A DNA stretch of 64,000 bases from assembly GCA_019058275.1 (NCBI GenBank), contig JAHLVW010000015.1, positions 1-64,000 on the forward strand. The letters run 5' to 3'. Shown piece after piece: positions 1-64,000 of this stretch; the first letter of the stretch is position 1; each line of letters opens with the position of its first letter. Source of the DNA: Candidatus Heimdallarchaeota archaeon. GTDB taxonomy: Archaea > Asgardarchaeota > Heimdallarchaeia > JABLTI01. The translations under genes were made by a program, and so were the position numbers. The notes below the pieces were generated by a model, which made no database searches, was not told the origin of the DNA, and saw only the letters and a list, made by a program, of their open reading frames with translations.

Positions 1-33
1 GACATATATTGAATAAACAGGAGATAATATTGT

Positions 34-891
34 ATGAGAAGAAAAAAAGAAGATTTATGTTCAGAATTAGAAAAAAAAGCAAATATTGCATTCTATGAAA
101 TGACAGATGGTACAAAAATCAGAGTATTGGAATTTGATTTTGCTAAAAATCCAAACAAATATACCTTACTTTTTATACCAGGTTTTGCAACTGTTTTTCA
201 AAGTTGGCAAGAAGTTCTGGAACCGCTCTCTAAGGAATTTAGAATCCTATACTTTGAATCAAGAGAAAAAAATTCAAGCATTATGCCTACTAGAAAAATA
301 GAACGTAATATCAATTTACATAAAATGGCTTATGATATAAAGGAAACATTTGAGCAAATGGGATTAAAGGATCAAAATTACATAACAGTGTGCAGTTCTA
401 CAGGAGGAACTATTGAAATAGAAGCACTTAGTGAAAAATGGATTAGTCCGAATGGAGCTGTAATGGTAGGTCCTACTGTAGAGTATCATTTAAGCTTAAT
501 TGCACCACTTCTTGTTTCAATAGTACCAAAATTCGTTAAAAATCTCTTTACACCCATTTTTAGATGGTATATTGGTAAAATCTACGTTGACAAAAAGGAA
601 CACCCAGAACAATATGCTAAATATGTACGTGCAGGAGAAGAGATAAAACTAAGAAAGGTAAGGAAAATCCTTTGGCAGATGACGAAATACAAATGCTGGG
701 ATATGTTGCCAAAAATAGGGACAAAATGCTTGCTAGTAGGAGCTTCTTCTGATAAAATGCATGCAACAGAAGAAACTAAGAAAACACATGAGTTAATACC
801 AAACTCAGCATTCATTGATTTAGGAAGTAACAAAGCAACTCATTCGCAACCATTAGTTGATGCTATAAAATCATTTACTGAAAATTTATAG
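34..891 (+). CDS. alpha/beta hydrolase fold protein
   Basis: LLFIPGF oxyanion strand, CSSTGG nucleophile elbow, SSDKMH acid and C-terminal ATHSQP His. Confidence 0.75.
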   Translation: MRRKKEDLCSELEKKANIAFYEMTDGTKIRVLEFDFAKNPNKYTLLFIPGFATVFQSWQEVLEPLSKEFRILYFESREKNSSIMPTRKIERNINLHKMAYDIKETFEQMGLKDQNYITVCSSTGGTIEIEALSEKWISPNGAVMVGPTVEYHLSLIAPLLVSIVPKFVKNLFTPIFRWYIGKIYVDKKEHPEQYAKYVRAGEEIKLRKVRKILWQMTKYKCWDMLPKIGTKCLLVGASSDKMHATEETKKTHELIPNSAFIDLGSNKATHSQPLVDAIKSFTENL

Positions 892-946
892 AAAAATAAA
901 AGAAAGAGGAAAAAGTACATGGTGTTACTTTTCCGATTCATTTTGA

Positions 947-1639
947 TTAGAAGTCATCCTCAACTGAAGCTGGTTTTCTACATCCTGTAGCTATAGATGA
1001 AAACTCAGTAATTTTCCATTGACCATCTTTATTTCTAGCCAAAGATACTGGTGTTGGAAAGTCTTTACCACCACTTTGGATAACAACATTTGCATACTTA
1101 TCATCTACTTCTGATGCAATCAAACCCATGACCAATTTCTTTTCATTAAACTTGTAATCTTCTTTGTAGTTAGCTCCTAGGTATGATTTTGAAATATTAG
1201 GATCTTCGCTCATATGATTAAGCAACCTAAGATTTGTAGGTCCTAATTTAAGTCCAGATGGTGAACTTGAATCTTTTATGTTATGTTTCTTAGATAAGAT
1301 AATAGTAACCATTGAACCACCGATTTCCTTATCTTTAGAATAGTGAAGAGCAGCTATTAAGAAATGAAAAACAGATTGTACAGGATCCTTAGCTTTCTTT
1401 CCCCAGCTTGCTTTAAATTTATTAAAATCGGTAATAATTTCTCCTGATATCTTCTTAGATACCTTCATACCTTTCATAGCAGCAGCTCTTGCGTCAACAC
1501 TTTCATCAATTTGATGTTGTGCTTGACTTCTTGCTTTACTTACTAGACGATCTGTTTGCCTTTCAGCTTCATCATCAACAGCATCGCCAGCTACTCGTTT
1601 TACAGCTCTTCTGGCTTTCCTACGAAGTTTGTCAAACAT
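947..1639 (-). CDS. hypothetical protein (DUF6935-like C-terminal domain)
   Basis: Likely start is ATG at 1639 (MFDKLRRK), preceded by a GTGAT SD-like motif; C-terminal SGGKDFPTPVSLARNKDGQWKITEFSS resembles DUF6935 proteins as recalled. Confidence 0.55.
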   Translation of the reverse strand: MFDKLRRKARRAVKRVAGDAVDDEAERQTDRLVSKARSQAQHQIDESVDARAAAMKGMKVSKKISGEIITDFNKFKASWGKKAKDPVQSVFHFLIAALHYSKDKEIGGSMVTIILSKKHNIKDSSSPSGLKLGPTNLRLLNHMSEDPNISKSYLGANYKEDYKFNEKKLVMGLIASEVDDKYANVVIQSGGKDFPTPVSLARNKDGQWKITEFSSIATGCRKPASVEDDF

Positions 1640-1770
1640 TATAATCACATCATATAAAGTCTCTTTAGAAAACTCAGACCAAGATTTTTCTAAGAGCACA
1701 ACTTATAGCTCTGTTTTATCGACTATCAAATAATACTTTTTCGATTATAGAAACTTTAGTGGATTCAAGT

Positions 1771-3318
1771 TTATTTGATATTTGTTAGTTTTCCATAGAG
1801 ATTTCCTTTCTTTATTGTCTCGTATAAAGAGCTGTAGATCTCAAAATACTGGTCATAGATTTTGACATTTTCAGGAATTGGCTTCTTTTTATCCTCAATA
1901 ATTACCATTTGTTGAGCTGCTGCATCAATATCTTTGTAAACACCAGCACCAACTCCGGCAAGTATAGCTGCACCCAGTGCAGTAGCTTCTTCGACTTGTC
2001 CTTTAATTACAGGCATTTTACAAATATCAGCTTCTATTTGATTCCAAGTTGAATTTCTAGACGCTCCACCAGTTATTCTTAACTCATTTAATTTCACGCC
2101 AAGTTCGCGAAAAACATGTAGATTTGTTCTTATCTCATAACAAGTTGCTTCCATAATGGCCCTTATTAGATGATTTCTTGTATGTCCCAAACCCAATCCA
2201 AAGATTAATCCTCTAGCATTAGGATTCCAATGTGGAGCCCCTGCACCAACAAAGTGAGGTAAAACCATGACACCTTCTGAACCGGGTTTTATTGATTCAG
2301 CTTGCATTCCTAAAAGATCGTATGAGTCTAATTTTAGATTCTGTGCTATGCTTTTTTCTGCTGATGAGAAATTGTCTCTAAACCATCTTAAAATTGAACC
2401 AGTTGTAAAAATACTAGCTTCATAAACATATTTTCCAGGGATTGCATGACAGCTACAAAGAACTCTACGTTTTTTATCTCGTAGACTATTTTCTAAGAAT
2501 GCTAATAGAAATGTTCCAGTTCCCGTTGTTGCTTTTACTCTCCCTTTTCTTGTTACTCCTACACCAATTGCTGCGCATTGTTGATCTCCACCTCCTGCGA
2601 CTATTAGTAAACCCTCAGGAAGATTAGTTTCCTTGGCAGCACTTTTAGTTAATCCACCTATTTTCTTACCAGATGGCAATGGTGTTGGCAGTTTTTCTTT
2701 AGGTATATCTAAAGCATTTAGGATTTTATTTGACCATGATAAGTTGTTTAGGTCAAATAACATTGTTCTTGATGCATTACTAAAATCAGTAACATATTCA
2801 TCAGTAAATTTCATTTGAATGAAATCATGAACGAGCATAAATTTATGAGCCTTATCAAATGCCTTTTTCCAATTCTTTTTCATCCAAAGAATCTTTGAGC
2901 TTGAGAAGTATGGATCAACAGTTAAACCTGTGAGCTCGTATATTTTGCTACTGCCTATTTTCTCTTTTATATCATTACATTCTTGGATTGTTCTTCTATC
3001 TTGCCAAACAATTGCTTTAGATAACGGGTTCCCATCTTCATTTACTGGAACAATCGTTTCTCTTTGATTAGTAACACTTAAACTGACAATATTTGATGTT
3101 TTTACTTTTGATTTCTTTAGAACAGTATTTATTGTAGTTTTTGTAACTAACCACCAATCATCAGCATTTTGCTCTACAAAGGTAGGAGAAGGATATAGGC
3201 ATTCATATTCTTGATATGATGATGCAATTATCTGTCCCTCGAGATCAAAAATGATTGATCTGCCACCAGTAGTTCCAACATCTACACTCAGAATATATTG
3301 CTCTTTTTTATCATTCAA
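1771..3318 (-). CDS. FGGY-family carbohydrate kinase (xylulokinase/glycerol kinase-like)
   Basis: DVGTTG, TNQRET, WQDRRT, GGGDQQ, GAPHWN and EATALGAA motifs. Confidence 0.9.
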   Translation of the reverse strand: MNDKKEQYILSVDVGTTGGRSIIFDLEGQIIASSYQEYECLYPSPTFVEQNADDWWLVTKTTINTVLKKSKVKTSNIVSLSVTNQRETIVPVNEDGNPLSKAIVWQDRRTIQECNDIKEKIGSSKIYELTGLTVDPYFSSSKILWMKKNWKKAFDKAHKFMLVHDFIQMKFTDEYVTDFSNASRTMLFDLNNLSWSNKILNALDIPKEKLPTPLPSGKKIGGLTKSAAKETNLPEGLLIVAGGGDQQCAAIGVGVTRKGRVKATTGTGTFLLAFLENSLRDKKRRVLCSCHAIPGKYVYEASIFTTGSILRWFRDNFSSAEKSIAQNLKLDSYDLLGMQAESIKPGSEGVMVLPHFVGAGAPHWNPNARGLIFGLGLGHTRNHLIRAIMEATCYEIRTNLHVFRELGVKLNELRITGGASRNSTWNQIEADICKMPVIKGQVEEATALGAAILAGVGAGVYKDIDAAAQQMVIIEDKKKPIPENVKIYDQYFEIYSSLYETIKKGNLYGKLTNIK

Positions 3319-3418
3319 GCTTAAATCTCCTTTAGGTTAAAATAACATTATGACAAGTTACTTTGATAGTAAACATTCAAATTGTTCTTATTAATTTCTT
3401 ATGCTATTTTGCTGTCCT

Positions 3419-4192
3419 TTATTCTTTCTTTGCTATTATAAGGAATCTGTGATTTGTAACATCAAAATAGCCTTTTTCTAGGATTTCATTATGTAGTTCA
3501 AATAACTTGTTTTTGTATTTTTTAATTGTAAAATCAGGAATTTGCCAAGGTATAGCTTTGAGATGAAAGACTATAGCACCAATATCAAAGCAACGCATTA
3601 TTGGAGAACATTCAAGCTTATTTATAATTGTAAATCCAACATCTTCCAATTCTTTCATAGCATAATCTAAATCCCAATGAAGAAATTCTAATTCCTCTGA
3701 ATCAATCTTAGCTCCTAATTTTTGATTCAACTCAAGATCATTTTTTCCCCCAACTTGTTGAGTTATAAAATAACCACTGCTTTTTATAATTCTTAGAAGC
3801 TCTTTAACTGAATAAGATTCATGTCTATTTATCACTAATTCAAATTGTTCATTTCCAAAAGGTAAATTTTCATCTTTATCAGTTTCAACAACAGTTACAC
3901 CCAACGGTTCTAGTTTTTTTCTCGCAATTGGAACATTCGGCTTATATGCTTCAGTAGCAAATGTTTTTTCAGGCAAAGGTTGTAATGTAGATAGGAATTC
4001 GCCTCCGCCAGTTCCCATATCTAATAGGGTTTTAGTTTTTCTTACAAAAGGTAGTATCACACTAGGATAACTCCAAAAGAGAGGTGCTATAACTATCCTG
4101 TCTTTTAGGTGTGAAAAATCCCAGCCAGAAAATGGATGTTTGGCATCTTCGAGATAAATATCAAAGGATTCTTTAGAGGTTATTTTGAACAT
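3419..4192 (-). CDS. class I SAM-dependent methyltransferase
   Basis: FSGWDFS, LLDMGTGGGE, FELVINRHE and FITQQVGG motifs. Confidence 0.85.
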   Translation of the reverse strand: MFKITSKESFDIYLEDAKHPFSGWDFSHLKDRIVIAPLFWSYPSVILPFVRKTKTLLDMGTGGGEFLSTLQPLPEKTFATEAYKPNVPIARKKLEPLGVTVVETDKDENLPFGNEQFELVINRHESYSVKELLRIIKSSGYFITQQVGGKNDLELNQKLGAKIDSEELEFLHWDLDYAMKELEDVGFTIINKLECSPIMRCFDIGAIVFHLKAIPWQIPDFTIKKYKNKLFELHNEILEKGYFDVTNHRFLIIAKKE

Positions 4193-4389
4193 GAGATAAT
4201 CTCCAGTTTAATCTTAAATAACTGCTTTTTATGAAAAATCTTCCATAACAAAGTATTTGAATTATGTCTAAGAATAAAATATTAATTATCTAATTCGAAT
4301 AAAATTCTAAATTCCTAAATGTGCTCTTTCCGTAATGTTCAAAAAAACATATGAATTTAAAGTTAAGTACACATTAATAACACAACTGG

Positions 4390-5388
4390 ATGGGAAAAAG
4401 ATTGAAGATATTTTTTGATGAAACACAAAAAGAACGTGGTAAAATAAATACTAATTATTCTATTCTTCGTGATTCACTTAGAAGCGAAGGGTTTGAGGTT
4501 GAAATTTATAATGATTTCCCAATTTCAGAAAAAGCACTGAAATGTGATGTATTTGTTTTTGCATGTCCAGACGGATCTAAACTTGGCAAAAATGAAATTG
4601 ATGCAATTATTAATTTCGTTGAAAGAGGTGGAGGACTATTAGTAATAGGAAATGCTGGAGGTGATCGGGGCTTAAGGACAAATACGAATGAGATTCTGAA
4701 TAGAGTAGGAATAGAAATGCTATCCGATCAAGTTAAAGATGAAGCAAATAATGAGTTTAATATGCCAACTCATCCAGTAATTAAAGATCTTATTGGACAT
4801 CCAATTTGTCAAGGGGTCTCTGAAATCGTAGTTGTTGCTGGTTGCTCTGTAAGAGGATCATCTAAAATGAGGGGTATAGCGAAAACTTCACCAAATGCGG
4901 AACCACCTAATGTACCAGTAGTTGTTGCTGGTGAGCATAAAGGAGGTAGAGTTGTAGCTACTGGTTCATATAGATTATTCTCAAATTATGGTGCAGGGCT
5001 TTCACTTAGAAACAATCGTACATTTGCTATGAATGTTTTTAGATGGTTGTCAAGATCAGATACTGGAAAGGCTCCATCTCCTGCAACTGCAAAAGTAGAT
5101 GCAATTGTTCCACCAAAAAGCAAACCTATAGAAGCAAGTGTAAAACCATCTCCAATTCCACCACCACCAACAACAGCTGTGACACCAAGAACCAGTTCAG
5201 TAGCGACACAAAGACCAACTACTGCTAGCGATCAGAATGTAATACTAGAGATTGAAAGATTACGCTCAGAAATATCTGAAATGAGAGAGATAATTGCTCG
5301 ATTATATTCTGATTCTTTAGGTTACTTACAAGAAATGAAAGAAGAAGTTAGATCCATGCTTGATTATATTAGAACAAAGGAAGGATAA
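4390..5388 (+). CDS. GIFT (GldG/IFT52/DUF4350-like) domain protein with Pro-rich linker and C-terminal coiled coil
   Basis: IFFDETQKE, FVERGGGLLVIG, GGRVVATGSYRLF and NNRTFAMNVFRWL motifs; no signal peptide. Confidence 0.7.
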   Translation: MGKRLKIFFDETQKERGKINTNYSILRDSLRSEGFEVEIYNDFPISEKALKCDVFVFACPDGSKLGKNEIDAIINFVERGGGLLVIGNAGGDRGLRTNTNEILNRVGIEMLSDQVKDEANNEFNMPTHPVIKDLIGHPICQGVSEIVVVAGCSVRGSSKMRGIAKTSPNAEPPNVPVVVAGEHKGGRVVATGSYRLFSNYGAGLSLRNNRTFAMNVFRWLSRSDTGKAPSPATAKVDAIVPPKSKPIEASVKPSPIPPPPTTAVTPRTSSVATQRPTTASDQNVILEIERLRSEISEMREIIARLYSDSLGYLQEMKEEVRSMLDYIRTKEG

Positions 5389-5432
5389 TTTCCTTTTCTT
5401 CTTTTTTATTTTAAGAGGTTTTTTTTATTTAT
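5389..5432 (+). terminator. oligo-T tract (archaeal-type terminator)
   Basis: Several T runs immediately after the stop at 5388. Confidence 0.4.
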
Positions 5433-5523
5433 TATTCACACATTTTAGCATAATTAAATTAGGCAAGTTTTATAACTTTAATATGATGTAAGACATTAAA
5501 CCTAACAATCAAGGTGCTGATAT

Positions 5524-7320
5524 ATGAAATATGCTGATTTAGCAGAGATATACAAAAAACTTGATGTAACTACAAAAAGATTGGAAATGATAGAAATTCT
5601 AATCGAGCTTTTTGAACTAACACCAAAAGAAAAGATGCGCTCTGTTATTTATTTAACATCTGGTAAAATTTGTGCGGATTATATTGGTCTTGAACTTGGT
5701 TTTGCTGATAAAATGGTAATAAAAGCCATTGCTAAAGCAGTAGGAAAGCCGGGGAATGATGTAACCAAATTGTTTCATAAAACAGGTGATTTAGGCGAGG
5801 TTGCTGAAACTCTGATTGGGAAGACAGGTCAACAACAACTTGGAGCGTTTTTTGGAGCGAGTGGTTCTGACCAAGAAAGACAATTAACAGTGGATGAGGT
5901 TTGGGAGACTTTACATAAAATTGCTAAAACAGAAGGTAAGGGGTCCTCAACAAAGAAAACTAACTATTTGTTAGGAGTGTTTTCAAAAGCATCTCCATTA
6001 GAAGCGAAGTACATCACTAGAACTGTTTTAACACAACTAAGACTTGGAGTGAAAGACCTTACAATAATCGAAGCACTTTCACGCAAATATGGAGAAGGAA
6101 AGGAATCTCGAGTAATAATTGAACATGCATACAATGTCACAAGTGATATCGGAGAAATAGGTGAAAGATTAGCAAAAGAAGGTATTGAAGCAATAAAAAG
6201 AATTGATATTGTTGTTGGAAGACCCATTCGAATGATGTCAGCTCAAAGGATGGGCACAGCTGAAGAAATCCTTGAGAAACTTGGTGGTAAATGTGCATTG
6301 GAATTCAAATATGATGGAGAAAGAGTTCAAGCTCATGTCAATAAAGATGAAATCACTTTATACTCGAGAAATCTTAATGAAATTACAGATATGTATCCGG
6401 ATGTCAAAGGAGCTCTCAAAAGAAGTTTAAAATCTAAAAAGGCAATTGTGGAAGGCGAAATTACTGCTTGGGATCCAGAGACTGAGCAGTTAAAACCATT
6501 CCAAATCTTGATGTCTAGAAAGCGTAAATATGATATAGATAAAGCAATGGAGAAAATCCCAGTAAAGCTTTTCTTATTTGATATTCTTTACAAAGATGGA
6601 GAGAGTCTTCTGAAAAAATCTTATCCAGAACGTCGTCAAATTCTGGAATCGTTAGTAAACGATGATGACGTTATTGTTCTTTCATCAAGAGAAATAGTAA
6701 ATACAGCAGAAGGATTTGAAGGTTATTTTGAGAAAGCCATTGAAAGTGGCTGTGAAGGGATAATGGCAAAGGACATTCGAAAGGAAACCCAGTATCAAGC
6801 TGGTAATCGAGGATTTCTTTGGATTAAACATAAGTTTGACTACACATCAACCTTTGCTGATAGTTATGATTTTGTTGTCGTTGGAGGATTTTACGGAAAA
6901 GGAAGAAGAAAAGGCACCCTTGGCACACTTCTGATGGCTGCTTTTAATCCAGAAGAAAATCGCTTTGAGACAGTCTGCAAACTTGGTTCTGGTTTTACTG
7001 ATGAAGATTTGGCCAATATCACTGAGGCGTTAATGAGTATTAAATTAGATAAGAAACCAAAAGATGTTGTGTCTAATTTAAATGCAGATGTTTGGGTCAT
7101 TCCATCACTAGTGTATGAAGTGCAAGGTGCTGATTTATCTGCAAGTCCTGTTCATACATGTGCATTAGGGGAAATCAAAAAGGATGCAGGGATTGCTATT
7201 CGATTTCCAAGATTTATTAGGTATAGAGAGGATAAAGGACCCGAAATTGCTACAACAACAAATGAGATTATAGATGCCTATAAGAGACAGAGGTTATTAA
7301 AAAAACAAGATAATACCTAA
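5524..7320 (+). CDS. lig: ATP-dependent DNA ligase
   Basis: EFKYDGERVQ adenylation motif, EGIMAK, WIKHK and IRFPRFIRYREDK; PIP-like QQQLGAFF. Confidence 0.97.
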   Translation: MKYADLAEIYKKLDVTTKRLEMIEILIELFELTPKEKMRSVIYLTSGKICADYIGLELGFADKMVIKAIAKAVGKPGNDVTKLFHKTGDLGEVAETLIGKTGQQQLGAFFGASGSDQERQLTVDEVWETLHKIAKTEGKGSSTKKTNYLLGVFSKASPLEAKYITRTVLTQLRLGVKDLTIIEALSRKYGEGKESRVIIEHAYNVTSDIGEIGERLAKEGIEAIKRIDIVVGRPIRMMSAQRMGTAEEILEKLGGKCALEFKYDGERVQAHVNKDEITLYSRNLNEITDMYPDVKGALKRSLKSKKAIVEGEITAWDPETEQLKPFQILMSRKRKYDIDKAMEKIPVKLFLFDILYKDGESLLKKSYPERRQILESLVNDDDVIVLSSREIVNTAEGFEGYFEKAIESGCEGIMAKDIRKETQYQAGNRGFLWIKHKFDYTSTFADSYDFVVVGGFYGKGRRKGTLGTLLMAAFNPEENRFETVCKLGSGFTDEDLANITEALMSIKLDKKPKDVVSNLNADVWVIPSLVYEVQGADLSASPVHTCALGEIKKDAGIAIRFPRFIRYREDKGPEIATTTNEIIDAYKRQRLLKKQDNT

Positions 7321-7391
7321 ACGAAACTAATTTTAACATGCTTTAGTATTCTAATATAGTTATTTATGTTGTACTAATCGGAGGAACATCA

Positions 7392-8009
7392 TTGCCTGAA
7401 TTGAATCGTGATGAATCGTTAGATTTAGAGAACGATTTGGAAACTAAGCAAACACGTATTGAAGTAGGGGGACATGTAGAGACTTATGATGATATAAGCC
7501 CAAAAAAAGCTCTGAAACAACTACGAAGTATCATCAAAGATTATGAAGATTATCAAACAGTTCCAAATCGAAGAAAAACTGACTTCCAATTCCGTGAATT
7601 CGTGCGAGATTCAATTAATCGAACAAATGATAGAGTAAAAGAAATTCATGCATTACTTATTGAGAAACAGCAGATGTCTACTTGGGCAGTTGCTGAACGT
7701 CTAATTAATGAAGCTGCTTTCTTCGCAAGAGAAGTTGAAAAAGGCGATTATGGTTTCACTACCTTTTTTGATAATCCAAAGTTACTTGAAATGGACATTT
7801 CTCAATTATATCTTATTGATTATGAATTCCTAAATTCACTCAAAACTATGAGAAAAAGAACTGAAGCATTTATGGATATGGTTCGAAGAAATTATTTAGA
7901 AGATATAGATCTTTGGTTTGAAACTCATGATCGTATACTTGGTAGACTTATAAGATTAAATGATGATAGAGCTAAACTAATAGGCTCCTATGAAAGGATT
8001 TCTTACTAA
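7392..8009 (+). CDS. conserved hypothetical helical protein
   Basis: TTG start after GGAGG; 205-aa ORF with GDYGFTTFFD..LYLIDYE motif. Confidence 0.7.
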   Translation: MPELNRDESLDLENDLETKQTRIEVGGHVETYDDISPKKALKQLRSIIKDYEDYQTVPNRRKTDFQFREFVRDSINRTNDRVKEIHALLIEKQQMSTWAVAERLINEAAFFAREVEKGDYGFTTFFDNPKLLEMDISQLYLIDYEFLNSLKTMRKRTEAFMDMVRRNYLEDIDLWFETHDRILGRLIRLNDDRAKLIGSYERISY

Positions 8010-8032
8010 TCGTATTAGATTCAATATTCAAA

Positions 8033-8347
8033 CTATTTTTCTATTTTATTTCTTATAGTAGTTATATCTGTATTTAGAATTAGAATAGCTTTATCTCGTG
8101 AAGTATGACCTGTAACAATCTGCATCTCAGAGGATGATTTTTCAAGGTATTTTGCTAAGAATTTCAACAGTTCTTTGTTTGCTTTTCCCTTTTCTGGAGG
8201 TGATTTAACACAAACAGTAATTGTGCCAGTTATGGGATCAAATAATAATGCTTGTTTTCGACTATTAGGTTTAACAATTAAATGCAAAATAGTTCCTTTT
8301 TCGGATTCAGTAAGTAGTTTCTTTTGATTCATTATTTGCGACCACAT
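8033..8347 (-). CDS. DUF167 / YggU family protein
   Basis: VKPNS, VKSPPEKGKANKEL and GHTSRDK motifs; start may be ATG at 8332. Confidence 0.88.
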   Translation of the reverse strand: MWSQIMNQKKLLTESEKGTILHLIVKPNSRKQALLFDPITGTITVCVKSPPEKGKANKELLKFLAKYLEKSSSEMQIVTGHTSRDKAILILNTDITTIRNKIEK

Positions 8348-8350
8348 AAT

Positions 8351-9397
8351 TTACTCTGAAAATTGAATTGCATCGAAATCAACCATCATTTTGTAAGATC
8401 GTTTGAAAATTTTCGTTGCATCTTTTGGTGATGTATGTTTTGGATCCTCTACTTTAGGGGATTTTGACAGAACGAATAGATGCAAATCATCCTCTTCTAC
8501 TAAATGTTGAATTTTCACTATTCTATCTGCATAAGCAATTTCCTTTTTCAATGGTTTCCAATCACTTGGTTTTCTTATACGTAAAAAGCAAACCATAGAT
8601 GGAAATAAGGATCCCATGCTTTCATTCATAAGAATCTGAATTGATAGGGAATCAAATGATTTTGGTGGTTCATCAAAATCAATCATAAACCTCACGTTAT
8701 ATGGTAACATAATCTCATCTTTTAAATCTGGATCAATTATTTGCTGTAATTGAATTGCAGGGGTAGTTGTGAATTCAAGCTCATCTAATTCTTCATGTTT
8801 TGTAAATTGATAGTAAAATAATATCTTCCTTAAAATCTCTGGTTCCCAGCATTCAATTCTGATAACAAACCAAAGTGGTACTAATAAAATGTAAATGTCA
8901 ACTAGAAACAACATAGTTGATAAATAAAAACGACTAGAGAGAGCAATGCTGAGGATATAAATTAAGGTAACACCAAAAAGTGTACCTGCAAATGTCCATC
9001 TACCTTTAGGTTTTGTTAGATCAAAAAATGCAGCATATTTCTTTTGGTTTTTCTTACGCGTATTTATTAAATTGAAATAATCTGATAGTTGCTTCATAGT
9101 TGTATCTGTCCATATTCCTTTTTCTTCTGACAGTTTAGGTTTTTCAGCTATTTTTAACTGCCTTGGGAAAAGCAAAAGTAGAGCTACTATTATGAGAACT
9201 AATCCTAATATAAACGAAACATAAGACACTGCTGTTGTTTCAAAAGGGAATATTCCATTTATTGGTAAAAGGATCTGAAAGAGTAAACCTAGAACTCCAA
9301 ATACAATTCCAGTTGCTAATCTTGGTATTACTGGAAAATTTTTGAATAAAAAGAAATCATCCTTTGAAACAGTAAAAGCTAACAATAATGTCACCAC
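8351..9397 (-). CDS. hypothetical membrane protein
   Basis: About four hydrophobic segments followed by a soluble C-terminal domain. Confidence 0.7.
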   Translation of the reverse strand: MVTLLLAFTVSKDDFFLFKNFPVIPRLATGIVFGVLGLLFQILLPINGIFPFETTAVSYVSFILGLVLIIVALLLLFPRQLKIAEKPKLSEEKGIWTDTTMKQLSDYFNLINTRKKNQKKYAAFFDLTKPKGRWTFAGTLFGVTLIYILSIALSSRFYLSTMLFLVDIYILLVPLWFVIRIECWEPEILRKILFYYQFTKHEELDELEFTTTPAIQLQQIIDPDLKDEIMLPYNVRFMIDFDEPPKSFDSLSIQILMNESMGSLFPSMVCFLRIRKPSDWKPLKKEIAYADRIVKIQHLVEEDDLHLFVLSKSPKVEDPKHTSPKDATKIFKRSYKMMVDFDAIQFSE

Positions 9398-9450
9398 TTA
9401 CATATATCTTGTAACTAATAATTGCAATTTAATATTTGTTAGGTTTACTT

Positions 9451-9876
9451 TCAATAATCACTTTTGGGTTGTTTTTCAACATTTTTGATTGGAGTATATA
9501 AAAAAATTTTAGTTGTAAAACTTATAGTCCAAAAAAGAATGGCTAACCCAACTAAAAGTGAGATAAACCATAGTTGAATGTCAGTAAAATAATAGATTAA
9601 ACCTGAAACAATACTTGCTGTAATTACTAACGTTAAAATCTCAATTGTTTTGATTTGAATGATGTAGGTCGAAAACCAACCAAAAACCAACCAGATTGCA
9701 AAAACTCCGAACATTGCGTAGATATTTATTTTTAAAAGCGACCAGCCAAGACCAGCAGTTATACTTCCTTCAAGTAGACCTATCCCGAAAGCCTTCGTAA
9801 ATGATTTTAATTTTTCTTGAAATTGCTTCTTCTTATCAAGGGAGTTTTTTTCATTCATTGTAAGAAATAGAAGCAC
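9451..9876 (-). CDS. small hypothetical membrane protein (~4 TM)
   Basis: Consecutive hydrophobic helices. Confidence 0.65.
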   Translation of the reverse strand: MLLFLTMNEKNSLDKKKQFQEKLKSFTKAFGIGLLEGSITAGLGWSLLKINIYAMFGVFAIWLVFGWFSTYIIQIKTIEILTLVITASIVSGLIYYFTDIQLWFISLLVGLAILFWTISFTTKIFLYTPIKNVEKQPKSDY

Positions 9877-10050
9877 TTACGTTTAAAAAGAGTTAGGAAG
9901 AAAACCAGTTTCTATTTTTTTGCACAAATATAAACCTAGACACATTTTTAATAGGAAAAAACTAAAAACATCATAGGTAGAAATATAGAATTGAATAATA
10001 TAAAACATTATTTAAACTATTAACAATTTAATAAAAAATTGGTGGGGAAA

Positions 10051-11934
10051 ATGCTACCTGTTTTAAAGTCATTAGAATTCTCAAAAATCCTTCCATTGAG
10101 TGAAAAATCAATTGAAAGAATTAAATTTCGCGAAGGCATAAACAAATTCCTAGCTGAAAATGGTTCAGGAAAAACTACTCTTACAGATCTCATTGAGCAT
10201 TCACTTGTTAGAGATGCTCATGCTTTTGCTTGGAATGTTTTTTCCAAAAAGAGAGCAGATAAAACAGCATATATTAAAGCTGAATGGGTCTTTGGTAAAG
10301 AAGATAATTCTATAACACATGAGCTAACTGATGCAGGTGCTCGTACTAGGGTAACTTCATCTAAATTTTCAAATAAAGCTCACACACGTGATATGTATTC
10401 AGACTTTTTGTATTCAAGAACAAATTTGACACTTGAGCAAATTCAAAAATTATTCCAAGGTGTTTATTATAAAAGAGAAAATGACTTGAATTTATTAAGT
10501 ACTCCAGGTGAAGAAAATCTAATGGATTTCTTCGAACTTCTAAATAGAGCTATTAGAATGGAAACACCCGCTACAATAAAATTAAGGAATCAAATTGGAG
10601 AAATTAAAAGACAAATCGATTTAAGGAAAAACAATAAAAGAAAGATTGAAGTTCAGATTGAAAAGATGGAGATTATTTTCGCTAGTGCAGATACTTCTGC
10701 TGATGCGTTAGATAGTATAGGTGCTAGGAAGGGAGAACTAGAAAGAAACAATTTCAAATTAAGAGATGAAATCGAGATATCAAGATCAATTTTACTTAAA
10801 CTAGAAGAAGAAGATCAAAAGATTCTGGATGAACTAGATAAAGATCAAGAAGGTCTCCTTGAAGTGAGATTAAAGCAGGATGAGATCAAAACAAAAAGAT
10901 ACACTCTAAAATCTAACTTAGATAGTCTCAAGAGAGAGCTTGATGGTTATAATAAATTAGGAAAGATAAACTATTTTGATATTAAGAATGATTGGGAGAA
11001 AAAGCAAAACTGTGAACTATGTGGTACTGGAGTGTCTGATCATTGGAATGAAAGAATTGCAGATGGATGTCCTGTCTGTGGTACTAATTGGAAGGCAATT
11101 CCAAAAAGCATAAAAGAGTCGATTTCTAAAGATCAAGTTAAACCTGAAAATGATGCAAGAGATATACAAAAGGAAATTGATAATATTTCACATAAATTAC
11201 GAGCATTAAATGAAGATCTAGAAAAATATGAAAAAGAGGAAAAGAAAATCACAGAAAATCTGAAAGGTTTGAGAGATAAACTAGCTACTAACAATTCCAG
11301 AAGAAGAGAAATGCAAGCACAAAATGAAGAATTCAATCAAAAAATTCAGCGTATTGGTGTGGAAATAGGCAGCTTAACTGCTCAAGAGAAAATGGTTAAT
11401 CAGGATGAAAGTATTGGATTGCTAAAAGTAAACCTAGAAAAAATAAATTCTGAATTGGAAAACTATAAAGCTCAGTTGGAAAGACTTGAAAGAGAATTAC
11501 CTGAACAAAAGGAACTACAAAAAATTCTAAACAACTTTACAAGATCTACCAAAGAAATTTTCGGATATAGTATGTTAGCAGATACAGATACTAGAGTTAT
11601 AACTATTACAAAAGATGACTCTAATAGAGATTTTGCCGCTATGTCTTGGTCTGAGAAATACTTTATTGATGTTGTTTTCCGATTAGCAATTTTCAACTTT
11701 TTAATAGAAAACGGAATTATGAATAAAGGTCTGCTGATACTTGACTCCCCAGAAGCTGCTTTAGATCCTCTCCGTTTGGAATTGCTTGCAAACTTAATTA
11801 ACAGTCATAAAGGTAAAATTAACTTCATCATTGCTACAAGAGTTGCCAAGTTTTTTGATCAATTAGAAGGCAATCCATTAGAAATCAAAAAACAAACACA
11901 AACAAGCTTATTTGATTTCATAAGTGTAAGTTAA
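10051..11934 (+). CDS. SMC/Rad50-like coiled-coil ATPase with central Cys pairs and C-terminal PIP-box
   Basis: Walker A AENGSGKTT; long coiled coils flanking CELCG..CPVCG; signature-like MSWSEK; Walker B-like LILDSPEAALD; terminal QTSLFDFI; ATG 10051 follows GGTGGGG. Confidence 0.8.
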   Translation: MLPVLKSLEFSKILPLSEKSIERIKFREGINKFLAENGSGKTTLTDLIEHSLVRDAHAFAWNVFSKKRADKTAYIKAEWVFGKEDNSITHELTDAGARTRVTSSKFSNKAHTRDMYSDFLYSRTNLTLEQIQKLFQGVYYKRENDLNLLSTPGEENLMDFFELLNRAIRMETPATIKLRNQIGEIKRQIDLRKNNKRKIEVQIEKMEIIFASADTSADALDSIGARKGELERNNFKLRDEIEISRSILLKLEEEDQKILDELDKDQEGLLEVRLKQDEIKTKRYTLKSNLDSLKRELDGYNKLGKINYFDIKNDWEKKQNCELCGTGVSDHWNERIADGCPVCGTNWKAIPKSIKESISKDQVKPENDARDIQKEIDNISHKLRALNEDLEKYEKEEKKITENLKGLRDKLATNNSRRREMQAQNEEFNQKIQRIGVEIGSLTAQEKMVNQDESIGLLKVNLEKINSELENYKAQLERLERELPEQKELQKILNNFTRSTKEIFGYSMLADTDTRVITITKDDSNRDFAAMSWSEKYFIDVVFRLAIFNFLIENGIMNKGLLILDSPEAALDPLRLELLANLINSHKGKINFIIATRVAKFFDQLEGNPLEIKKQTQTSLFDFISVS

Positions 11935-11966
11935 TTCTAGGTGTCAATCAAATGGATGTATGTTAA

Positions 11967-13316
11967 ATGGTCAATTGGTTAATTGAAGAAAAGAAGATTT
12001 ATCGGCAAAAGCATAAGAAATCATTAGAGCTTTGGAAAAAGGCTCAAAAGCAGTTCCCTGCAGGAGTTTCTCATAATATTAGAGATTTTCATATGACACC
12101 ATTTGAACTAAGCCCACCTTTTATTGCTTCTGCAAAAGGATCTAAACTCTTTGATGTAGATGGTAATACCTATATTGATTATTGGATTACTCACGGAGCA
12201 GCCATACTAGGACATGCTCATGAAGCAATACTGAAAGCAATTGCAGAACAATTACCAAAGGGCAATCATTTTGGTATGGTAAATGAACAGTCTTTAGTTT
12301 TAGCACAGAAGATTATTGATGCAACACCAGGTATTGAAAAACTCAGGTTTTGTACAACTGGAACAGAGGCTACCATGTATGCTTCTAGATTAGCGAGAGC
12401 CTTTACAAAGAAGAAAAAGATCGTTAAGGTTCGAGGTGGTTGGCATGGTGGCAATGATACTCTATTCTACTATGTTAAAGAAGTAGAGAAAGGCATGGAA
12501 TCAAAAGGATTGAAATCACAACAAGAAGCAGGAATTCTAAGTTTTGATTATAATGATATTGAAGGGTTTAAACAGTTACTCGAAGAAAATAAAAATGAGA
12601 TAGCAGCAGTTATAATGGAACCTGTTTTGGGGGCAGGAGGCGCCATACCACCTAAGGAAGGATTTTTGGAGACTATAAGAGAAGAAACAACAAAAAATGA
12701 CATTCTTCTAATATATGATGAAATTATAACAGGATTTCGATTGGATTATCATTCTGCTCAAGGTCTTTTTGATGTTATCCCTGATTTAACAACAATGGGT
12801 AAGATTGTTGGAGGTGGAACACCAATTGGAATAATTGGTGGTCGCGATGATATACTTGAACAAGCTAATTTGCAGAAGGATGGAGAAGTTTGGATTGGTG
12901 GTGGTACCTTCTCTGCTAATCCTGTTAGTATGGTTGCTGGAAAAGCTACACTTGATACTCTTGAGAAGAACAAAGATGAATTTTACAAATGCTTGAACGA
13001 TAATGGATTAAAGATTAGAGAACGAATTGATGAAATTTTGAACAAACATGATGCTACTGCTTTCGTTACTGGAGTAGGTTCAATGATTTGTATACATTGG
13101 TTCAAGGAGAGAATATCTGAGCTCAAAACTAGTTCAGAAGTAAAACTAAATCTAGATTCTGAAAAGGTAAACAGATTCCAATTATTGATGTTAAATCGTA
13201 GTATCTTAACTCGAAGTGGTTTTGGTTATTTATGTACAGAACACTCCAAGGAAGATATAGAAATAGCTATGATGAAGTTAGAAGAAACTGTAAAAATCAT
13301 TACCCAAAACAGTTAA
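11967..13316 (+). CDS. hemL: class III PLP aminotransferase, glutamate-1-semialdehyde 2,1-aminomutase-like
   Basis: DVDGNTYIDY, GTEATM, YDEIITGFR, TMGKIVGGG (PLP Lys) and GGTFSANP. Confidence 0.75.
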   Translation: MVNWLIEEKKIYRQKHKKSLELWKKAQKQFPAGVSHNIRDFHMTPFELSPPFIASAKGSKLFDVDGNTYIDYWITHGAAILGHAHEAILKAIAEQLPKGNHFGMVNEQSLVLAQKIIDATPGIEKLRFCTTGTEATMYASRLARAFTKKKKIVKVRGGWHGGNDTLFYYVKEVEKGMESKGLKSQQEAGILSFDYNDIEGFKQLLEENKNEIAAVIMEPVLGAGGAIPPKEGFLETIREETTKNDILLIYDEIITGFRLDYHSAQGLFDVIPDLTTMGKIVGGGTPIGIIGGRDDILEQANLQKDGEVWIGGGTFSANPVSMVAGKATLDTLEKNKDEFYKCLNDNGLKIRERIDEILNKHDATAFVTGVGSMICIHWFKERISELKTSSEVKLNLDSEKVNRFQLLMLNRSILTRSGFGYLCTEHSKEDIEIAMMKLEETVKIITQNS

Positions 13317-13407
13317 AATGTCGTTATAATGCCAATACTTTAAAAACAAATATTTAGTCAAAATTAACAGAATATAGGATTATGTGTTGTAAGAGAAGTG
13401 TGTTACA

Positions 13408-13998
13408 ATGAGCGCTGACGAAGAAATAAAAACCAACAATCTTTTGAGAGGAATAAAATCTATTCTAAAACGAAGGGAATTTGTAGTAGTAAAAGAAGAT
13501 CGCTTTGAAGATTACATCGATTTAATTTGTGAGAGCGAAGAAGATAAAACTATTGAAATGTTTGCAAGAATATCCTTAGAAGATAAAGTAGGTGTTGCAG
13601 TACTTCGAGAATATTTCAAAAAACTAGAAGAAAGAGAAGAAGAAAAAGTAAAAGAAAATGTCAAGGGGTTACTTGTAGCATCTAATCGATTTACCCATTA
13701 CGCAAGAAGAGAAGCTAAGGAAAAGAACATTTGGATTATTACCAGCAAAGATCCTCGATTTGACATATTTACACACAATCTCGTACCAGAACATATTATT
13801 TGTCCTGAAGAAGAACTTAAGGAATTGCTTGAGAAATATAGTATTAAGAGAAGGCATTTACCTAAGATACTTATAAGCGATCCAGCAGTCAAAGCTATAG
13901 GTGCAAAACCCGGGCAAGTTGTGAAGATATTTCGAGATAGTGAAATCGCTGGAAAATCAACCGCTTATAGATTAGTTGTAAGAAAAGCTACAAATTAG
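13408..13998 (+). CDS. rpoH: RNA polymerase subunit Rpo5/H with eukaryote-like N-terminal (RPB5 jaw-like) domain
   Basis: C-terminal HNLVPEH..LPKI..SDP..GAKPGQVVKI.R.SEIAG...YRLV; extra ~115-aa N-terminal alpha/beta domain. Confidence 0.93.
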   Translation: MSADEEIKTNNLLRGIKSILKRREFVVVKEDRFEDYIDLICESEEDKTIEMFARISLEDKVGVAVLREYFKKLEEREEEKVKENVKGLLVASNRFTHYARREAKEKNIWIITSKDPRFDIFTHNLVPEHIICPEEELKELLEKYSIKRRHLPKILISDPAVKAIGAKPGQVVKIFRDSEIAGKSTAYRLVVRKATN

Positions 13999-14089
13999 GT
14001 TTTTAAGTTTCATTTACAACTCTTTTAACAATTCATCAATTAATAAAAAAACATTTAAAGACAAGCATTTCGAAGTAGAAACTTGATAG

Positions 14090-14121
14090 TATTACATTAA
14101 CTTTAGAAAATTAATGTAATA
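14090..14121. repeat. perfect 11-bp inverted repeat upstream of ferredoxin
   Basis: tattacattaa-N10-ttaatgtaata. Confidence 0.6.
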
Positions 14122-14151
14122 TATCCATGAAGTAATAAAGAGGATTAAGAT

Positions 14152-14331
14152 ATGCCAACAAAAATCGATTTAGCTAAATGTTCAAAATGCGGAACTTGTA
14201 TCGAGGTTTGTCCTGAAGAAGTTTATGACGAAGCTGATGATGGCGCTCCCATCAATGCTAGACCAGATGACTGCACTGATTGTGGTATTTGTGTCGAAGA
14301 ATGCCCAGAAGAATGCATTGAATTAGTGTAA
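14152..14331 (+). CDS. 2x[4Fe-4S] ferredoxin (59 aa; absent from ORF track)
   Basis: Manual translation MPTKIDLAKCSKCGTCIEVCPEEV...CTDCGICVEECPEECIELV; two CxxCxxCxxxCP motifs; GAGGA SD upstream. Confidence 0.93.
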   Translation: MPTKIDLAKCSKCGTCIEVCPEEVYDEADDGAPINARPDDCTDCGICVEECPEECIELV

Positions 14332-14334
14332 AAA

Positions 14335-14395
14335 TTTTTTTTACAAATTCTTCATTTTCTTATTTTTAAATCCTTTTTATTTTTTTTTTTTCTTG
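14335..14395 (+). terminator. oligo-T terminator region after ferredoxin
   Basis: Several T runs, including a >10-nt T tract, between convergent genes. Confidence 0.45.
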
Positions 14396-14456
14396 TTTAA
14401 TTTAAACTTTAATGAAAATAAGAGAAGAGGAGCTCATTATGAATTATAATTTTAAT

Positions 14457-15958
14457 TTATCTTTTTCTTGTGAATAAAATTAGTGCACCTATTGCTATTA
14501 CTGCTCCTCCTATTGCAACAAAGAACCACCATTGAGTATAAAATGGATTATCACCACCGCCATTTGGTGGACTTGTTTCTGTAAGATTGACTGTAATATT
14601 GTAAGTAAATGGTACTTGTAGATAATCTGGAAATATACTGATTTTTACTGTAAAGGTATAATTTATGGATCAGGACCAATCATTACCATTTCAGTAGTAT
14701 TCCAAGTAGCAACAAGCTTTCCTTGACTATCGGTATATCCAGAGAAAGTATCATTTCCGGATTGTGAAAATATGCCTGATTGTGCAGAAATCTCTACAAG
14801 TGCATCTTGGTAAGCAACTGAATCGAGTGTTACAGTTACGGTTATATTCACAGTATCGCCTAATGTTATTGTAGTTTGATCACTTGTTATACTAACATCA
14901 AGAACGCTAACAGGATTTGATACTTTAAAGTCTAAAACTGTAATGTTTGTTAGTAAACCAATTTTCCTTGCAGTTAGAGTTATGGAGTAGTTTCTTCCTG
15001 TAAAGATACTTGGAATCAAGGTATCAGTTTCCCAATGGGCTGTTATTTTGCCTTGAGCATCAGTGACATCTTCAAAGGTATCTAAACCTGATTCAGTAAA
15101 ATTCCCATCATCACAATAAAACTCAATCAATACATCTTGTTCAGCTAAAGTAGATGAACTATTAATAGCTGTAACTTCAATGGTAGCGACATCACCTACA
15201 GTTAAATCATATCCTGGCGTTACAACAATCTCAAGAGTAATTTGGCCTTCTACTGGATTTACTGTAACATTTACTTCTACAACTTCAATTTCAGTTGAAC
15301 CAGCATATGTTATTGTGCCGATTATTGTGTAGTTTGTTGGATCATCCAATGATAGTGCTGTCCAATAATCGGAGTATTCACCATTACTATCACTTATACC
15401 ATCAGCATGTTTATCAAAATCTCCATCAAGACATATGAGATTAATTGTTGTACCTTCAACCGATCCCCCTAGTCCTGCAGCAGTTACAGTAAGGTAGGTC
15501 TTTTCAGTTTCGTTAATCTCTTCAGGTAAAGCATCAATAGTTGATGAAGAGAGATTTAAAGCATAAACCAGAACAGATGTGGCTAAAGTAATATTATCAT
15601 CAACAGTCTTTATTACAGTTGTAAAGTTATAGGTTGTATCATCATCAACAACCGGTGATCTCCATTGAGCTACAACTTCTCCTATAGAATCACTAGTTAC
15701 ATTGTGAATATTTGTACCATCTGCAAATTCTCCAGCTTTTACATGAATCCCAACACTTGCACCTTCGACTAAACCACCCGTTCCTTGAACTGTAATAGTT
15801 ATTGTAGAATTTTGTGTCGAATGGATTGGACTGGGATTTACTGCTATTGTAGATGTACTTACATCCTCAGCATTTACAGTAATGTAAAATGGAAAAATTG
15901 CAAATGCAATTAAAAGTGTTATCAGTATAATGACATTGCTTCCGTTTCTTCGTATCAG
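14457..15958 (-). pseudogene. cell-surface protein with signal peptide, ~4 Ig-like (Big) repeats and C-terminal TM anchor; CTG start; frameshift near 14665
   Basis: Frame of ORF 14663..15349 stays open 203 codons upstream to CTG at 15958 (MIRRNGSNVIILITLLIAFAIFPFYITVNA). Repeats read G.F....TD..G....W. Past the TAA at 14663 another frame continues INYTFTVKIS...WWFFVAIGGAVIAIGALILFTRKR*. Confidence 0.75.
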
Positions 15959-16173
15959 ATAGATTCTTCCTTCAAAATACTAAACTTCTTAACTAATTTT
16001 TGTGAAATAATTAATACAATCTACTATTTGTATAGTTTATATAGAATAACACTTACGTTTGCGGTAAATAATAGTAAAAGCGATAGTTGCTATCAAACAA
16101 TCTGCACAAACCAAAAGTTTTTGATATTATCAAATAATATAAATCGTTAGTTAAAGAAAAGTGGTTTGAACTA

Positions 16174-17082
16174 ATGGATGCTCAGGTTTCTTATAATAGC
16201 GAAAACAAAGTTAAAATTTCAAAAGAAGCATTAGATAATTTACTTGAACCAATACCAAATGAAATCTTAGTTGAGAAAGTAGCTCAAATCAAAGGTTGGA
16301 AAAGCAAAAAACCACCAATAGCTGCAAAGCAATCCAAGAGAGAGTATCTGCATCAGCATTTTGGACGAAATCTTACTTTGGGGGTTGTTAGAGAGCTAAG
16401 AACTTTAAGAGAGCATTCATCTATCTCTAAATTTAATTGGCAAGTGTTCTTCTGGGACAGAAGCATTGCACGTTACTTTCCGGATAAAATAAAGAAGAAA
16501 TTTGAAAATGTTATTCTTGAAGTAGACTCAATGGTTAATATTGATTTATTAGCAGTAGATGAACCCTCACAAACTATTTTTATGCTCCTTGAGCAATGGC
16601 AAAAAGAAATTGTTGCTGATACTTTTCTTTCGAAAATTGAAACAAAAATACCAAAATATTTTCGAATCTATTTGTCAATTAAGAAGAAGATGCTCTTGAT
16701 ACAAGAAAGAAATGTTAAAGCAACAGAGGAATTTATCAAACTTTTTGAAACAGCATTTAATGTTAAGGTTGAAGAACTAAGAGTAAATGCTATGATAATT
16801 CGTGAGTTTGTTAAAACTTATCCTGAAAACCTTACAAGATTAGTAGTTAAAGTTCCACAAGAAGTATCTGGTTTTAGTGGGTTATCTGAGTTGACTGTTT
16901 TGGGTGAAGATGTTATTAAGGGATCTAAGGGATTAATGGATAGACATGAAACATCACCAATAATGGTAGGTCCATGGGTAGGTGTGTCAAATTCTGATTT
17001 TGATCTTAATGTTGGAAAATCAATTAGAGTGAGATCAATTAAAAAAATGCTAAGCTTTTTTGATCTTATGGAAAGTCTTTAG
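16174..17082 (+). CDS. hypothetical protein, possible CENP-N/Chl4-like (TBP-like/RdgC-related fold)
   Basis: Clean 302-aa ORF; family call is by-eye similarity only (see findings). Confidence 0.55.
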   Translation: MDAQVSYNSENKVKISKEALDNLLEPIPNEILVEKVAQIKGWKSKKPPIAAKQSKREYLHQHFGRNLTLGVVRELRTLREHSSISKFNWQVFFWDRSIARYFPDKIKKKFENVILEVDSMVNIDLLAVDEPSQTIFMLLEQWQKEIVADTFLSKIETKIPKYFRIYLSIKKKMLLIQERNVKATEEFIKLFETAFNVKVEELRVNAMIIREFVKTYPENLTRLVVKVPQEVSGFSGLSELTVLGEDVIKGSKGLMDRHETSPIMVGPWVGVSNSDFDLNVGKSIRVRSIKKMLSFFDLMESL

Positions 17083-17250
17083 CAGGTTTTTGCTAAAATC
17101 GAATTATTTTTTACTGTTTTAAAGAGGTATATGCCACAAAAGTAGTATTATTATTTGATAATTTTATATTAATTATAATAGATAATAATAAATTGTATTA
17201 GTTTGAAGAATATTAACAAGAAACTTGTGAGATAAAAGGTGGCATAAAAC

Positions 17251-17997
17251 TTGAGTGATAACTTAGATGATCTATTGGGTGACATTTATTCATCAAAAAG
17301 TCAGAGTCAAGGGGTAAAAGAATTAGCTTTTTTGATAAACAATCTTTCCCAGCTTCTTCTAAAAGGAATTGCTCAATTAGAAGCTAGAGTCTTAAAATTA
17401 GAACAGCAAACTGGACGTGGTGGACCAGCACCAAGAGCTACAAGTCCAGTAGCATCCCCTACACCAAAAGCTGCATCCCCATTTAGTGCACCAGCTACAC
17501 CAGCCAGAACCCCACCACCCCCACCAAAACCAGCTGCCACTGCTTCTACGGGAACAGGACCAGGATCAGCTACAGAAGCAGCTTCAATGTTAGGTGTGAA
17601 ATTAAAGAAAGCACCTACAAGTACAGCTGCTACACCAGCAGCTCCAAGCCCTTCATCCAGTGATGGACCATCCTTCTTGACAGGTATTGTAAATCCAGAA
17701 GCAAGAACTGGTACAACTCCAGGAGGAGTAAGTACTGCAGGAGGACCAGATGCAGTAGCACCTGCTAGTGCGGGAGGAATAGCTGGCCCAGCAGGTGGTT
17801 TTAGAGGTGAATTAGCAGAAAAATTGGCTAGAAGACGTCAAATGGTGCAAAAACAATTAGATGATGATTTTGATGCTTCAGATTTAGCTGCTACACCTGG
17901 TGAAGAAGCAGAAGTTGTTGAAGAATCAACTAGTAGCGAATTAAAATTAAATCTTGAAGATGAACTTAGAAGTGCATTCTCAAAAATCAAAGGTTAA
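17251..17997 (+). CDS. Pro-rich low-complexity protein with coiled coil, WH2/GAB-like KLKK and LARRR motifs (Ena/VASP- or WASP-like)
   Basis: TTG start after GGTGG; TPPPPPKP, AASMLGVKLKKA and GGFRGELAEKLARRR; acidic stretch; C-terminal amphipathic helix. Confidence 0.65.
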   Translation: MSDNLDDLLGDIYSSKSQSQGVKELAFLINNLSQLLLKGIAQLEARVLKLEQQTGRGGPAPRATSPVASPTPKAASPFSAPATPARTPPPPPKPAATASTGTGPGSATEAASMLGVKLKKAPTSTAATPAAPSPSSSDGPSFLTGIVNPEARTGTTPGGVSTAGGPDAVAPASAGGIAGPAGGFRGELAEKLARRRQMVQKQLDDDFDASDLAATPGEEAEVVEESTSSELKLNLEDELRSAFSKIKG

Positions 17998-18006
17998 TTG
18001 CTACTA

Positions 18007-18705
18007 ATGAAAAAAAAAGCAGTATGTTTAATTAGCGATGGGTTGGATTCACCTGTCGCAACTTTTCTTATTGAGCAGAAAGGCATAGAGGTAATTGGGA
18101 TCAATTTTGATAATAGACCCATGGTTAAATATGCTAAAATAAAAAGAGACCAAAATCAACTACAAGAAAATATTGCTATTGGTCAAATTCAAAATATTGC
18201 ACAAGCGTTAGTTAATTCATTTATGGAACAAACAAAGTTTAAACTTTTTATTGTACCCAATGGTGAAGATTTAGAGAAGATAACAACACATTCTTATGAC
18301 CCAAAAATCACATGTGTTCTTTGTAAGAGATTAATGGTTAAAAAAGCAGAAATTATAGCAAATGAAGTAAATGCTGAATACATTGCCACAGGTGAAATTT
18401 TAGGAGAACAAGCAAGTCAAACTATTGATAATCTAAAAATCATAGAGGATGCGGTAAACAGTAAAAGACTAATTAGACCTAATATTGGTTTGAACAAAGA
18501 AGAGGTAATTACTATCGCAAGGGAGATCGGAACTTATCAATTTGCTGAATTAGCAGCAAAATATACTTGTTCTGCTGTTCCTAACAAACCAGTAACCAAG
18601 ACTAATTTAGATAGAGTCTTAGCAGCTGAAGAGAAACTAGGATTACAAGATGCAATTAACTCTTGTTTTACTAATGCAAAACAGTTAGATTTTCAAAAGT
18701 CATGA
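18007..18705 (+). CDS. ThiI-like PP-loop ATP pyrophosphatase/sulfurtransferase lacking THUMP domain
   Basis: LISDGLDSPVA PP-loop, CVLCKR, TGEILGEQASQTIDNL, KEEVI..AREIGT and CSAVP. Confidence 0.8.
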   Translation: MKKKAVCLISDGLDSPVATFLIEQKGIEVIGINFDNRPMVKYAKIKRDQNQLQENIAIGQIQNIAQALVNSFMEQTKFKLFIVPNGEDLEKITTHSYDPKITCVLCKRLMVKKAEIIANEVNAEYIATGEILGEQASQTIDNLKIIEDAVNSKRLIRPNIGLNKEEVITIAREIGTYQFAELAAKYTCSAVPNKPVTKTNLDRVLAAEEKLGLQDAINSCFTNAKQLDFQKS

Positions 18706-18833
18706 TTTCTTCATCTTATTCATTATAATAACTGATACGTTTTAATATCTTTAACAAAAAAATATTTTAAGGTTTCCCAGGTTCGTTACTACAGCCTTTC
18801 CTATGATAATAGATTCAAGTTTATTTTAGGAGA

Positions 18834-18887
18834 AATCTAAAAAACTCTCATGCCACTAAATGGTATATAGAGAAATCTTTTTAGATT
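18834..18887 (+). other. predicted long hairpin in leader of 18930 gene
   Basis: Nested pairings aatctaaaaa/tttttagatt, ctct/agag and atgcca/tggtat. Confidence 0.4.
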
Positions 18888-18929
18888 AGAATAAATATGA
18901 AGGGGTCATTAAAAGAGGACGATGAATAA

Positions 18930-19343
18930 TTGAAGGGCATAATAACAGCTTCAAAACTAGTCTCATCTCCAAAAGAGATAGCTTTTCCGGATTTAGTAAT
19001 GACTGACCTCGAAGGATTTGATGGAGACAGTGGAAAAATCTTGATAGTTTATGCTTCAAATGTGAAAGCAATCTACTTCTTTTCAGTTGAATCAGAAGTT
19101 ATCAAAATTGGCATTAAAATATATCCATTAACCTCCCGTATTGTAGCTAAAATAATGGCAAAAATTAACGAGTTTGCAAATAAAATAACCTATTCAACAG
19201 GTTTATGTTTAGTTGATGATGTTTGTATATGGGAAGGCTTTCTAGAGGCTCGTCATCTCACTCGCTCAATGGAAGAAGTTAAGAGTCTTTTAAAGGAAAT
19301 TGAAGAAGTTCAAGAAGTAAATATTGAAGAAGTTCCTCATTAA
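18930..19343 (+). CDS. hypothetical protein, ACT-like C-terminal domain (paralog of 24747..25205)
   Basis: YSTGLCLVDDVCIWEGFL motif shared with the 24747 ORF. Confidence 0.7.
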   Translation: MKGIITASKLVSSPKEIAFPDLVMTDLEGFDGDSGKILIVYASNVKAIYFFSVESEVIKIGIKIYPLTSRIVAKIMAKINEFANKITYSTGLCLVDDVCIWEGFLEARHLTRSMEEVKSLLKEIEEVQEVNIEEVPH

Positions 19344-19472
19344 TTGAGGTTTTCTTTTAATTTTCTCATTTTATCTTTAGCTTTCTAGATTATTCTAGTG
19401 AGCTATGTTTACAAAGAATTTTTAAGAGTTTAATTTGATTTTTACTAAATTAACTTTTAAAGGGAACACATC

Positions 19473-20447
19473 ATGAATAAAACCATTAAAGATATTGGAG
19501 AAAGAGCATTACTTGATATGTTTGAAAAACTAGTTGATAGTGGTGATCTTCCTTTTAATGATGATGCAGTTGCCTTTTCAATAGACGATAAGCGTTCTCT
19601 GGTTGTCAATATTGACACTTTCGTTGCAAAGACAGATGCTCCGCCACAAATGACTCCTTACCAAATGGGTAGCAAATCTGTAACTATGGCTATAAGCGAT
19701 TTAGTAGCGAAAGGAATCCAACCTTTGCATGTTGTTGCTTCTGGAGCATTTCCTGAGAATTTTACAGTAGAACAAACTTTAGACCTTGTAAAGGGCATTA
19801 AGGAAACTACACACAGCTATAATGCAAAATTCCTTGGTGGGGATACTAATGCAGCTGATGATATTATTATATCAGTTGTAGCTTTAGGTTTAGGTCAACG
19901 AGAGAACCTGATTTTGCGTTCTGGTGGTCAAAAAGGAGATCTTATTTGTACTACAGGAAAATTTGGTTTAACTGGTGCAGGTTTTAAAGTATTTCTAGAA
20001 GATTTTTCAGCAACAAAGAAGCAAAAGGAAAAGTTCAGAGAAGCAATCTATTCCCCAAAGGCACGATTAAATGAAGGATTAATTTTTTCTAATTTTGGTA
20101 AGATAACCAGCTGCATTGATAGTAGTGATGGTTTAGCATGGTGTTTGAATGAGCTTTTAAGAAATAAAGAAAAATTGGGTATTGTGATTAATGAGCTGCC
20201 AATTGACCTCCTGGTTATTGATTTTGCTAGTGATAACAAATTAAAGGCAGAAGAATTAGCATTATTTGGAGGAGAGGAATTTGAATTGGTGTTTTCTTTA
20301 AAACCTGAAAATCTAATTTCATTAAAAAAAGAAATGGAAGTTCACAAAATAGGCAAGTTTACAGCAGAGCATAAAGGAAAAATAATGTACAAATTCGATG
20401 ATGTTTTTAAAGAAATCACACCGAAAGGTTGGGAGCATTTCACCTAA
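19473..20447 (+). CDS. thiL: thiamine-monophosphate kinase
   Basis: IGER, NDDAV, ISDLVAKG, GGDTN, IDSSDGL, GGEEFEL and GWEHF. Confidence 0.93.
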   Translation: MNKTIKDIGERALLDMFEKLVDSGDLPFNDDAVAFSIDDKRSLVVNIDTFVAKTDAPPQMTPYQMGSKSVTMAISDLVAKGIQPLHVVASGAFPENFTVEQTLDLVKGIKETTHSYNAKFLGGDTNAADDIIISVVALGLGQRENLILRSGGQKGDLICTTGKFGLTGAGFKVFLEDFSATKKQKEKFREAIYSPKARLNEGLIFSNFGKITSCIDSSDGLAWCLNELLRNKEKLGIVINELPIDLLVIDFASDNKLKAEELALFGGEEFELVFSLKPENLISLKKEMEVHKIGKFTAEHKGKIMYKFDDVFKEITPKGWEHFT

Positions 20448-20508
20448 GATTTTTTATTTACTTTAATGAATGGGAAAATTAAAAATAGGGTATTAATACT
20501 CCAAGCTT

Positions 20509-21843
20509 ATGCTTGAGCTTGCAATTTCTATGCTAAAGGATTATCATCTTTGCGATCATTGTCTTGGGAGACAAGTGGCACTAGTTGGTTATGGGTTATC
20601 AAATAATGAAAGGGGAAAGATTCTAAAAGATGCACTAGTATTGGAGCTCTTTGAAAAAGCAAAACAAGATAAAGAAGCAGCTATGATTTTACAAAATATT
20701 GCTGAAATGGGAAATATTCTAGCGAAGAACTCTTTTGAGAAAATACTAGACAAAAGTAGCAAGCATTCATTAGCTGATGGTAGAAGCTGCCATTTATGCC
20801 AAGGATTATTTGTAAGATTGGATGATATTGTAAAACGAATTGTTGCAAAATTAGAAAATGAAGATTACCAAAGCTTCTTAGTTGGTGCTAAATTCGCACC
20901 TGAAGTTATAGAAAGAGAAGATGATTTGAGAGCAAAATACAAGATTACTACTGGTGAGAGTATCAAATCGGAATTTACTCGAGAAATAGGAAAAAAAATT
21001 ATGATCTTAACGGAAAAGGAACCAGATTTTCATTTGCCTGATATTACGATAGTTATAGATTTGGTTAGTCAAAAAACAATCCTTCAGAAAAGATCACTCT
21101 ATCTTTATGGTCGTTACAATAAATTCATCAGAACAATTCCTCAGACAAGGTGGCCATGTTATGATTGTAAAGGCATAGGATGTATAAAGTGCGATTTTAC
21201 TGGAAAAAGATATCAAGTAAGCATTGAAGAATTAATTGCTGAACCTATCCTTAAAATCACAGGTGGAATTGGTTCAAAATTCCATGGTGCAGGGAGAGAA
21301 GATATTAATGCACTAATGTTAGGAAATGGTCGTCCTTTTGTTTTGGAAATACAAGAGCCCAAAATAAGATCAATTAATCTAAAAAAAGTAGAAAAAATAG
21401 TAAATAGAAAAACGAGAGGAAAGGTCAAAATCTCAGGTCTATCTTTTTCCAATAAACGAAAGGTACAAGAAATAAAGAGTCTAGCTAAAAAAACTCGTAA
21501 AACCTATAGAGCTCTAGTAGAGCTGGATGAAACTGTTTCAGATGAACAATTAAGTCAGCTTGAAAAAGAATTTAGAGCGAAGAAAATCAAGCAACAAACA
21601 CCAAGAAGAGTTCTTCATAGAAGAGCTGATCTTGAAAGACCCAAAACTGTTCATGAAGTGTCTGTAAAAAGAATAAAAGAAATGGAAATTGAAGCTGAAA
21701 TCCTAGGAGAAGGGGGATTATATATTAAAGAATTAATTTCTGGTGATGATGGAAGAACTATACCTAGTTTTGCAAGCATTTTAGGTTGTAAGGCAAATTG
21801 CAAAAAGCTAGATGTTATTTATTTACATCATACAGATGATTAA
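20509..21843 (+). CDS. pus10: tRNA pseudouridine(54/55) synthase Pus10
   Basis: LCDHCLGRQ, GRYNK..R.IPQTRW, HGAGRED, QQTP.RVLHRRAD and GGLYIKELISGDDGRT. Confidence 0.95.
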   Translation: MLELAISMLKDYHLCDHCLGRQVALVGYGLSNNERGKILKDALVLELFEKAKQDKEAAMILQNIAEMGNILAKNSFEKILDKSSKHSLADGRSCHLCQGLFVRLDDIVKRIVAKLENEDYQSFLVGAKFAPEVIEREDDLRAKYKITTGESIKSEFTREIGKKIMILTEKEPDFHLPDITIVIDLVSQKTILQKRSLYLYGRYNKFIRTIPQTRWPCYDCKGIGCIKCDFTGKRYQVSIEELIAEPILKITGGIGSKFHGAGREDINALMLGNGRPFVLEIQEPKIRSINLKKVEKIVNRKTRGKVKISGLSFSNKRKVQEIKSLAKKTRKTYRALVELDETVSDEQLSQLEKEFRAKKIKQQTPRRVLHRRADLERPKTVHEVSVKRIKEMEIEAEILGEGGLYIKELISGDDGRTIPSFASILGCKANCKKLDVIYLHHTDD

Positions 21844-21858
21844 AAACCAATTACTCTT

Positions 21859-22281
21859 TTACTCTAACCAGTTTTCCATATAACTAGAATAGAGGTTATC
21901 CTCAACCTTTACTTCTTCAAAACTATCCGTTAAATCAGCTATCTCTCTTGCTAGTAAATGATAACATGAAGGAGCTTCTCTTCGTAAAAGAGCAGTAAAA
22001 AGAAAATCCTTGCAAGAACAAAATGAATTTTCTATAACAATATAGTCCTTTTCATGACCTGAAACAACCCATCTTTCAACACCAGATGGCGTAAATGAAA
22101 ATTTCATAATACCTTTTGAAGCCACAAGTTCCAAAGCTTTCTGGACACGATCTCCAAATAGATCTTCTAAGCGTGTGAGGTCAGCAGGAGTTAATCGCTT
22201 ATCCTTTTTCATTTTTGATATTATTATTGGGAATACCTCAAATGATTTTGGTGAATTTGTAACCTTATCAGATTGATTCAA
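21859..22281 (-). CDS. SWIM zinc-finger protein (SWS1/ZSWIM7-like)
   Basis: FCSCKDF..SCYHLLA SWIM motif, preceded by LFGDR..KALELV..PSG..WVVSG. Confidence 0.8.
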   Translation of the reverse strand: MNQSDKVTNSPKSFEVFPIIISKMKKDKRLTPADLTRLEDLFGDRVQKALELVASKGIMKFSFTPSGVERWVVSGHEKDYIVIENSFCSCKDFLFTALLRREAPSCYHLLAREIADLTDSFEEVKVEDNLYSSYMENWLE

Positions 22282-22347
22282 GTGTGATTAATCTCCTGAA
22301 AGATAGGTAAGCTAATTACCTAATAAACTAATCTTCTTTCATTTGGT

Positions 22348-23172
22348 TTATTTTTTCTCAGATTTCTGTATGGCAATAGCCTTTTCTAATGATAGTTTTC
22401 CAGCTGCAACCTTTTGTGCTAAGTCTCTTGAAATAGTAACATCTCCTCTAGAATACTGTCTAGAAAGAACTTGAATTTCCTTAAGTTCTCCTTCTGATGT
22501 TTTCCAAGTTTCAGGTGATTTAACACTTTCTCCTAAACGAAAAGCAATTTCCATAGCTGCTGTAGCATCTTTTCCAGCAGATATTTTTAAACCGTTTTGC
22601 AGGCGCTTAGTTATACCCTCTTTAGCATCTTGACAACTAGCAGGAGTAGTTTGCAATTCATTTACTATCTCTAAATCAACACTTTTTGGTTTTACATTTA
22701 GTAGCTCATTTAAAATTAGAACTCGTCTGTAACCACCAGTTGAACCTACTCTTATGATTGTCATTTTTGCAGGAGTGTTCTTGATCGAAGCAAGAACAAA
22801 ATCTATTACTTCTTTAATATCTCGAGTCTCAAAGGCAGTTCTTAAACAACCATCAGTTATTATAGCAACACCTATTGTTAATCCAGGGTCAATACCAACT
22901 ATCAATGACTCCCAGATTTTTTTCCCTTCTATACCCAATACTATTTTTGAATAGGCTCGATTTATAGTAAGTGTATCACTTTTTGTTAAAACAACTAATT
23001 TTGAATAATTGTGCTTTTCAATCAGTTCTTCTTCTGTTGTAACAACTAAAATTGAACCCTTAGAAGGGAGTTCGCCAAGGATAATCTGTTCGACACTAAA
23101 TCCATCCTCAGTTAATCTCTCTCTTAATAAGTGACAAAGACGGAAGTTCATGGTTGCTAGAGATATTAACAT
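22348..23172 (-). CDS. hypothetical protein with RNase H-like (DUF460/YqgF-like) domain
   Basis: LIVGIDPGLTIGVAII first strands, IVNELQTT and KDATAAMEIA. Confidence 0.65.
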   Translation of the reverse strand: MLISLATMNFRLCHLLRERLTEDGFSVEQIILGELPSKGSILVVTTEEELIEKHNYSKLVVLTKSDTLTINRAYSKIVLGIEGKKIWESLIVGIDPGLTIGVAIITDGCLRTAFETRDIKEVIDFVLASIKNTPAKMTIIRVGSTGGYRRVLILNELLNVKPKSVDLEIVNELQTTPASCQDAKEGITKRLQNGLKISAGKDATAAMEIAFRLGESVKSPETWKTSEGELKEIQVLSRQYSRGDVTISRDLAQKVAAGKLSLEKAIAIQKSEKK

Positions 23173-23356
23173 GGGAATCTCCTTTAATTATCATGTAGCT
23201 AAATTATATTTTAAAATTCTGTTTTTATTTTTCAATTGAAATCCCAAGGAAAATCAATAAAATTTGCTTCATGTATCAAGATTTTCTAAAAAAATAAATA
23301 TACAAAGAAGTTATTTCTTCCTAAGCAGAGCATTATATACAAGATGGAATGATAAC

Positions 23357-24046
23357 ATGACAAAAATTACTTACCCCTTAATATTAGTGAATTTCAAGAC
23401 CTACCTAAAAGGAACTGAAAAGAAGGCTTTGGAGCTTGCGAAAATCTGTGAAAAAGTTATGAATGAAACTGATATTTGTATTGCAGCAGCTATTCAAGCA
23501 GCAGATCTAAGATTGATTGCTGAAAGTGTGGAAATTCCTATCTTTTCTCAACATATAGATCCGATAACACCAGGAAGTAACACTGGACACATTTTGGTAG
23601 AAACCATAAAAGAAACTGGAGCTATTGGGACTTTAATAAACCACAATGAAAGAAAAATTAAGCTTGTAAGCATAGACAAAATTATTCAGCTTGCAAAAAA
23701 TTATGGTCTATTTACTTGTGTCTGTGCTAGTAATCCTCGAATAGCAGGTGCCATTGCTGCTTTAGAACCTGATTGTTGTGCAACTGAACCTCCAGAACTT
23801 ATAGGATCTGGTATATCAGTAAGCACAGCTAAACCTGAAGTAATTACTGAAACCGTTGATATAATGAAGAAAATCAACCCAAATGTTGTTCCTCTTTGCG
23901 GAGCAGGAATTACGAGTAGTGTTGATGTTGAAAAGGCTTTAGAACTGGGTACAAGAGGAATATTATTAGCTTCAGGTGTTGTAAAATCATCCAATCCTGA
24001 AAAAGTTCTAATGGAAATGGCAATTATCTCCAAGAAATTTCTGTAA
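23357..24046 (+). CDS. tpiA: triosephosphate isomerase (archaeal type)
   Basis: VNFKTY, QHID, TLINHNE, EPPELIGSG and LLASG; start set to ATG 23357. Confidence 0.95.
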   Translation: MTKITYPLILVNFKTYLKGTEKKALELAKICEKVMNETDICIAAAIQAADLRLIAESVEIPIFSQHIDPITPGSNTGHILVETIKETGAIGTLINHNERKIKLVSIDKIIQLAKNYGLFTCVCASNPRIAGAIAALEPDCCATEPPELIGSGISVSTAKPEVITETVDIMKKINPNVVPLCGAGITSSVDVEKALELGTRGILLASGVVKSSNPEKVLMEMAIISKKFL

Positions 24047-24219
24047 AGATTTTTTCTAAAAAATATGATAATAGGAAAATGTCTATATAGAAGTAAAAGA
24101 AAGTAAGGGAAAATTAAGGAAAAACACTGATGAAATTAAAGAGAACAACAAAGCAAATATATGGATAATATTTGACTTTATGTATTCCTTTAATAAATTA
24201 GAGCTAGGGAGAATTTCAA

Positions 24220-24726
24220 TTGCCAGAAGAAATTACTGTAAAAGTTCCAAATAAGCTTGCTGAATTTATTGATAAATTAACAGAACAGGGTTACTTTGAT
24301 TCTAGAAATGATTTTGCCAGATGCTCTATGGAAATAATTGCACAATTATACGGCTTAGCAAAAACATCAAAAGGTGGCAAATCCTTATTGGATATTCTAT
24401 CTGACAATGGTAAAGTATCCGGCACAAGTAAAGACGTTAAAAAAGTATCAACATTACCTAAAGGACCTTCACCAACAGCAATTGTTGTAAAAGCTGAAGC
24501 TCTAAATGTTCAAGAATATGATATAATTGATCTCTTTACTGGTGGTACTTTTGAGTATGAGGATGCTTTACATGCCAAATATACCATGGAATTGATGAAA
24601 CAAGCAAAAGCTCCATTACCAAAAAATCAATTCATAAAACTACTTGAAGGATTAGTAGCTAAAGGGAAACTCGAACGAAGAGAGCATAGCAGTAAAGTAA
24701 TTTGGAAAATTATTGACAGATACTAA
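24220..24726 (+). CDS. ribbon-helix-helix (CopG-like) protein with C-terminal winged-helix-like domain
   Basis: EITVKVP..LAEFIDKL..QGYFDSRNDFAR is an RHH pattern; C-terminal LEGLVAKGKLERRE..VIWKI. Confidence 0.65.
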   Translation: MPEEITVKVPNKLAEFIDKLTEQGYFDSRNDFARCSMEIIAQLYGLAKTSKGGKSLLDILSDNGKVSGTSKDVKKVSTLPKGPSPTAIVVKAEALNVQEYDIIDLFTGGTFEYEDALHAKYTMELMKQAKAPLPKNQFIKLLEGLVAKGKLERREHSSKVIWKIIDRY

Positions 24727-24746
24727 TTGCTATTATGAAATCAACA

Positions 24747-25205
24747 TTAGGTTATTTCAAGTATAGAAATATCTACACTTGTTATTCCTTCAACTGAGAG
24801 GATTTCTTTCTTTAATTCCTCAATTTCTATAGTCTCAAATTCCATTGAATCTATATATCCATCAAAAACACATTTATCTTCTACAAAACATAAGCCAGTT
24901 GAATAAAGTGCTTTCAATCCTAGTTTCAAAAATAAATTGCCAATCTTTCTCAGAAAATCTGGCGTAAGTCTACCAATATCAATAGCTACTTTATACACTT
25001 TATTTGAAGAAGTAGGAATTATTCGAATAATTTTAGTATTAGGTGTAAGAATAATTATCGCATAATTACTTGCTTCTGGTTTTAATGCTTCTATAAACTC
25101 TTTTGATAATTTCACAGATTGTTTAGGTTCTAGTTTTAGCAGTTCTGCTATAGTTATTTTAGCAATCTCATCCTGTTTCTTATTCATTGGCTTAACCTCG
25201 CTCAT
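24747..25205 (-). CDS. hypothetical protein, ACT-like C-terminal domain (paralog of 18930..19343)
   Basis: YSTGLCFVEDKCVFDGYI; LKKEILSVEGITSVDI is an ACT-like ending. Confidence 0.7.
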   Translation of the reverse strand: MSEVKPMNKKQDEIAKITIAELLKLEPKQSVKLSKEFIEALKPEASNYAIIILTPNTKIIRIIPTSSNKVYKVAIDIGRLTPDFLRKIGNLFLKLGLKALYSTGLCFVEDKCVFDGYIDSMEFETIEIEELKKEILSVEGITSVDISILEIT

Positions 25206-25287
25206 AAAATTTTAAACTAAAACATAGGTAACATTCATATGTTTACACTATTAAAGATTGAAATATCTACTAATTAAATTCTTCCTT

Positions 25288-26256
25288 CTAAATAATGCTT
25301 TTAATGATTTTTGGAGCACTTGCCACTTTAAAATTATAGAATTCCCAATTTTTACTTGATAAGAATTTAGCAATCTCTTCAGCATATTCATCTAAAGTAG
25401 CTATAGTTACTAAATTACCACCGCCAATCAAGAAATAAGCTTCCAGTTTTCTTTCACGCATTTTTTCAACATCTTCACATAAGTACATCATTTCTTGTTT
25501 TCTTACTGGTAAATTAACTTCTTCAAGAAGTTCATGAGCATTACGAATGTTTTCTTCAGCTACTTTTAGTAGTGAAATATAATCCTTGTTTTTCAGTGAA
25601 GTTAGTATTTTATCCACCCATTCAGGAATTTTATTCACCCTTTCTTGAAAATTAGGGTTTGTAACTATTCCTGAATGTATCTCATCTGCAGAGATTCTGG
25701 ATTTATAGTAAAAAGGTACAGAAAACAATCTGATTTTTTCTAAATCCTTTTCTGATGCTAGTTGAGCAACGGTTGGGGGTTTTGTGCTTGCTTTTGTTAA
25801 TGTTAAACCACCATAAAGACTTCTACCAGCACTTTCAGAACCTTTCATTGAATGTTTTAAAAGATCAGTTTTCGTAAAATTCAATTCAAATACATCATTT
25901 AATGCTGTGAAGACTGCTGCAAGACCTGAATCTGAACTTCCACTAAACATCCTATAATTATTAGATTTTATAGTAATATTTGCAGAGATGTTATTTTGAC
26001 TCAAAAATGAGCGAATTGCTTTGATAATCTGCTGACCACGTAAACCACTAATCTTTTTACCATTGATGGAAAATTTAACATCTATATCATTAGCTGATTT
26101 CGAAACTTCTACAGTAGTTTCTGTTCTGGTTTCCTCATCAGAACTTGTTACAGCCAAACCCATTGTATCATATAATGGAGTGCGATCAGGATTTATACCA
26201 CCTAGAAAAATTATTGGAATTGTTGGATAAGCAACTGCAACAGACTTTTTTTTCAT
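25288..26256 (-). CDS. mevalonate 3-kinase-like GHMP protein (DMD family, Thermoplasma type)
   Basis: AYPTIPIIFLGG..RTPL, SGSSDSG, SESAGRSLYGGLT and GGGN motifs. Confidence 0.75.
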   Translation of the reverse strand: MKKKSVAVAYPTIPIIFLGGINPDRTPLYDTMGLAVTSSDEETRTETTVEVSKSANDIDVKFSINGKKISGLRGQQIIKAIRSFLSQNNISANITIKSNNYRMFSGSSDSGLAAVFTALNDVFELNFTKTDLLKHSMKGSESAGRSLYGGLTLTKASTKPPTVAQLASEKDLEKIRLFSVPFYYKSRISADEIHSGIVTNPNFQERVNKIPEWVDKILTSLKNKDYISLLKVAEENIRNAHELLEEVNLPVRKQEMMYLCEDVEKMRERKLEAYFLIGGGNLVTIATLDEYAEEIAKFLSSKNWEFYNFKVASAPKIIKSII

Positions 26257-26270
26257 TTTAAAACACCATT

Positions 26271-27113
26271 TTAAATTGTAATATCCTTCAGTTTGTTTAG
26301 TTCCTCGATTCGTAGCAGGATATAATCTAGTGTTTCTTCAAAGCCTTCCGAAAGTCCATTCATATTGACTATTTTGAAATCACTCTGAGAACATTTGGAT
26401 AGAAAATACTCCTGAATTTCAAAATATTTACTTATCTGGGGTAGTAATCTATCAACTGGACTTCTGATATGGGAATATTTTGAACGTTGTTTAATGCGTT
26501 CTCTATATACATCCTCATCATTTATTTGAAGAAGTATTGGGATTACACTTGGATGCTTTAAAAATTCTGATGAAAACTGCTTAGGTAAGAAATGCAAATA
26601 TTCAATAATCATGCTTTCTCCATCCCTCAAACCTCTATCAAAAACCATACGCTCAACAGCTTGATTCATTATTTTTGCTTGGGTTTCAAACCCTTTAGTC
26701 AGATTTTCTTTAGTATAATCACCGAAATATTTCCAAGTATTATAGACACTTTCATGGAAAATTTCGTTTTCATCTCTAGTAATGATGGATCGCAAAGAAG
26801 AACGTAACGCATCTCCACCAATTACTATTCCAATATTTAATGCTGTTGAGAGTTCTTTTGCTAAAGTAGTTTTTCCAACTCCAGGTATACCTGCAATTAT
26901 CGGAATTATTGGTAATTTTTGAAGTCCATCTTTTACTAATGTCTTATATTCAGAGAAGATTAAATATCGTTTCAAGTACTTGAGATGTACTTCTTTTAAA
27001 GAATCTTGAATGTTTTTATCAGATTTAGATTTTGTTAAAATTTTACTTATTGTCTTTAATGGTAAACCTGTAGCAAGCAAATTGGATTCATTAGTCAGAT
27101 AAATCATAGTCAA
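26271..27113 (-). CDS. 2-phosphoglycerate kinase family P-loop kinase (mevalonate-3-phosphate 5-kinase-like)
   Basis: IAGIPGVGKTT, IVIGGDALR, HESVY, GESMIIEYLHFLP and EIQEYF; adjacent to the M3K-like gene. Confidence 0.75.
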   Translation of the reverse strand: MTMIYLTNESNLLATGLPLKTISKILTKSKSDKNIQDSLKEVHLKYLKRYLIFSEYKTLVKDGLQKLPIIPIIAGIPGVGKTTLAKELSTALNIGIVIGGDALRSSLRSIITRDENEIFHESVYNTWKYFGDYTKENLTKGFETQAKIMNQAVERMVFDRGLRDGESMIIEYLHFLPKQFSSEFLKHPSVIPILLQINDEDVYRERIKQRSKYSHIRSPVDRLLPQISKYFEIQEYFLSKCSQSDFKIVNMNGLSEGFEETLDYILLRIEELNKLKDITI

Positions 27114-27337
27114 ACCAGCTAATTTCTTTTTTCATAATACAATTAAGTAATTATATCTTCCCTTAATCTAAAATTTTCGTAAGAATCAATTAAATAATAT
27201 AGGTTTGTACAAAAATACTAAATAACAAACTGCTTATTTTCATCGAAAAAGAAAGATTTTTAATAGTAAAACTTTGCAAAAATGACATAGATTAATAATA
27301 ATTGTTTTTTACAAACAAATTGTAGGAATGAAAGAAA

Positions 27338-27781
27338 ATGTCTATACAAGAAGTAACACAAGCAGAAATTAGAAAATTCAAATACATGGGCTTATCATTT
27401 GATGAACTACAAGCCCTTTCAATGGATGAATTTATCAAACTATTACCTTCAAGGAAAAGAAGGAGCTTAACTCGTCCTTCTTATTGGACAGCTAAACGAA
27501 AGAAATTGCTTGAGGATATTCGTAAACAAATTAGAATGATTAAAGATGGCAATAAGAGGATTAAAACAGTAAAAACTCATCTAAGAGATATGATTATTTT
27601 ACCCGAAATGATTCATGCTAGAATAGGGGTTCATAATGGTAAGGATTTTGTAGAATTTATTATCCATCCAGATCAAGTAGGTCATATTTTTGGTGAATTT
27701 GCTTTAACAACAAAGCTCGTTAAGCATGGTTCTCCTGGAATGGGTGCAACAAAATCAAGTCTTTATATTCCGCTTAAATAA
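27338..27781 (+). CDS. rps19p: 30S ribosomal protein uS19 (S19P/eukaryotic S15)
   Basis: KTHLRDMIILPEM, VHNGKDF, GEFALT and HGSPGMGATKSS. Confidence 0.97.
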   Translation: MSIQEVTQAEIRKFKYMGLSFDELQALSMDEFIKLLPSRKRRSLTRPSYWTAKRKKLLEDIRKQIRMIKDGNKRIKTVKTHLRDMIILPEMIHARIGVHNGKDFVEFIIHPDQVGHIFGEFALTTKLVKHGSPGMGATKSSLYIPLK

Positions 27782-27785
27782 GCTA

Positions 27786-27825
27786 TTTTTTTAGGGGATT
27801 AATATCCCCAAAATTACTTTTCTTC
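27786..27825 (+). terminator. T tract plus GC hairpin after rps19p
   Basis: ggggat-taat-atcccc (27794-27809) flanked by T runs. Confidence 0.45.
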
Positions 27826-27852
27826 TATATTGTTATTCCATTAACCTTATTA

Positions 27853-28344
27853 TTGAAAATTGATAATAGGTATATTATCAAAATCGTTGCTGAATTTCCA
27901 TTTCGATTTCATGACGTGTTAAATGACTTAGGTGCAGATAATTTGTCTAGATTCAAGTTACCCAAATTGAAAGATAAAAGAGCTGAAAAAGGACTAAGAA
28001 AGCAAATCATTAGTGTTTTTAGTGTTGATGTTAACGAAATGGGACCTGTTGTAGAATCTATTGCTTCACCCTATACTTCTGACTCTTTGTTTAATGAACG
28101 TGAGATATCTATTCTATTTACAACTGTAACAATGCTAGGAGTAAAAGAAATGATAATGGGTGAATTGAAACTAATCTTTGAGATATTTGACTCTGTTATG
28201 AATGATGGAAGACCAGCTAAGAAAATTATTGTTACTATATGTGGTGAAGATGCAGATAGTGGACAAGTAAGAACAATAGTTAGAAATATGATTCACAGTT
28301 CTAATAATGCTATAAAGAACCTTGAAAACATAATGGAAAGATAG
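27853..28344 (+). CDS. hypothetical protein, possible uDENN/longin-like domain
   Basis: VFSVDVNEMGPVV beta-hairpin pattern followed by a helix; true start uncertain. Confidence 0.5.
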   Translation: MKIDNRYIIKIVAEFPFRFHDVLNDLGADNLSRFKLPKLKDKRAEKGLRKQIISVFSVDVNEMGPVVESIASPYTSDSLFNEREISILFTTVTMLGVKEMIMGELKLIFEIFDSVMNDGRPAKKIIVTICGEDADSGQVRTIVRNMIHSSNNAIKNLENIMER

Positions 28345-28545
28345 TTCTTCATAGCTAAATAAATCATCATAATGAGTTATTAGGTGAAAAATTGGAAATT
28401 AATTAGTAACAGAGAATTTTATAAAGCATTTATTTATTTTTCAATTCATTACGAACAAAAGAATTTTAAACAATTCTTAACCGAATTTGCATTACAAGAA
28501 ATAAAAAATATGCTTCAAATTTACGAGTTAATTGAGGTACAGAAA

Positions 28546-29229
28546 TTGGCAATAGAAGCAGATCAAACAACAGAAGATTTACTCATTGGATTAGATGAAT
28601 ATTTAGCTGCAGGTGTACATATAGGCACTAGAATTGGCACAAAATCAATGAAGGATTTTATTTACCTTATCCGTAGCGATGGATTATATGTATTAGATGT
28701 TCGTGCAACCGATGAAAGAATAAAAACCTTAGCAAAATTCCTTGCACGATATGAACCAAATCAAGTAGCGGTTTTTTCAGCCAGACAATATGGGCAAGTA
28801 CCAGGAAGCAAACTTGCCAAAGCATGTGGTTTTCGAAGTGTTCCTGGCAGATTTATCCCTGGAACTTTAACAAATCCTGTTTTCTCGGGTTTTATTGAAC
28901 CGGAAGTAATTCTCGTAACAGATCCACGTGCAGATAAACAAGCTATAAAAGAAGCAAACAAAATTGGTATTGTTGTTGCTGCAATGTGTGATACAGACAA
29001 CGAATTAAAAGGAGTAGATATTTGTGTTCCAACAAATAATAAAGGACGCAGAGCTTTAGCTATAGTCTACTGGATTTTAGCAAGAGAAATATTGAGAGCT
29101 CGAGGAGAAATTCCTCCAGATGGTACCATCCCTGAAACTGTTGAAGAATTCACATTTAAAGTACTCCCAAGTAGCATGCAAATTACTACTGAAGGTCAAG
29201 AAGAAGAATCTGCACAAGGGAAATTCTAA
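28546..29229 (+). CDS. rps2: 30S ribosomal protein uS2
   Basis: YLAAGVHIG, GRFIPGTLTNP, TDPRAD and PTNNKGRR; start set to TTG 28546 after GAGGT. Confidence 0.96.
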   Translation: MAIEADQTTEDLLIGLDEYLAAGVHIGTRIGTKSMKDFIYLIRSDGLYVLDVRATDERIKTLAKFLARYEPNQVAVFSARQYGQVPGSKLAKACGFRSVPGRFIPGTLTNPVFSGFIEPEVILVTDPRADKQAIKEANKIGIVVAAMCDTDNELKGVDICVPTNNKGRRALAIVYWILAREILRARGEIPPDGTIPETVEEFTFKVLPSSMQITTEGQEEESAQGKF

Positions 29230-29328
29230 AAGAACGTTGATTATTAATCAACTTTCTTTACTTTCTATTAATTTTATAACATAATTCACATGTAAATAGG
29301 TTGAGCATAGCCAGTAAACATTCTTTCT

Positions 29329-30456
29329 TTACTGACCTATACCAAACCAATCAGGCATATTCCATCCCCAACCTTCATAACCAGTTAGTAATGTTATACC
29401 CCAAACTCCAAATGCTAAGGCTAATCCTAAACCTATAGATAATGGTAAACCTGGCATCATCTTCACTTTCTCAAGAAGCTTGATTGTAATTATGGAACCT
29501 ATAATGACGCCAACAAGAGCTCCAATAGCAGCAAAGAAACCCAACCTTATGAGAGCAAAACTAACAATCATTCCGAAAAAGGCTAAATCGCCAAGTCCCA
29601 ATTCAATATAATCAACATAAACGTATTGAGCTTCCTCAGAAGCAATTGTCCTTTCTGGCAATTCAGTTAATGTTTTGGATTCTTGTTCCATATTCACAGT
29701 TTCATTAATAGCTGGTCTTTCTTCAGGTGTATCCTTTGTAGGATTTTCACCATTCTCTAATTCATTTTTTTCCTTAAGGTATCTTTCTTCACTGATTTCA
29801 GCAATTTTTTTGATGGGACCTCTAAAGACGGATATAATATCATAAATGCTTAATCCAATCATAACAAAAACCGCAATAAGTGTAGGAAGAAATACTGACA
29901 GGAATGTTCCAGCAAGAACAGCAAATAACAGAGCCATGATTTGAGGCCAAGGATGTGGGATAATTTGGTAAACCATTGATAACAAGGTAACAGCTGTATA
30001 ACCCAATCCTACTACTATTCCTACAGTAATAATTATCCACTGAGTTGTAGAGCTGAATTCAGATCCTTCTTTGAAAACATTAAGAAAATAGTAGGGAGTT
30101 GTATAGATTAACAGAAATACAAAGAAAAATGTGGTTATTGAAATAGCTGTAGCAAATAGAGCTTTTAGTGCTTTCATACTTCCATATTTGTAAATCAAAA
30201 ATATTCCTGTTGCACCAATGAATGCTATTCCTACATAAAAAAGCACATTATAAACAATATTACCAAATAAACCTCCGCCTGGAAAAGTACCTGAAGGAGG
30301 ACCTTCTCCTCCACCAAAAGGTGTAAAAAAATAACCAAAGATTATAAAACTGCTAATACTACTCAATATAGCACTTATTAGAATTGGAATTGATAATGAT
30401 ATAATCCGCTTTTTAATGGTAATACTAAATGTTCCCAGTTCACTTACATAATTCAT
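29329..30456 (-). CDS. presenilin-family GxGD intramembrane aspartyl protease
   Basis: SIYDIISVFRGP (YD), ELGLGDLAF (GxGD) and MPGLPLSI (PAL-like); ~9 TM with large hydrophilic loop. Confidence 0.9.
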   Translation of the reverse strand: MNYVSELGTFSITIKKRIISLSIPILISAILSSISSFIIFGYFFTPFGGGEGPPSGTFPGGGLFGNIVYNVLFYVGIAFIGATGIFLIYKYGSMKALKALFATAISITTFFFVFLLIYTTPYYFLNVFKEGSEFSSTTQWIIITVGIVVGLGYTAVTLLSMVYQIIPHPWPQIMALLFAVLAGTFLSVFLPTLIAVFVMIGLSIYDIISVFRGPIKKIAEISEERYLKEKNELENGENPTKDTPEERPAINETVNMEQESKTLTELPERTIASEEAQYVYVDYIELGLGDLAFFGMIVSFALIRLGFFAAIGALVGVIIGSIITIKLLEKVKMMPGLPLSIGLGLALAFGVWGITLLTGYEGWGWNMPDWFGIGQ

Positions 30457-30592
30457 AATTGGTGTTCCTTCTTTTTAATCTTGGCTGCCAATTGCAATAC
30501 TATTAAGATTGGGTAACCTATCAAAAAACATTTGCTTTTATAACGAAAATTTCTCAATAGCTTATTAAAAGAAAGAAAAGATAGCCGAGAAA

Positions 30593-30826
30593 CTAAGTAC
30601 TAGCTTCTGCGGTTGTCTTAGCAGGTTCTTCATCAGCACCAGGTTTTTTGATGAATGCAACTACTAATATAATTAATCCAATACCAAAAATTATTATACC
30701 AAACCATAATAGCCAATCTGACCATGTTAATGGATCATACATGACTGCACCAATAATTATCATAATAATTCCAATAACAAATTGGACTATTGCAGCAATA
30801 AAGGGACCTTTTCTCACATGTTTCAC
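30593..30826 (-). CDS. small two-TM membrane protein
   Basis: 77 aa with two hydrophobic helices and a polar tail. Confidence 0.65.
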   Translation of the reverse strand: MKHVRKGPFIAAIVQFVIGIIMIIIGAVMYDPLTWSDWLLWFGIIIFGIGLIILVVAFIKKPGADEEPAKTTAEAST

Positions 30827-30948
30827 ATCCGTTGTTTACTATTTTGAGTTCTAATTGACTCTAATTGTTTCTGAGTGTCAGTTAATTAGAAATCCTACAA
30901 TTAAAGGTTTCTGCTAAAAAATAATTTTGAGAAAGTTACAAGAGATTC

Positions 30949-33225
30949 TTATAAAAGGTTTTTAATTTTTGAGGCTAATTCACTATGCTCATTTTTTATT
31001 AAATCAATAACAAATTCACCAAAATTAGGATCAAAAGCGCTTAATGCATCTCTTACTTCTTGTTTTGTTGGATCTCTGTCTTTATAAGAACTAAATTTCT
31101 GAATAACCTTATTAGCATTATTTATCATTTCATTAACTTTCTCTCTTATAAATTTAGGTCGCTCTTTGGATCGTCTTCTCCACATTTGTCTTAAAAAACT
31201 GTGAAGAAATTCACATCTTGGACCACCATAGCAACTCATAGATTTGAAAGCAACTTTAATGGCACCTTTGAATAACTTATCAGTGCCTTCTTGAGCACCC
31301 ATAATGTCAAATTTGTTAATGTCAATGCCAGCAAAATTCGCAGTCCAAATTTGAGCGTTAATGGCTTTATGTGGAGCGAATATGGACAATGCTTCAATGA
31401 CATGATATATGTCTATTGGATCATCTCCAATCACTACTATGGGTTCTCCAACAATAATTGCCCTAACTGCAATATCTAATCCTTTTCTAATGTAAAATCC
31501 CGCAATATAGGCACAGTCTTTATAATTGCGAATTAATTTCTCGGATAAAGAAAGTCCAGCATCTAATGCGGCAATTCCAAATGCTTTCTTGACCTCATTT
31601 AAGTAGAGATCTGGTGAATGTCCTTCTATTTTTAGCGTATTAATATCTCGTGCAACTTTCAATAAAACTGAAACAGTGCTTGTAATTTCTTTCATAAACT
31701 CTTTGGAATCAGTGATTTTCTTAATTCGCTTCACAAAATTCCTTGCAAACTCAGAAGATTTGCCACCAAATATACGATTATGATCAATATCTATGACAGT
31801 TGCCCAAGAATAGTATTTCAGTAAATCTTTAGGTATTGCAATTACATCAGCATCTTTAGGATGAATGAATGTTTTACTTTTGATACAGGTTAATCTCCTA
31901 TGAGGAGTAAGAAATTTCATAGATTCAAAGAGCTTGTCTATAGTTTCCTCTTCAAATAAAGCAAAGTTCTCACTAGTAATCACAATGAAATCACCCATGA
32001 AAAGTGCTTCATAAACATGCTCTAGATCCTTTTTGAACAAGGTATTCAAATAGAATGGATCTTTATTCTTTTCACTAGGAATTCTAATTTTTCCAGATGC
32101 AAATGCTTTTTCTCTTCGTAAAGAATTTGTTGGAAGAAAACCTGATTTAGGAATTATTATTGTAGCTCTATGCTTTTGGTCGATTTCTTTAGCAATAGGA
32201 TCTTCTTTCAGTTTTATGCTCTTAACTTCCTTTTTTACAGGAGCTTTTTCAGGTGGTTCAGTAGCATCTACTAGTCTAGGTTGAATCGTATCAGTACTTA
32301 CAAGATTGGGTAGATCAGCATCCATAGATTCAGTACTTGGTATTCCAAATGAGCTTTCTGCTCCCGCTGTTGATATATCCCAATCAGGTGGAGCCATCAT
32401 TGCTGACTCAACAGTCTCAGATGGCATTTCACTTGAAAGTACACTATCTGCTTGAGGTAAATCTATTGGAGGGGCAATTTCTTCTTTTTGTGAAGGTTGG
32501 GTTTCAGCTGGAGTCTGTGATATTGTTTCGCTTGATTCTTCAGGCTCAATTTGAGCAGGTCTTCGTGTTATTAATCCAAGAGCCTTATCGGATTCAAATG
32601 GTTTGATAGAATAATATGATTTATTTGAAATTGTTGTAATGAAAAGATATCCTCTTTGATAAATTTCTCTTAATTGTCTATCTACCTCTTCTACTGTAAG
32701 ACCAGAAACTTGGGAAACCATATCAGGAGTTACAACTTGCATTTTTACAATAACGAGTGCAACCATTTGCAGTTCAGTTGGAAGATTTAAGACTTCAAAA
32801 GCATCTAAATCCTTTCTTTTTCCTTTTGCTTCGATTTTTCTTTGTTCAAATGCCTTTACAAGAGATACTAAATTGCTATTAATGGATCGGAATTGACTCA
32901 AATCCTTACCATTGAATCTAGCTGCAATGTCTTCTTTAAAATCTAAAAAGAACCGTTCTTCTAATTCGGGGATAAAAACTGAAGGAATACTTGTTTCATC
33001 TAAATCCGTACCAACTACAAACAAGACATCATTGCTAGAATGATAATAATATTTACTTCCTTCAATTATAATATCTTGAACTTTACCAGTGAATTCACTA
33101 ATCGGTCCACTTAACCATCCATAGAACTTTTCTAACCGTTCACGTTCCTTTTGATCGGATAATTTTATAAAACGCATGCCTGCAATGGGTGTATCTTTGA
33201 TAATTATCCAAACAAACTGAATCAT
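30949..33225 (-). CDS. longin-like + winged HTH + tandem DENN/folliculin-like domain protein
   Basis: N-terminal longin pattern (MIQFVWII..YYYH..VLFVVGTD..ELEERF); HTH LPTELQ..VSQVSG..LREIYQRGYL; duplicated C-terminal alpha/beta domain. Confidence 0.65.
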   Translation of the reverse strand: MIQFVWIIIKDTPIAGMRFIKLSDQKERERLEKFYGWLSGPISEFTGKVQDIIIEGSKYYYHSSNDVLFVVGTDLDETSIPSVFIPELEERFFLDFKEDIAARFNGKDLSQFRSINSNLVSLVKAFEQRKIEAKGKRKDLDAFEVLNLPTELQMVALVIVKMQVVTPDMVSQVSGLTVEEVDRQLREIYQRGYLFITTISNKSYYSIKPFESDKALGLITRRPAQIEPEESSETISQTPAETQPSQKEEIAPPIDLPQADSVLSSEMPSETVESAMMAPPDWDISTAGAESSFGIPSTESMDADLPNLVSTDTIQPRLVDATEPPEKAPVKKEVKSIKLKEDPIAKEIDQKHRATIIIPKSGFLPTNSLRREKAFASGKIRIPSEKNKDPFYLNTLFKKDLEHVYEALFMGDFIVITSENFALFEEETIDKLFESMKFLTPHRRLTCIKSKTFIHPKDADVIAIPKDLLKYYSWATVIDIDHNRIFGGKSSEFARNFVKRIKKITDSKEFMKEITSTVSVLLKVARDINTLKIEGHSPDLYLNEVKKAFGIAALDAGLSLSEKLIRNYKDCAYIAGFYIRKGLDIAVRAIIVGEPIVVIGDDPIDIYHVIEALSIFAPHKAINAQIWTANFAGIDINKFDIMGAQEGTDKLFKGAIKVAFKSMSCYGGPRCEFLHSFLRQMWRRRSKERPKFIREKVNEMINNANKVIQKFSSYKDRDPTKQEVRDALSAFDPNFGEFVIDLIKNEHSELASKIKNLL

Positions 33226-33390
33226 TACTTTGAACCTTCTAGATAGTAATCTAGTATTTGGTAGGTAAGTCTTATAACTTTGTTATGAGCATTAATATAT
33301 GATATTTTCTAAGTTTAGATTTTTTTCCATCATTTTAAGTTTAATGAAACAAGTTGGATTTAAGCATTAAGAAATTATAATTTGTGGCTC

Positions 33391-35244
33391 TTAATAACCC
33401 CAATATTTGTTATCTGCACTTATACTTCGCTTAAGCTCTATCAAGTCCTCTAATGCTTCTTTTTCATCAGTTGTTAAATCTTCATAATATTTTTCTTTGA
33501 TTTTTCGAACAACACTTTCTGGTAAATCCACATATAGCTCCATATCTTCAGTAATTTGTCTGCCTACTGTTGGTCCACGTATTGAAATAGCAACTTGTTG
33601 CCCTCTTTTAGCTTCTCTAATAGATTGACTTTTATCCTGTATTTGTTGAATTGAACCACATTTCTTACCATCAGTGCCCCTTATCAAAGGAGTCCTTGGA
33701 ACTATTCGACCAGAGAGAATTTCTACACCAACAATTGCAGGTTTATTTGATCTAAAAACCATTCCAGGTAATATTTTGATTTTTGCAGGATATGTTAAAT
33801 CCTTTAGGCTTTCAGCTTTAAGTTTACTTTCAATCTCGATTTTCCAATGTTCATAATCATCTAGTAGAGTATAGATAATATCGCTTTGGAAAAATTCTAT
33901 ATCATTTACTTCTAGTTCTTCTTGTGCATCATGCAAAATACCAACATTAAAAGCAACTATTGCTGCTAAAGATGGAGATATTTCTTTAACAACAATTGAT
34001 TCAGCAACATTGTTCTTATTCACATCGCCAATATCAGCTAATTTGATTGGAATTTTTCTATCTCGAAATTCTTTTACTAACGCTTCAAGTGCACCAAGAG
34101 TATCTGTTTTGATTATTATTCCTTCTTTTTCTGTATAAATTTTAAAAACTTTCATTTCTTCTTCAATCATTTTAATAGCATTTTCAATTTCCTCTTCTGT
34201 ATTAGCTACCATAACTAGAGCACCAGCAACAGCTTCATTTAATCCAGAACCTGTAATCTTTATCCCTGCAGCAGCATGAACCATATCTATTGAGTTGAAT
34301 TTTTCTCGAGGATCTCGTATTTCATCTAATTCTTTAGGTTCCAGTAAAGCTCTAATCTTAGCTTTGTGAGCCTTATTTTTGCCACCAAATACAATTGTAT
34401 CTGTTTTTAAAAAAGTTCCCTTGTGAACTATAACATTGATTGTTGTTCCCATGCCAGTTTCTTCTGTAACTTCAAGAATTGTACCTTCCCCAGGACCTTC
34501 GCTGTAAACTAATTTCTTCAACAAAAACTGTTGAGCTAGTCCAGATAATACTAAAAACAAATCTTGAATACCTTCATGCGTTTTTGCACTAGTTGGAACA
34601 ATTGCAACAATTTCAGTATAATTTCTAATTCGGTCATAACGATCTGATGGATAGCTTAACTTTGATAACTCACCCATTAATTCATACAGGTGTCTGTCAA
34701 GTGCTTTCTGGGTATCTACAGTTTGTTTTTTAAGTGTACTACTAAATTGTTCACCTTCTTTTGATTTCCACCCAGCAACCCGATCAATTTTATTTGCTGC
34801 AACGAGGAATGGAATCTTTCTTTGTTTTAGTAAACGCATGGATTCAAATGTTTGTGGTTGGAATCCTGCTTGCACATCTACTACAACAATTGCAATATCT
34901 GCAACAGAAGTTCCTCTTGCTCTAAGATTTAGAAAGGCAGCATGTCCAGGAGTATCTACAATTAAAATACCGGGGATTCTAAGCTTGATTGCTCCTTTAG
35001 TCATTAAATCTCCACAAATCTCTTGAATTGTTTCTATAGGAAAGTAAGAAGCACCGATTTGTTGAGTAATTCCACCTGCTTCTCTTGCTTGGACAGCAGT
35101 TCCTCTTACAGCATCAAGAATAGAGGTCTTACCATGATCAATATGTCCCAAAATAACACAAATAGGAGCTTTAATTCTCTTATTATCATCTATCTCTTTA
35201 TCTGCTTTCTTTTTTGTTTCTTTATTTGATTTTTCTTGTGACAT
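33391..35244 (-). CDS. infB: translation initiation factor aIF5B (IF-2)
   Basis: GHIDHGKT, EAGGITQQIGA, DTPGH, NKID and GPTVGRQ; ATG 35244 follows GAGGT. Confidence 0.97.
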   Translation of the reverse strand: MSQEKSNKETKKKADKEIDDNKRIKAPICVILGHIDHGKTSILDAVRGTAVQAREAGGITQQIGASYFPIETIQEICGDLMTKGAIKLRIPGILIVDTPGHAAFLNLRARGTSVADIAIVVVDVQAGFQPQTFESMRLLKQRKIPFLVAANKIDRVAGWKSKEGEQFSSTLKKQTVDTQKALDRHLYELMGELSKLSYPSDRYDRIRNYTEIVAIVPTSAKTHEGIQDLFLVLSGLAQQFLLKKLVYSEGPGEGTILEVTEETGMGTTINVIVHKGTFLKTDTIVFGGKNKAHKAKIRALLEPKELDEIRDPREKFNSIDMVHAAAGIKITGSGLNEAVAGALVMVANTEEEIENAIKMIEEEMKVFKIYTEKEGIIIKTDTLGALEALVKEFRDRKIPIKLADIGDVNKNNVAESIVVKEISPSLAAIVAFNVGILHDAQEELEVNDIEFFQSDIIYTLLDDYEHWKIEIESKLKAESLKDLTYPAKIKILPGMVFRSNKPAIVGVEILSGRIVPRTPLIRGTDGKKCGSIQQIQDKSQSIREAKRGQQVAISIRGPTVGRQITEDMELYVDLPESVVRKIKEKYYEDLTTDEKEALEDLIELKRSISADNKYWGY

Positions 35245-35288
35245 AGTAATTAACCTCATTTTATATTTTGAAGATTACAGAATAGATT

Positions 35289-35747
35289 TTATTCGTAAAC
35301 CCAATCTTCATTTATCATCTCATAAGAAACGATTTCAGACTCTTTAAAGTAGATTGAATATTCTATTTTAGCATTTTCAGGTGAATCTGCAGCGTGAACT
35401 ACGTTTCTACCAATAACCATCGCTAAATCACCGCGAATGGTACCAGCTTCTGCATCCATAGGATTAGTCGCACCAGCAATTTTACGTACACGTTTTACAG
35501 CATCTTTACCTTCAATAATCATAGCAACAACAGGTCCACTAGAAATGAATTTAATTAAACCATCATAGAAGGGTTTTCCTTTATGAATTACATAATGCTT
35601 CTCAGCCATTCCTTTTGTGAGTTGAAGCATTTTCATTGCAACAACACGTAATCCTACTTGTTCCAATCTCGAGATAATATTTCCAACAAGTCGACGTTTT
35701 ACACCATCTGGTTTTACCATAACAAATTCTCGTTCAAAATCACTCAT
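35289..35747 (-). CDS. ndk: nucleoside diphosphate kinase
   Basis: VKPDGVKR, GTIRGD and RNVVHAADS; ATG 35747 follows GGGTGA. Confidence 0.97.
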   Translation of the reverse strand: MSDFEREFVMVKPDGVKRRLVGNIISRLEQVGLRVVAMKMLQLTKGMAEKHYVIHKGKPFYDGLIKFISSGPVVAMIIEGKDAVKRVRKIAGATNPMDAEAGTIRGDLAMVIGRNVVHAADSPENAKIEYSIYFKESEIVSYEMINEDWVYE

Positions 35748-35850
35748 TTGATTCACCCTACTATATTTCTGCAAAATTATTAGCTCAAAAAACTTTTGAT
35801 GATAAAGAAATTTCCAAAATTACCTATAATTGAAAAAAAAGGCTTAGGGA

Positions 35851-37056
35851 TTAAACCCAATCGCCAGTTTCAATTTTTGTTGGCAGATATTCTTCAGTGA
35901 AAAACTTAATACCACGACTTGCTAAAGCTTGAATTTCTGCTTTTTGTTTAGTATCGATCATTAGCTTAAGTTCTTTTATCCATTCTGATCGTACTTTTAC
36001 GAATTTTTCCTCCATCATTAACTTGGCTCGTGAAATGTCCATTTTACTCATAGGTAAACGACAATTTTGAGGTAGATTATATTTGTCCAAATCTGAAGGT
36101 CTTACACCTAACCATTTAATATCTGGAGTTGCTAACTCATATGATTCGTAAGATAAAGCTTTACTACCCAAACCATAAACTCTTAGAATATCCAAACCAT
36201 AAGGATCAGAATCCATAATAGCAAAAACTGGTAATTGTAATTCATGACTCATTCTACGCAAGAAAATCCTTGTTGCAACATTTGGTTGACCACTGCCTGT
36301 AAGAATTACACAAGGATATTTCTCGTAAAACTTATCTTCTGCTAATCTTAGAAAAGCTGCTTGTTTCTCCACTACTAGAATAAATTCAGCATCAGATTCT
36401 AAATCACTAATGTGATCTTGCATTGGATTTACATTTTTCCCACTTGACCCTTGTTTTGTACAATCTATTAAATCACCATTGTCTCTATAAGAAACTCTAC
36501 CTACAACTAAACCTCGATCATTTGCTGTAACATGGATATTTTTTCTATAAGTACCAAGCATTGCTGCACTATCTTCTATTAAGGGGTCGCTACCACGATT
36601 CTGATCCTCAAAAAGTGCAACATCAGTATAGAAAACTTCTCTTTTACTACCATGAATGCCTAGTTCTAAAAGCTCGTGGATTATCTGCAAAACTCTTAAT
36701 TGTGCAGTGAATTTCTTTATAGTACTTATATCAGCCCATTTTCTATCTAGATAATTTTGTCCTAGAAGTAGTAAATCTGATTCTTCATCATAAATTACAT
36801 TACTTGCACTTCTAGAAGGTACTTTTAATATTGGAGTTCCAGAATTTATAGTATCAACAAATACCTTTCTAAAAACTTCTTCAATTCTTCTCATGCCTTC
36901 TTCTCTACTAATTTCAGAAATTTCATGTATACCTTCTGGAAGATCTTCGATTTTCCTTCTGGTTGTTTGTTTGAGAATTTCTCTTTCCTTTAGTATGGAT
37001 TTGATTTTTGTTACTGGAACCTGTTTATGTTTTTTCTTTGTTTGTCTACTAGACAT
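35851..37056 (-). CDS. top6A: DNA topoisomerase VI subunit A (Spo11 family)
   Basis: KREVFY catalytic Tyr, LVVEK, DSDPYG TOPRIM and KAEIQAL. Confidence 0.96.
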   Translation of the reverse strand: MSSRQTKKKHKQVPVTKIKSILKEREILKQTTRRKIEDLPEGIHEISEISREEGMRRIEEVFRKVFVDTINSGTPILKVPSRSASNVIYDEESDLLLLGQNYLDRKWADISTIKKFTAQLRVLQIIHELLELGIHGSKREVFYTDVALFEDQNRGSDPLIEDSAAMLGTYRKNIHVTANDRGLVVGRVSYRDNGDLIDCTKQGSSGKNVNPMQDHISDLESDAEFILVVEKQAAFLRLAEDKFYEKYPCVILTGSGQPNVATRIFLRRMSHELQLPVFAIMDSDPYGLDILRVYGLGSKALSYESYELATPDIKWLGVRPSDLDKYNLPQNCRLPMSKMDISRAKLMMEEKFVKVRSEWIKELKLMIDTKQKAEIQALASRGIKFFTEEYLPTKIETGDWV

Positions 37057-37126
37057 ACTTATCCTTCCGATAATGTGATCGTTAATTAATAATCATGAAA
37101 TATTCATGTATTTATACATTGGAGTA

Positions 37127-40100
37127 TTAACTCGTTTGACCCTCTAATTCAGCTATTGTTTTAAACGAACGCATAATGTGTTTTCTTATTGCTTTAACTG
37201 TTTTTACACCTAAACCCTTCACTGAAGATGTTTTAGCAATTTTAGCACTATGAAATTGCTTTACTGTATAAATACCTATAGAGTTGAGATCTTCTTTAAT
37301 TGCATGTGTAATATGAGGTAAAACTTCAACAGATAACATCTTTCTTATTTCAATGATATCCTTCTCACTTATTCCTTTAATGTTAGCCAATCTTGCAATG
37401 TTCTTCCTAAAGATATCACTAACAGTTTTTACACCAACTTTAGCAAAACGCTCTTCAGTTGTTTTACCCATACCAGGTAATTTGCTAATTCTAAGAGCTG
37501 AAGATAGTAATCCTTTAGGTGGTCCTCTAACAGCTTTTTCAACTACTTCTGTATCTGATTTTGGTTTTTTAGTACCTAAGAATTCAGCTATGGATGTATC
37601 TTTAGGTATCTCAACTTTCTTGGTTTTTGTTGAAGGTTTTTTTGCATGGGCACCAAGTTTCTCTTGAACTGGTTTTGGCTTAGCTTTTGGTGCTGGTTTC
37701 TTAGTTGTCTTCCGTTTTGGAACAGTTAGAGAACCAGGTGTCATCAATAATTTTTCTTCAATATCAAGCTTTAATTTTGTAATTGTAGGTGATCTTAATC
37801 CTCTTATGTTTGTAAGACTATCATCTTCCGCTTCCAAAAATTGACCGACTGTAAAAATTTCCATAAGGTTAAGATCCCTTTTGCCCTCAAAATTAATTCG
37901 TGGAAGAACAATTACATCAGTATTTGCTCTATTTGTAGATATTGTTTTTGCACCTAATCCCTTAATCTTTAACAAACGGTTGTTGGCAACCATGTAGAAT
38001 TTACCTACTGATTCAATGCCCTTGTCTTGCAATCTTTGGGCCATGGTTTTTCCAACACCTTCAAGTTCAGTTAGTGGTGCATCTACATCTAAGAATCCAG
38101 GTGGAGGTGAAGGTACTTTTACTTTGGTAGGTCTAATAATTTCATCTTCTTCTGAAATTTCTTCAACACTTTCTTCACTCATAGCTTTTCTTAATTCTTC
38201 AATATCTAAATCTAGGTTTAATTTAATTAAAGAAATGAGAGACGAAACCCTATCAGTAGAAAGACCATGAATATTTGAAAGTAATTTGTCATCTGCTTCT
38301 AAGAAATCTAAAACGCTATAGATTTTCTTTTCATGTAATGCAGCAATGGATTTCACTGTTACATTAGGCATAACATCAACATTGCATTTTGATTTGAGTT
38401 CAGTAATAACACCTAAAACGAGATTGCTTTGTGTTAGATCTAGATTTGATGTTAAGAAGAACTCTTTGACATTCCTAATACCACGCATTCTTAATGCTTT
38501 TTGTGTTGCTGGGCCAACACCTGGTAAAACTGAAACATTATCAATTGCATTATATAGATTCATTCCATCAATAATACCTCTTTCTTTAGCAAATTCGTCT
38601 AAAGCTTTTGCACTAGCGGATTCTACCAATTCATCTTTAGCTAGTTCAGGTAGTTCAAGGATTGCTCTTAGAATTTGTTCAGCTTGATCTGAAGCTTCTT
38701 CCGACATTCCTAACGAAATCAATTCTTGCGTTTGATCTTCATCAAGTAAAACTAAATCTTGAAGGGTTTGGATATCATATCGTTCTAGATTAACACCTTC
38801 TATCGAATCCATTGGTAAAGCTTCTACAGGAATTGGGTTCTTTGGTAAAAAGATTGATCCTTCTCGTTGTCTTAAACAATTAGAGAATTGTGTTGAACTG
38901 AAAAGAAACTGAAAATCTTCTTCTACCATTTTCCCTATCATAAGTCCTACAATTGAAGTAGCAGTAGGAGCATATTTCTCAAATATTTGCATTCTTTTGG
39001 CTGCTTGTTCTCTTTTCTTCAAAGCTCTTTGAAACTTCATTAGTTTCCTTCCAGCTTTTTGCAAGCAAAGCCTTAGCTCTTTTCTGATCTCATCTACTTC
39101 TGCAATGTACTCTTTGCTAGTTTCTGGGAATGGTATTTTTGTACTTACCAATGATACCGCAAAAATCAATGGATCGTTATTTAAATTCGTTTTATAATTT
39201 GACCAATTGATGCTTTCAATTGTTTTCTTAATTAAGTCATTACCTTCACCAAAAAGTAAAGGTATTCTATTAGCAAACCTAACTAGCTTGTAAGGTGGTG
39301 AAATTTCTTCTCCGCCATATCCAATAGCAACTTCAACTTGAAAAGCATGTCCACTATAACTTGATGGAGGTCTACCTTCTGAACATGTAAACTCGGGCTT
39401 ATATACATCGTTCAATCCAGCTTCTAAATTAGAATGACCAAGAGGTGACAAGCATTTTCCATCTGGTGGGAAAAATCTTGCTTTAGTGAATCCTTCATGA
39501 ATTAGTCTTCTTAATTCCATTTCATCTAATTTCTTTGGATTCTTTGAGACTGATATTTTAGAGATTCTAAGGACTTCAGAGGCAGTTTTTTCTCCTATTC
39601 TTTGGAAGTGGGTTTTAAGGAAATCCTTCATGGTTGTACATCTAGTTCTAGAGATTTCACTTTTCAATTGATTTATATCAGTACCTATTGGATGTAAAGG
39701 AACTTCAATAGGTGGATCGGGTATTACATCAACTGTACGTGAATGAATAATAGGTTCTTCAAGATTATCGGGAGTAATAATACTAAAGGAAGCATAAGGT
39801 GTGACTACAGCCATTTCCTCGAAATACTCGAAAACGTATCTTTTGGATCTACTCCACGTGCCAGCAAAACAAACTGATACTTCTGTTCCATGTCCTTTTA
39901 ATTGATCCTTTGATTTTCCAGTATATTTCTTTTCTTCCACAATTTCTGGAGCATTTTTGACAATATCGATAAATAATTTATAATGACTTGTAGTTTCTGC
40001 TGGTTTCTTCTTGGAAAGAGCTAAACGTGATTTAATTTCAAATGGTACTCTAATAGTAGATTGAGAGTAGATTAAGACCATTTTTGCACCTAATCCAAAT

Positions 40101-40474
40101 CTTCCGCGTGATTGTCGTTCACCATAATTTGAACCTGTTAAAACTCTGCCAAAAAGTTTGGGAATATCAGCATGACGAATACCTATTCCGTTATCACGAA
40201 CTGAGAGTCTAATAAACTCACTAGTTGCGTCTTCATCTACTTGATAATCATCTAAACCCATTAAATCGCCAATCTCTTCTGGAGGCATTAGCTCAATCTT
40301 AATTTCAATATCAGGTAAAATGCTACCCTTTTCTGCAGCATCGAGTGCATTCTCAACTAGTTCTCGAATACTAGTATAGGTAGATCTAGTAGGATTGTCA
40401 AAACCAGCTATCGCTTTATTAGCTTCAAAGAATTCTGCAGCAGACCGTTCTATTATTTTCTCACGCGCAATCAT
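37127..40474 (-). CDS. top6B: DNA topoisomerase VI subunit B with long C-terminal HhH-repeat extension
   Basis: SAAEFF, RELVENALDA, DNGIG, SRGRFGLG, RFANRIPLL and KIPFPETSKE; ~600 extra C-terminal aa. Confidence 0.95.
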   Translation of the reverse strand: MIAREKIIERSAAEFFEANKAIAGFDNPTRSTYTSIRELVENALDAAEKGSILPDIEIKIELMPPEEIGDLMGLDDYQVDEDATSEFIRLSVRDNGIGIRHADIPKLFGRVLTGSNYGERQSRGRFGLGAKMVLIYSQSTIRVPFEIKSRLALSKKKPAETTSHYKLFIDIVKNAPEIVEEKKYTGKSKDQLKGHGTEVSVCFAGTWSRSKRYVFEYFEEMAVVTPYASFSIITPDNLEEPIIHSRTVDVIPDPPIEVPLHPIGTDINQLKSEISRTRCTTMKDFLKTHFQRIGEKTASEVLRISKISVSKNPKKLDEMELRRLIHEGFTKARFFPPDGKCLSPLGHSNLEAGLNDVYKPEFTCSEGRPPSSYSGHAFQVEVAIGYGGEEISPPYKLVRFANRIPLLFGEGNDLIKKTIESINWSNYKTNLNNDPLIFAVSLVSTKIPFPETSKEYIAEVDEIRKELRLCLQKAGRKLMKFQRALKKREQAAKRMQIFEKYAPTATSIVGLMIGKMVEEDFQFLFSSTQFSNCLRQREGSIFLPKNPIPVEALPMDSIEGVNLERYDIQTLQDLVLLDEDQTQELISLGMSEEASDQAEQILRAILELPELAKDELVESASAKALDEFAKERGIIDGMNLYNAIDNVSVLPGVGPATQKALRMRGIRNVKEFFLTSNLDLTQSNLVLGVITELKSKCNVDVMPNVTVKSIAALHEKKIYSVLDFLEADDKLLSNIHGLSTDRVSSLISLIKLNLDLDIEELRKAMSEESVEEISEEDEIIRPTKVKVPSPPPGFLDVDAPLTELEGVGKTMAQRLQDKGIESVGKFYMVANNRLLKIKGLGAKTISTNRANTDVIVLPRINFEGKRDLNLMEIFTVGQFLEAEDDSLTNIRGLRSPTITKLKLDIEEKLLMTPGSLTVPKRKTTKKPAPKAKPKPVQEKLGAHAKKPSTKTKKVEIPKDTSIAEFLGTKKPKSDTEVVEKAVRGPPKGLLSSALRISKLPGMGKTTEERFAKVGVKTVSDIFRKNIARLANIKGISEKDIIEIRKMLSVEVLPHITHAIKEDLNSIGIYTVKQFHSAKIAKTSSVKGLGVKTVKAIRKHIMRSFKTIAELEGQTS

Positions 40475-40510
40475 TTTATCTACCTACTAGCCACCTCAAT
40501 GTGTATAAGA

Positions 40511-40522
40511 AAGGACGTCCTT
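40511..40522. promoter_or_regulatory. perfect 12-bp palindrome upstream of top6B
   Basis: aaggacgtcctt. Confidence 0.3.
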
Positions 40523-40740
40523 CTATGTCTTTCTCTCTAATATCCGAAACCCGTTCAACATGTTAATTTGTTGTTCTAGTATATAACCAATAGATTATGA
40601 ATTTTTTAAATTGAACATTGCTTTGAATTATTATTCTTTACTAATACTTGTCTAACATTCAATTTCCTTTAGGTTCTTTAATACTTTATCTTTCTAGCAA
40701 ATTTAAACTTACATGCTTTTTTAATTTACGGTATAGAACA

Positions 40741-42057
40741 TCAGGGTTTGAGGATATCTACTGTTCGTGGGAACATTATTGCTTGTTTTATATTGTCTAA
40801 ATTGCAAATCCAAAATACTAATCGCTCAATTCCTAAACCATAACCTGCATGTGGCGGCATTCCATATTTGAAAAGATTAAGGTACCATTGATAACCTTCA
40901 AGACTGAAACCTTGATTTTTTATTACCTCAACCATCTTATCATATTCATGAACTCTTTGACCGCCAGTACAAAGTTCAGCAAAACCTCCTGGGGCCATTA
41001 AATCAAAACTATTGGATATTTTGGGATCTTCATCATTTACTCGATAGTAGATACCACGAGTATGAATGGGCCAGTCGGTAATAAAGAATGGTGCTTTGAA
41101 ATGGTGTGACATAGCAGTTTCTTCTGGTGAAGTAAAGTCTTTATCAAAATCAACTGGATCTTCAAGCTCAAAACTTGAGCAAAGTTCCTTAGCTTCTTTG
41201 AAAGTTATTCTAGGAAGGCCGGCTTTTAATTTCTTAGGTTTTGCATCTAATTTTGCTAGGGGGTCTTTTGCACACTTTATTGTAGTATTTACAACATAAA
41301 CTAGCATGTCTTCTAGAATTTGCATCATACTTATGTGATCATGAAAGGCAGCTTCAACTTCAATTTGCCAGAATTCTGCCACATGTTTTCTAGTTCGTGA
41401 TTTTTCCATTCGAAATGAAGGGATAAGACCAAAAACTTTCTCATGTGCAGTAATTGCTGCTTGTTTGTAAAATTGCGCACTTTGTGCAAGAAAAGCATCT
41501 TGTTCAAAGTATTTAATAGGAAACATTGTTGCTCCACCTTCCGTAGCTGTTGCTACAATTAAGGGAGAAAACAATTCAGTATAACCTCGTTTTAAGAAAA
41601 ATTCTCTGGTTGCTTGAGCTACATGAGATTTTACTTCAAAAGGTAGTTTATTCTTTGGTATTCTAATTGTCAATTCTCTTTGTGTAAAAACAGTACCATC
41701 ATCCATATGTGTTCGACCAGTGATATCCACAGGAATTGGTCCATGAACGGGATTGAGTATTGTCAATTTCTCTGGTAAAACCTCTACTCCGCTTGGAGCT
41801 TGTTCATTCTTTTTTATTACCCCTTCAATCCAAACAATTGTTTCATTCTTTAAACCAATTAGGTTATTCCATAACTCTTCTGGGAGTTTTGTTTTAATGC
41901 CAGTGATTTGTATCTTATCTGTGGAATCTCTAACAGTAAGAAAACATATCTTACCTTTATGCACTAGGTGCTCAGCCCACCCACCTATGTAAGCCTTTGA
42001 ATTATCAGTCATCTTTTTAACTTTTTCAATAGGAATTTTTGAAGAATAATCCACCAT
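40741..42057 (-). CDS. asnS: asparagine--tRNA ligase (class IIb)
   Basis: OB-fold N-terminus, TEGGATMF, motif 2 FRMEKSRTRKHVAEFWQIEVE and motif 3 PHAGYGLGIERL; motif 2 looks Asn-type rather than Asp-type. Confidence 0.8.
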   Translation of the reverse strand: MVDYSSKIPIEKVKKMTDNSKAYIGGWAEHLVHKGKICFLTVRDSTDKIQITGIKTKLPEELWNNLIGLKNETIVWIEGVIKKNEQAPSGVEVLPEKLTILNPVHGPIPVDITGRTHMDDGTVFTQRELTIRIPKNKLPFEVKSHVAQATREFFLKRGYTELFSPLIVATATEGGATMFPIKYFEQDAFLAQSAQFYKQAAITAHEKVFGLIPSFRMEKSRTRKHVAEFWQIEVEAAFHDHISMMQILEDMLVYVVNTTIKCAKDPLAKLDAKPKKLKAGLPRITFKEAKELCSSFELEDPVDFDKDFTSPEETAMSHHFKAPFFITDWPIHTRGIYYRVNDEDPKISNSFDLMAPGGFAELCTGGQRVHEYDKMVEVIKNQGFSLEGYQWYLNLFKYGMPPHAGYGLGIERLVFWICNLDNIKQAIMFPRTVDILKP

Positions 42058-42296
42058 ATTTAATCAACTCGATATTTAAGGATAGTATTGTCTCTTGACT
42101 CGAACATACTATTCTTGTTTAAAAGGTTTTTTTCTTAATATGAAATGATTTCATTTATAATTCATTTCGATAAAAAGTTGATTCTACTGAAAAGCAAATT
42201 TGATTAAGCAATAAATTTCCAAATAAATGTACATTAAACGAAAAGGAATCAATGCATCCTTTGCAGATAAAACCACTTGTAGTTGGAAGAGTTATC

Positions 42297-42707
42297 TCAA
42301 TCTTTGATTTTTCTTAATGCATCTGCAGCCCATGATCTAACTCTAATGTCATCGTCTTCCAAAGCAATTTTAGTTAATCCAGGTACAGCATTATCTGAAC
42401 CAATATTACCTAATGCAACTGCTGCTTCTAATCGGACACCAACTATTCGATCTGTTTCAATTGTTTCCAATAAGGTCGCAACTGCTTTTTGAGCTTCTTC
42501 ACCTAGATCACCTAAAGCTGCAGCTGCTGATGAACGAACTAATGAATCTCGATCTTCTTTTAGAAGCCTAGCAAGTTCCTCTACAGCTTCTTTAGCTTTT
42601 ATTTCACCTAAACGTGATGCAGCTCGTGATCTCACCAAGCCGTCTCTGTTTTTTAAATTTCTAAGAAGTTGACTAAGCTGCTTCTCATCATAACTCAATA
42701 TTCTCAA
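42297..42707 (-). CDS. HEAT-repeat (PBS lyase-like) protein
   Basis: Repeated D..VR..AA.ALG.IG units. Confidence 0.88.
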   Translation of the reverse strand: MRILSYDEKQLSQLLRNLKNRDGLVRSRAASRLGEIKAKEAVEELARLLKEDRDSLVRSSAAAALGDLGEEAQKAVATLLETIETDRIVGVRLEAAVALGNIGSDNAVPGLTKIALEDDDIRVRSWAADALRKIKD

Positions 42708-42905
42708 ACCCTCAGCTAACTATGATAAATATAGTAATAGATTTACTTAAAGAAAAATGTTGTCAGAAGAATTTATATGCCATCGACAAAAATTATCGTG
42801 AAATTCATCTAACTTTAGAAAAAACATCATCAGGTTTGCTATTTGTTTAGTAATGTAAGCTCACTAGAAAAAATAATCATAATATTAAAGAAGAATGAAA
42901 AATGA

Positions 42906-43427
42906 ATGAACAATATGAAAATCTTCGCGATAATTGGATACACAAATTCTGGAAAAACAAAAACAGTAGTTGAAATAATCAAAGAGCTTATTAGAAGAGG
43001 AAAAACAGTAAACACTGTAAAAGCTATTCATATCGAAGGATTTAGCGTTGATACTGAGGGGAAAGATTCATGGAGACATCAGCAAGCTGGCGCAAAAGTA
43101 ACTGCTATAAGATCTGATGTTGAAACTGCTTTGCTTTTTCAAAAGTCCATGAGCGCTAAAGAACTCATTCCATTTTTTAACGCTGATTATCTTATATTTG
43201 AAGGTTTCACAAAAGAGAAAGATGTCCCAAAAATCCTATGTTCTACTAGTTTAGAGGATATTGATGAAAGGTTTAATCAAACTGTTTTTGCAATTTCAGG
43301 TGTGATTAGTAAGACATTAAAGGAATTCAAAAATGTCAAGGTTATTAATGGATTAACTTCAACTAAAGAATTAGTAGATTTAATTGAAAAAAGATCAATT
43401 AAAGCACAAAAATTACTAGATCTTTAA
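42906..43427 (+). CDS. mobB: molybdopterin-guanine dinucleotide biosynthesis protein B
   Basis: GYTNSGKT, DTEGKDSWRHQQAGA and IFEGF. Confidence 0.88.
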   Translation: MNNMKIFAIIGYTNSGKTKTVVEIIKELIRRGKTVNTVKAIHIEGFSVDTEGKDSWRHQQAGAKVTAIRSDVETALLFQKSMSAKELIPFFNADYLIFEGFTKEKDVPKILCSTSLEDIDERFNQTVFAISGVISKTLKEFKNVKVINGLTSTKELVDLIEKRSIKAQKLLDL

Positions 43428-44237
43428 ACTTTCTTTATAGAAATTTAACAAATCATCTTTTTTTAATATTTCATTAGGTAAACCATATTTCTTTAGTGAT
43501 TTTAACATAGACAAATAATCAGTTTGTATTAATCCAATTTCCTTCAGATGTTCACTGTTTTGGAAAAATTGTACAATTGACACATTGTAAGCAACTTTCC
43601 CTTCTTTAAGTGCAATTATTTTATCAGTTGTTTCAAGAATTAAATCCAAATTATGTGAAACTAAAATTATTAACTTACCTTGTTTTTTCAATTCGTTGAG
43701 ATATTTTACAATCAATAATCTTTGAGTCATATCTATGCCAGAGAATGGCTCGTCTAAAATTATTGCTTGTGGTTCTTGCACAAGAACTGTAGCTAAAGCA
43801 AGTTTTTGTTTTTCACCTCTGCTTAAATTACGAGGATGCATTGTTCTTAACTCATCCATATCAAAGAAGTCTAGAATTTTGTTTACTTGAGATTGTTTCA
43901 CCTCTTTGGATAATTCAAATCTCATTAGACTTAATTCTAATTCCTTTTCAACAGTATTAGTAAAAAGCATTTGATTTGGGTTTTGAAAAACAAAACCAAC
44001 TTTAGTAGCTACATCAGCAATTGATTTATTCTTAATTGATGAACCTTCAATTGATATAGTTCCCTTTTGGGGTTTCAGCATTCCTATTAGTAGTTTAACA
44101 AGAGTTGTTTTTCCTGCACCATTTCTTCCTATTATTCCTACCTGTTCTCCTAGATTGAATGTTAATGAAATATTATCGAATAATGCTTTTCCTTTTCGAT
44201 AATAAAATGACAAGTTTGATAGCTCGATGTAACTCAT
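43416..44237 (-). CDS. ECF transporter ATPase subunit
   Basis: GRNGAGKTT, FQNPNQMLF, LSRGEKQ and LDEP. Confidence 0.88.
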   Translation of the reverse strand: MSYIELSNLSFYYRKGKALFDNISLTFNLGEQVGIIGRNGAGKTTLVKLLIGMLKPQKGTISIEGSSIKNKSIADVATKVGFVFQNPNQMLFTNTVEKELELSLMRFELSKEVKQSQVNKILDFFDMDELRTMHPRNLSRGEKQKLALATVLVQEPQAIILDEPFSGIDMTQRLLIVKYLNELKKQGKLIILVSHNLDLILETTDKIIALKEGKVAYNVSIVQFFQNSEHLKEIGLIQTDYLSMLKSLKKYGLPNEILKKDDLLNFYKESLKI

Positions 44238-45073
44238 TTCAACCAGCTCGTAAGAATTTTAATAGCTTCATCATAAGTAGTTGGGATTTTATCTAAAGAA
44301 AAAGCATTTACTTTGAATTCATGAAAAAGGGATGTAAGAGTTGGTGGAACTAAACCATTCCGTTTCAATAATTCAACATCAGTTAGTACTTCAGTTGGCA
44401 AACCATTTGCCATTATCTTTCCATGATTTACTAATATTACTCGATCAACTAGTTTTGAAATGAAGTCCAGATCATGATCTATTAGTATGATTGTCTTTTC
44501 CTCTTTCACTTTTAGATCCTTTAGAATCTTAATGAGTTCTTTCTTACTTGTTGAATCAATCATACTTGTGCTTTCATCAAGAACCAAAATATCTGGTTTC
44601 ATTGCTAGTATTGAAGCCAATATTACTCTTTGTTTTTCACCTTCACTCAAGTTAGAAGTTGATCTTTCACGTAAATGACTTATTCCAAGTTTTTCTAAAT
44701 AGGCAGTTATTCTATTTTCCATTTCTTCGACAGGTACCCCAAGATTTTCCATACCAAAAGCAATTTCTGATTCTACATAAGCTGAAGCAATCTGGAAACT
44801 TGGTTCTTGTAACATATAGCCTATTGTCTCACTCATTTGTTCAACAGGAATTTGGGTAGCATCCTTTCCATCAACAATGACTGATCCTTGAAATGATCCT
44901 TTAAAATGATGAGGTATTAAACCATTAAACAAATAACAGATAGTACTTTTTCCTGAACCAGTAGAACCAATTATTCCTACAATCTCTCCTTTTGAAATAT
45001 TTAATGAAAAATCTTCTAAGATATGTGTAGGGAAATTTAGATACTTAAAATAGACATCTTTTATTTCTATCAT
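44234..45073 (-). CDS. ECF transporter ATPase subunit
   Basis: GSTGSGKST, NGLIPH, EIAFGMENLG, LSEGEKQR and LDES. Confidence 0.88.
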   Translation of the reverse strand: MIEIKDVYFKYLNFPTHILEDFSLNISKGEIVGIIGSTGSGKSTICYLFNGLIPHHFKGSFQGSVIVDGKDATQIPVEQMSETIGYMLQEPSFQIASAYVESEIAFGMENLGVPVEEMENRITAYLEKLGISHLRERSTSNLSEGEKQRVILASILAMKPDILVLDESTSMIDSTSKKELIKILKDLKVKEEKTIILIDHDLDFISKLVDRVILVNHGKIMANGLPTEVLTDVELLKRNGLVPPTLTSLFHEFKVNAFSLDKIPTTYDEAIKILTSWLK

Positions 45074-45134
45074 TAAGGTTCATCCAATTTTTAACGATAG
45101 CGTTTAAAAAAATTGTTAGAAGGTAGATTCAAAA

Positions 45135-46316
45135 TTATGAATCCTTTTCCTTCATTTGTATGCAAATTTTTTCTGCCAAAACTGTGTAAACTTTTGCAGC
45201 CTTAATAATCTGGTCCATTGGAATGTGTTCTAAAGATGTATGAGCAAATTTCTCATCACCAGGACCAAAACCAACAACTGGTATGTTAACGTCAAAAATT
45301 TCAGAAATATTAACACCACTCATCCATTGACTAATTTTCGCACCTTTCCCAATTGCTAGATCCTTTGCTGCTTCAATTACAGAAATAATTTCTGATTTGG
45401 AATTTACATCTAATGGTTCAAAGGCACGCTTCAGATTTATAGCTACATCTTGCTCTTTGAAATTATTCTTTTTCAGAATTTCAATAAAGCTATTTTTGAT
45501 TTCATCAGGATTTTCACCTTTGAAAAATTGTCTTACAAGCAAAGCATTGCATTGATTTGGGATGGAGTGAGATTCACCAATAGGAGTAGAAGAAACTGAG
45601 CTAATTATCATATTGGCTTTTCCAAATCGCTTATCCTCTGGTAGAACTACATTTTGTTGCAAACAATCAATGATTTTGTTCATCTTCAGAATGGCATTTT
45701 CGCCATGTTTTGGATTACCAATATTAGCCATTTTTCCAGTAGCTACAAGTTCATACGTTGCTTGTCCTGGATGAGCAGTATTTATTTGGAGATTCGTTGG
45801 TGCACATGAAACTATGAAATGTGGTTCGATTTCAAATTTCTTTAACAAATTTTTCAAACCAGTTGAATTGCCATTTTTTGTACTTGCTAAACCTACAACG
45901 ACAAAATTTCCTTTTAATCTTGCACGAGCTCTTTTTAAAGCACTACCAGCACTTATCATCGCTGCAAGTGCCCCTTTCATATCACATGAACCTCGTCCTG
46001 TTATGACTTTCCCTCTTGTTCCGAATTTTGACCCATCAACTTCTTGCGGATCAAAAGCACCAACCATTTCACCAGGTGGAACAGTATCTATATGACCAAC
46101 AAGTACAAGTGTTTTGCCTTTGCCAATTCCAGGCATAACTCCAACTATGTTATTGTGCTCATCATATTGAACAAGATTGAAACCTGCTTTTTTCATTTCA
46201 ATGGCCATAAGAGTTGCGAGCTTTTTCTCATTTCCACTTGGACTTTGGTTTTTTATCAAACGTTTAGCTAAATCGGTTACTACCCGACCATCCACATACT
46301 CCAATGATTTGGACAT
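45135..46316 (-). CDS. M20/ArgE/DapE-family (YgeY-like) metallohydrolase, degenerate active site
   Basis: GHIDTV, GRGSCDMKG and GFGPG..AH present; expected EE and EP motifs replaced. Confidence 0.8.
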   Translation of the reverse strand: MSKSLEYVDGRVVTDLAKRLIKNQSPSGNEKKLATLMAIEMKKAGFNLVQYDEHNNIVGVMPGIGKGKTLVLVGHIDTVPPGEMVGAFDPQEVDGSKFGTRGKVITGRGSCDMKGALAAMISAGSALKRARARLKGNFVVVGLASTKNGNSTGLKNLLKKFEIEPHFIVSCAPTNLQINTAHPGQATYELVATGKMANIGNPKHGENAILKMNKIIDCLQQNVVLPEDKRFGKANMIISSVSSTPIGESHSIPNQCNALLVRQFFKGENPDEIKNSFIEILKKNNFKEQDVAINLKRAFEPLDVNSKSEIISVIEAAKDLAIGKGAKISQWMSGVNISEIFDVNIPVVGFGPGDEKFAHTSLEHIPMDQIIKAAKVYTVLAEKICIQMKEKDS

Positions 46317-46435
46317 GACATTTTTCTCCAGTTTACATTAAATGAAAATTACCACTCACATTTTTCCTAGTAATTCTTCTCATCTATTAATATTAAATAT
46401 CTCTATGAAAAAAGTTTTTCAACAAATTAAGTTTT

Positions 46436-47164
46436 TTAATCTAAAGATAATGTTACTCGTTCTTTACCTTTACCCATACTGCGCCTTTTTATCACTTTAA
46501 TTTTACCAATTTCAGAGGTATTTGTTACATGTGTTCCTGCACAAGATGCGTGATCATAGTCATTCACAGATATTACTCTAAATGTCTTTACTGAGGGTGG
46601 AACCATTGCAATATAATCTGTTTGATATCCTTTCTCTTCTAAGAATTTAATTGCATCTTCACGAGGTAGAAAATTAATCTTCACAGGAAGATTCTTGTTA
46701 ATTACATCATTAACTCCTTTTTCTATTTGTTTAAGTTGTTCTTCAGTAAGAGCTTCTTGTAAATTAAAATCAGCTCTACCATTGCGAGTTGAGATATTAT
46801 TACCTACACATTCAGAGTTAAAATGTGATTTCATGTATGTGCTTAAGACATGTATTGCAGTGTGATAACGCATGTGTGTAAATCTACGGTCCCAATCAAG
46901 TGCACATTTTACTGATGTGCTGATTTCTGGTATTTGATCAATTTCAAATATGAAATGTTTTACTTCCCCAGATTCTCTTCGAACTTTAGAAACAGTTAGA
47001 ATTTTATCATTGTAAGATAATGTTCCGGTATCACATTCTTGTCCCCCACCTTCAGGATAGAATGCAGTCTGATTTAAAACTACATAATTTTCTCCTTTTG
47101 AGATAATTTTCGCATCAAAAGAACGAATGTAATTATCTTCCATGTATAACATAGTCGTTTGCAT
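46436..47164 (-). CDS. alaX: alanyl-tRNA editing protein AlaX-M
   Basis: TAFYPEGGGQ, HTAIH (HxxxH) and CAGTH (CxxxH). Confidence 0.92.
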   Translation of the reverse strand: MQTTMLYMEDNYIRSFDAKIISKGENYVVLNQTAFYPEGGGQECDTGTLSYNDKILTVSKVRRESGEVKHFIFEIDQIPEISTSVKCALDWDRRFTHMRYHTAIHVLSTYMKSHFNSECVGNNISTRNGRADFNLQEALTEEQLKQIEKGVNDVINKNLPVKINFLPREDAIKFLEEKGYQTDYIAMVPPSVKTFRVISVNDYDHASCAGTHVTNTSEIGKIKVIKRRSMGKGKERVTLSLD

Positions 47165-47309
47165 AGGCTCACAATCACGTTTTATTGTAGTTGATATACA
47201 TTAACAACAGAGTTCATAATTTTTACTCGTGTTTAAAAAATAATGTAAGAGCTTATCCTACATCACTGTTCTAAACTAATTCAGACTTCCACTATAATCT
47301 ATATTTTTA

Positions 47310-48611
47310 CTAAATCCTTTCAAACATTTCATTAAATTCCCATTCAGTTACCTTTGTTGTGTTGGGATTTTTGACAGTTTTCGTGTATGATTCCCATTCC
47401 ATTTGTTTAGTTCTATTGTATATTTCCATGAATTGAGGTCCTAAAAAGTCACAAAGGTATTTGTCTGAATTTAATGCTGCTACAGCTTCTTTTAGAGTTC
47501 TAGGTGCTCTTACGATCTTCATTTCTTTGCGTTTTTCTTCAGTTAATTTATCGACATTCAATATTGTTCCTTCTATTGGCTCTATCTGATTTTTAACACC
47601 ATCCAAACCAGAAGCTAGTAATAGACCTAGTAATAGGTAAATATTGGCAGATGTATCTGCTCCTCTATATTCGATTCTTGCTGATTTTTCATATCCCGGT
47701 ACACGTATCAATGCAGTTCTGTTAGACATTCCCCATGAGATATAGACAGGAGCTTCATGCTCTGGTACTAGTCTTTTGTAGGAATTTACTGTTGGATTAA
47801 AAATAGCTGTTAATCCTTGTGCATGTTTTATTAACCCACCAACAAAGAATCTCAAAGTTTCTGATGGAACATTGCCTTCTGCACTGAACAGATTTTTACC
47901 ATCTTTGAAAAGCATATTATGTATATGCAAACCATTTCCTGCTTCTGAAGTGTAAGGTTTTGGCATAAAACTAGCAACAAGTCCAGCATTCCAAGATACC
48001 ATTCTAATTATTTGTTTTACAGTTTGTACCATATCTGCTGCAACTAAAACATCAGTCATAACAAATTCTATTTCTTGTTGAGAGGGACCAACTTCATGAT
48101 GTAGCATTTTTGGGTAAATATTAAAATTCATCATGAAATCTGTCATCATTCTACGCAGCTCGATCTCAGAATCCAAGGGAGGTACACACATGTAACCGCC
48201 AATATCTGCTGGTTCGCCATCTGGATTCATAACATACCATTCAATTTCGGGTCTTACTTTAAATTCGCAATTAAAATCCATTTTAGCAAGATTAATCGCT
48301 CGTTTCAGAATACTACGAGGATCACTTTGCAATGGTTGACCATTTGTATCAGTTATATCACAAATTACTCTTGCGATTCTATTGTCCCAAGGGATTACAT
48401 GAAGAGTTGATATGTCAGGACTTATACGCATATCACTTTGTTCGGTTGCGAGAAAACCAACAGAAGATCCATCAATACCTAATCCTTCTTCAAGATACTT
48501 TTTAGCGAATTTTTTAGGAACTTCTACTGCTTTCAATTCGCCAGAAATATTTGTGAATTGAAATTGAACATAATCAATTTCTGAAAGAACCTTAGCTACT
48601 TTTTGCTCCAA
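47310..48611 (-). CDS. glnA: glutamine synthetase type I family protein
   Basis: IDGSS, HHEVGPSQQEI, FMPKP..GNGLHIH, SYKRLVP, NRTALIRVP and RIEYR. Confidence 0.88.
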   Translation of the reverse strand: MEQKVAKVLSEIDYVQFQFTNISGELKAVEVPKKFAKKYLEEGLGIDGSSVGFLATEQSDMRISPDISTLHVIPWDNRIARVICDITDTNGQPLQSDPRSILKRAINLAKMDFNCEFKVRPEIEWYVMNPDGEPADIGGYMCVPPLDSEIELRRMMTDFMMNFNIYPKMLHHEVGPSQQEIEFVMTDVLVAADMVQTVKQIIRMVSWNAGLVASFMPKPYTSEAGNGLHIHNMLFKDGKNLFSAEGNVPSETLRFFVGGLIKHAQGLTAIFNPTVNSYKRLVPEHEAPVYISWGMSNRTALIRVPGYEKSARIEYRGADTSANIYLLLGLLLASGLDGVKNQIEPIEGTILNVDKLTEEKRKEMKIVRAPRTLKEAVAALNSDKYLCDFLGPQFMEIYNRTKQMEWESYTKTVKNPNTTKVTEWEFNEMFERI

Positions 48612-48851
48612 TCTTTTTCACTCCAAATAGGAATTGTTAATTTATATTGGAATTAATGAACAGAATTTCCTTTAAATTAAAGCTTTTGATACACTCACTA
48701 TTTTATCTGATATAAAATTAGATATCCGAAAATATTGGACTTAAAAGAATGTTTATTTATTTTATTCCAATTAAAACAGATGTTAGTAAAATTACTAGAC
48801 CTAATTTTGAGTGTGGTAATTTTTCCAATCAATTTTAAGTAAGGGATTCAT

Positions 48852-50738
48852 TTGAAGAATTGTAAGTTATTGAATTTTGTAATGATTATTGCCTTGTTTA
48901 TAGCTCCTATTTCTTTCCAAATAATTACAGAAAAACCCTTAACTAGTATCTCTAAACATAGAGAATCATCATCTTTTACTTTAAATCCAACAGCATATAC
49001 AAAAACTGAGGAGCTAAAACTAAAAATAGAATTCATTGGTTTTAATCGAAATCTAATCGATGAAATTTCTATTGAAAATCAATTAATATCAAATTTTCAA
49101 TTTTCACAAGCTGTACCACAAGCTGAAATTAATTTTAATTTTGAATTTAATCATATTTCAAATGCAGATAAAACTGAATTAGAAAATTATATTAATTCAA
49201 CAGCTGTAAATGGTACTGGAACAGGGTATAAATTAAATAAAACATTGTTACTAGAAGATTTAATCTCGGGTAATCGATCAGATGTTTTCATTCCTAGAGA
49301 TGGCATGTCAATTGATGCTGAGCTAATAAATGAGTATATTAATGAGCACTTATACCAAGAACCAGTCAATGATCCAGGTTATACATTTTATATTATGAAT
49401 TTTTCACTGTTTGATTCTCCTGATCATTCCCTTGAACATTGGTATGAAACTACAGGAGTTGGATTGGATTCAAATCGGACAATAACCTGGTGGTATTCTG
49501 GTTACAAGGGCTTAGAAAAGAGAGCAGCAATGGGTTGGGGTGGTAAATACCGTTTTTGTTATTTAGATCTATCAGCAAGGTCTTGGTATTTGGATTATGT
49601 TAGAACAGCTTGGAGTCAATATGGTATTGGTTCTTATAGCTTTTATGATTATCCAGATCTTGACAACTTATCTCAAACCGTTGATATTACTACTCCAGAT
49701 GGACAAGATGTGTTAACGGAATACTTGATTGATTGGATAAATTCCTACATTGGTAATGTTTTATCAGGACCTGTTTACAATGACTTGCCCATTGGAAGGT
49801 CTGTTTCTCTACAAGTTATGGTTATTAATAATTTAACAATTAACGGTTTTGATGAACGAGATCTGAAATGGTGTATATCAAAGAATAGGATAATTGATCA
49901 ATTGGTTCTTGACTTCCCTTGGATAAATTGGTTGATTGATATTGAATGGCTGGAACTAACGGACTATCCTGAATATTTCTATTATCTTCAAGAAAATATT
50001 GAAGAAGATGTTAATGGAAAATATATTGAGGTTTCTGATGGTTTCTTCTTTGAATTAGAAGATGATCTAATAACAAATTTCAATTTAAGCAGAGCAGAAA
50101 TTGTTCTTCCTTGTTACTTTTTCATAACAAATGACGTAAGCTTCAGATGGAATGGAGTATCATTTGCAGGATTAGGGGGAATGAGTTGGGAAATTTTGTT
50201 AGGAGATCAATATAGCTTATTTGAAGATGGAAATACATCTTTACCAAAAAGAGATATGTCAACAGTAATGATTCATGAACTTGGTCATTCTTTAGGATTA
50301 CCACATCCACATAGCAGTACTTTTGGTTGGGGTTCATCATTCATAAATGAAGTAATGAGTTATTTCTCTACTTCACCTAGCTTTAGTACCTTTTACAAAG
50401 ATGCAATTGGTAGAGCCCATTCAGATGCACATTATATATACGCATTGGAAGAACTAAATACAACCATGGAACGCTACGAATATGAAGGAAGACCCATCGA
50501 ATTAAATGATTTATTGGATGAAATTGACAATACACTTGATTCAATATCACTTTATTATCAGCAAATGGACTACAATGCTTCTGCTTCACTTGGAATACAT
50601 GTTAGAAGTCTAATTCAGGATACTATGGACTATTTTCAAGAAACAGGGAATTTTGGTTACTTGGGTTTCCTTGCTTTACTGATTATCCCTGTGGTCATCA
50701 TAGCTGTTTTAGTAAATAGAAAAAGAGCGATCAAATGA
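48852..50738 (+). CDS. secreted, membrane-anchored metzincin zinc metalloprotease
   Basis: N-terminal signal, HELGHSLGLPH, Met-turn VMSY and C-terminal TM plus RKR. Confidence 0.82.
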   Translation: MKNCKLLNFVMIIALFIAPISFQIITEKPLTSISKHRESSSFTLNPTAYTKTEELKLKIEFIGFNRNLIDEISIENQLISNFQFSQAVPQAEINFNFEFNHISNADKTELENYINSTAVNGTGTGYKLNKTLLLEDLISGNRSDVFIPRDGMSIDAELINEYINEHLYQEPVNDPGYTFYIMNFSLFDSPDHSLEHWYETTGVGLDSNRTITWWYSGYKGLEKRAAMGWGGKYRFCYLDLSARSWYLDYVRTAWSQYGIGSYSFYDYPDLDNLSQTVDITTPDGQDVLTEYLIDWINSYIGNVLSGPVYNDLPIGRSVSLQVMVINNLTINGFDERDLKWCISKNRIIDQLVLDFPWINWLIDIEWLELTDYPEYFYYLQENIEEDVNGKYIEVSDGFFFELEDDLITNFNLSRAEIVLPCYFFITNDVSFRWNGVSFAGLGGMSWEILLGDQYSLFEDGNTSLPKRDMSTVMIHELGHSLGLPHPHSSTFGWGSSFINEVMSYFSTSPSFSTFYKDAIGRAHSDAHYIYALEELNTTMERYEYEGRPIELNDLLDEIDNTLDSISLYYQQMDYNASASLGIHVRSLIQDTMDYFQETGNFGYLGFLALLIIPVVIIAVLVNRKRAIK

Positions 50739-50855
50739 TAATTTTTTACACCTTAACTTTAAGGTATTCCGTTTCTCTTTTCACCCAGATCTAAGAAAAC
50801 TTTATTTAAGAGTGCATTATCACTTGAAATTACAAATTTGGAGGTGCTAGTTAAG

Positions 50856-50927
50856 ATGATAGACATGGCTATTATTTGTTTAAAAAATGGTTTTCAACTA
50901 AGCATCTCAATAGAAGATTCATTATAA
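50856..50927 (+). CDS. putative 23-aa leader/uORF (MIDMAIICLKNGFQLSISIEDSL)
   Basis: Strong GGAGGTG SD at 50840-50846 before ATG 50856; TAA at 50925-50927. Confidence 0.3.
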   Translation: MIDMAIICLKNGFQLSISIEDSL

Positions 50928-51139
50928 CACAGATAGTTCTTGTGTTTGGTAATTTTTTTCTGTTGTAATGACTTTAGAAAAAGACTTGTTTTCAAACATA
51001 TTTGCTAATCAAAGTCTTATTGGATTTTTATTGAAAACCCAGTGCAATCTAGGTCAAAAAATATCTGAATCTGATAAGTGTTGAAGATTTCGCCTGAATC
51101 TTCTTTGCTAATACCAATTAAAAAAAGAGGAATAAAAAA

Positions 51140-52213
51140 TTGACACAAGAAAAGAAAAAAGCACAAATTAAAGTGTATTACAAGAATAATAAAAAGAAAA
51201 GTTTGTCTCGAGAAGAATCAAAGCTCGGTGAAGCTGAATCAATATCAGATTCAAATGAATCCGAATTAAATGAGGAGCAGCTAAGAGTTGAAGATCTAGA
51301 GAGTCATGAACGCATTAAAGTTCGACAGAAAATAAAAGGTGTAAAGAGAGCCATTCGCACAGTTGAACGTGATCCTAAAGAAATGATAACAAAATATGAC
51401 AGAAAGACATTTGATCCTGGTTTTATGCAAATGCATACAAAGGAAATCACTTACAAACTACTAAGAGAGGAACTCAAAAAAACAGGTCTAATTAGTGATT
51501 TAGTCAAAGAGGTTAACGCAGGAAAAGAAGCCACAATCTTCATTGCACATTTACAAGGAGCATCCCTTATAATCAAATCTTTCAGGCATCAATTGACTTG
51601 TCATAGACAATCTAAAGGAAATCCACAGCAAATTGCTACCTCTATTGCTAGTAGAGAATACTATAGACTTACTAAAGCATATAAAGCTGGAATGCGAGTA
51701 CCTACACCAGCGAGACAGATTAACAATACCATTGCTATGAGCTTCATTGGAGAAGGGTGGGAACCAGCACCACAACTTCGAAATGTCACATTAGAAAACC
51801 CAGAAGTGGTTTTGGATGAGATTATAGAACAATTAAGAATAATGTATAGAAAAGCACAATTGATTCATGGAGATCTTTCTGAATACAATATTTTAGTTCA
51901 CCAAGGAAAACCTGTGATAATAGATTTCCCACAAGCAATAGACATAAGCCTAGTAGTTTCAAGATATATGGAAGTAAGAAAACGAAACCATCAAGTATTA
52001 CAAAAAGATATTCAAACGATTTGTAATTTCTTTGAGAAAGAATACAATCTCACTTTTGACTTCAATGAAGTATATGATTACATCGCAGGAAAAGATGCTA
52101 AATTCGAGAAAGTCGATTATTCAATAGAAGAAATTGAAGAAATGATAGGATTACAAAGATCTAATATAGAAATTCGAGACAAAACGATACATCTGGATAG
52201 CTACCAATATTAG
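51140..52213 (+). CDS. rio1: RIO1-family serine/threonine kinase
   Basis: AGKEATIF, RVPTP, MSFIG, LIHGDLSEYNIL and IIDFPQA. Confidence 0.88.
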   Translation: MTQEKKKAQIKVYYKNNKKKSLSREESKLGEAESISDSNESELNEEQLRVEDLESHERIKVRQKIKGVKRAIRTVERDPKEMITKYDRKTFDPGFMQMHTKEITYKLLREELKKTGLISDLVKEVNAGKEATIFIAHLQGASLIIKSFRHQLTCHRQSKGNPQQIATSIASREYYRLTKAYKAGMRVPTPARQINNTIAMSFIGEGWEPAPQLRNVTLENPEVVLDEIIEQLRIMYRKAQLIHGDLSEYNILVHQGKPVIIDFPQAIDISLVVSRYMEVRKRNHQVLQKDIQTICNFFEKEYNLTFDFNEVYDYIAGKDAKFEKVDYSIEEIEEMIGLQRSNIEIRDKTIHLDSYQY

Positions 52214-52232
52214 TTGGTAGTTGTTCATTTTT

Positions 52233-53135
52233 CTAAAACCAGCTATCAAGTTTACTTTGATTAGTTGAGCTGGTGTTTGTATAAGATGATTTATACTCGT
52301 GTAAATTATATTTTTGACGTAATTTTGTTAGCTTTTTGTAAATACTATCTTTATAGCTCTTCGGTGGAGAACGACCCTTATAATAATCTTTGAAATTTGG
52401 TAAAAGCTTCGGATGAACCATTTCTATGAATTCTAGAAATCGTTTTTTAGGTGAGCTTGTTAAATACATTATACCAGGAATAACATATTTGGGTTTAACC
52501 TTACTAATTTCGCTAAATAACTCCTCCAAGTCTTCATCAGAATCATTCAGAAAGGGGATTATTGGCATTAATAATATGCCAACATTTATGCTAAAAGAAC
52601 TCAGTTCTTCAGCAAGTTTTAGTCGTCCTTGAGTTGAAGTTGTTCTCGGTTCTATCTGTTTTCTAATTTGATCATTGATTGAAGAAATGGAAATTACTAC
52701 ATCAACATAAGTTTCCTTTGACATTTCAGTTATGATATCAATGTCTCGAGATATCAAATTAGATTTTGTAGCTATTGTAAGAGGTACTTTGTATCTACTA
52801 AATTCCTTTAACATTTCTCGTGTTATCTGGTTTTTTTTTTTAATAGGTTGATATGGATCGCAAATTGATCCCAAATTAACTAATTCCTTTTTCCATTTTG
52901 GATTTGATAATTCTTTTCTCAATATTTGTGCTGCATTTTTCTTAACAATAATAGTTGTTTCAAAATCACTTTCTGGGTCAAGATTAAGATATCTATGAGT
53001 ATATCTAGCATAACAATAGATACATGAGTGTAAGCATCCTCGATATGGATTAGCTCCCTAATTAAATGGTAATCTCGGACTATCGATTTTATGTAGGATG
53101 CCTTTGCTATTGTGCTCAATATAAGTTATTTTCAA
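52233..53135 (-). pseudogene. SPL-like (Rv2578c-type) radical SAM protein interrupted by in-frame TAG
   Basis: TTG at 53135 gives MKITYIEHNSKGILHKIDSPRLPFN*GANPYRGCLHSCIYCYAR, in frame with ORF 52233..52922; TAG at 53058-53060. Confidence 0.8.
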
Positions 53136-53204
53136 TATTACTCACAAAAGTAAATTGTAAACTCTTTATTAAGTTAATATAATAATTTGTATTAAAAAAC
53201 AGTA

Positions 53205-53876
53205 CTATGTCTTTTTAGCAAGTATAACATCTACCGGTAGACCCCACATATTCATCTCTTTAATATCCATGATTACAAAATTCGCGTTTTTCAGATGGTC
53301 TCTTATGTAGATCGGTCGACAATCAGTTAGATTTGGATATTTCCTGTGAAACCATTCGTATATTTTTACTATATAATTCGTTTTTCTCTTTGATAGTGTA
53401 ACTACACAAATAAGACCTTTATTTTGCAAAACTCGAGAGGATTCACTTAGCACTACTGGGATTTCTTCTAAATTAAACAATTCAATTGTAAAACTGATTA
53501 AAATTTTATCGAATGCACTTCTCTTATAAGGCAATGATGAAGCATCACCACATAAGATATGAATTGGTTGTCCTACTTTCTTTCTTTTGATTTTTCGACG
53601 AGTTTTTTCTATCATGCCATCTGAGATATCAATGCCATTAACAGAACCATCGAAACCAACTTTTTTTGCTATTGAAATGATTGAGTCACCTGTTCCAAAA
53701 CCAATTTCCAGAATGGATTCCCCTAATTTTGAATCTAGTAACTTTAGACCAATTTTTTTGTAACACTTTTCAAAAATACTAAATGCATCATACCATTTAC
53801 TCATTCGATTGTAGCTTTCTTTAGTAACTTTTTTTGATAGGAGGAGTTCTTGCTGGTTTTCTTGTTGTTTTGCCAT
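53205..53876 (-). CDS. class I SAM-dependent methyltransferase (UbiE-like)
   Basis: ILEIGFGTG, GIDIS..M, GDASSLPY and DCRPI. Confidence 0.85.
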   Translation of the reverse strand: MAKQQENQQELLLSKKVTKESYNRMSKWYDAFSIFEKCYKKIGLKLLDSKLGESILEIGFGTGDSIISIAKKVGFDGSVNGIDISDGMIEKTRRKIKRKKVGQPIHILCGDASSLPYKRSAFDKILISFTIELFNLEEIPVVLSESSRVLQNKGLICVVTLSKRKTNYIVKIYEWFHRKYPNLTDCRPIYIRDHLKNANFVIMDIKEMNMWGLPVDVILAKKT

Positions 53877-54007
53877 TTAAATTACCTTAGGTATATGATA
53901 TTCTATCTTGTATTAGTTTCTTAATTTTATACATTTAAAGATAATCCCAAAATAAAGAGGTAAGATTAATTATGTACTTGAGGATTGATTATTAGAGTGA
54001 AAAAGAA

Positions 54008-54382
54008 ATGTTTGAAACAATATCAACAATATTAATAATTTTAGCTTCAACCATCCTTCAACAAACACACATTATTTCATTTGCTTTCTGCCCATTAATT
54101 TTTGGTGGAACAGCAATTTTCGCTATTGTTAAGTGGATAAAATTAGAACCGGGTAGGAAGCGTGAAATGATTTGGTCAATTTTGATTATAATACTTGCAG
54201 TTCTTGTGTTAGTATTTGTAGGATTGAACACTTTTCTTTGGCTTAATGACTACTTGTTATTCTACCTTTTTATGGTACTAAGATTTTCATTGCTAGTTCT
54301 ATTGGCAATTTTAATGAATCCATATATTAAGTGGGCTCCACTAAAATCGGTATTTATTACCAAGACAGAAATAGCAAAGTGA
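54008..54382 (+). CDS. hypothetical membrane protein
   Basis: Three to four hydrophobic helices. Confidence 0.6.
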   Translation: MFETISTILIILASTILQQTHIISFAFCPLIFGGTAIFAIVKWIKLEPGRKREMIWSILIIILAVLVLVFVGLNTFLWLNDYLLFYLFMVLRFSLLVLLAILMNPYIKWAPLKSVFITKTEIAK

Positions 54383-54445
54383 TTTTTTACACTTTTTTTC
54401 TGTTTTATTAAAAATACTAATTAACCCAAAAGGTTTGAAAAAGGC

Positions 54446-54832
54446 ATGAAAGCATTCAGCTCAACTATAACATTTCTTCAAACAAATGATTTAAAGAATA
54501 CATCTGATTTTTATGAACAAAATTTACAATGTAAACTTATTTTAGATCAAGGACAATGCCGGATATTTGAGACATCAAAAAATGCCTATATTGGCTTTTG
54601 CTCACATGACTTTCTTGAAAAGAATCAGAACACAGTTTGTTTAACATTTGTTTGTAATTCAAAAGAAGAAGTTGACATTTGGTATGAAAAGTTAAAAGAA
54701 AAGAAAGTTCCGATAAAAGCTTGTCCAGCTGAAAATCAGAAATTTAAGATTTACAATTTCTTCGCAACTGATCCAAATGGTATAAGCATTGAAGTTCAAT
54801 ATTTTTTACATAAATTTCCACCTGATGAATGA
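54446..54832 (+). CDS. VOC/glyoxalase family protein
   Basis: DL..TSDFYEQNL and IYNFFATDPNGISIEVQ. Confidence 0.85.
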   Translation: MKAFSSTITFLQTNDLKNTSDFYEQNLQCKLILDQGQCRIFETSKNAYIGFCSHDFLEKNQNTVCLTFVCNSKEEVDIWYEKLKEKKVPIKACPAENQKFKIYNFFATDPNGISIEVQYFLHKFPPDE

Positions 54833-54862
54833 AAAAAACAACTCAAAGTTAGAGGAAACATA

Positions 54863-56203
54863 ATGGAAAACATAGAGATATCTTCTGAAAATAATAATAA
54901 TTCAGAAAAGCAAAAAGCTTGGAAGAATTTTCTCAAGATGTATCTAGTGTTAGCCATTCTATTTCTAATTATGTTTGCAATGAGATCGACAGTTACAATA
55001 TTGCAAGTCTATGTTCCTGATATTAGTGCAACTTTTGCTATGACGGAGGGAAGAATAGCTATTATTTTTACAATTTATAATTTAACTGCAGCACTATTTT
55101 CTCTATTTGTAGGTCCTATTACAGAACGGGTTGGTTATAAAGTCATAATGTATACTGGCATGTTTACTTATGCTATTGCTATAGGTTTATCCGCTTTAGC
55201 TGTACAATTTTGGATGTTAGCACTAGCTCAATCAATTGGTGGTATTGGTGCTTCATTTTTTGGACCAGCAACCATTGCTTATGCAGGGGATTATTTTCCA
55301 AAAGAAAAAATTTCTACAGCTATTGGTCTTATTATGTCCTCATTTTATGTAGCAACAATTGTTGCTGTTCCCATTAACACTTACATTGCAGAGCTATTAA
55401 ATTGGCAGTGGGCTGTGGGTGTAATGGCAATCTTGAGCTTGCTTGTTTTCATTCTTATCATTATGATAGTCCCAAGAATTAAAGAGAAAAAGATTGAATC
55501 AACAGAAAGTAAAACAGATGAAAATGAACAAGTAGAGATTAAAGAAGAGAATAATTTGAATTATTTTGTTAGAATGAAGCTTGTTTTACAAAATAAATAT
55601 GCAGTAGGTACTTTCTTCATTACACTATTTCAAAGGGGAGGTTTGTTTGCTATGACAACATTACTATCAACTTGGCTGGCTAGGGATGGTTTTTGGAACG
55701 GACACTTCTTAGGATTAGACAAAAGTCAAACTGGGCTTGTTCTTATGGGTACAGGAATTGCAGCTTTGATTAGTAATACTATATTTAGCTGGGCTGCAGA
55801 CAGAATTGGTAAGCGAACAATTATCTTAATGGGTACTGGTTTAACAGGTATAGCAATAACTGTCTTTCCAGTATTAGCTGAAGTATATCACAATTTGAAT
55901 ATAGCGATAATTGGTTTTATCGTTGTGAATTTCTTTGGTGGAATTTCAATGGGTAGTTATAATGCATTTGTAACTGAAGTTGCACCAAAATCAAAAGGAA
56001 CATCAGTAGCAATAAACAATGCTTTTGGACAAATTGGTCTAGCTATTGCTGTTGCTTTAATCGCAAGACTAGTTTGGGATAAAACATTGAATTACGCTTA
56101 TTGTGCTTTTGTAGCTCTTGGATTCTACATTATAACAACAATTCTAATGTTTGTGATAGTTAGACCAAAAAAGATACAGGAAAATGCTTCAAAAGCAAAT
56201 TGA
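54863..56203 (+). CDS. MFS transporter
   Basis: ~12 TM; GPITERVGYK and WAADRIGKR motif A. Confidence 0.9.
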   Translation: MENIEISSENNNNSEKQKAWKNFLKMYLVLAILFLIMFAMRSTVTILQVYVPDISATFAMTEGRIAIIFTIYNLTAALFSLFVGPITERVGYKVIMYTGMFTYAIAIGLSALAVQFWMLALAQSIGGIGASFFGPATIAYAGDYFPKEKISTAIGLIMSSFYVATIVAVPINTYIAELLNWQWAVGVMAILSLLVFILIIMIVPRIKEKKIESTESKTDENEQVEIKEENNLNYFVRMKLVLQNKYAVGTFFITLFQRGGLFAMTTLLSTWLARDGFWNGHFLGLDKSQTGLVLMGTGIAALISNTIFSWAADRIGKRTIILMGTGLTGIAITVFPVLAEVYHNLNIAIIGFIVVNFFGGISMGSYNAFVTEVAPKSKGTSVAINNAFGQIGLAIAVALIARLVWDKTLNYAYCAFVALGFYIITTILMFVIVRPKKIQENASKAN

Positions 56204-56295
56204 TTTAATTACAAAAAAATGTTACTCAAAACACAAAGTTATTTGATATGTAATATTTAGTGTTTGTAGTAAAATATCATAATCGAGGTGGAAAA

Positions 56296-57057
56296 TTGCA
56301 GATTAAAGGCAAAGAAATCCATGAATTAAAAGTAATTCAAGAATTGACTGTTTCCTTTAGAAGTGCTAATTCATTTGATGATATATACAATGGTTGTAAG
56401 ATTGTTTTCGAAAAATACTTGCCCTACGATTCTATTATAATTTTTATTTTTGATTTCCTAGAAAATTTACAAGTAAAAACTAAAGTAGGACTAGAAATTT
56501 CTATTGATGAGAGCGATTCAAATCCTAAGAAGAATGATTTACTGAAAAGTCTCTTTAATGACAAAACCATGAGAAGTTTTCATAATTGGAAGGGAGAGAT
56601 GGAACTTCAGAAGATATTCTTCAAATCCCCTCAGATAATGTCCGTTTCGATTATTCCATTGATTTCAAAAAATCGTATTTTGGGATTCATTACTATTGGA
56701 AATTCAGCTAAATATGAATTTAGTGAAGAAGAAAATAGAATATTACAAATTCTGAGCCAGATGATAAGTTACTATGTGGAGAATTTACTTTTTCAAGAAG
56801 ACCTACTCAAACAAAATGAAGTGTTAAAAGGTATTACCAAGCAAATGAGACATGATTTTGCCAATGATATTCAATCAATGGCAATGGCAATAGAACTACT
56901 AACAACAACAGAGTTATCTGAAGAGCAAGAAAAATTCACTAGAATTCTAAATAATTCCAAAAATGCAGCCATAGAGAAATTACAAGAACTGAAAAGGTTG
57001 AAAAATAAATTCGAAAAAAAAGTAGAATTATCATTAGGTTTAACTATTGACAAATAA
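56296..57057 (+). CDS. GAF domain protein with HisKA-like C-terminus
   Basis: SVSIIPL..RILGFITIG..FSEEE..IL (GAF); MRHDFANDIQ H-box; no HATPase; TTG 56296 follows GAGGTG. Confidence 0.75.
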   Translation: MQIKGKEIHELKVIQELTVSFRSANSFDDIYNGCKIVFEKYLPYDSIIIFIFDFLENLQVKTKVGLEISIDESDSNPKKNDLLKSLFNDKTMRSFHNWKGEMELQKIFFKSPQIMSVSIIPLISKNRILGFITIGNSAKYEFSEEENRILQILSQMISYYVENLLFQEDLLKQNEVLKGITKQMRHDFANDIQSMAMAIELLTTTELSEEQEKFTRILNNSKNAAIEKLQELKRLKNKFEKKVELSLGLTIDK

Positions 57058-57212
57058 AAGTAGTTCTATGGAACTCATCAATTAGAAACTAAAGAAAGCT
57101 TTTTTTAAGAATTCTAGATGTAAAAGTTCTAACTCTCACTGTATATAATAAGTTATAAACTTAATTAACAAATATCTCGGGAGCAAGCAAAAACTACAAT
57201 GAGGTCACTTAT

Positions 57213-58472
57213 ATGAGTCAAGAAAGAATCGATAGTGGTACAATCATATTGGATCAAAATGGAGCAGAAATTGGTGTTATTAAGAAGATCTATTCTGAAA
57301 ATTTGGCAAGGTTAGAGCTATTAAATTCAGATTCAATCGCTATAGATACAACACTTATAACTGATATTAGTACCTCTGGCAGAATATTAAAGAAAAAGAG
57401 CGCAACTATCACACCAGAAGCTAAGGATTTCTTTAAAGGAGCAACTGATATATTAAATGACATTTCTTTCAAAAGTATTGAATTGATTATTCATCATTTA
57501 GCAGCAAAAGAAGTAAAAAGAGCGCTTCAACACTTCGAATTTGATTTACTAACTAAAACAGAAATAAATGAAACATTACCCATGTATGAAGCATTAGGAT
57601 TGGTAAGAGGAATTGAGCTTGCAGGAAAAACTGCCCAAGATTTCATAGTAAAAACCACTTTTCAAGCAAGCGATTTGAAACCGGAACTACATAATAAAAT
57701 TGCACCTGAAATTGTTGTAGACAAGTTAAACCAAGAAAAAGCTTTTCTTCGAATATTATGGAATATCACAAGAATTGCTGTCTCCCAAGCATTGAAATTA
57801 AAGAAACCTGAAGTAATAATGGCAAATATTGAAACTATTTTTGAGATAGGTATAAAGCATATTGAGATAGAAGCTAAGACGATTGCACCTTCAGATGACA
57901 TACTTTATTGGCGAAATCGAATAGATGAGTGCATTCTTACTTATGTTGCATTAATGATAAAAACATTAAACCCTTCATTACATGCTGAATTTGTTTCTAG
58001 TGCCAAAGATAAAATGTTTGAAGATTTGTGTAAAATCAAAATCAATGGTAATATAAAGGAGCAAGCATTGAAAGCTATCGAGTCCTTCAATCTAGATAAC
58101 TATGAGAAGCTAAAAACTATTGAAATGATACACTCTGGAATCAAAGGTTTTAATTTGAAAGTAATGTCTGAAAAGAAGGCAATGAAAGAATTAAGTCAAT
58201 TAATTAATGAGTTTATTGCAAGTGAAAAATCTAAAAGCATTATTAATTTACAAAAAGAAATTAACAAATTTACCCAAGAAACTAGAGATGTTTCCAAGGA
58301 TTTTCTCAACATTCTGTTTGAGATAGGTCAATATCTCAAAAAAATAGAGTACGGCGATAGTAAGATTAATGAATTCTATTCTCAACTTTTGGAAAGAATA
58401 CACAAGAGAAAGTACTATGATTTGGTTGATATACTTGATAACTTAAACCAAGTCTACCTCAAAGAAAATTAA
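57213..58472 (+). CDS. hypothetical protein (possible N-terminal PRC-barrel-like domain)
   Basis: GTIILDQNGAEIGVIKKI N-terminus, then a long helical region. Confidence 0.6.
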   Translation: MSQERIDSGTIILDQNGAEIGVIKKIYSENLARLELLNSDSIAIDTTLITDISTSGRILKKKSATITPEAKDFFKGATDILNDISFKSIELIIHHLAAKEVKRALQHFEFDLLTKTEINETLPMYEALGLVRGIELAGKTAQDFIVKTTFQASDLKPELHNKIAPEIVVDKLNQEKAFLRILWNITRIAVSQALKLKKPEVIMANIETIFEIGIKHIEIEAKTIAPSDDILYWRNRIDECILTYVALMIKTLNPSLHAEFVSSAKDKMFEDLCKIKINGNIKEQALKAIESFNLDNYEKLKTIEMIHSGIKGFNLKVMSEKKAMKELSQLINEFIASEKSKSIINLQKEINKFTQETRDVSKDFLNILFEIGQYLKKIEYGDSKINEFYSQLLERIHKRKYYDLVDILDNLNQVYLKEN

Positions 58473-58520
58473 TTGAAGATTAAACTCAAATCTAATCCTC
58501 AATTGAAATTTATTTTTATT

Positions 58521-59426
58521 TCATTCATCTGCATCTTCTAGTTGTCTTCCTCCACTACTTTTTAACCAAATCTTATAACCAAGACCAGTTTTTGTGGTTG
58601 CTAAGCCACCTTCAGATGTTTCTTTAATTTCACATGGTAACATCTGACCTATTTCATCCATTGCTGAAACAACATCATCAAAAGGAATAACGCTTTCTAT
58701 TCCACTTAAAGCCATATCTGCTACAACCATTGCCACAGCAGCAAATAGGCCATTTCTTTTTACGCAAGGAACTTCTACTAATCCTGCTACTGGATCACAT
58801 GCTAAACCTAACGTATTTTTTAATACTAAAGCCGCTGCGTTGATAGCTTCTTTAGCTGTACCTCCAGCAATTTCTACTGCTGCAGCAGCAGCCATTGCAG
58901 CCGAAACACCAATTTCAGCTTGACAACCATGTTCTGAACCACTTGTTGATGCTCGAGCATCACAAACTAGTCCAATTAACGAAGAAGCAAACAGTCCTTT
59001 TATTATCTGTTCTTCAGTAGCTTTACAAATTTCTGCTGTAGTATAAACAACAGCTGGTACCACACCAGAGGATCCAGCTGTAGGTGATGCAACAATAATC
59101 CCCATAGAAGAATTAAATTCTGCAACACCAATTGCTCTAGAAGTTACTTTCAAAATTGATGAACCAGAAAGAGTTTTTCCTTTCTTTTCCTTATCCAAGA
59201 GTTTCTTTGCATTTCCACCACTCATTCCACTAGGTGATTTTTGTGTTATCTTTACTCCTTGTTTTATTGAATTCACCATAACAGCCCATATTCGTTTCAT
59301 TGCTGAAATCACTTTTTCTTCGCTAACCTTTTGAATAGTGACTTCGTGTTCAATCATTATTTCACCCAGGGATTTTCCCTCATTTTCTGCTTGTAGAAGA
59401 AAGGGTTCGATACTATCAACGACCAT
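58521..59426 (-). CDS. sdaAA: L-serine ammonia-lyase, iron-sulfur-dependent, alpha subunit
   Basis: PTAGSSGVVP, GCQAE and LGLACDPVAGLVEVPCVKRN. Confidence 0.95.
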   Translation of the reverse strand: MVVDSIEPFLLQAENEGKSLGEIMIEHEVTIQKVSEEKVISAMKRIWAVMVNSIKQGVKITQKSPSGMSGGNAKKLLDKEKKGKTLSGSSILKVTSRAIGVAEFNSSMGIIVASPTAGSSGVVPAVVYTTAEICKATEEQIIKGLFASSLIGLVCDARASTSGSEHGCQAEIGVSAAMAAAAAVEIAGGTAKEAINAAALVLKNTLGLACDPVAGLVEVPCVKRNGLFAAVAMVVADMALSGIESVIPFDDVVSAMDEIGQMLPCEIKETSEGGLATTKTGLGYKIWLKSSGGRQLEDADE

Positions 59427-60118
59427 TAGAACATTTCCTCTCCTTCAGTAATCTTTGGTAAGATTCTAACCATTTTCATACCTCTAATTTTAGACAGTCT
59501 TTCTTCCAATTCATTTGGTGCTTTTTGTTCTATCTCGATTGTTGTTAATGCTTCTTCATCGTTTGGTATGTCTTTACTTTTTAAAGAAACAATATTTAGA
59601 TTAAACTTGGAAATTATGTTTGTTATTTTTGAAAGAGTTCCTATGAAATCCATGTGTCTTAAAATCAATGTTACCCTTCCACCAGAAATTTCTGTCTTGA
59701 ATCCCATAATTTCTCGTATGACAATATCACCACCACCAACCGATTCAGCTATCAAAGATACAGAATCATTTTTCTCACCTTCAATAACAATTTTAATGCT
59801 GTTAGGATGGTAAGCTCTTCCTAAATTTATCTTTTTAAAACTAACAACCATTTCTGCAGCTTCAGCATGCTTATCAGCTTCTTTTATGCGCTCATCAAAT
59901 GTCTTGTAGCCAAGCAAACCACCTATAACTGCCTTATCGCTACCGTGACCACGCCAGGTGTCAGCAAACGAACCATGGAAATAAACATGCACAATTTTAG
60001 GCTGTTTGCCATACAATAATCGGGCAGTCCGTCCTATTCTTACAGCTCCTGCGGTATGAGAGCTTGATGGACCTGTCATTATTGGTCCTAACAATCTAAA
60101 TGCACTATCTTCTGTCAA
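59426..60118 (-). CDS. sdaAB: L-serine ammonia-lyase, iron-sulfur-dependent, beta subunit (with ACT domain)
   Basis: GPSSSHTAGA, GSFA.T.RGHG, HPN and SVGGG. Confidence 0.95.
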   Translation of the reverse strand: MTEDSAFRLLGPIMTGPSSSHTAGAVRIGRTARLLYGKQPKIVHVYFHGSFADTWRGHGSDKAVIGGLLGYKTFDERIKEADKHAEAAEMVVSFKKINLGRAYHPNSIKIVIEGEKNDSVSLIAESVGGGDIVIREIMGFKTEISGGRVTLILRHMDFIGTLSKITNIISKFNLNIVSLKSKDIPNDEEALTTIEIEQKAPNELEERLSKIRGMKMVRILPKITEGEEMF

Positions 60119-60209
60119 TTGCTTTATCCATCCACTATAAGATAATTTACTACTATTGTTTTAACACAACTGCTATTAAAAAATTGGTGCGTTAATACAA
60201 ATCAAGCTA

Positions 60210-61559
60210 TCATTCTCCACCAGCAATTTGTGTTTCTTTAATTCTAATTGATGGTGATAATGATCCTGATTCGTTTAATAGTTCCTTTGATACAGCATCG
60301 ATGTTTTTCAATAAATCAAAAATATTTGATCCTACCATTGTTTCTTTCAAGGGATGAGAAATTTCTCCTTTTTCAATCATAAATCCTTGATCAATTAAAA
60401 CTGAGATGTTTGGAGAACCAGATGATGGTTCTAAAGAACTATCCTTTAGATAAAGACCTCTCTTTGTTTCAGTAATCATTTCATCGATTGACCAATCACC
60501 AGCAGCGATTTGAATCTGTGTTAAATCAGGATGTGGCTTACTACTTAAACTACCCTTAGATGCATTTCCGGTATTTTTTATCCCTAAAACATTCGCGCAA
60601 TAAGAATTAGAGAAGTAAGCTATCGCAACACCTTTCTCAATTAACATTAGTTCTCTATGAGGAACGCCTTCGTCATCAAAAATGGATGAGCCCACTCCAC
60701 CAACATAAAGAGGATTATCTTTTAGAGTGATTTGCTCAGAAGTTATTTGCTCTCCTAAACGATCCTTAAAGTAAGCTGTTCCAAGAATGACTTCGTAAGC
60801 ATCTAATCCAGCACTTACTATAGAAGATAAAGTATCAAGCGTGCTTCTATTATCAAGAATTATAGGAAGTCTGTCGCTTTTGATTTTTTTAGAACCTAAC
60901 AATGAAACTGCATTTTCGGCTGCAACTTGTCCGATTTTTGAGGGATTAAATTCAGATCCTTTTCTTGTTTTTTGATAATCCCAAGATGTAGCAATATCTC
61001 CATTTCGTTCTGCTTTTACAAAAACTACTCCAGATAATGAACCAAATTTTTGTGTTACTTCAACGCCTAAGCTATTATAAATTGATTCTATAGCAAAGGA
61101 ACGATTAATATTACCACTTACAATTACATCATGTTTTTCTAATGCAGAATCAATAGCTTCAATTGACATTTCTGTAAGTCTATCTGCTGGTAAATCGTAA
61201 ATTCCATCGTCATATAACTCTTTGACTTCAGGATACTTATCAAAAGGTCCGGGAAGTGTTTTGAAAAGATTATCTGGTGGAGATAATTTACTTAGCTTAA
61301 CAGCTTTCACTACTATATCCTTTATTGAATCAGGATCTCCGAGTGAGGTTGTGGCTATTCCCAAACCCTTTTTGGAATAAGCTCTAACTCCTACTCCTGT
61401 CACACATTTACACTCAGCAGCCTTAATGGCATTTTTTTCCAACTGAACAACATCTGAATTTCCTTCTAAAATAAACAATTCAATTTGATCTGCACCTTTT
61501 TTCAAACCAAGATTTATTGCTTTATGGTAGATGTTGCCCATTATTTTATTGTCCTCCAA
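60210..61559 (-). CDS. pmbA: TldE/PmbA family protein
   Basis: GVGVR, FDDEG, TGNA and GFMIEKGEI; no HExxxH. Confidence 0.88.
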   Translation of the reverse strand: MEDNKIMGNIYHKAINLGLKKGADQIELFILEGNSDVVQLEKNAIKAAECKCVTGVGVRAYSKKGLGIATTSLGDPDSIKDIVVKAVKLSKLSPPDNLFKTLPGPFDKYPEVKELYDDGIYDLPADRLTEMSIEAIDSALEKHDVIVSGNINRSFAIESIYNSLGVEVTQKFGSLSGVVFVKAERNGDIATSWDYQKTRKGSEFNPSKIGQVAAENAVSLLGSKKIKSDRLPIILDNRSTLDTLSSIVSAGLDAYEVILGTAYFKDRLGEQITSEQITLKDNPLYVGGVGSSIFDDEGVPHRELMLIEKGVAIAYFSNSYCANVLGIKNTGNASKGSLSSKPHPDLTQIQIAAGDWSIDEMITETKRGLYLKDSSLEPSSGSPNISVLIDQGFMIEKGEISHPLKETMVGSNIFDLLKNIDAVSKELLNESGSLSPSIRIKETQIAGGE

Positions 61560-62946
61560 CTACAATCCGTTTTACTGCCATTGCTGGTCCACCAGCATGT
61601 ACTGGAACCCATTGTGATTGCTTTCCACATGAACCTGGAAAATCAAATTTAACTTCTTTACCGACTGCAACAGTTCTTTGAAGAACTTCGAGACAAAGTC
61701 CACTCATACTAACATTCTGAATAGCTTTATCTAATTCTCCATTCTTAATTAAATAACCACCTTGAGCAGAGAAATAAAATTCACCTTTCGCTGTATCTAC
61801 ATACCCACCATAACTATTTTCTAGGTACACACCATTCTTTATTTCTTCTAGTATTTCCTCAAATGTGTGTTCACCAGCATCAATGTAGGTATTTCCCATT
61901 CTTACAACAGGACGATAATTATAGTTCATTGCTCTTGCTGCACCATTAGGTTCAACACCCATTTTAGAAGCTGTTTCAAGAGAATGAAGATAACCAACTT
62001 GAACACCTTTTTCAACTAATTTTCTTTTCACAGTTTTTGTTCCTTCAGAATCATAACAATAACTACCACGAAGCCCTTTGATAGTAGGATCATCATAGAT
62101 GTTGATTAACTCGCAACCAATTTTCTTGCCCATTTTCCCTTCTAAAATTGAATCTTTGGCAAGAATTGAATCTGCTTCTTCAGCATGACCAAAAGATTCG
62201 TGAACATATACTCCTACTAAAGATGGATCCATAACAATATCCATTTTACCACTTGGTGGTTTTTCAGCTCGTAATAATTCGACAGCTCTTTTAGCCAGCT
62301 GTGTACCATTTTCAGTGACATTTAATTTTTCTATCTCCTCCCATCCATTAGTAGTTCCTTTTGCACAATAGACATTTTGCATGGTGTCCCCTTCTCGAGA
62401 TGTTGCCATGCAAGCTATGTTTAGATTACCATATTCAGTTTCAACTTTAGTTCCTAAGGAATTTGCTATTATTTCCTTTTGCAACCATTCCTTCATGGAT
62501 GCATTAGTTGATACGATTTTTTCTGAATACTCTCGAGTAACTTTCTCGTATTCTTCTACGACTTTATACTTATCATCAATCGAGATATCTTGAGGGGTTA
62601 TTTTGAATTTTGCTTTATATGATCCTTCAACAGAGTAATCGTCTGGCATACTTCCCTTTTCTTTTGTTTTTTTTGCAGTAGCTTTTGCTATCTTAATTGC
62701 TCGATTTAAAGAGACCTTAATCTCATCTAAATTAAAACCTACAATGGAAACGAATCCCCAACCACCATCAATTAATGCTCTTACTCCTGAACCAATTTCC
62801 TTTTCAAAATTAATTTGCTCAGGCCTGCCATTTTGAATAGTTATTAGAGTTCCATAACCTTTTTGTAATCTAATATCAACAAAGTCACCTTGCTTAAGTT
62901 CTGTTGCATCAATTATTTTCTGCAATTTGTCTAACATTGTATTCAC
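61546..62946 (-). CDS. tldD: TldD family metalloprotease
   Basis: HESFGHAEEAD, YDSEG, RMGNT and CGKQSQWVPV..GGP. Confidence 0.92.
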   Translation of the reverse strand: MNTMLDKLQKIIDATELKQGDFVDIRLQKGYGTLITIQNGRPEQINFEKEIGSGVRALIDGGWGFVSIVGFNLDEIKVSLNRAIKIAKATAKKTKEKGSMPDDYSVEGSYKAKFKITPQDISIDDKYKVVEEYEKVTREYSEKIVSTNASMKEWLQKEIIANSLGTKVETEYGNLNIACMATSREGDTMQNVYCAKGTTNGWEEIEKLNVTENGTQLAKRAVELLRAEKPPSGKMDIVMDPSLVGVYVHESFGHAEEADSILAKDSILEGKMGKKIGCELINIYDDPTIKGLRGSYCYDSEGTKTVKRKLVEKGVQVGYLHSLETASKMGVEPNGAARAMNYNYRPVVRMGNTYIDAGEHTFEEILEEIKNGVYLENSYGGYVDTAKGEFYFSAQGGYLIKNGELDKAIQNVSMSGLCLEVLQRTVAVGKEVKFDFPGSCGKQSQWVPVHAGGPAMAVKRIVVGGQ

Positions 62947-63176
62947 TGCTACTACGAAGATTCACGTTTTCACAACGCTAATTGTTGTTTCTGCCATCTA
63001 AAGTTTTTCTATTATGCCGTACTTTTATGACTTTTTTCAGTTCAAGAAAATTTGAACTGGTGATTCAAGTTTTCTTAAAATAAATATTTATATAGTAAAG
63101 TGAACATCTAATTAAACAGACTTAATCGTGAGTTTATGTGAATAACTCGGACAAAAAATTGAAAGTGAAACGAAAA

Positions 63177-64000
63177 ATGAAGAATAGAATATTTAAAATC
63201 TCAACTGCCATGCTTTTCATTACTTTATTTGTAATGAGCAGTTATTCCCTGGCTAATATAAAGGGTTCAATTACTGAAACAGAGCCCCTTATTGCCGATA
63301 GAATATATACAGCTTCTAATTATATAGAGGGAATTAACTTGCATCCTATGAGGAGCAATGCAATTGGGGTTAATATGGAATTAATAGGTGGAAGTGTAAA
63401 TCTGCCATTTGATTTAACTACCTATAATAACTTACTTGGTTTTCAACTTGTAATTTCAAACCAAAGATTATGGCGAGATCATGCTCAAAGAAGATTTTGG
63501 GATGTTTCTGATGGTGCAACTATGCTCTTAGTTTTCAGAGGACTTACACTTGATGATGCAAAAGAAGACGCAAGAGAAATCAAACTTATGATGGAAACAC
63601 TCTATGGGTTATCCTTACATCTTGTTTTTGGAGAATGGGACAATGGTGACAGATTAGCTGTTTTTGTCTTTCAAGGACATGTTTCTGTTGGAGCTTATGA
63701 ATTATTTATTGATGAATTTGTTAGTTATGTACCAAATGCTGGCTTTGGCAAAGGTCTAACCTCTTCAGTTCTTGTCAATTCACCTGTAAAAGCTATGGGT
63801 ATTGGCTTATTACATGAAAGATTCCCAATTCCTGGCATAGGTATCACAACAGAATGGATTCCAATTTTAAGTGCAGCTTGGATTGATCCTGATGGTTTAA
63901 TCAAAGATGGAACACAAGTTGATATGAATCTTACGAACATCATGCCAAGTATTGGTCCTATAGAAGGTGCAGCATATGCAACTGCAAGTGTTGTTACTAT
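63177..64000 (+). CDS. secreted hypothetical protein (partial, runs off window end; absent from ORF track)
   Basis: ATG 63177 gives MKNRIFKISTAMLFITLFVMSSYSLA signal peptide; frame open to the window end. Confidence 0.75.
   Translation, partial: MKNRIFKISTAMLFITLFVMSSYSLANIKGSITETEPLIADRIYTASNYIEGINLHPMRSNAIGVNMELIGGSVNLPFDLTTYNNLLGFQLVISNQRLWRDHAQRRFWDVSDGATMLLVFRGLTLDDAKEDAREIKLMMETLYGLSLHLVFGEWDNGDRLAVFVFQGHVSVGAYELFIDEFVSYVPNAGFGKGLTSSVLVNSPVKAMGIGLLHERFPIPGIGITTEWIPILSAAWIDPDGLIKDGTQVDMNLTNIMPSIGPIEGAAYATASVVT

What the first reader, a model, noticed from the sequence alone, without database searches (positions are those of the whole stretch)
17251..17997. Candidate Ena/VASP- or WASP-like actin assembly factor in an archaeon
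Seen, in order: N-terminal coiled coil (aa ~22-53); polyproline TPPPPPKP (87-94); TEAASMLGVKLKKA (108-121); Gly/Ala linker; GGFRGELAEKLARRRQ (182-197); acidic DDDFD..EEAEVVEE; C-terminal amphipathic helix LKLNLEDELRSAF. Established: Ena/VASP has polyPro (profilin site), then GAB/WH2 (GLAAAIAGAKLRKV), then FAB (GGLMEEMNAMLARRRK), then a tetramerising helix; WASP/WAVE/WASH have polyPro-WH2-C-acidic. The motif order and the KLKK and LARRR cores match. Asgard archaea encode actin and profilin, but I know of no described VASP/NPF-type elongation factor. Inference: a profilin-actin-delivering polymerase or nucleation promoter. This is the best candidate for a novel system in the window.
Basis: partly seen in the sequence, partly recalled or inferred. 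Interest (0 to 1): 0.88.

Follow-up and report, generated by a model that had tools for sequence, protein, structure and literature searches.

The report
Asgard candidate actin-binding scaffold protein
This gene encodes a real, conserved, mostly floppy protein of a Heimdall-group Asgard archaeon whose short conserved helices look strikingly like the actin-gripping pieces of animal VASP, making it a good but unproven candidate for the actin-assembly factor that these closest relatives of eukaryotes are not yet known to have.

Summary
In 28 orthologues the motifs are conserved islands (0.86-0.92) between variable linkers (0.33-0.61).

The likeness to human VASP is more than chance within this genome. 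Among 17,530 ORFs this one ranks first for the FAB string, 22nd for GAB, and first for the ordered pair (62 against 45). No shuffle in 20,000 reached the pair score.

It is not a member of Ena/VASP, WASP or WH2:
- The Pfam WH2 model, motif profiles against PDB, and a full HMMER scan of 1.84 billion proteins found no eukaryotic relative.
- The VASP-like residues exist only in one GTDB family. The homologous motifs of the sister family score at background.

The gene is the long form of an undescribed pan-Asgard family (coiled coil, Pro-rich arm, near-invariant C-terminal helix; 231 of 400 genomes). Heimdall lineages add 1-3 'LKK' helices. This scan has flagged the same family on other DNA.

The genome has actin, profilin and an Arp-like protein, but no ARPC2 or ARPC4. 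My reading is an oligomeric multivalent scaffold whose helices dock on actin (about 0.4).

The parts
17236..17250 (+). Ribosome-binding region (GGTGG) ahead of the TTG start
   Evidence: Read directly from the sequence
17251..17415 (+). N-terminal acidic-hydrophobic peptide (SDNLDxLL) and long helix, residues 1-55: likely oligomerising coiled coil
   Evidence: AF2 helices 2-14 and 18-55 with pLDDT above 90. Conservation 0.89. The N-terminal profile A9 hits trimeric coiled coils in PDB, E=4.5e-4 to 0.02. The region is shared with f3 and with the short forms.
17464..17493 (+). Conserved island PKxASPFSAP, residues 72-81
   Evidence: Conservation 0.86; S76, P77 and F78 are invariant
17509..17532 (+). 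Polyproline TPPPPPKP, residues 87-94
   Evidence: P90 is invariant and P91/P92 nearly so in f1. The tract is absent in f3, which has APNLS repeats. PPP(P) tracts are present in most short forms.
17566..17616 (+). Motif A, GAB/WH2-like helix plus LKKA, residues 106-122
   Evidence: A110, A111, M113, L114, G115 and L118 are invariant. AF2 gives a short helix at 107-113. GAB score 26, rank 22 of 17,530. Not scored by Pfam WH2.
17662..17691 (+). Conserved island SGPSFLTGxV, residues 138-147; an ancient PxFLT motif also found in short forms
   Evidence: Conservation 0.88. It aligns with PSEPFLTPPP of the f28 short forms.
17746..17763 (+). Conserved island PDAVAP, residues 166-171; aligns with the tail of the second LKK motif of f3
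   Evidence: Conservation 0.89; alignment A4
17776..17877 (+). Motif C, FAB-like or WASP-C-like helix GGFRGELAEKLARRRQ, followed by the acidic-aromatic DDDFD, residues 176-209
   Evidence: G182, G183, F184, E187-L192, R195, V199, Q202 and D206 are invariant. AF2 helix 184-208. Best FAB match in the genome, score 36, reached by 1 of 20,000 shuffles.
17902..17925 (+). Acidic tract EEAEVVEE, residues 218-225
   Evidence: Read from the sequence; the composition is kept but the sequence varies
17929..17994 (+). C-terminal docking helix SSELKxxLEDELRSAFSKIKG, residues 227-248: the hallmark of the pan-Asgard family
   Evidence: Conservation 0.92. Profile A13 hits 231 of 400 Asgard genomes. The same helix ends a PAC2-family protein in family f6.

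Best explanation
The gene encodes the Heimdall-lineage 'long form' of an undescribed pan-Asgard scaffold protein. Shown: an N-terminal coiled coil, a disordered Pro/Ala/Gly-rich arm, and five to six short conserved islands. Three of these islands are amphipathic helices: motif A (AASMLGVxLKKA), motif C (GGFRGELAEKLARRRQ followed by DDDFD) and the C-terminal helix (ELKxxLxDELRSAFSKLKG). Inferred: the coiled coil makes a parallel oligomer, possibly a trimer. Each arm then presents several weak docking helices. The helices most likely bind the hydrophobic groove and acidic surface of the archaeon's own actin, as WH2/GAB, VASP FAB and archaeal arcadin-2 helices do. The oligomer would therefore gather actin monomers and hold filament ends or sides, acting as a VASP-like elongation, bundling or tethering factor. 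The polyproline tract may recruit profilin-actin. The likeness to VASP is functional analogy or convergence, not shared descent.
For: The gene is real and under selection: 42 orthologues with conserved islands. AF2 predicts helices exactly at the motifs. The FAB-like match is the best in the genome and the GAB+FAB ordered pair is a clear outlier (62 against 45; 0 of 20,000 shuffles). The VASP strings were checked in PMC10340426. With the single sequence, the VASP polyPro-GAB peptide 2pbd_V is the second-best PDB chain, although E=0.8 is not significant. The copy number of the 'helix + LxK[AV]P' motif varies between lineages as WH2 repeats do: none in short forms, one in f1, two in f3, three tandem LKKAPEKEE in f5. 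The N-terminal profile hits trimeric coiled coils, which would give the multivalency a VASP-type mechanism needs. The genome has actin, profilin and an Arp-like protein. Papers up to September 2026 name only profilins and gelsolins as Asgard actin regulators and say nucleation machineries are 'yet to be discovered' (PMC9433394; PMC13716822). Archaeal precedent: the 17-residue C-terminal helix of arcadin-2 binds the crenactin groove with Kd 31 nM (PMC5173319).
Against: There is no binding evidence of any kind. No HMM or profile support for WH2, VASP or WASP. In sister family f3 the homologous motifs score at shuffle background against VASP (GAB median 16, FAB median 14), so the exact LARRR and KLKK matches are lineage-specific. 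The second K of LKKA varies even within f1 (K, P, A, S). The polyproline tract is not family-wide. Several Asgard profilins do not bind polyproline, or bind only at 0.3-3 mM (PMC8410842). The most conserved element, the C-terminal helix, also ends a PAC2-family protein, which points to a hub other than actin. The best, non-significant PDB match of the f3 motif-A/B profile that falls on motif A is CHMP3, not a WH2. Gene neighbourhoods are housekeeping and differ between f1 and f3.
Confidence: 0.4

Rival explanations
1. It is a multivalent SLiM scaffold or tether for a partner other than actin. One example is a MIT-domain ATPase of the ESCRT system, bound through the MIM1-like C-terminal helix. 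Others are a proteasome- or chaperone-related hub, or small-GTPase and membrane machinery.
For: The C-terminal helix fits the spacing ExxLxxxFxxLK, close to the MIM1 pattern as I remember it (my own knowledge, not checked). The same helix ends a PAC2-family protein in f6. The CHMP3 match to motif A is as good as the VASP match. The family core (coil, Pro-rich arm, end helix) lacks the LKK and FAB-like motifs altogether. Earlier scan notes report the tail on Arf-like GTPases; I did not check this.
Against: The C-terminal profile found no MIM or MIT entry in PDB. The R of MIM1 is replaced by A. No partner gene is linked by context. This reading does not explain the outlier GAB+FAB pair score.
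Confidence: 0.3
2. It is a conserved disordered protein with some other role, such as a spacer, a condensate-forming protein or a regulator. Its likeness to actin-binding motifs would then be the chance extreme of Ala/Leu/Arg-rich amphipathic helices.
For: All database comparisons outside the family are non-significant. The VASP-likeness vanishes in f3. The GAB-like score alone is unremarkable (rank 22; 286 of 20,000 shuffles).
Against: The FAB score (1 of 20,000 shuffles) and the pair score (0 of 20,000; 17 points above the next ORF) are hard to dismiss. The islands are strongly conserved, so they do bind something.
Confidence: 0.2
3. It is a WASP/WAVE/WASH-type nucleation-promoting factor whose V-C-A-like region (motif A, motif C helix, DDDFD) activates an Arp2/3-like nucleator.
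For: The order Pro-rich, then helix+LKK, then amphipathic helix with a basic cluster, then acidic tract with an invariant aromatic, recalls V-C-A. An Arp-like actin paralogue exists. One f3 member passes the Pfam cut-off for the WASH subunit CCDC53 (26.9 bits).
Against: ARPC4 and ARPC2 were not found in a genome that is 92.8% complete. The CCDC53 hit is not reproduced in f1 or the short forms and looks like generic coiled-coil likeness. There is no profile match to any VCA chain in PDB.
Confidence: 0.05
4. It is a true evolutionary homologue (orthologue or ancestor) of eukaryotic Ena/VASP EVH2.
For: Only the motif likeness and motif order.
Against: There is no eukaryotic hit in 1.84 billion representatives. 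There is no EVH1 and the coil is at the opposite end. The VASP-like residues are absent from f3 and from the short forms, so they are derived within f1.
Confidence: 0.03

Closest known systems
Ena/VASP EVH2 module with its Pro-rich region (human VASP GAB 223-239, FAB 259-278, tetramer coil 343-380; PMC10340426)
   Same: Both have a Pro-rich tract, then an Ala-rich helix ending in KLKK/KLRK, then GG-helix-LARRR, plus an oligomerising coil. The FAB-like match is the best in the genome.
   Different: This protein has no EVH1. Its coil is N-terminal and probably trimeric, not a C-terminal right-handed tetramer. The GAB-FAB spacing is about 74 residues against about 36. It carries an extra acidic tract and a C-terminal helix. 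There is no detectable homology, and the likeness is confined to one archaeal family.
WH2 domain / beta-thymosin repeats (Pfam PF02205; WASP, WAVE, WIP, Spire, thymosin beta-4)
   Same: A short amphipathic helix followed by L-x-K-[A/V]. Copy number varies from 1 to 3 in tandem between lineages, followed by acidic or basic tails such as PEKEE and DPDEHRKE.
   Different: The motifs are not scored by the WH2 HMM in any of six genomes tested or in Pfam scans of the proteins. The helix-to-Leu spacing differs by one or two residues, and the helix is Ala-rich.
Arcadin-2 of Pyrobaculum (crenactin regulator, PDB 5LY3; PMC5173319)
   Same: It is an archaeal protein whose terminal amphipathic helix is its only actin-contacting element and binds the hydrophobic groove. 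This is a mechanistic precedent for the C-terminal helix here.
   Different: There is no sequence relation. Arcadin-2 is encoded beside crenactin in the arcade cluster, whereas this gene is not linked to actin. Arcadin-2 depolymerises filaments.
WASP-family V-C-A region and the WASH subunit CCDC53 (PF10152)
   Same: Both show an N-terminal helical assembly region, a Pro-rich region, a V-like helix, a C-like helix with a basic cluster, and an acidic tract with an aromatic residue. One f3 member scores 26.9 bits on CCDC53.
   Different: No Arp2/3 subunits were found. The aromatic residue is F, not W. The CCDC53 hit is not reproducible. The extra C-terminal helix is absent from WASP proteins.
WH2-like LKKT-type linker of Asgard two-domain gelsolins (PMC9433394)
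   Same: It is the only actin-touching 'LKKT-like' motif shown experimentally in Asgard proteins (LRRV, LKHV, LVDV).
   Different: There it is a linker between folded gelsolin domains. Here the motif stands free in a disordered arm. No similar segment exists elsewhere in this genome.

Membership tests
Ena/VASP | N-terminal EVH1 (WH1) domain | tested here: not met
   The Pfam scan finds no WH1. The N-terminus is a helix or coiled coil.
Ena/VASP | EVH2 with GAB, FAB and a C-terminal tetramerisation coil in that order | tested here: not met
   GAB-like and FAB-like strings are present in order. The coil, however, is N-terminal, and the C-terminal helix of 21 residues matches no VASP_tetra model.
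Ena/VASP | Detectable sequence homology to eukaryotic members | tested here: not met
   There is no eukaryotic hit among 1.84 billion representatives. 2pbd_V scores only E=0.8, and the hit is lost with the family profile.
Ena/VASP | Binding of G-actin, F-actin and profilin; processive elongation | not testable with these tools
Biochemistry is needed.
WH2 domain (PF02205) | Match to the WH2 profile | tested here: not met
   There is no match at E<=10 on this gene in its own genome, or on homologues in five relatives. Pfam scans of the proteins also give none.
WH2 domain (PF02205) | Amphipathic helix followed by an LKKT/V-type motif with a conserved Leu and a basic residue | tested here: inconclusive
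   A helix at 107-113 is followed by LKKA. L118 is invariant, K119 nearly so and K120 variable. f3 keeps L-x-K-[A/V] invariant. The spacing differs from the canonical form.
WASP-family NPF (V-C-A) | Acidic tail with a conserved Trp, and a cognate Arp2/3 complex | tested here: not met
   The aromatic residue is F207 (Y in two orthologues). ARPC4 and ARPC2 were not found.
WASH complex subunit CCDC53 (PF10152) | Match above the Pfam gathering score across the family | tested here: not met
   One of 30 f3 members passes (26.9 bits against 24.6) and five are sub-threshold. None passes in f1 or among the short forms.
Pan-Asgard coiled-coil / Pro-rich arm / C-terminal helix family (undescribed; flagged earlier in this scan) | N-terminal acidic-hydrophobic peptide plus coil, Pro-rich arm, and C-terminal helix L[RK]xxLxxEL[KR]x[AL]FS[KR] | tested here: met
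   Collinear alignment with short forms from five other GTDB families. Profile A13 hits 231 of 400 Asgard genomes, including this gene at E=1.5e-11.
ESCRT-III MIM1 tail | C-terminal (D/E)xxLxxRLxxL(K/R) helix that binds a MIT domain | tested here: inconclusive
   The spacing fits but R is replaced by A (by eye, with the pattern recalled from memory). No MIM or MIT chain was found by profile A10 in PDB. Binding is not testable here.

The most novel reading that the evidence does not exclude
Asgard archaea have their own family of oligomeric, disordered actin-assembly factors. A pan-Asgard protein (coiled coil, proline arm, groove-binding helix) would deliver profilin-actin or actin monomers to filament ends. 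Heimdall lineages would have expanded it by adding 1-3 WH2-like helices and a FAB-like helix. That would make it a convergent or precursor solution to the Ena/VASP, WASP and Spire logic, predating eukaryotes.
Probability: 0.25. Interest if true: 0.9.

Novelty: new variant of a known kind. Interest (0 to 1): 0.62.

Why it matters
Asgard archaea build dynamic actin-based protrusions and crawl (PMC13716822). The only actin regulators named for them so far are profilins and gelsolins, and papers state that nucleation and elongation machinery is still undiscovered (PMC9433394).

A conserved, single-copy, pan-Asgard protein that combines oligomerisation, a proline-rich arm and actin-motif-like helices is a concrete candidate for that missing factor. 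It is cheap to test with peptides plus actin. If it binds actin, it would show how multivalent short-motif polymerases arose before, or in parallel with, eukaryotic VASP, WASP and formin systems. If it binds something else, it still defines a widespread Asgard docking helix and its hub.

Tried and rejected
1. Complex prediction with the genome's actin (alignment A3), residues 98-135 of this protein (A2) and ATP. This is no evidence either way.

2. The Pfam WH2 model on the own genome and on five relatives found nothing on this gene.

3. Profiles against PDB for the whole protein (A1), f3 motifs A+B (A7), motif C plus acidic tract (A8) and the C-terminal helix (A10). None found a WH2, VASP, WASP or MIM chain. 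The best hits were antibody light chains, CHMP3, Nef and protein A, all non-significant.

4. CCDC53 / WASH subunit lead. One f3 member passes the cut-off, but this is not reproducible in f1 or the short forms. I rejected it as generic coiled-coil likeness.

5. Gene context. f1 synteny is SMC-like, aminotransferase, Rpb5, ferredoxin, 302-aa unknown, this gene, ThiI, 137-aa unknown, ThiL, Pus10. It is conserved only among close relatives. f3 homologues lie between a threonine-aldolase-like gene and a metallo-beta-lactamase gene. No functional inference follows.

6. Paralogous motifs in the own proteome: none found.

7. Fusions of the C-terminal helix to gelsolin, profilin or GTPase domains, claimed in earlier scan notes, were not seen among the listed hits. 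Only a PAC2-family fusion and spurious internal hits in Lon-like and RFC proteins turned up. The hit list was truncated, so this is not a refutation.

8. The ESM Atlas look-alikes were unnamed archaeal clusters of 137-164 aa (scores 0.85-0.87) and an arthropod Mito_fiss_reg cluster (0.75). These are leads only.

Full report
THE GENE. window:17251-17997 (+) is an open frame of 248 codons. It starts at TTG, 8 nt after a GGTGG site, and stops 0-9 nt before the ThiI gene. Its G+C content is 43% in a 33% window because it is rich in Ala, Ser, Pro and Gly. The database holds 42 orthologues, all from Asgard/Heimdall metagenome bins, all named 'hypothetical' and none with a Pfam domain. In an alignment of 28 full-length orthologues, conserved islands (0.86-0.92 column identity) alternate with variable linkers of changing length (0.33-0.61). 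That is the signature of a disordered protein carrying short linear motifs. AlphaFold2 with this alignment predicts helices at 2-14, 18-55 (pLDDT above 90), 107-113, 184-208 and 228-247, and nothing else.

IS THE VASP LIKENESS MORE THAN CHANCE? I took the human VASP GAB and FAB strings. The GAB is printed, and both were checked in PMC10340426. I scored every stop-to-stop ORF of at least 50 aa in the organism's genome (17,530 ORFs) by ungapped BLOSUM62.
- This ORF has the best FAB match in the genome (36, next 34).
- It ranks 22nd for GAB (26).
- It has by far the best ordered GAB-then-FAB pair (62, next 45).
- Among 20,000 shuffles of its own sequence, FAB was reached once, GAB 286 times and the pair never.
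So the resemblance is real at the level of this genome, and it is carried mainly by GG-F-x-x-E-L-x-x-x-LARRR.

IS IT A MEMBER OF A KNOWN ACTIN-REGULATOR FAMILY? No.
- Pfam finds nothing in the protein.
- The WH2 model (PF02205), run over the whole genome and over five related genomes, does not score this gene or its homologues.
- phmmer against PDB places the VASP polyPro-GAB peptide 2pbd_V second, but at E=0.8. The hit disappears when the family profile is used.
- Separate profiles of the LKK motifs, of the FAB-like helix with its acidic tract, and of the C-terminal helix find no WH2, VASP, WASP or MIM chain. One of the top non-significant matches of the LKK-motif profile is CHMP3. That shows how easily such Ala/Leu/Lys helices find look-alikes.
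- A full HMMER search of 1.84 billion representative proteins returns only the family itself.

THE WIDER FAMILY. Among 400 Asgard genomes the full-length profile hits only the window's own GTDB family (f1, 10 of 11 genomes), with weak hits in sister family f3. The f3 proteins are 270-300 aa and about 25-30% identical. They are collinear homologues, found in 27 of 31 f3 genomes. They keep:
- the N-terminal helix (SIDDYLDxLL...);
- a motif A (DLMKAAxxLQKAPE);
- a second, more WH2-like motif B (DIQDVRAGLTKVDPDEHRKER), which in f1 has decayed to GPSFLTG...PDAVAP;
- a motif C (MVLNxEVKDALAKRKSR, then an acidic run, then F-x-P);
- the C-terminal helix.
Instead of polyproline they carry APNLS repeats. 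Against the VASP strings they score at shuffle background (GAB median 16, FAB median 14). The exact VASP-like residues are therefore a derived feature of f1, which argues against common descent with EVH2.

The C-terminal helix led further. Profiles that include it pick up 145-220-aa proteins in many other Asgard families. These are collinear 'short forms': an N-terminal acidic-hydrophobic peptide and coil, a Pro-rich arm often with GPPPPP-type runs and a PxFLT motif, and the helix L[RK]xxLxxEL[KR]x[AL]FS[KR]. The broadened profile A13 matches 231 of 400 Asgard genomes (58 of the 90 high-quality ones; 119 of 135 in the largest family), almost always once per genome. Long forms occur only in f1 (one LKK motif), f3 (two) and f5, where one protein has three tandem GGIxDALANLKKAPEKEE repeats. 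In f6, a PAC2-family protein ends in the same helix. Earlier follow-ups of this scan reached the same 'pan-Asgard long form / short form' picture on other genomes. I re-derived it independently here.

CELLULAR CONTEXT. The genome is 4.12 Mb in 118 contigs and 92.8% complete. It encodes:
- a bona fide actin (379 aa, 448 bits on Pfam Actin, about 60% identical to animal actins);
- an Arp-like paralogue (387 aa, 124 bits);
- a 120-aa profilin, which I found with a profile of Pfam-positive Heimdall-class profilins and confirmed against Asgard profilin structures (E=1e-20 to 5zza_P).
ARPC4 and ARPC2 were not found. Gene neighbours are housekeeping genes and differ between f1 and f3. The f3 genes have their own TATA-like box. 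Context therefore says nothing about function.

LITERATURE. Papers from 2020 to September 2026 describe only profilins and gelsolins as Asgard actin regulators. They state that nucleation machineries 'have yet to be discovered' and list formins and Ena/VASP as eukaryotic additions. Some Asgard profilins bind the VASP polyproline peptide weakly (0.3-3 mM) and others not at all (PMC8410842). Arcadin-2 of Pyrobaculum shows that an archaeal protein can control an actin through a single terminal helix in the hydrophobic groove (PMC5173319).

HOW IT MOST LIKELY WORKS.
- Shown: architecture, conservation, helices, distribution.
- Inferred: the N-terminal coil oligomerises. Its profile matches trimeric coiled coils at E=4.5e-4 to 0.02.
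- Inferred: each flexible arm presents several weak docking helices.
- My preferred reading (about 0.4): these helices dock on actin. Motif A and the C-terminal helix would sit in the groove, and the basic motif C on the acidic filament surface. The oligomer would then concentrate monomers and hold filaments, which is VASP-like in logic but convergent.
- Main rival (about 0.3): the same scaffold serves another hub. This is suggested by the PAC2 fusion, by the MIM1-like spacing of the terminal helix, and by the fact that the family core lacks the LKK and FAB-like motifs.
- An Arp2/3-type NPF and true VASP homology are both unlikely (0.05 or less each).

WHAT COULD NOT BE DONE. 

VERDICT. It is an undescribed family and a concrete, cheap-to-test candidate for an open question. 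I score interest at 0.62.

Noticed in passing
window:13408-13998 (+): The RNA polymerase subunit Rpb5/RpoH gene encodes 196 aa. The Rpb5 C-terminal domain (118-190) is preceded by about 115 residues with weak NucS_C / Mrr_cat (restriction-endonuclease-fold) matches. The same length is seen in relatives (L008, 196 aa). Archaeal RpoH normally lacks an N-terminal domain, so this may be a eukaryote-like two-domain Rpb5.
   Followed up: no
window:16174-17082 (+): A 302-aa protein with no Pfam match lies directly upstream and co-oriented. It is conserved in this position in all f1 relatives examined but is absent next to the f3 homologues.
   Followed up: partly
window:18930-19343 (+): A 137-aa protein with no Pfam match lies between ThiI and the ThiL-like gene. 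It has the same length and position in three relatives.
   Followed up: no
L029:274-1332:+ (genome G049, GTDB family f5): This homologue has GPNL[KS]AGP repeats, three tandem GGIxDALANLKKAPEKEE motifs, an FASILEKRRQ helix and the family C-terminal helix. It is the most WH2-repeat-like member seen, yet has no Pfam match.
   Followed up: partly
L031:140-1045:+ (genome G063, family f6): A PAC2-family protein (82.5 bits) ends in NLKERMNKEMKNAFSRIRKGWDEEKE. That is the same docking helix as the short-form family member of the same lineage (L032). It suggests the helix is a portable module for one hub.
   Followed up: partly
L021:1181-1543:+ (G000 contig C60): The genome's profilin is 120 aa with no N-terminal extension. 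It is missed by the six-frame Pfam search of the genome and scores below the cut-off on direct scan (22.2 against 25 bits). It is clear against Asgard profilin structures.
   Followed up: yes
L002:1474-2637:- (G000 contig C54): A divergent actin-related protein of 387 aa (124 bits on Pfam Actin) exists alongside the canonical actin. Three further weak actin-fold hits (L003-L005) were not examined.
   Followed up: partly
window:10039-11934 (+): A 631-aa SMC_N/AAA_13-like coiled-coil ATPase scores just below the Pfam cut-off (38.3 against 40 bits). It is conserved in synteny in f1.
   Followed up: no
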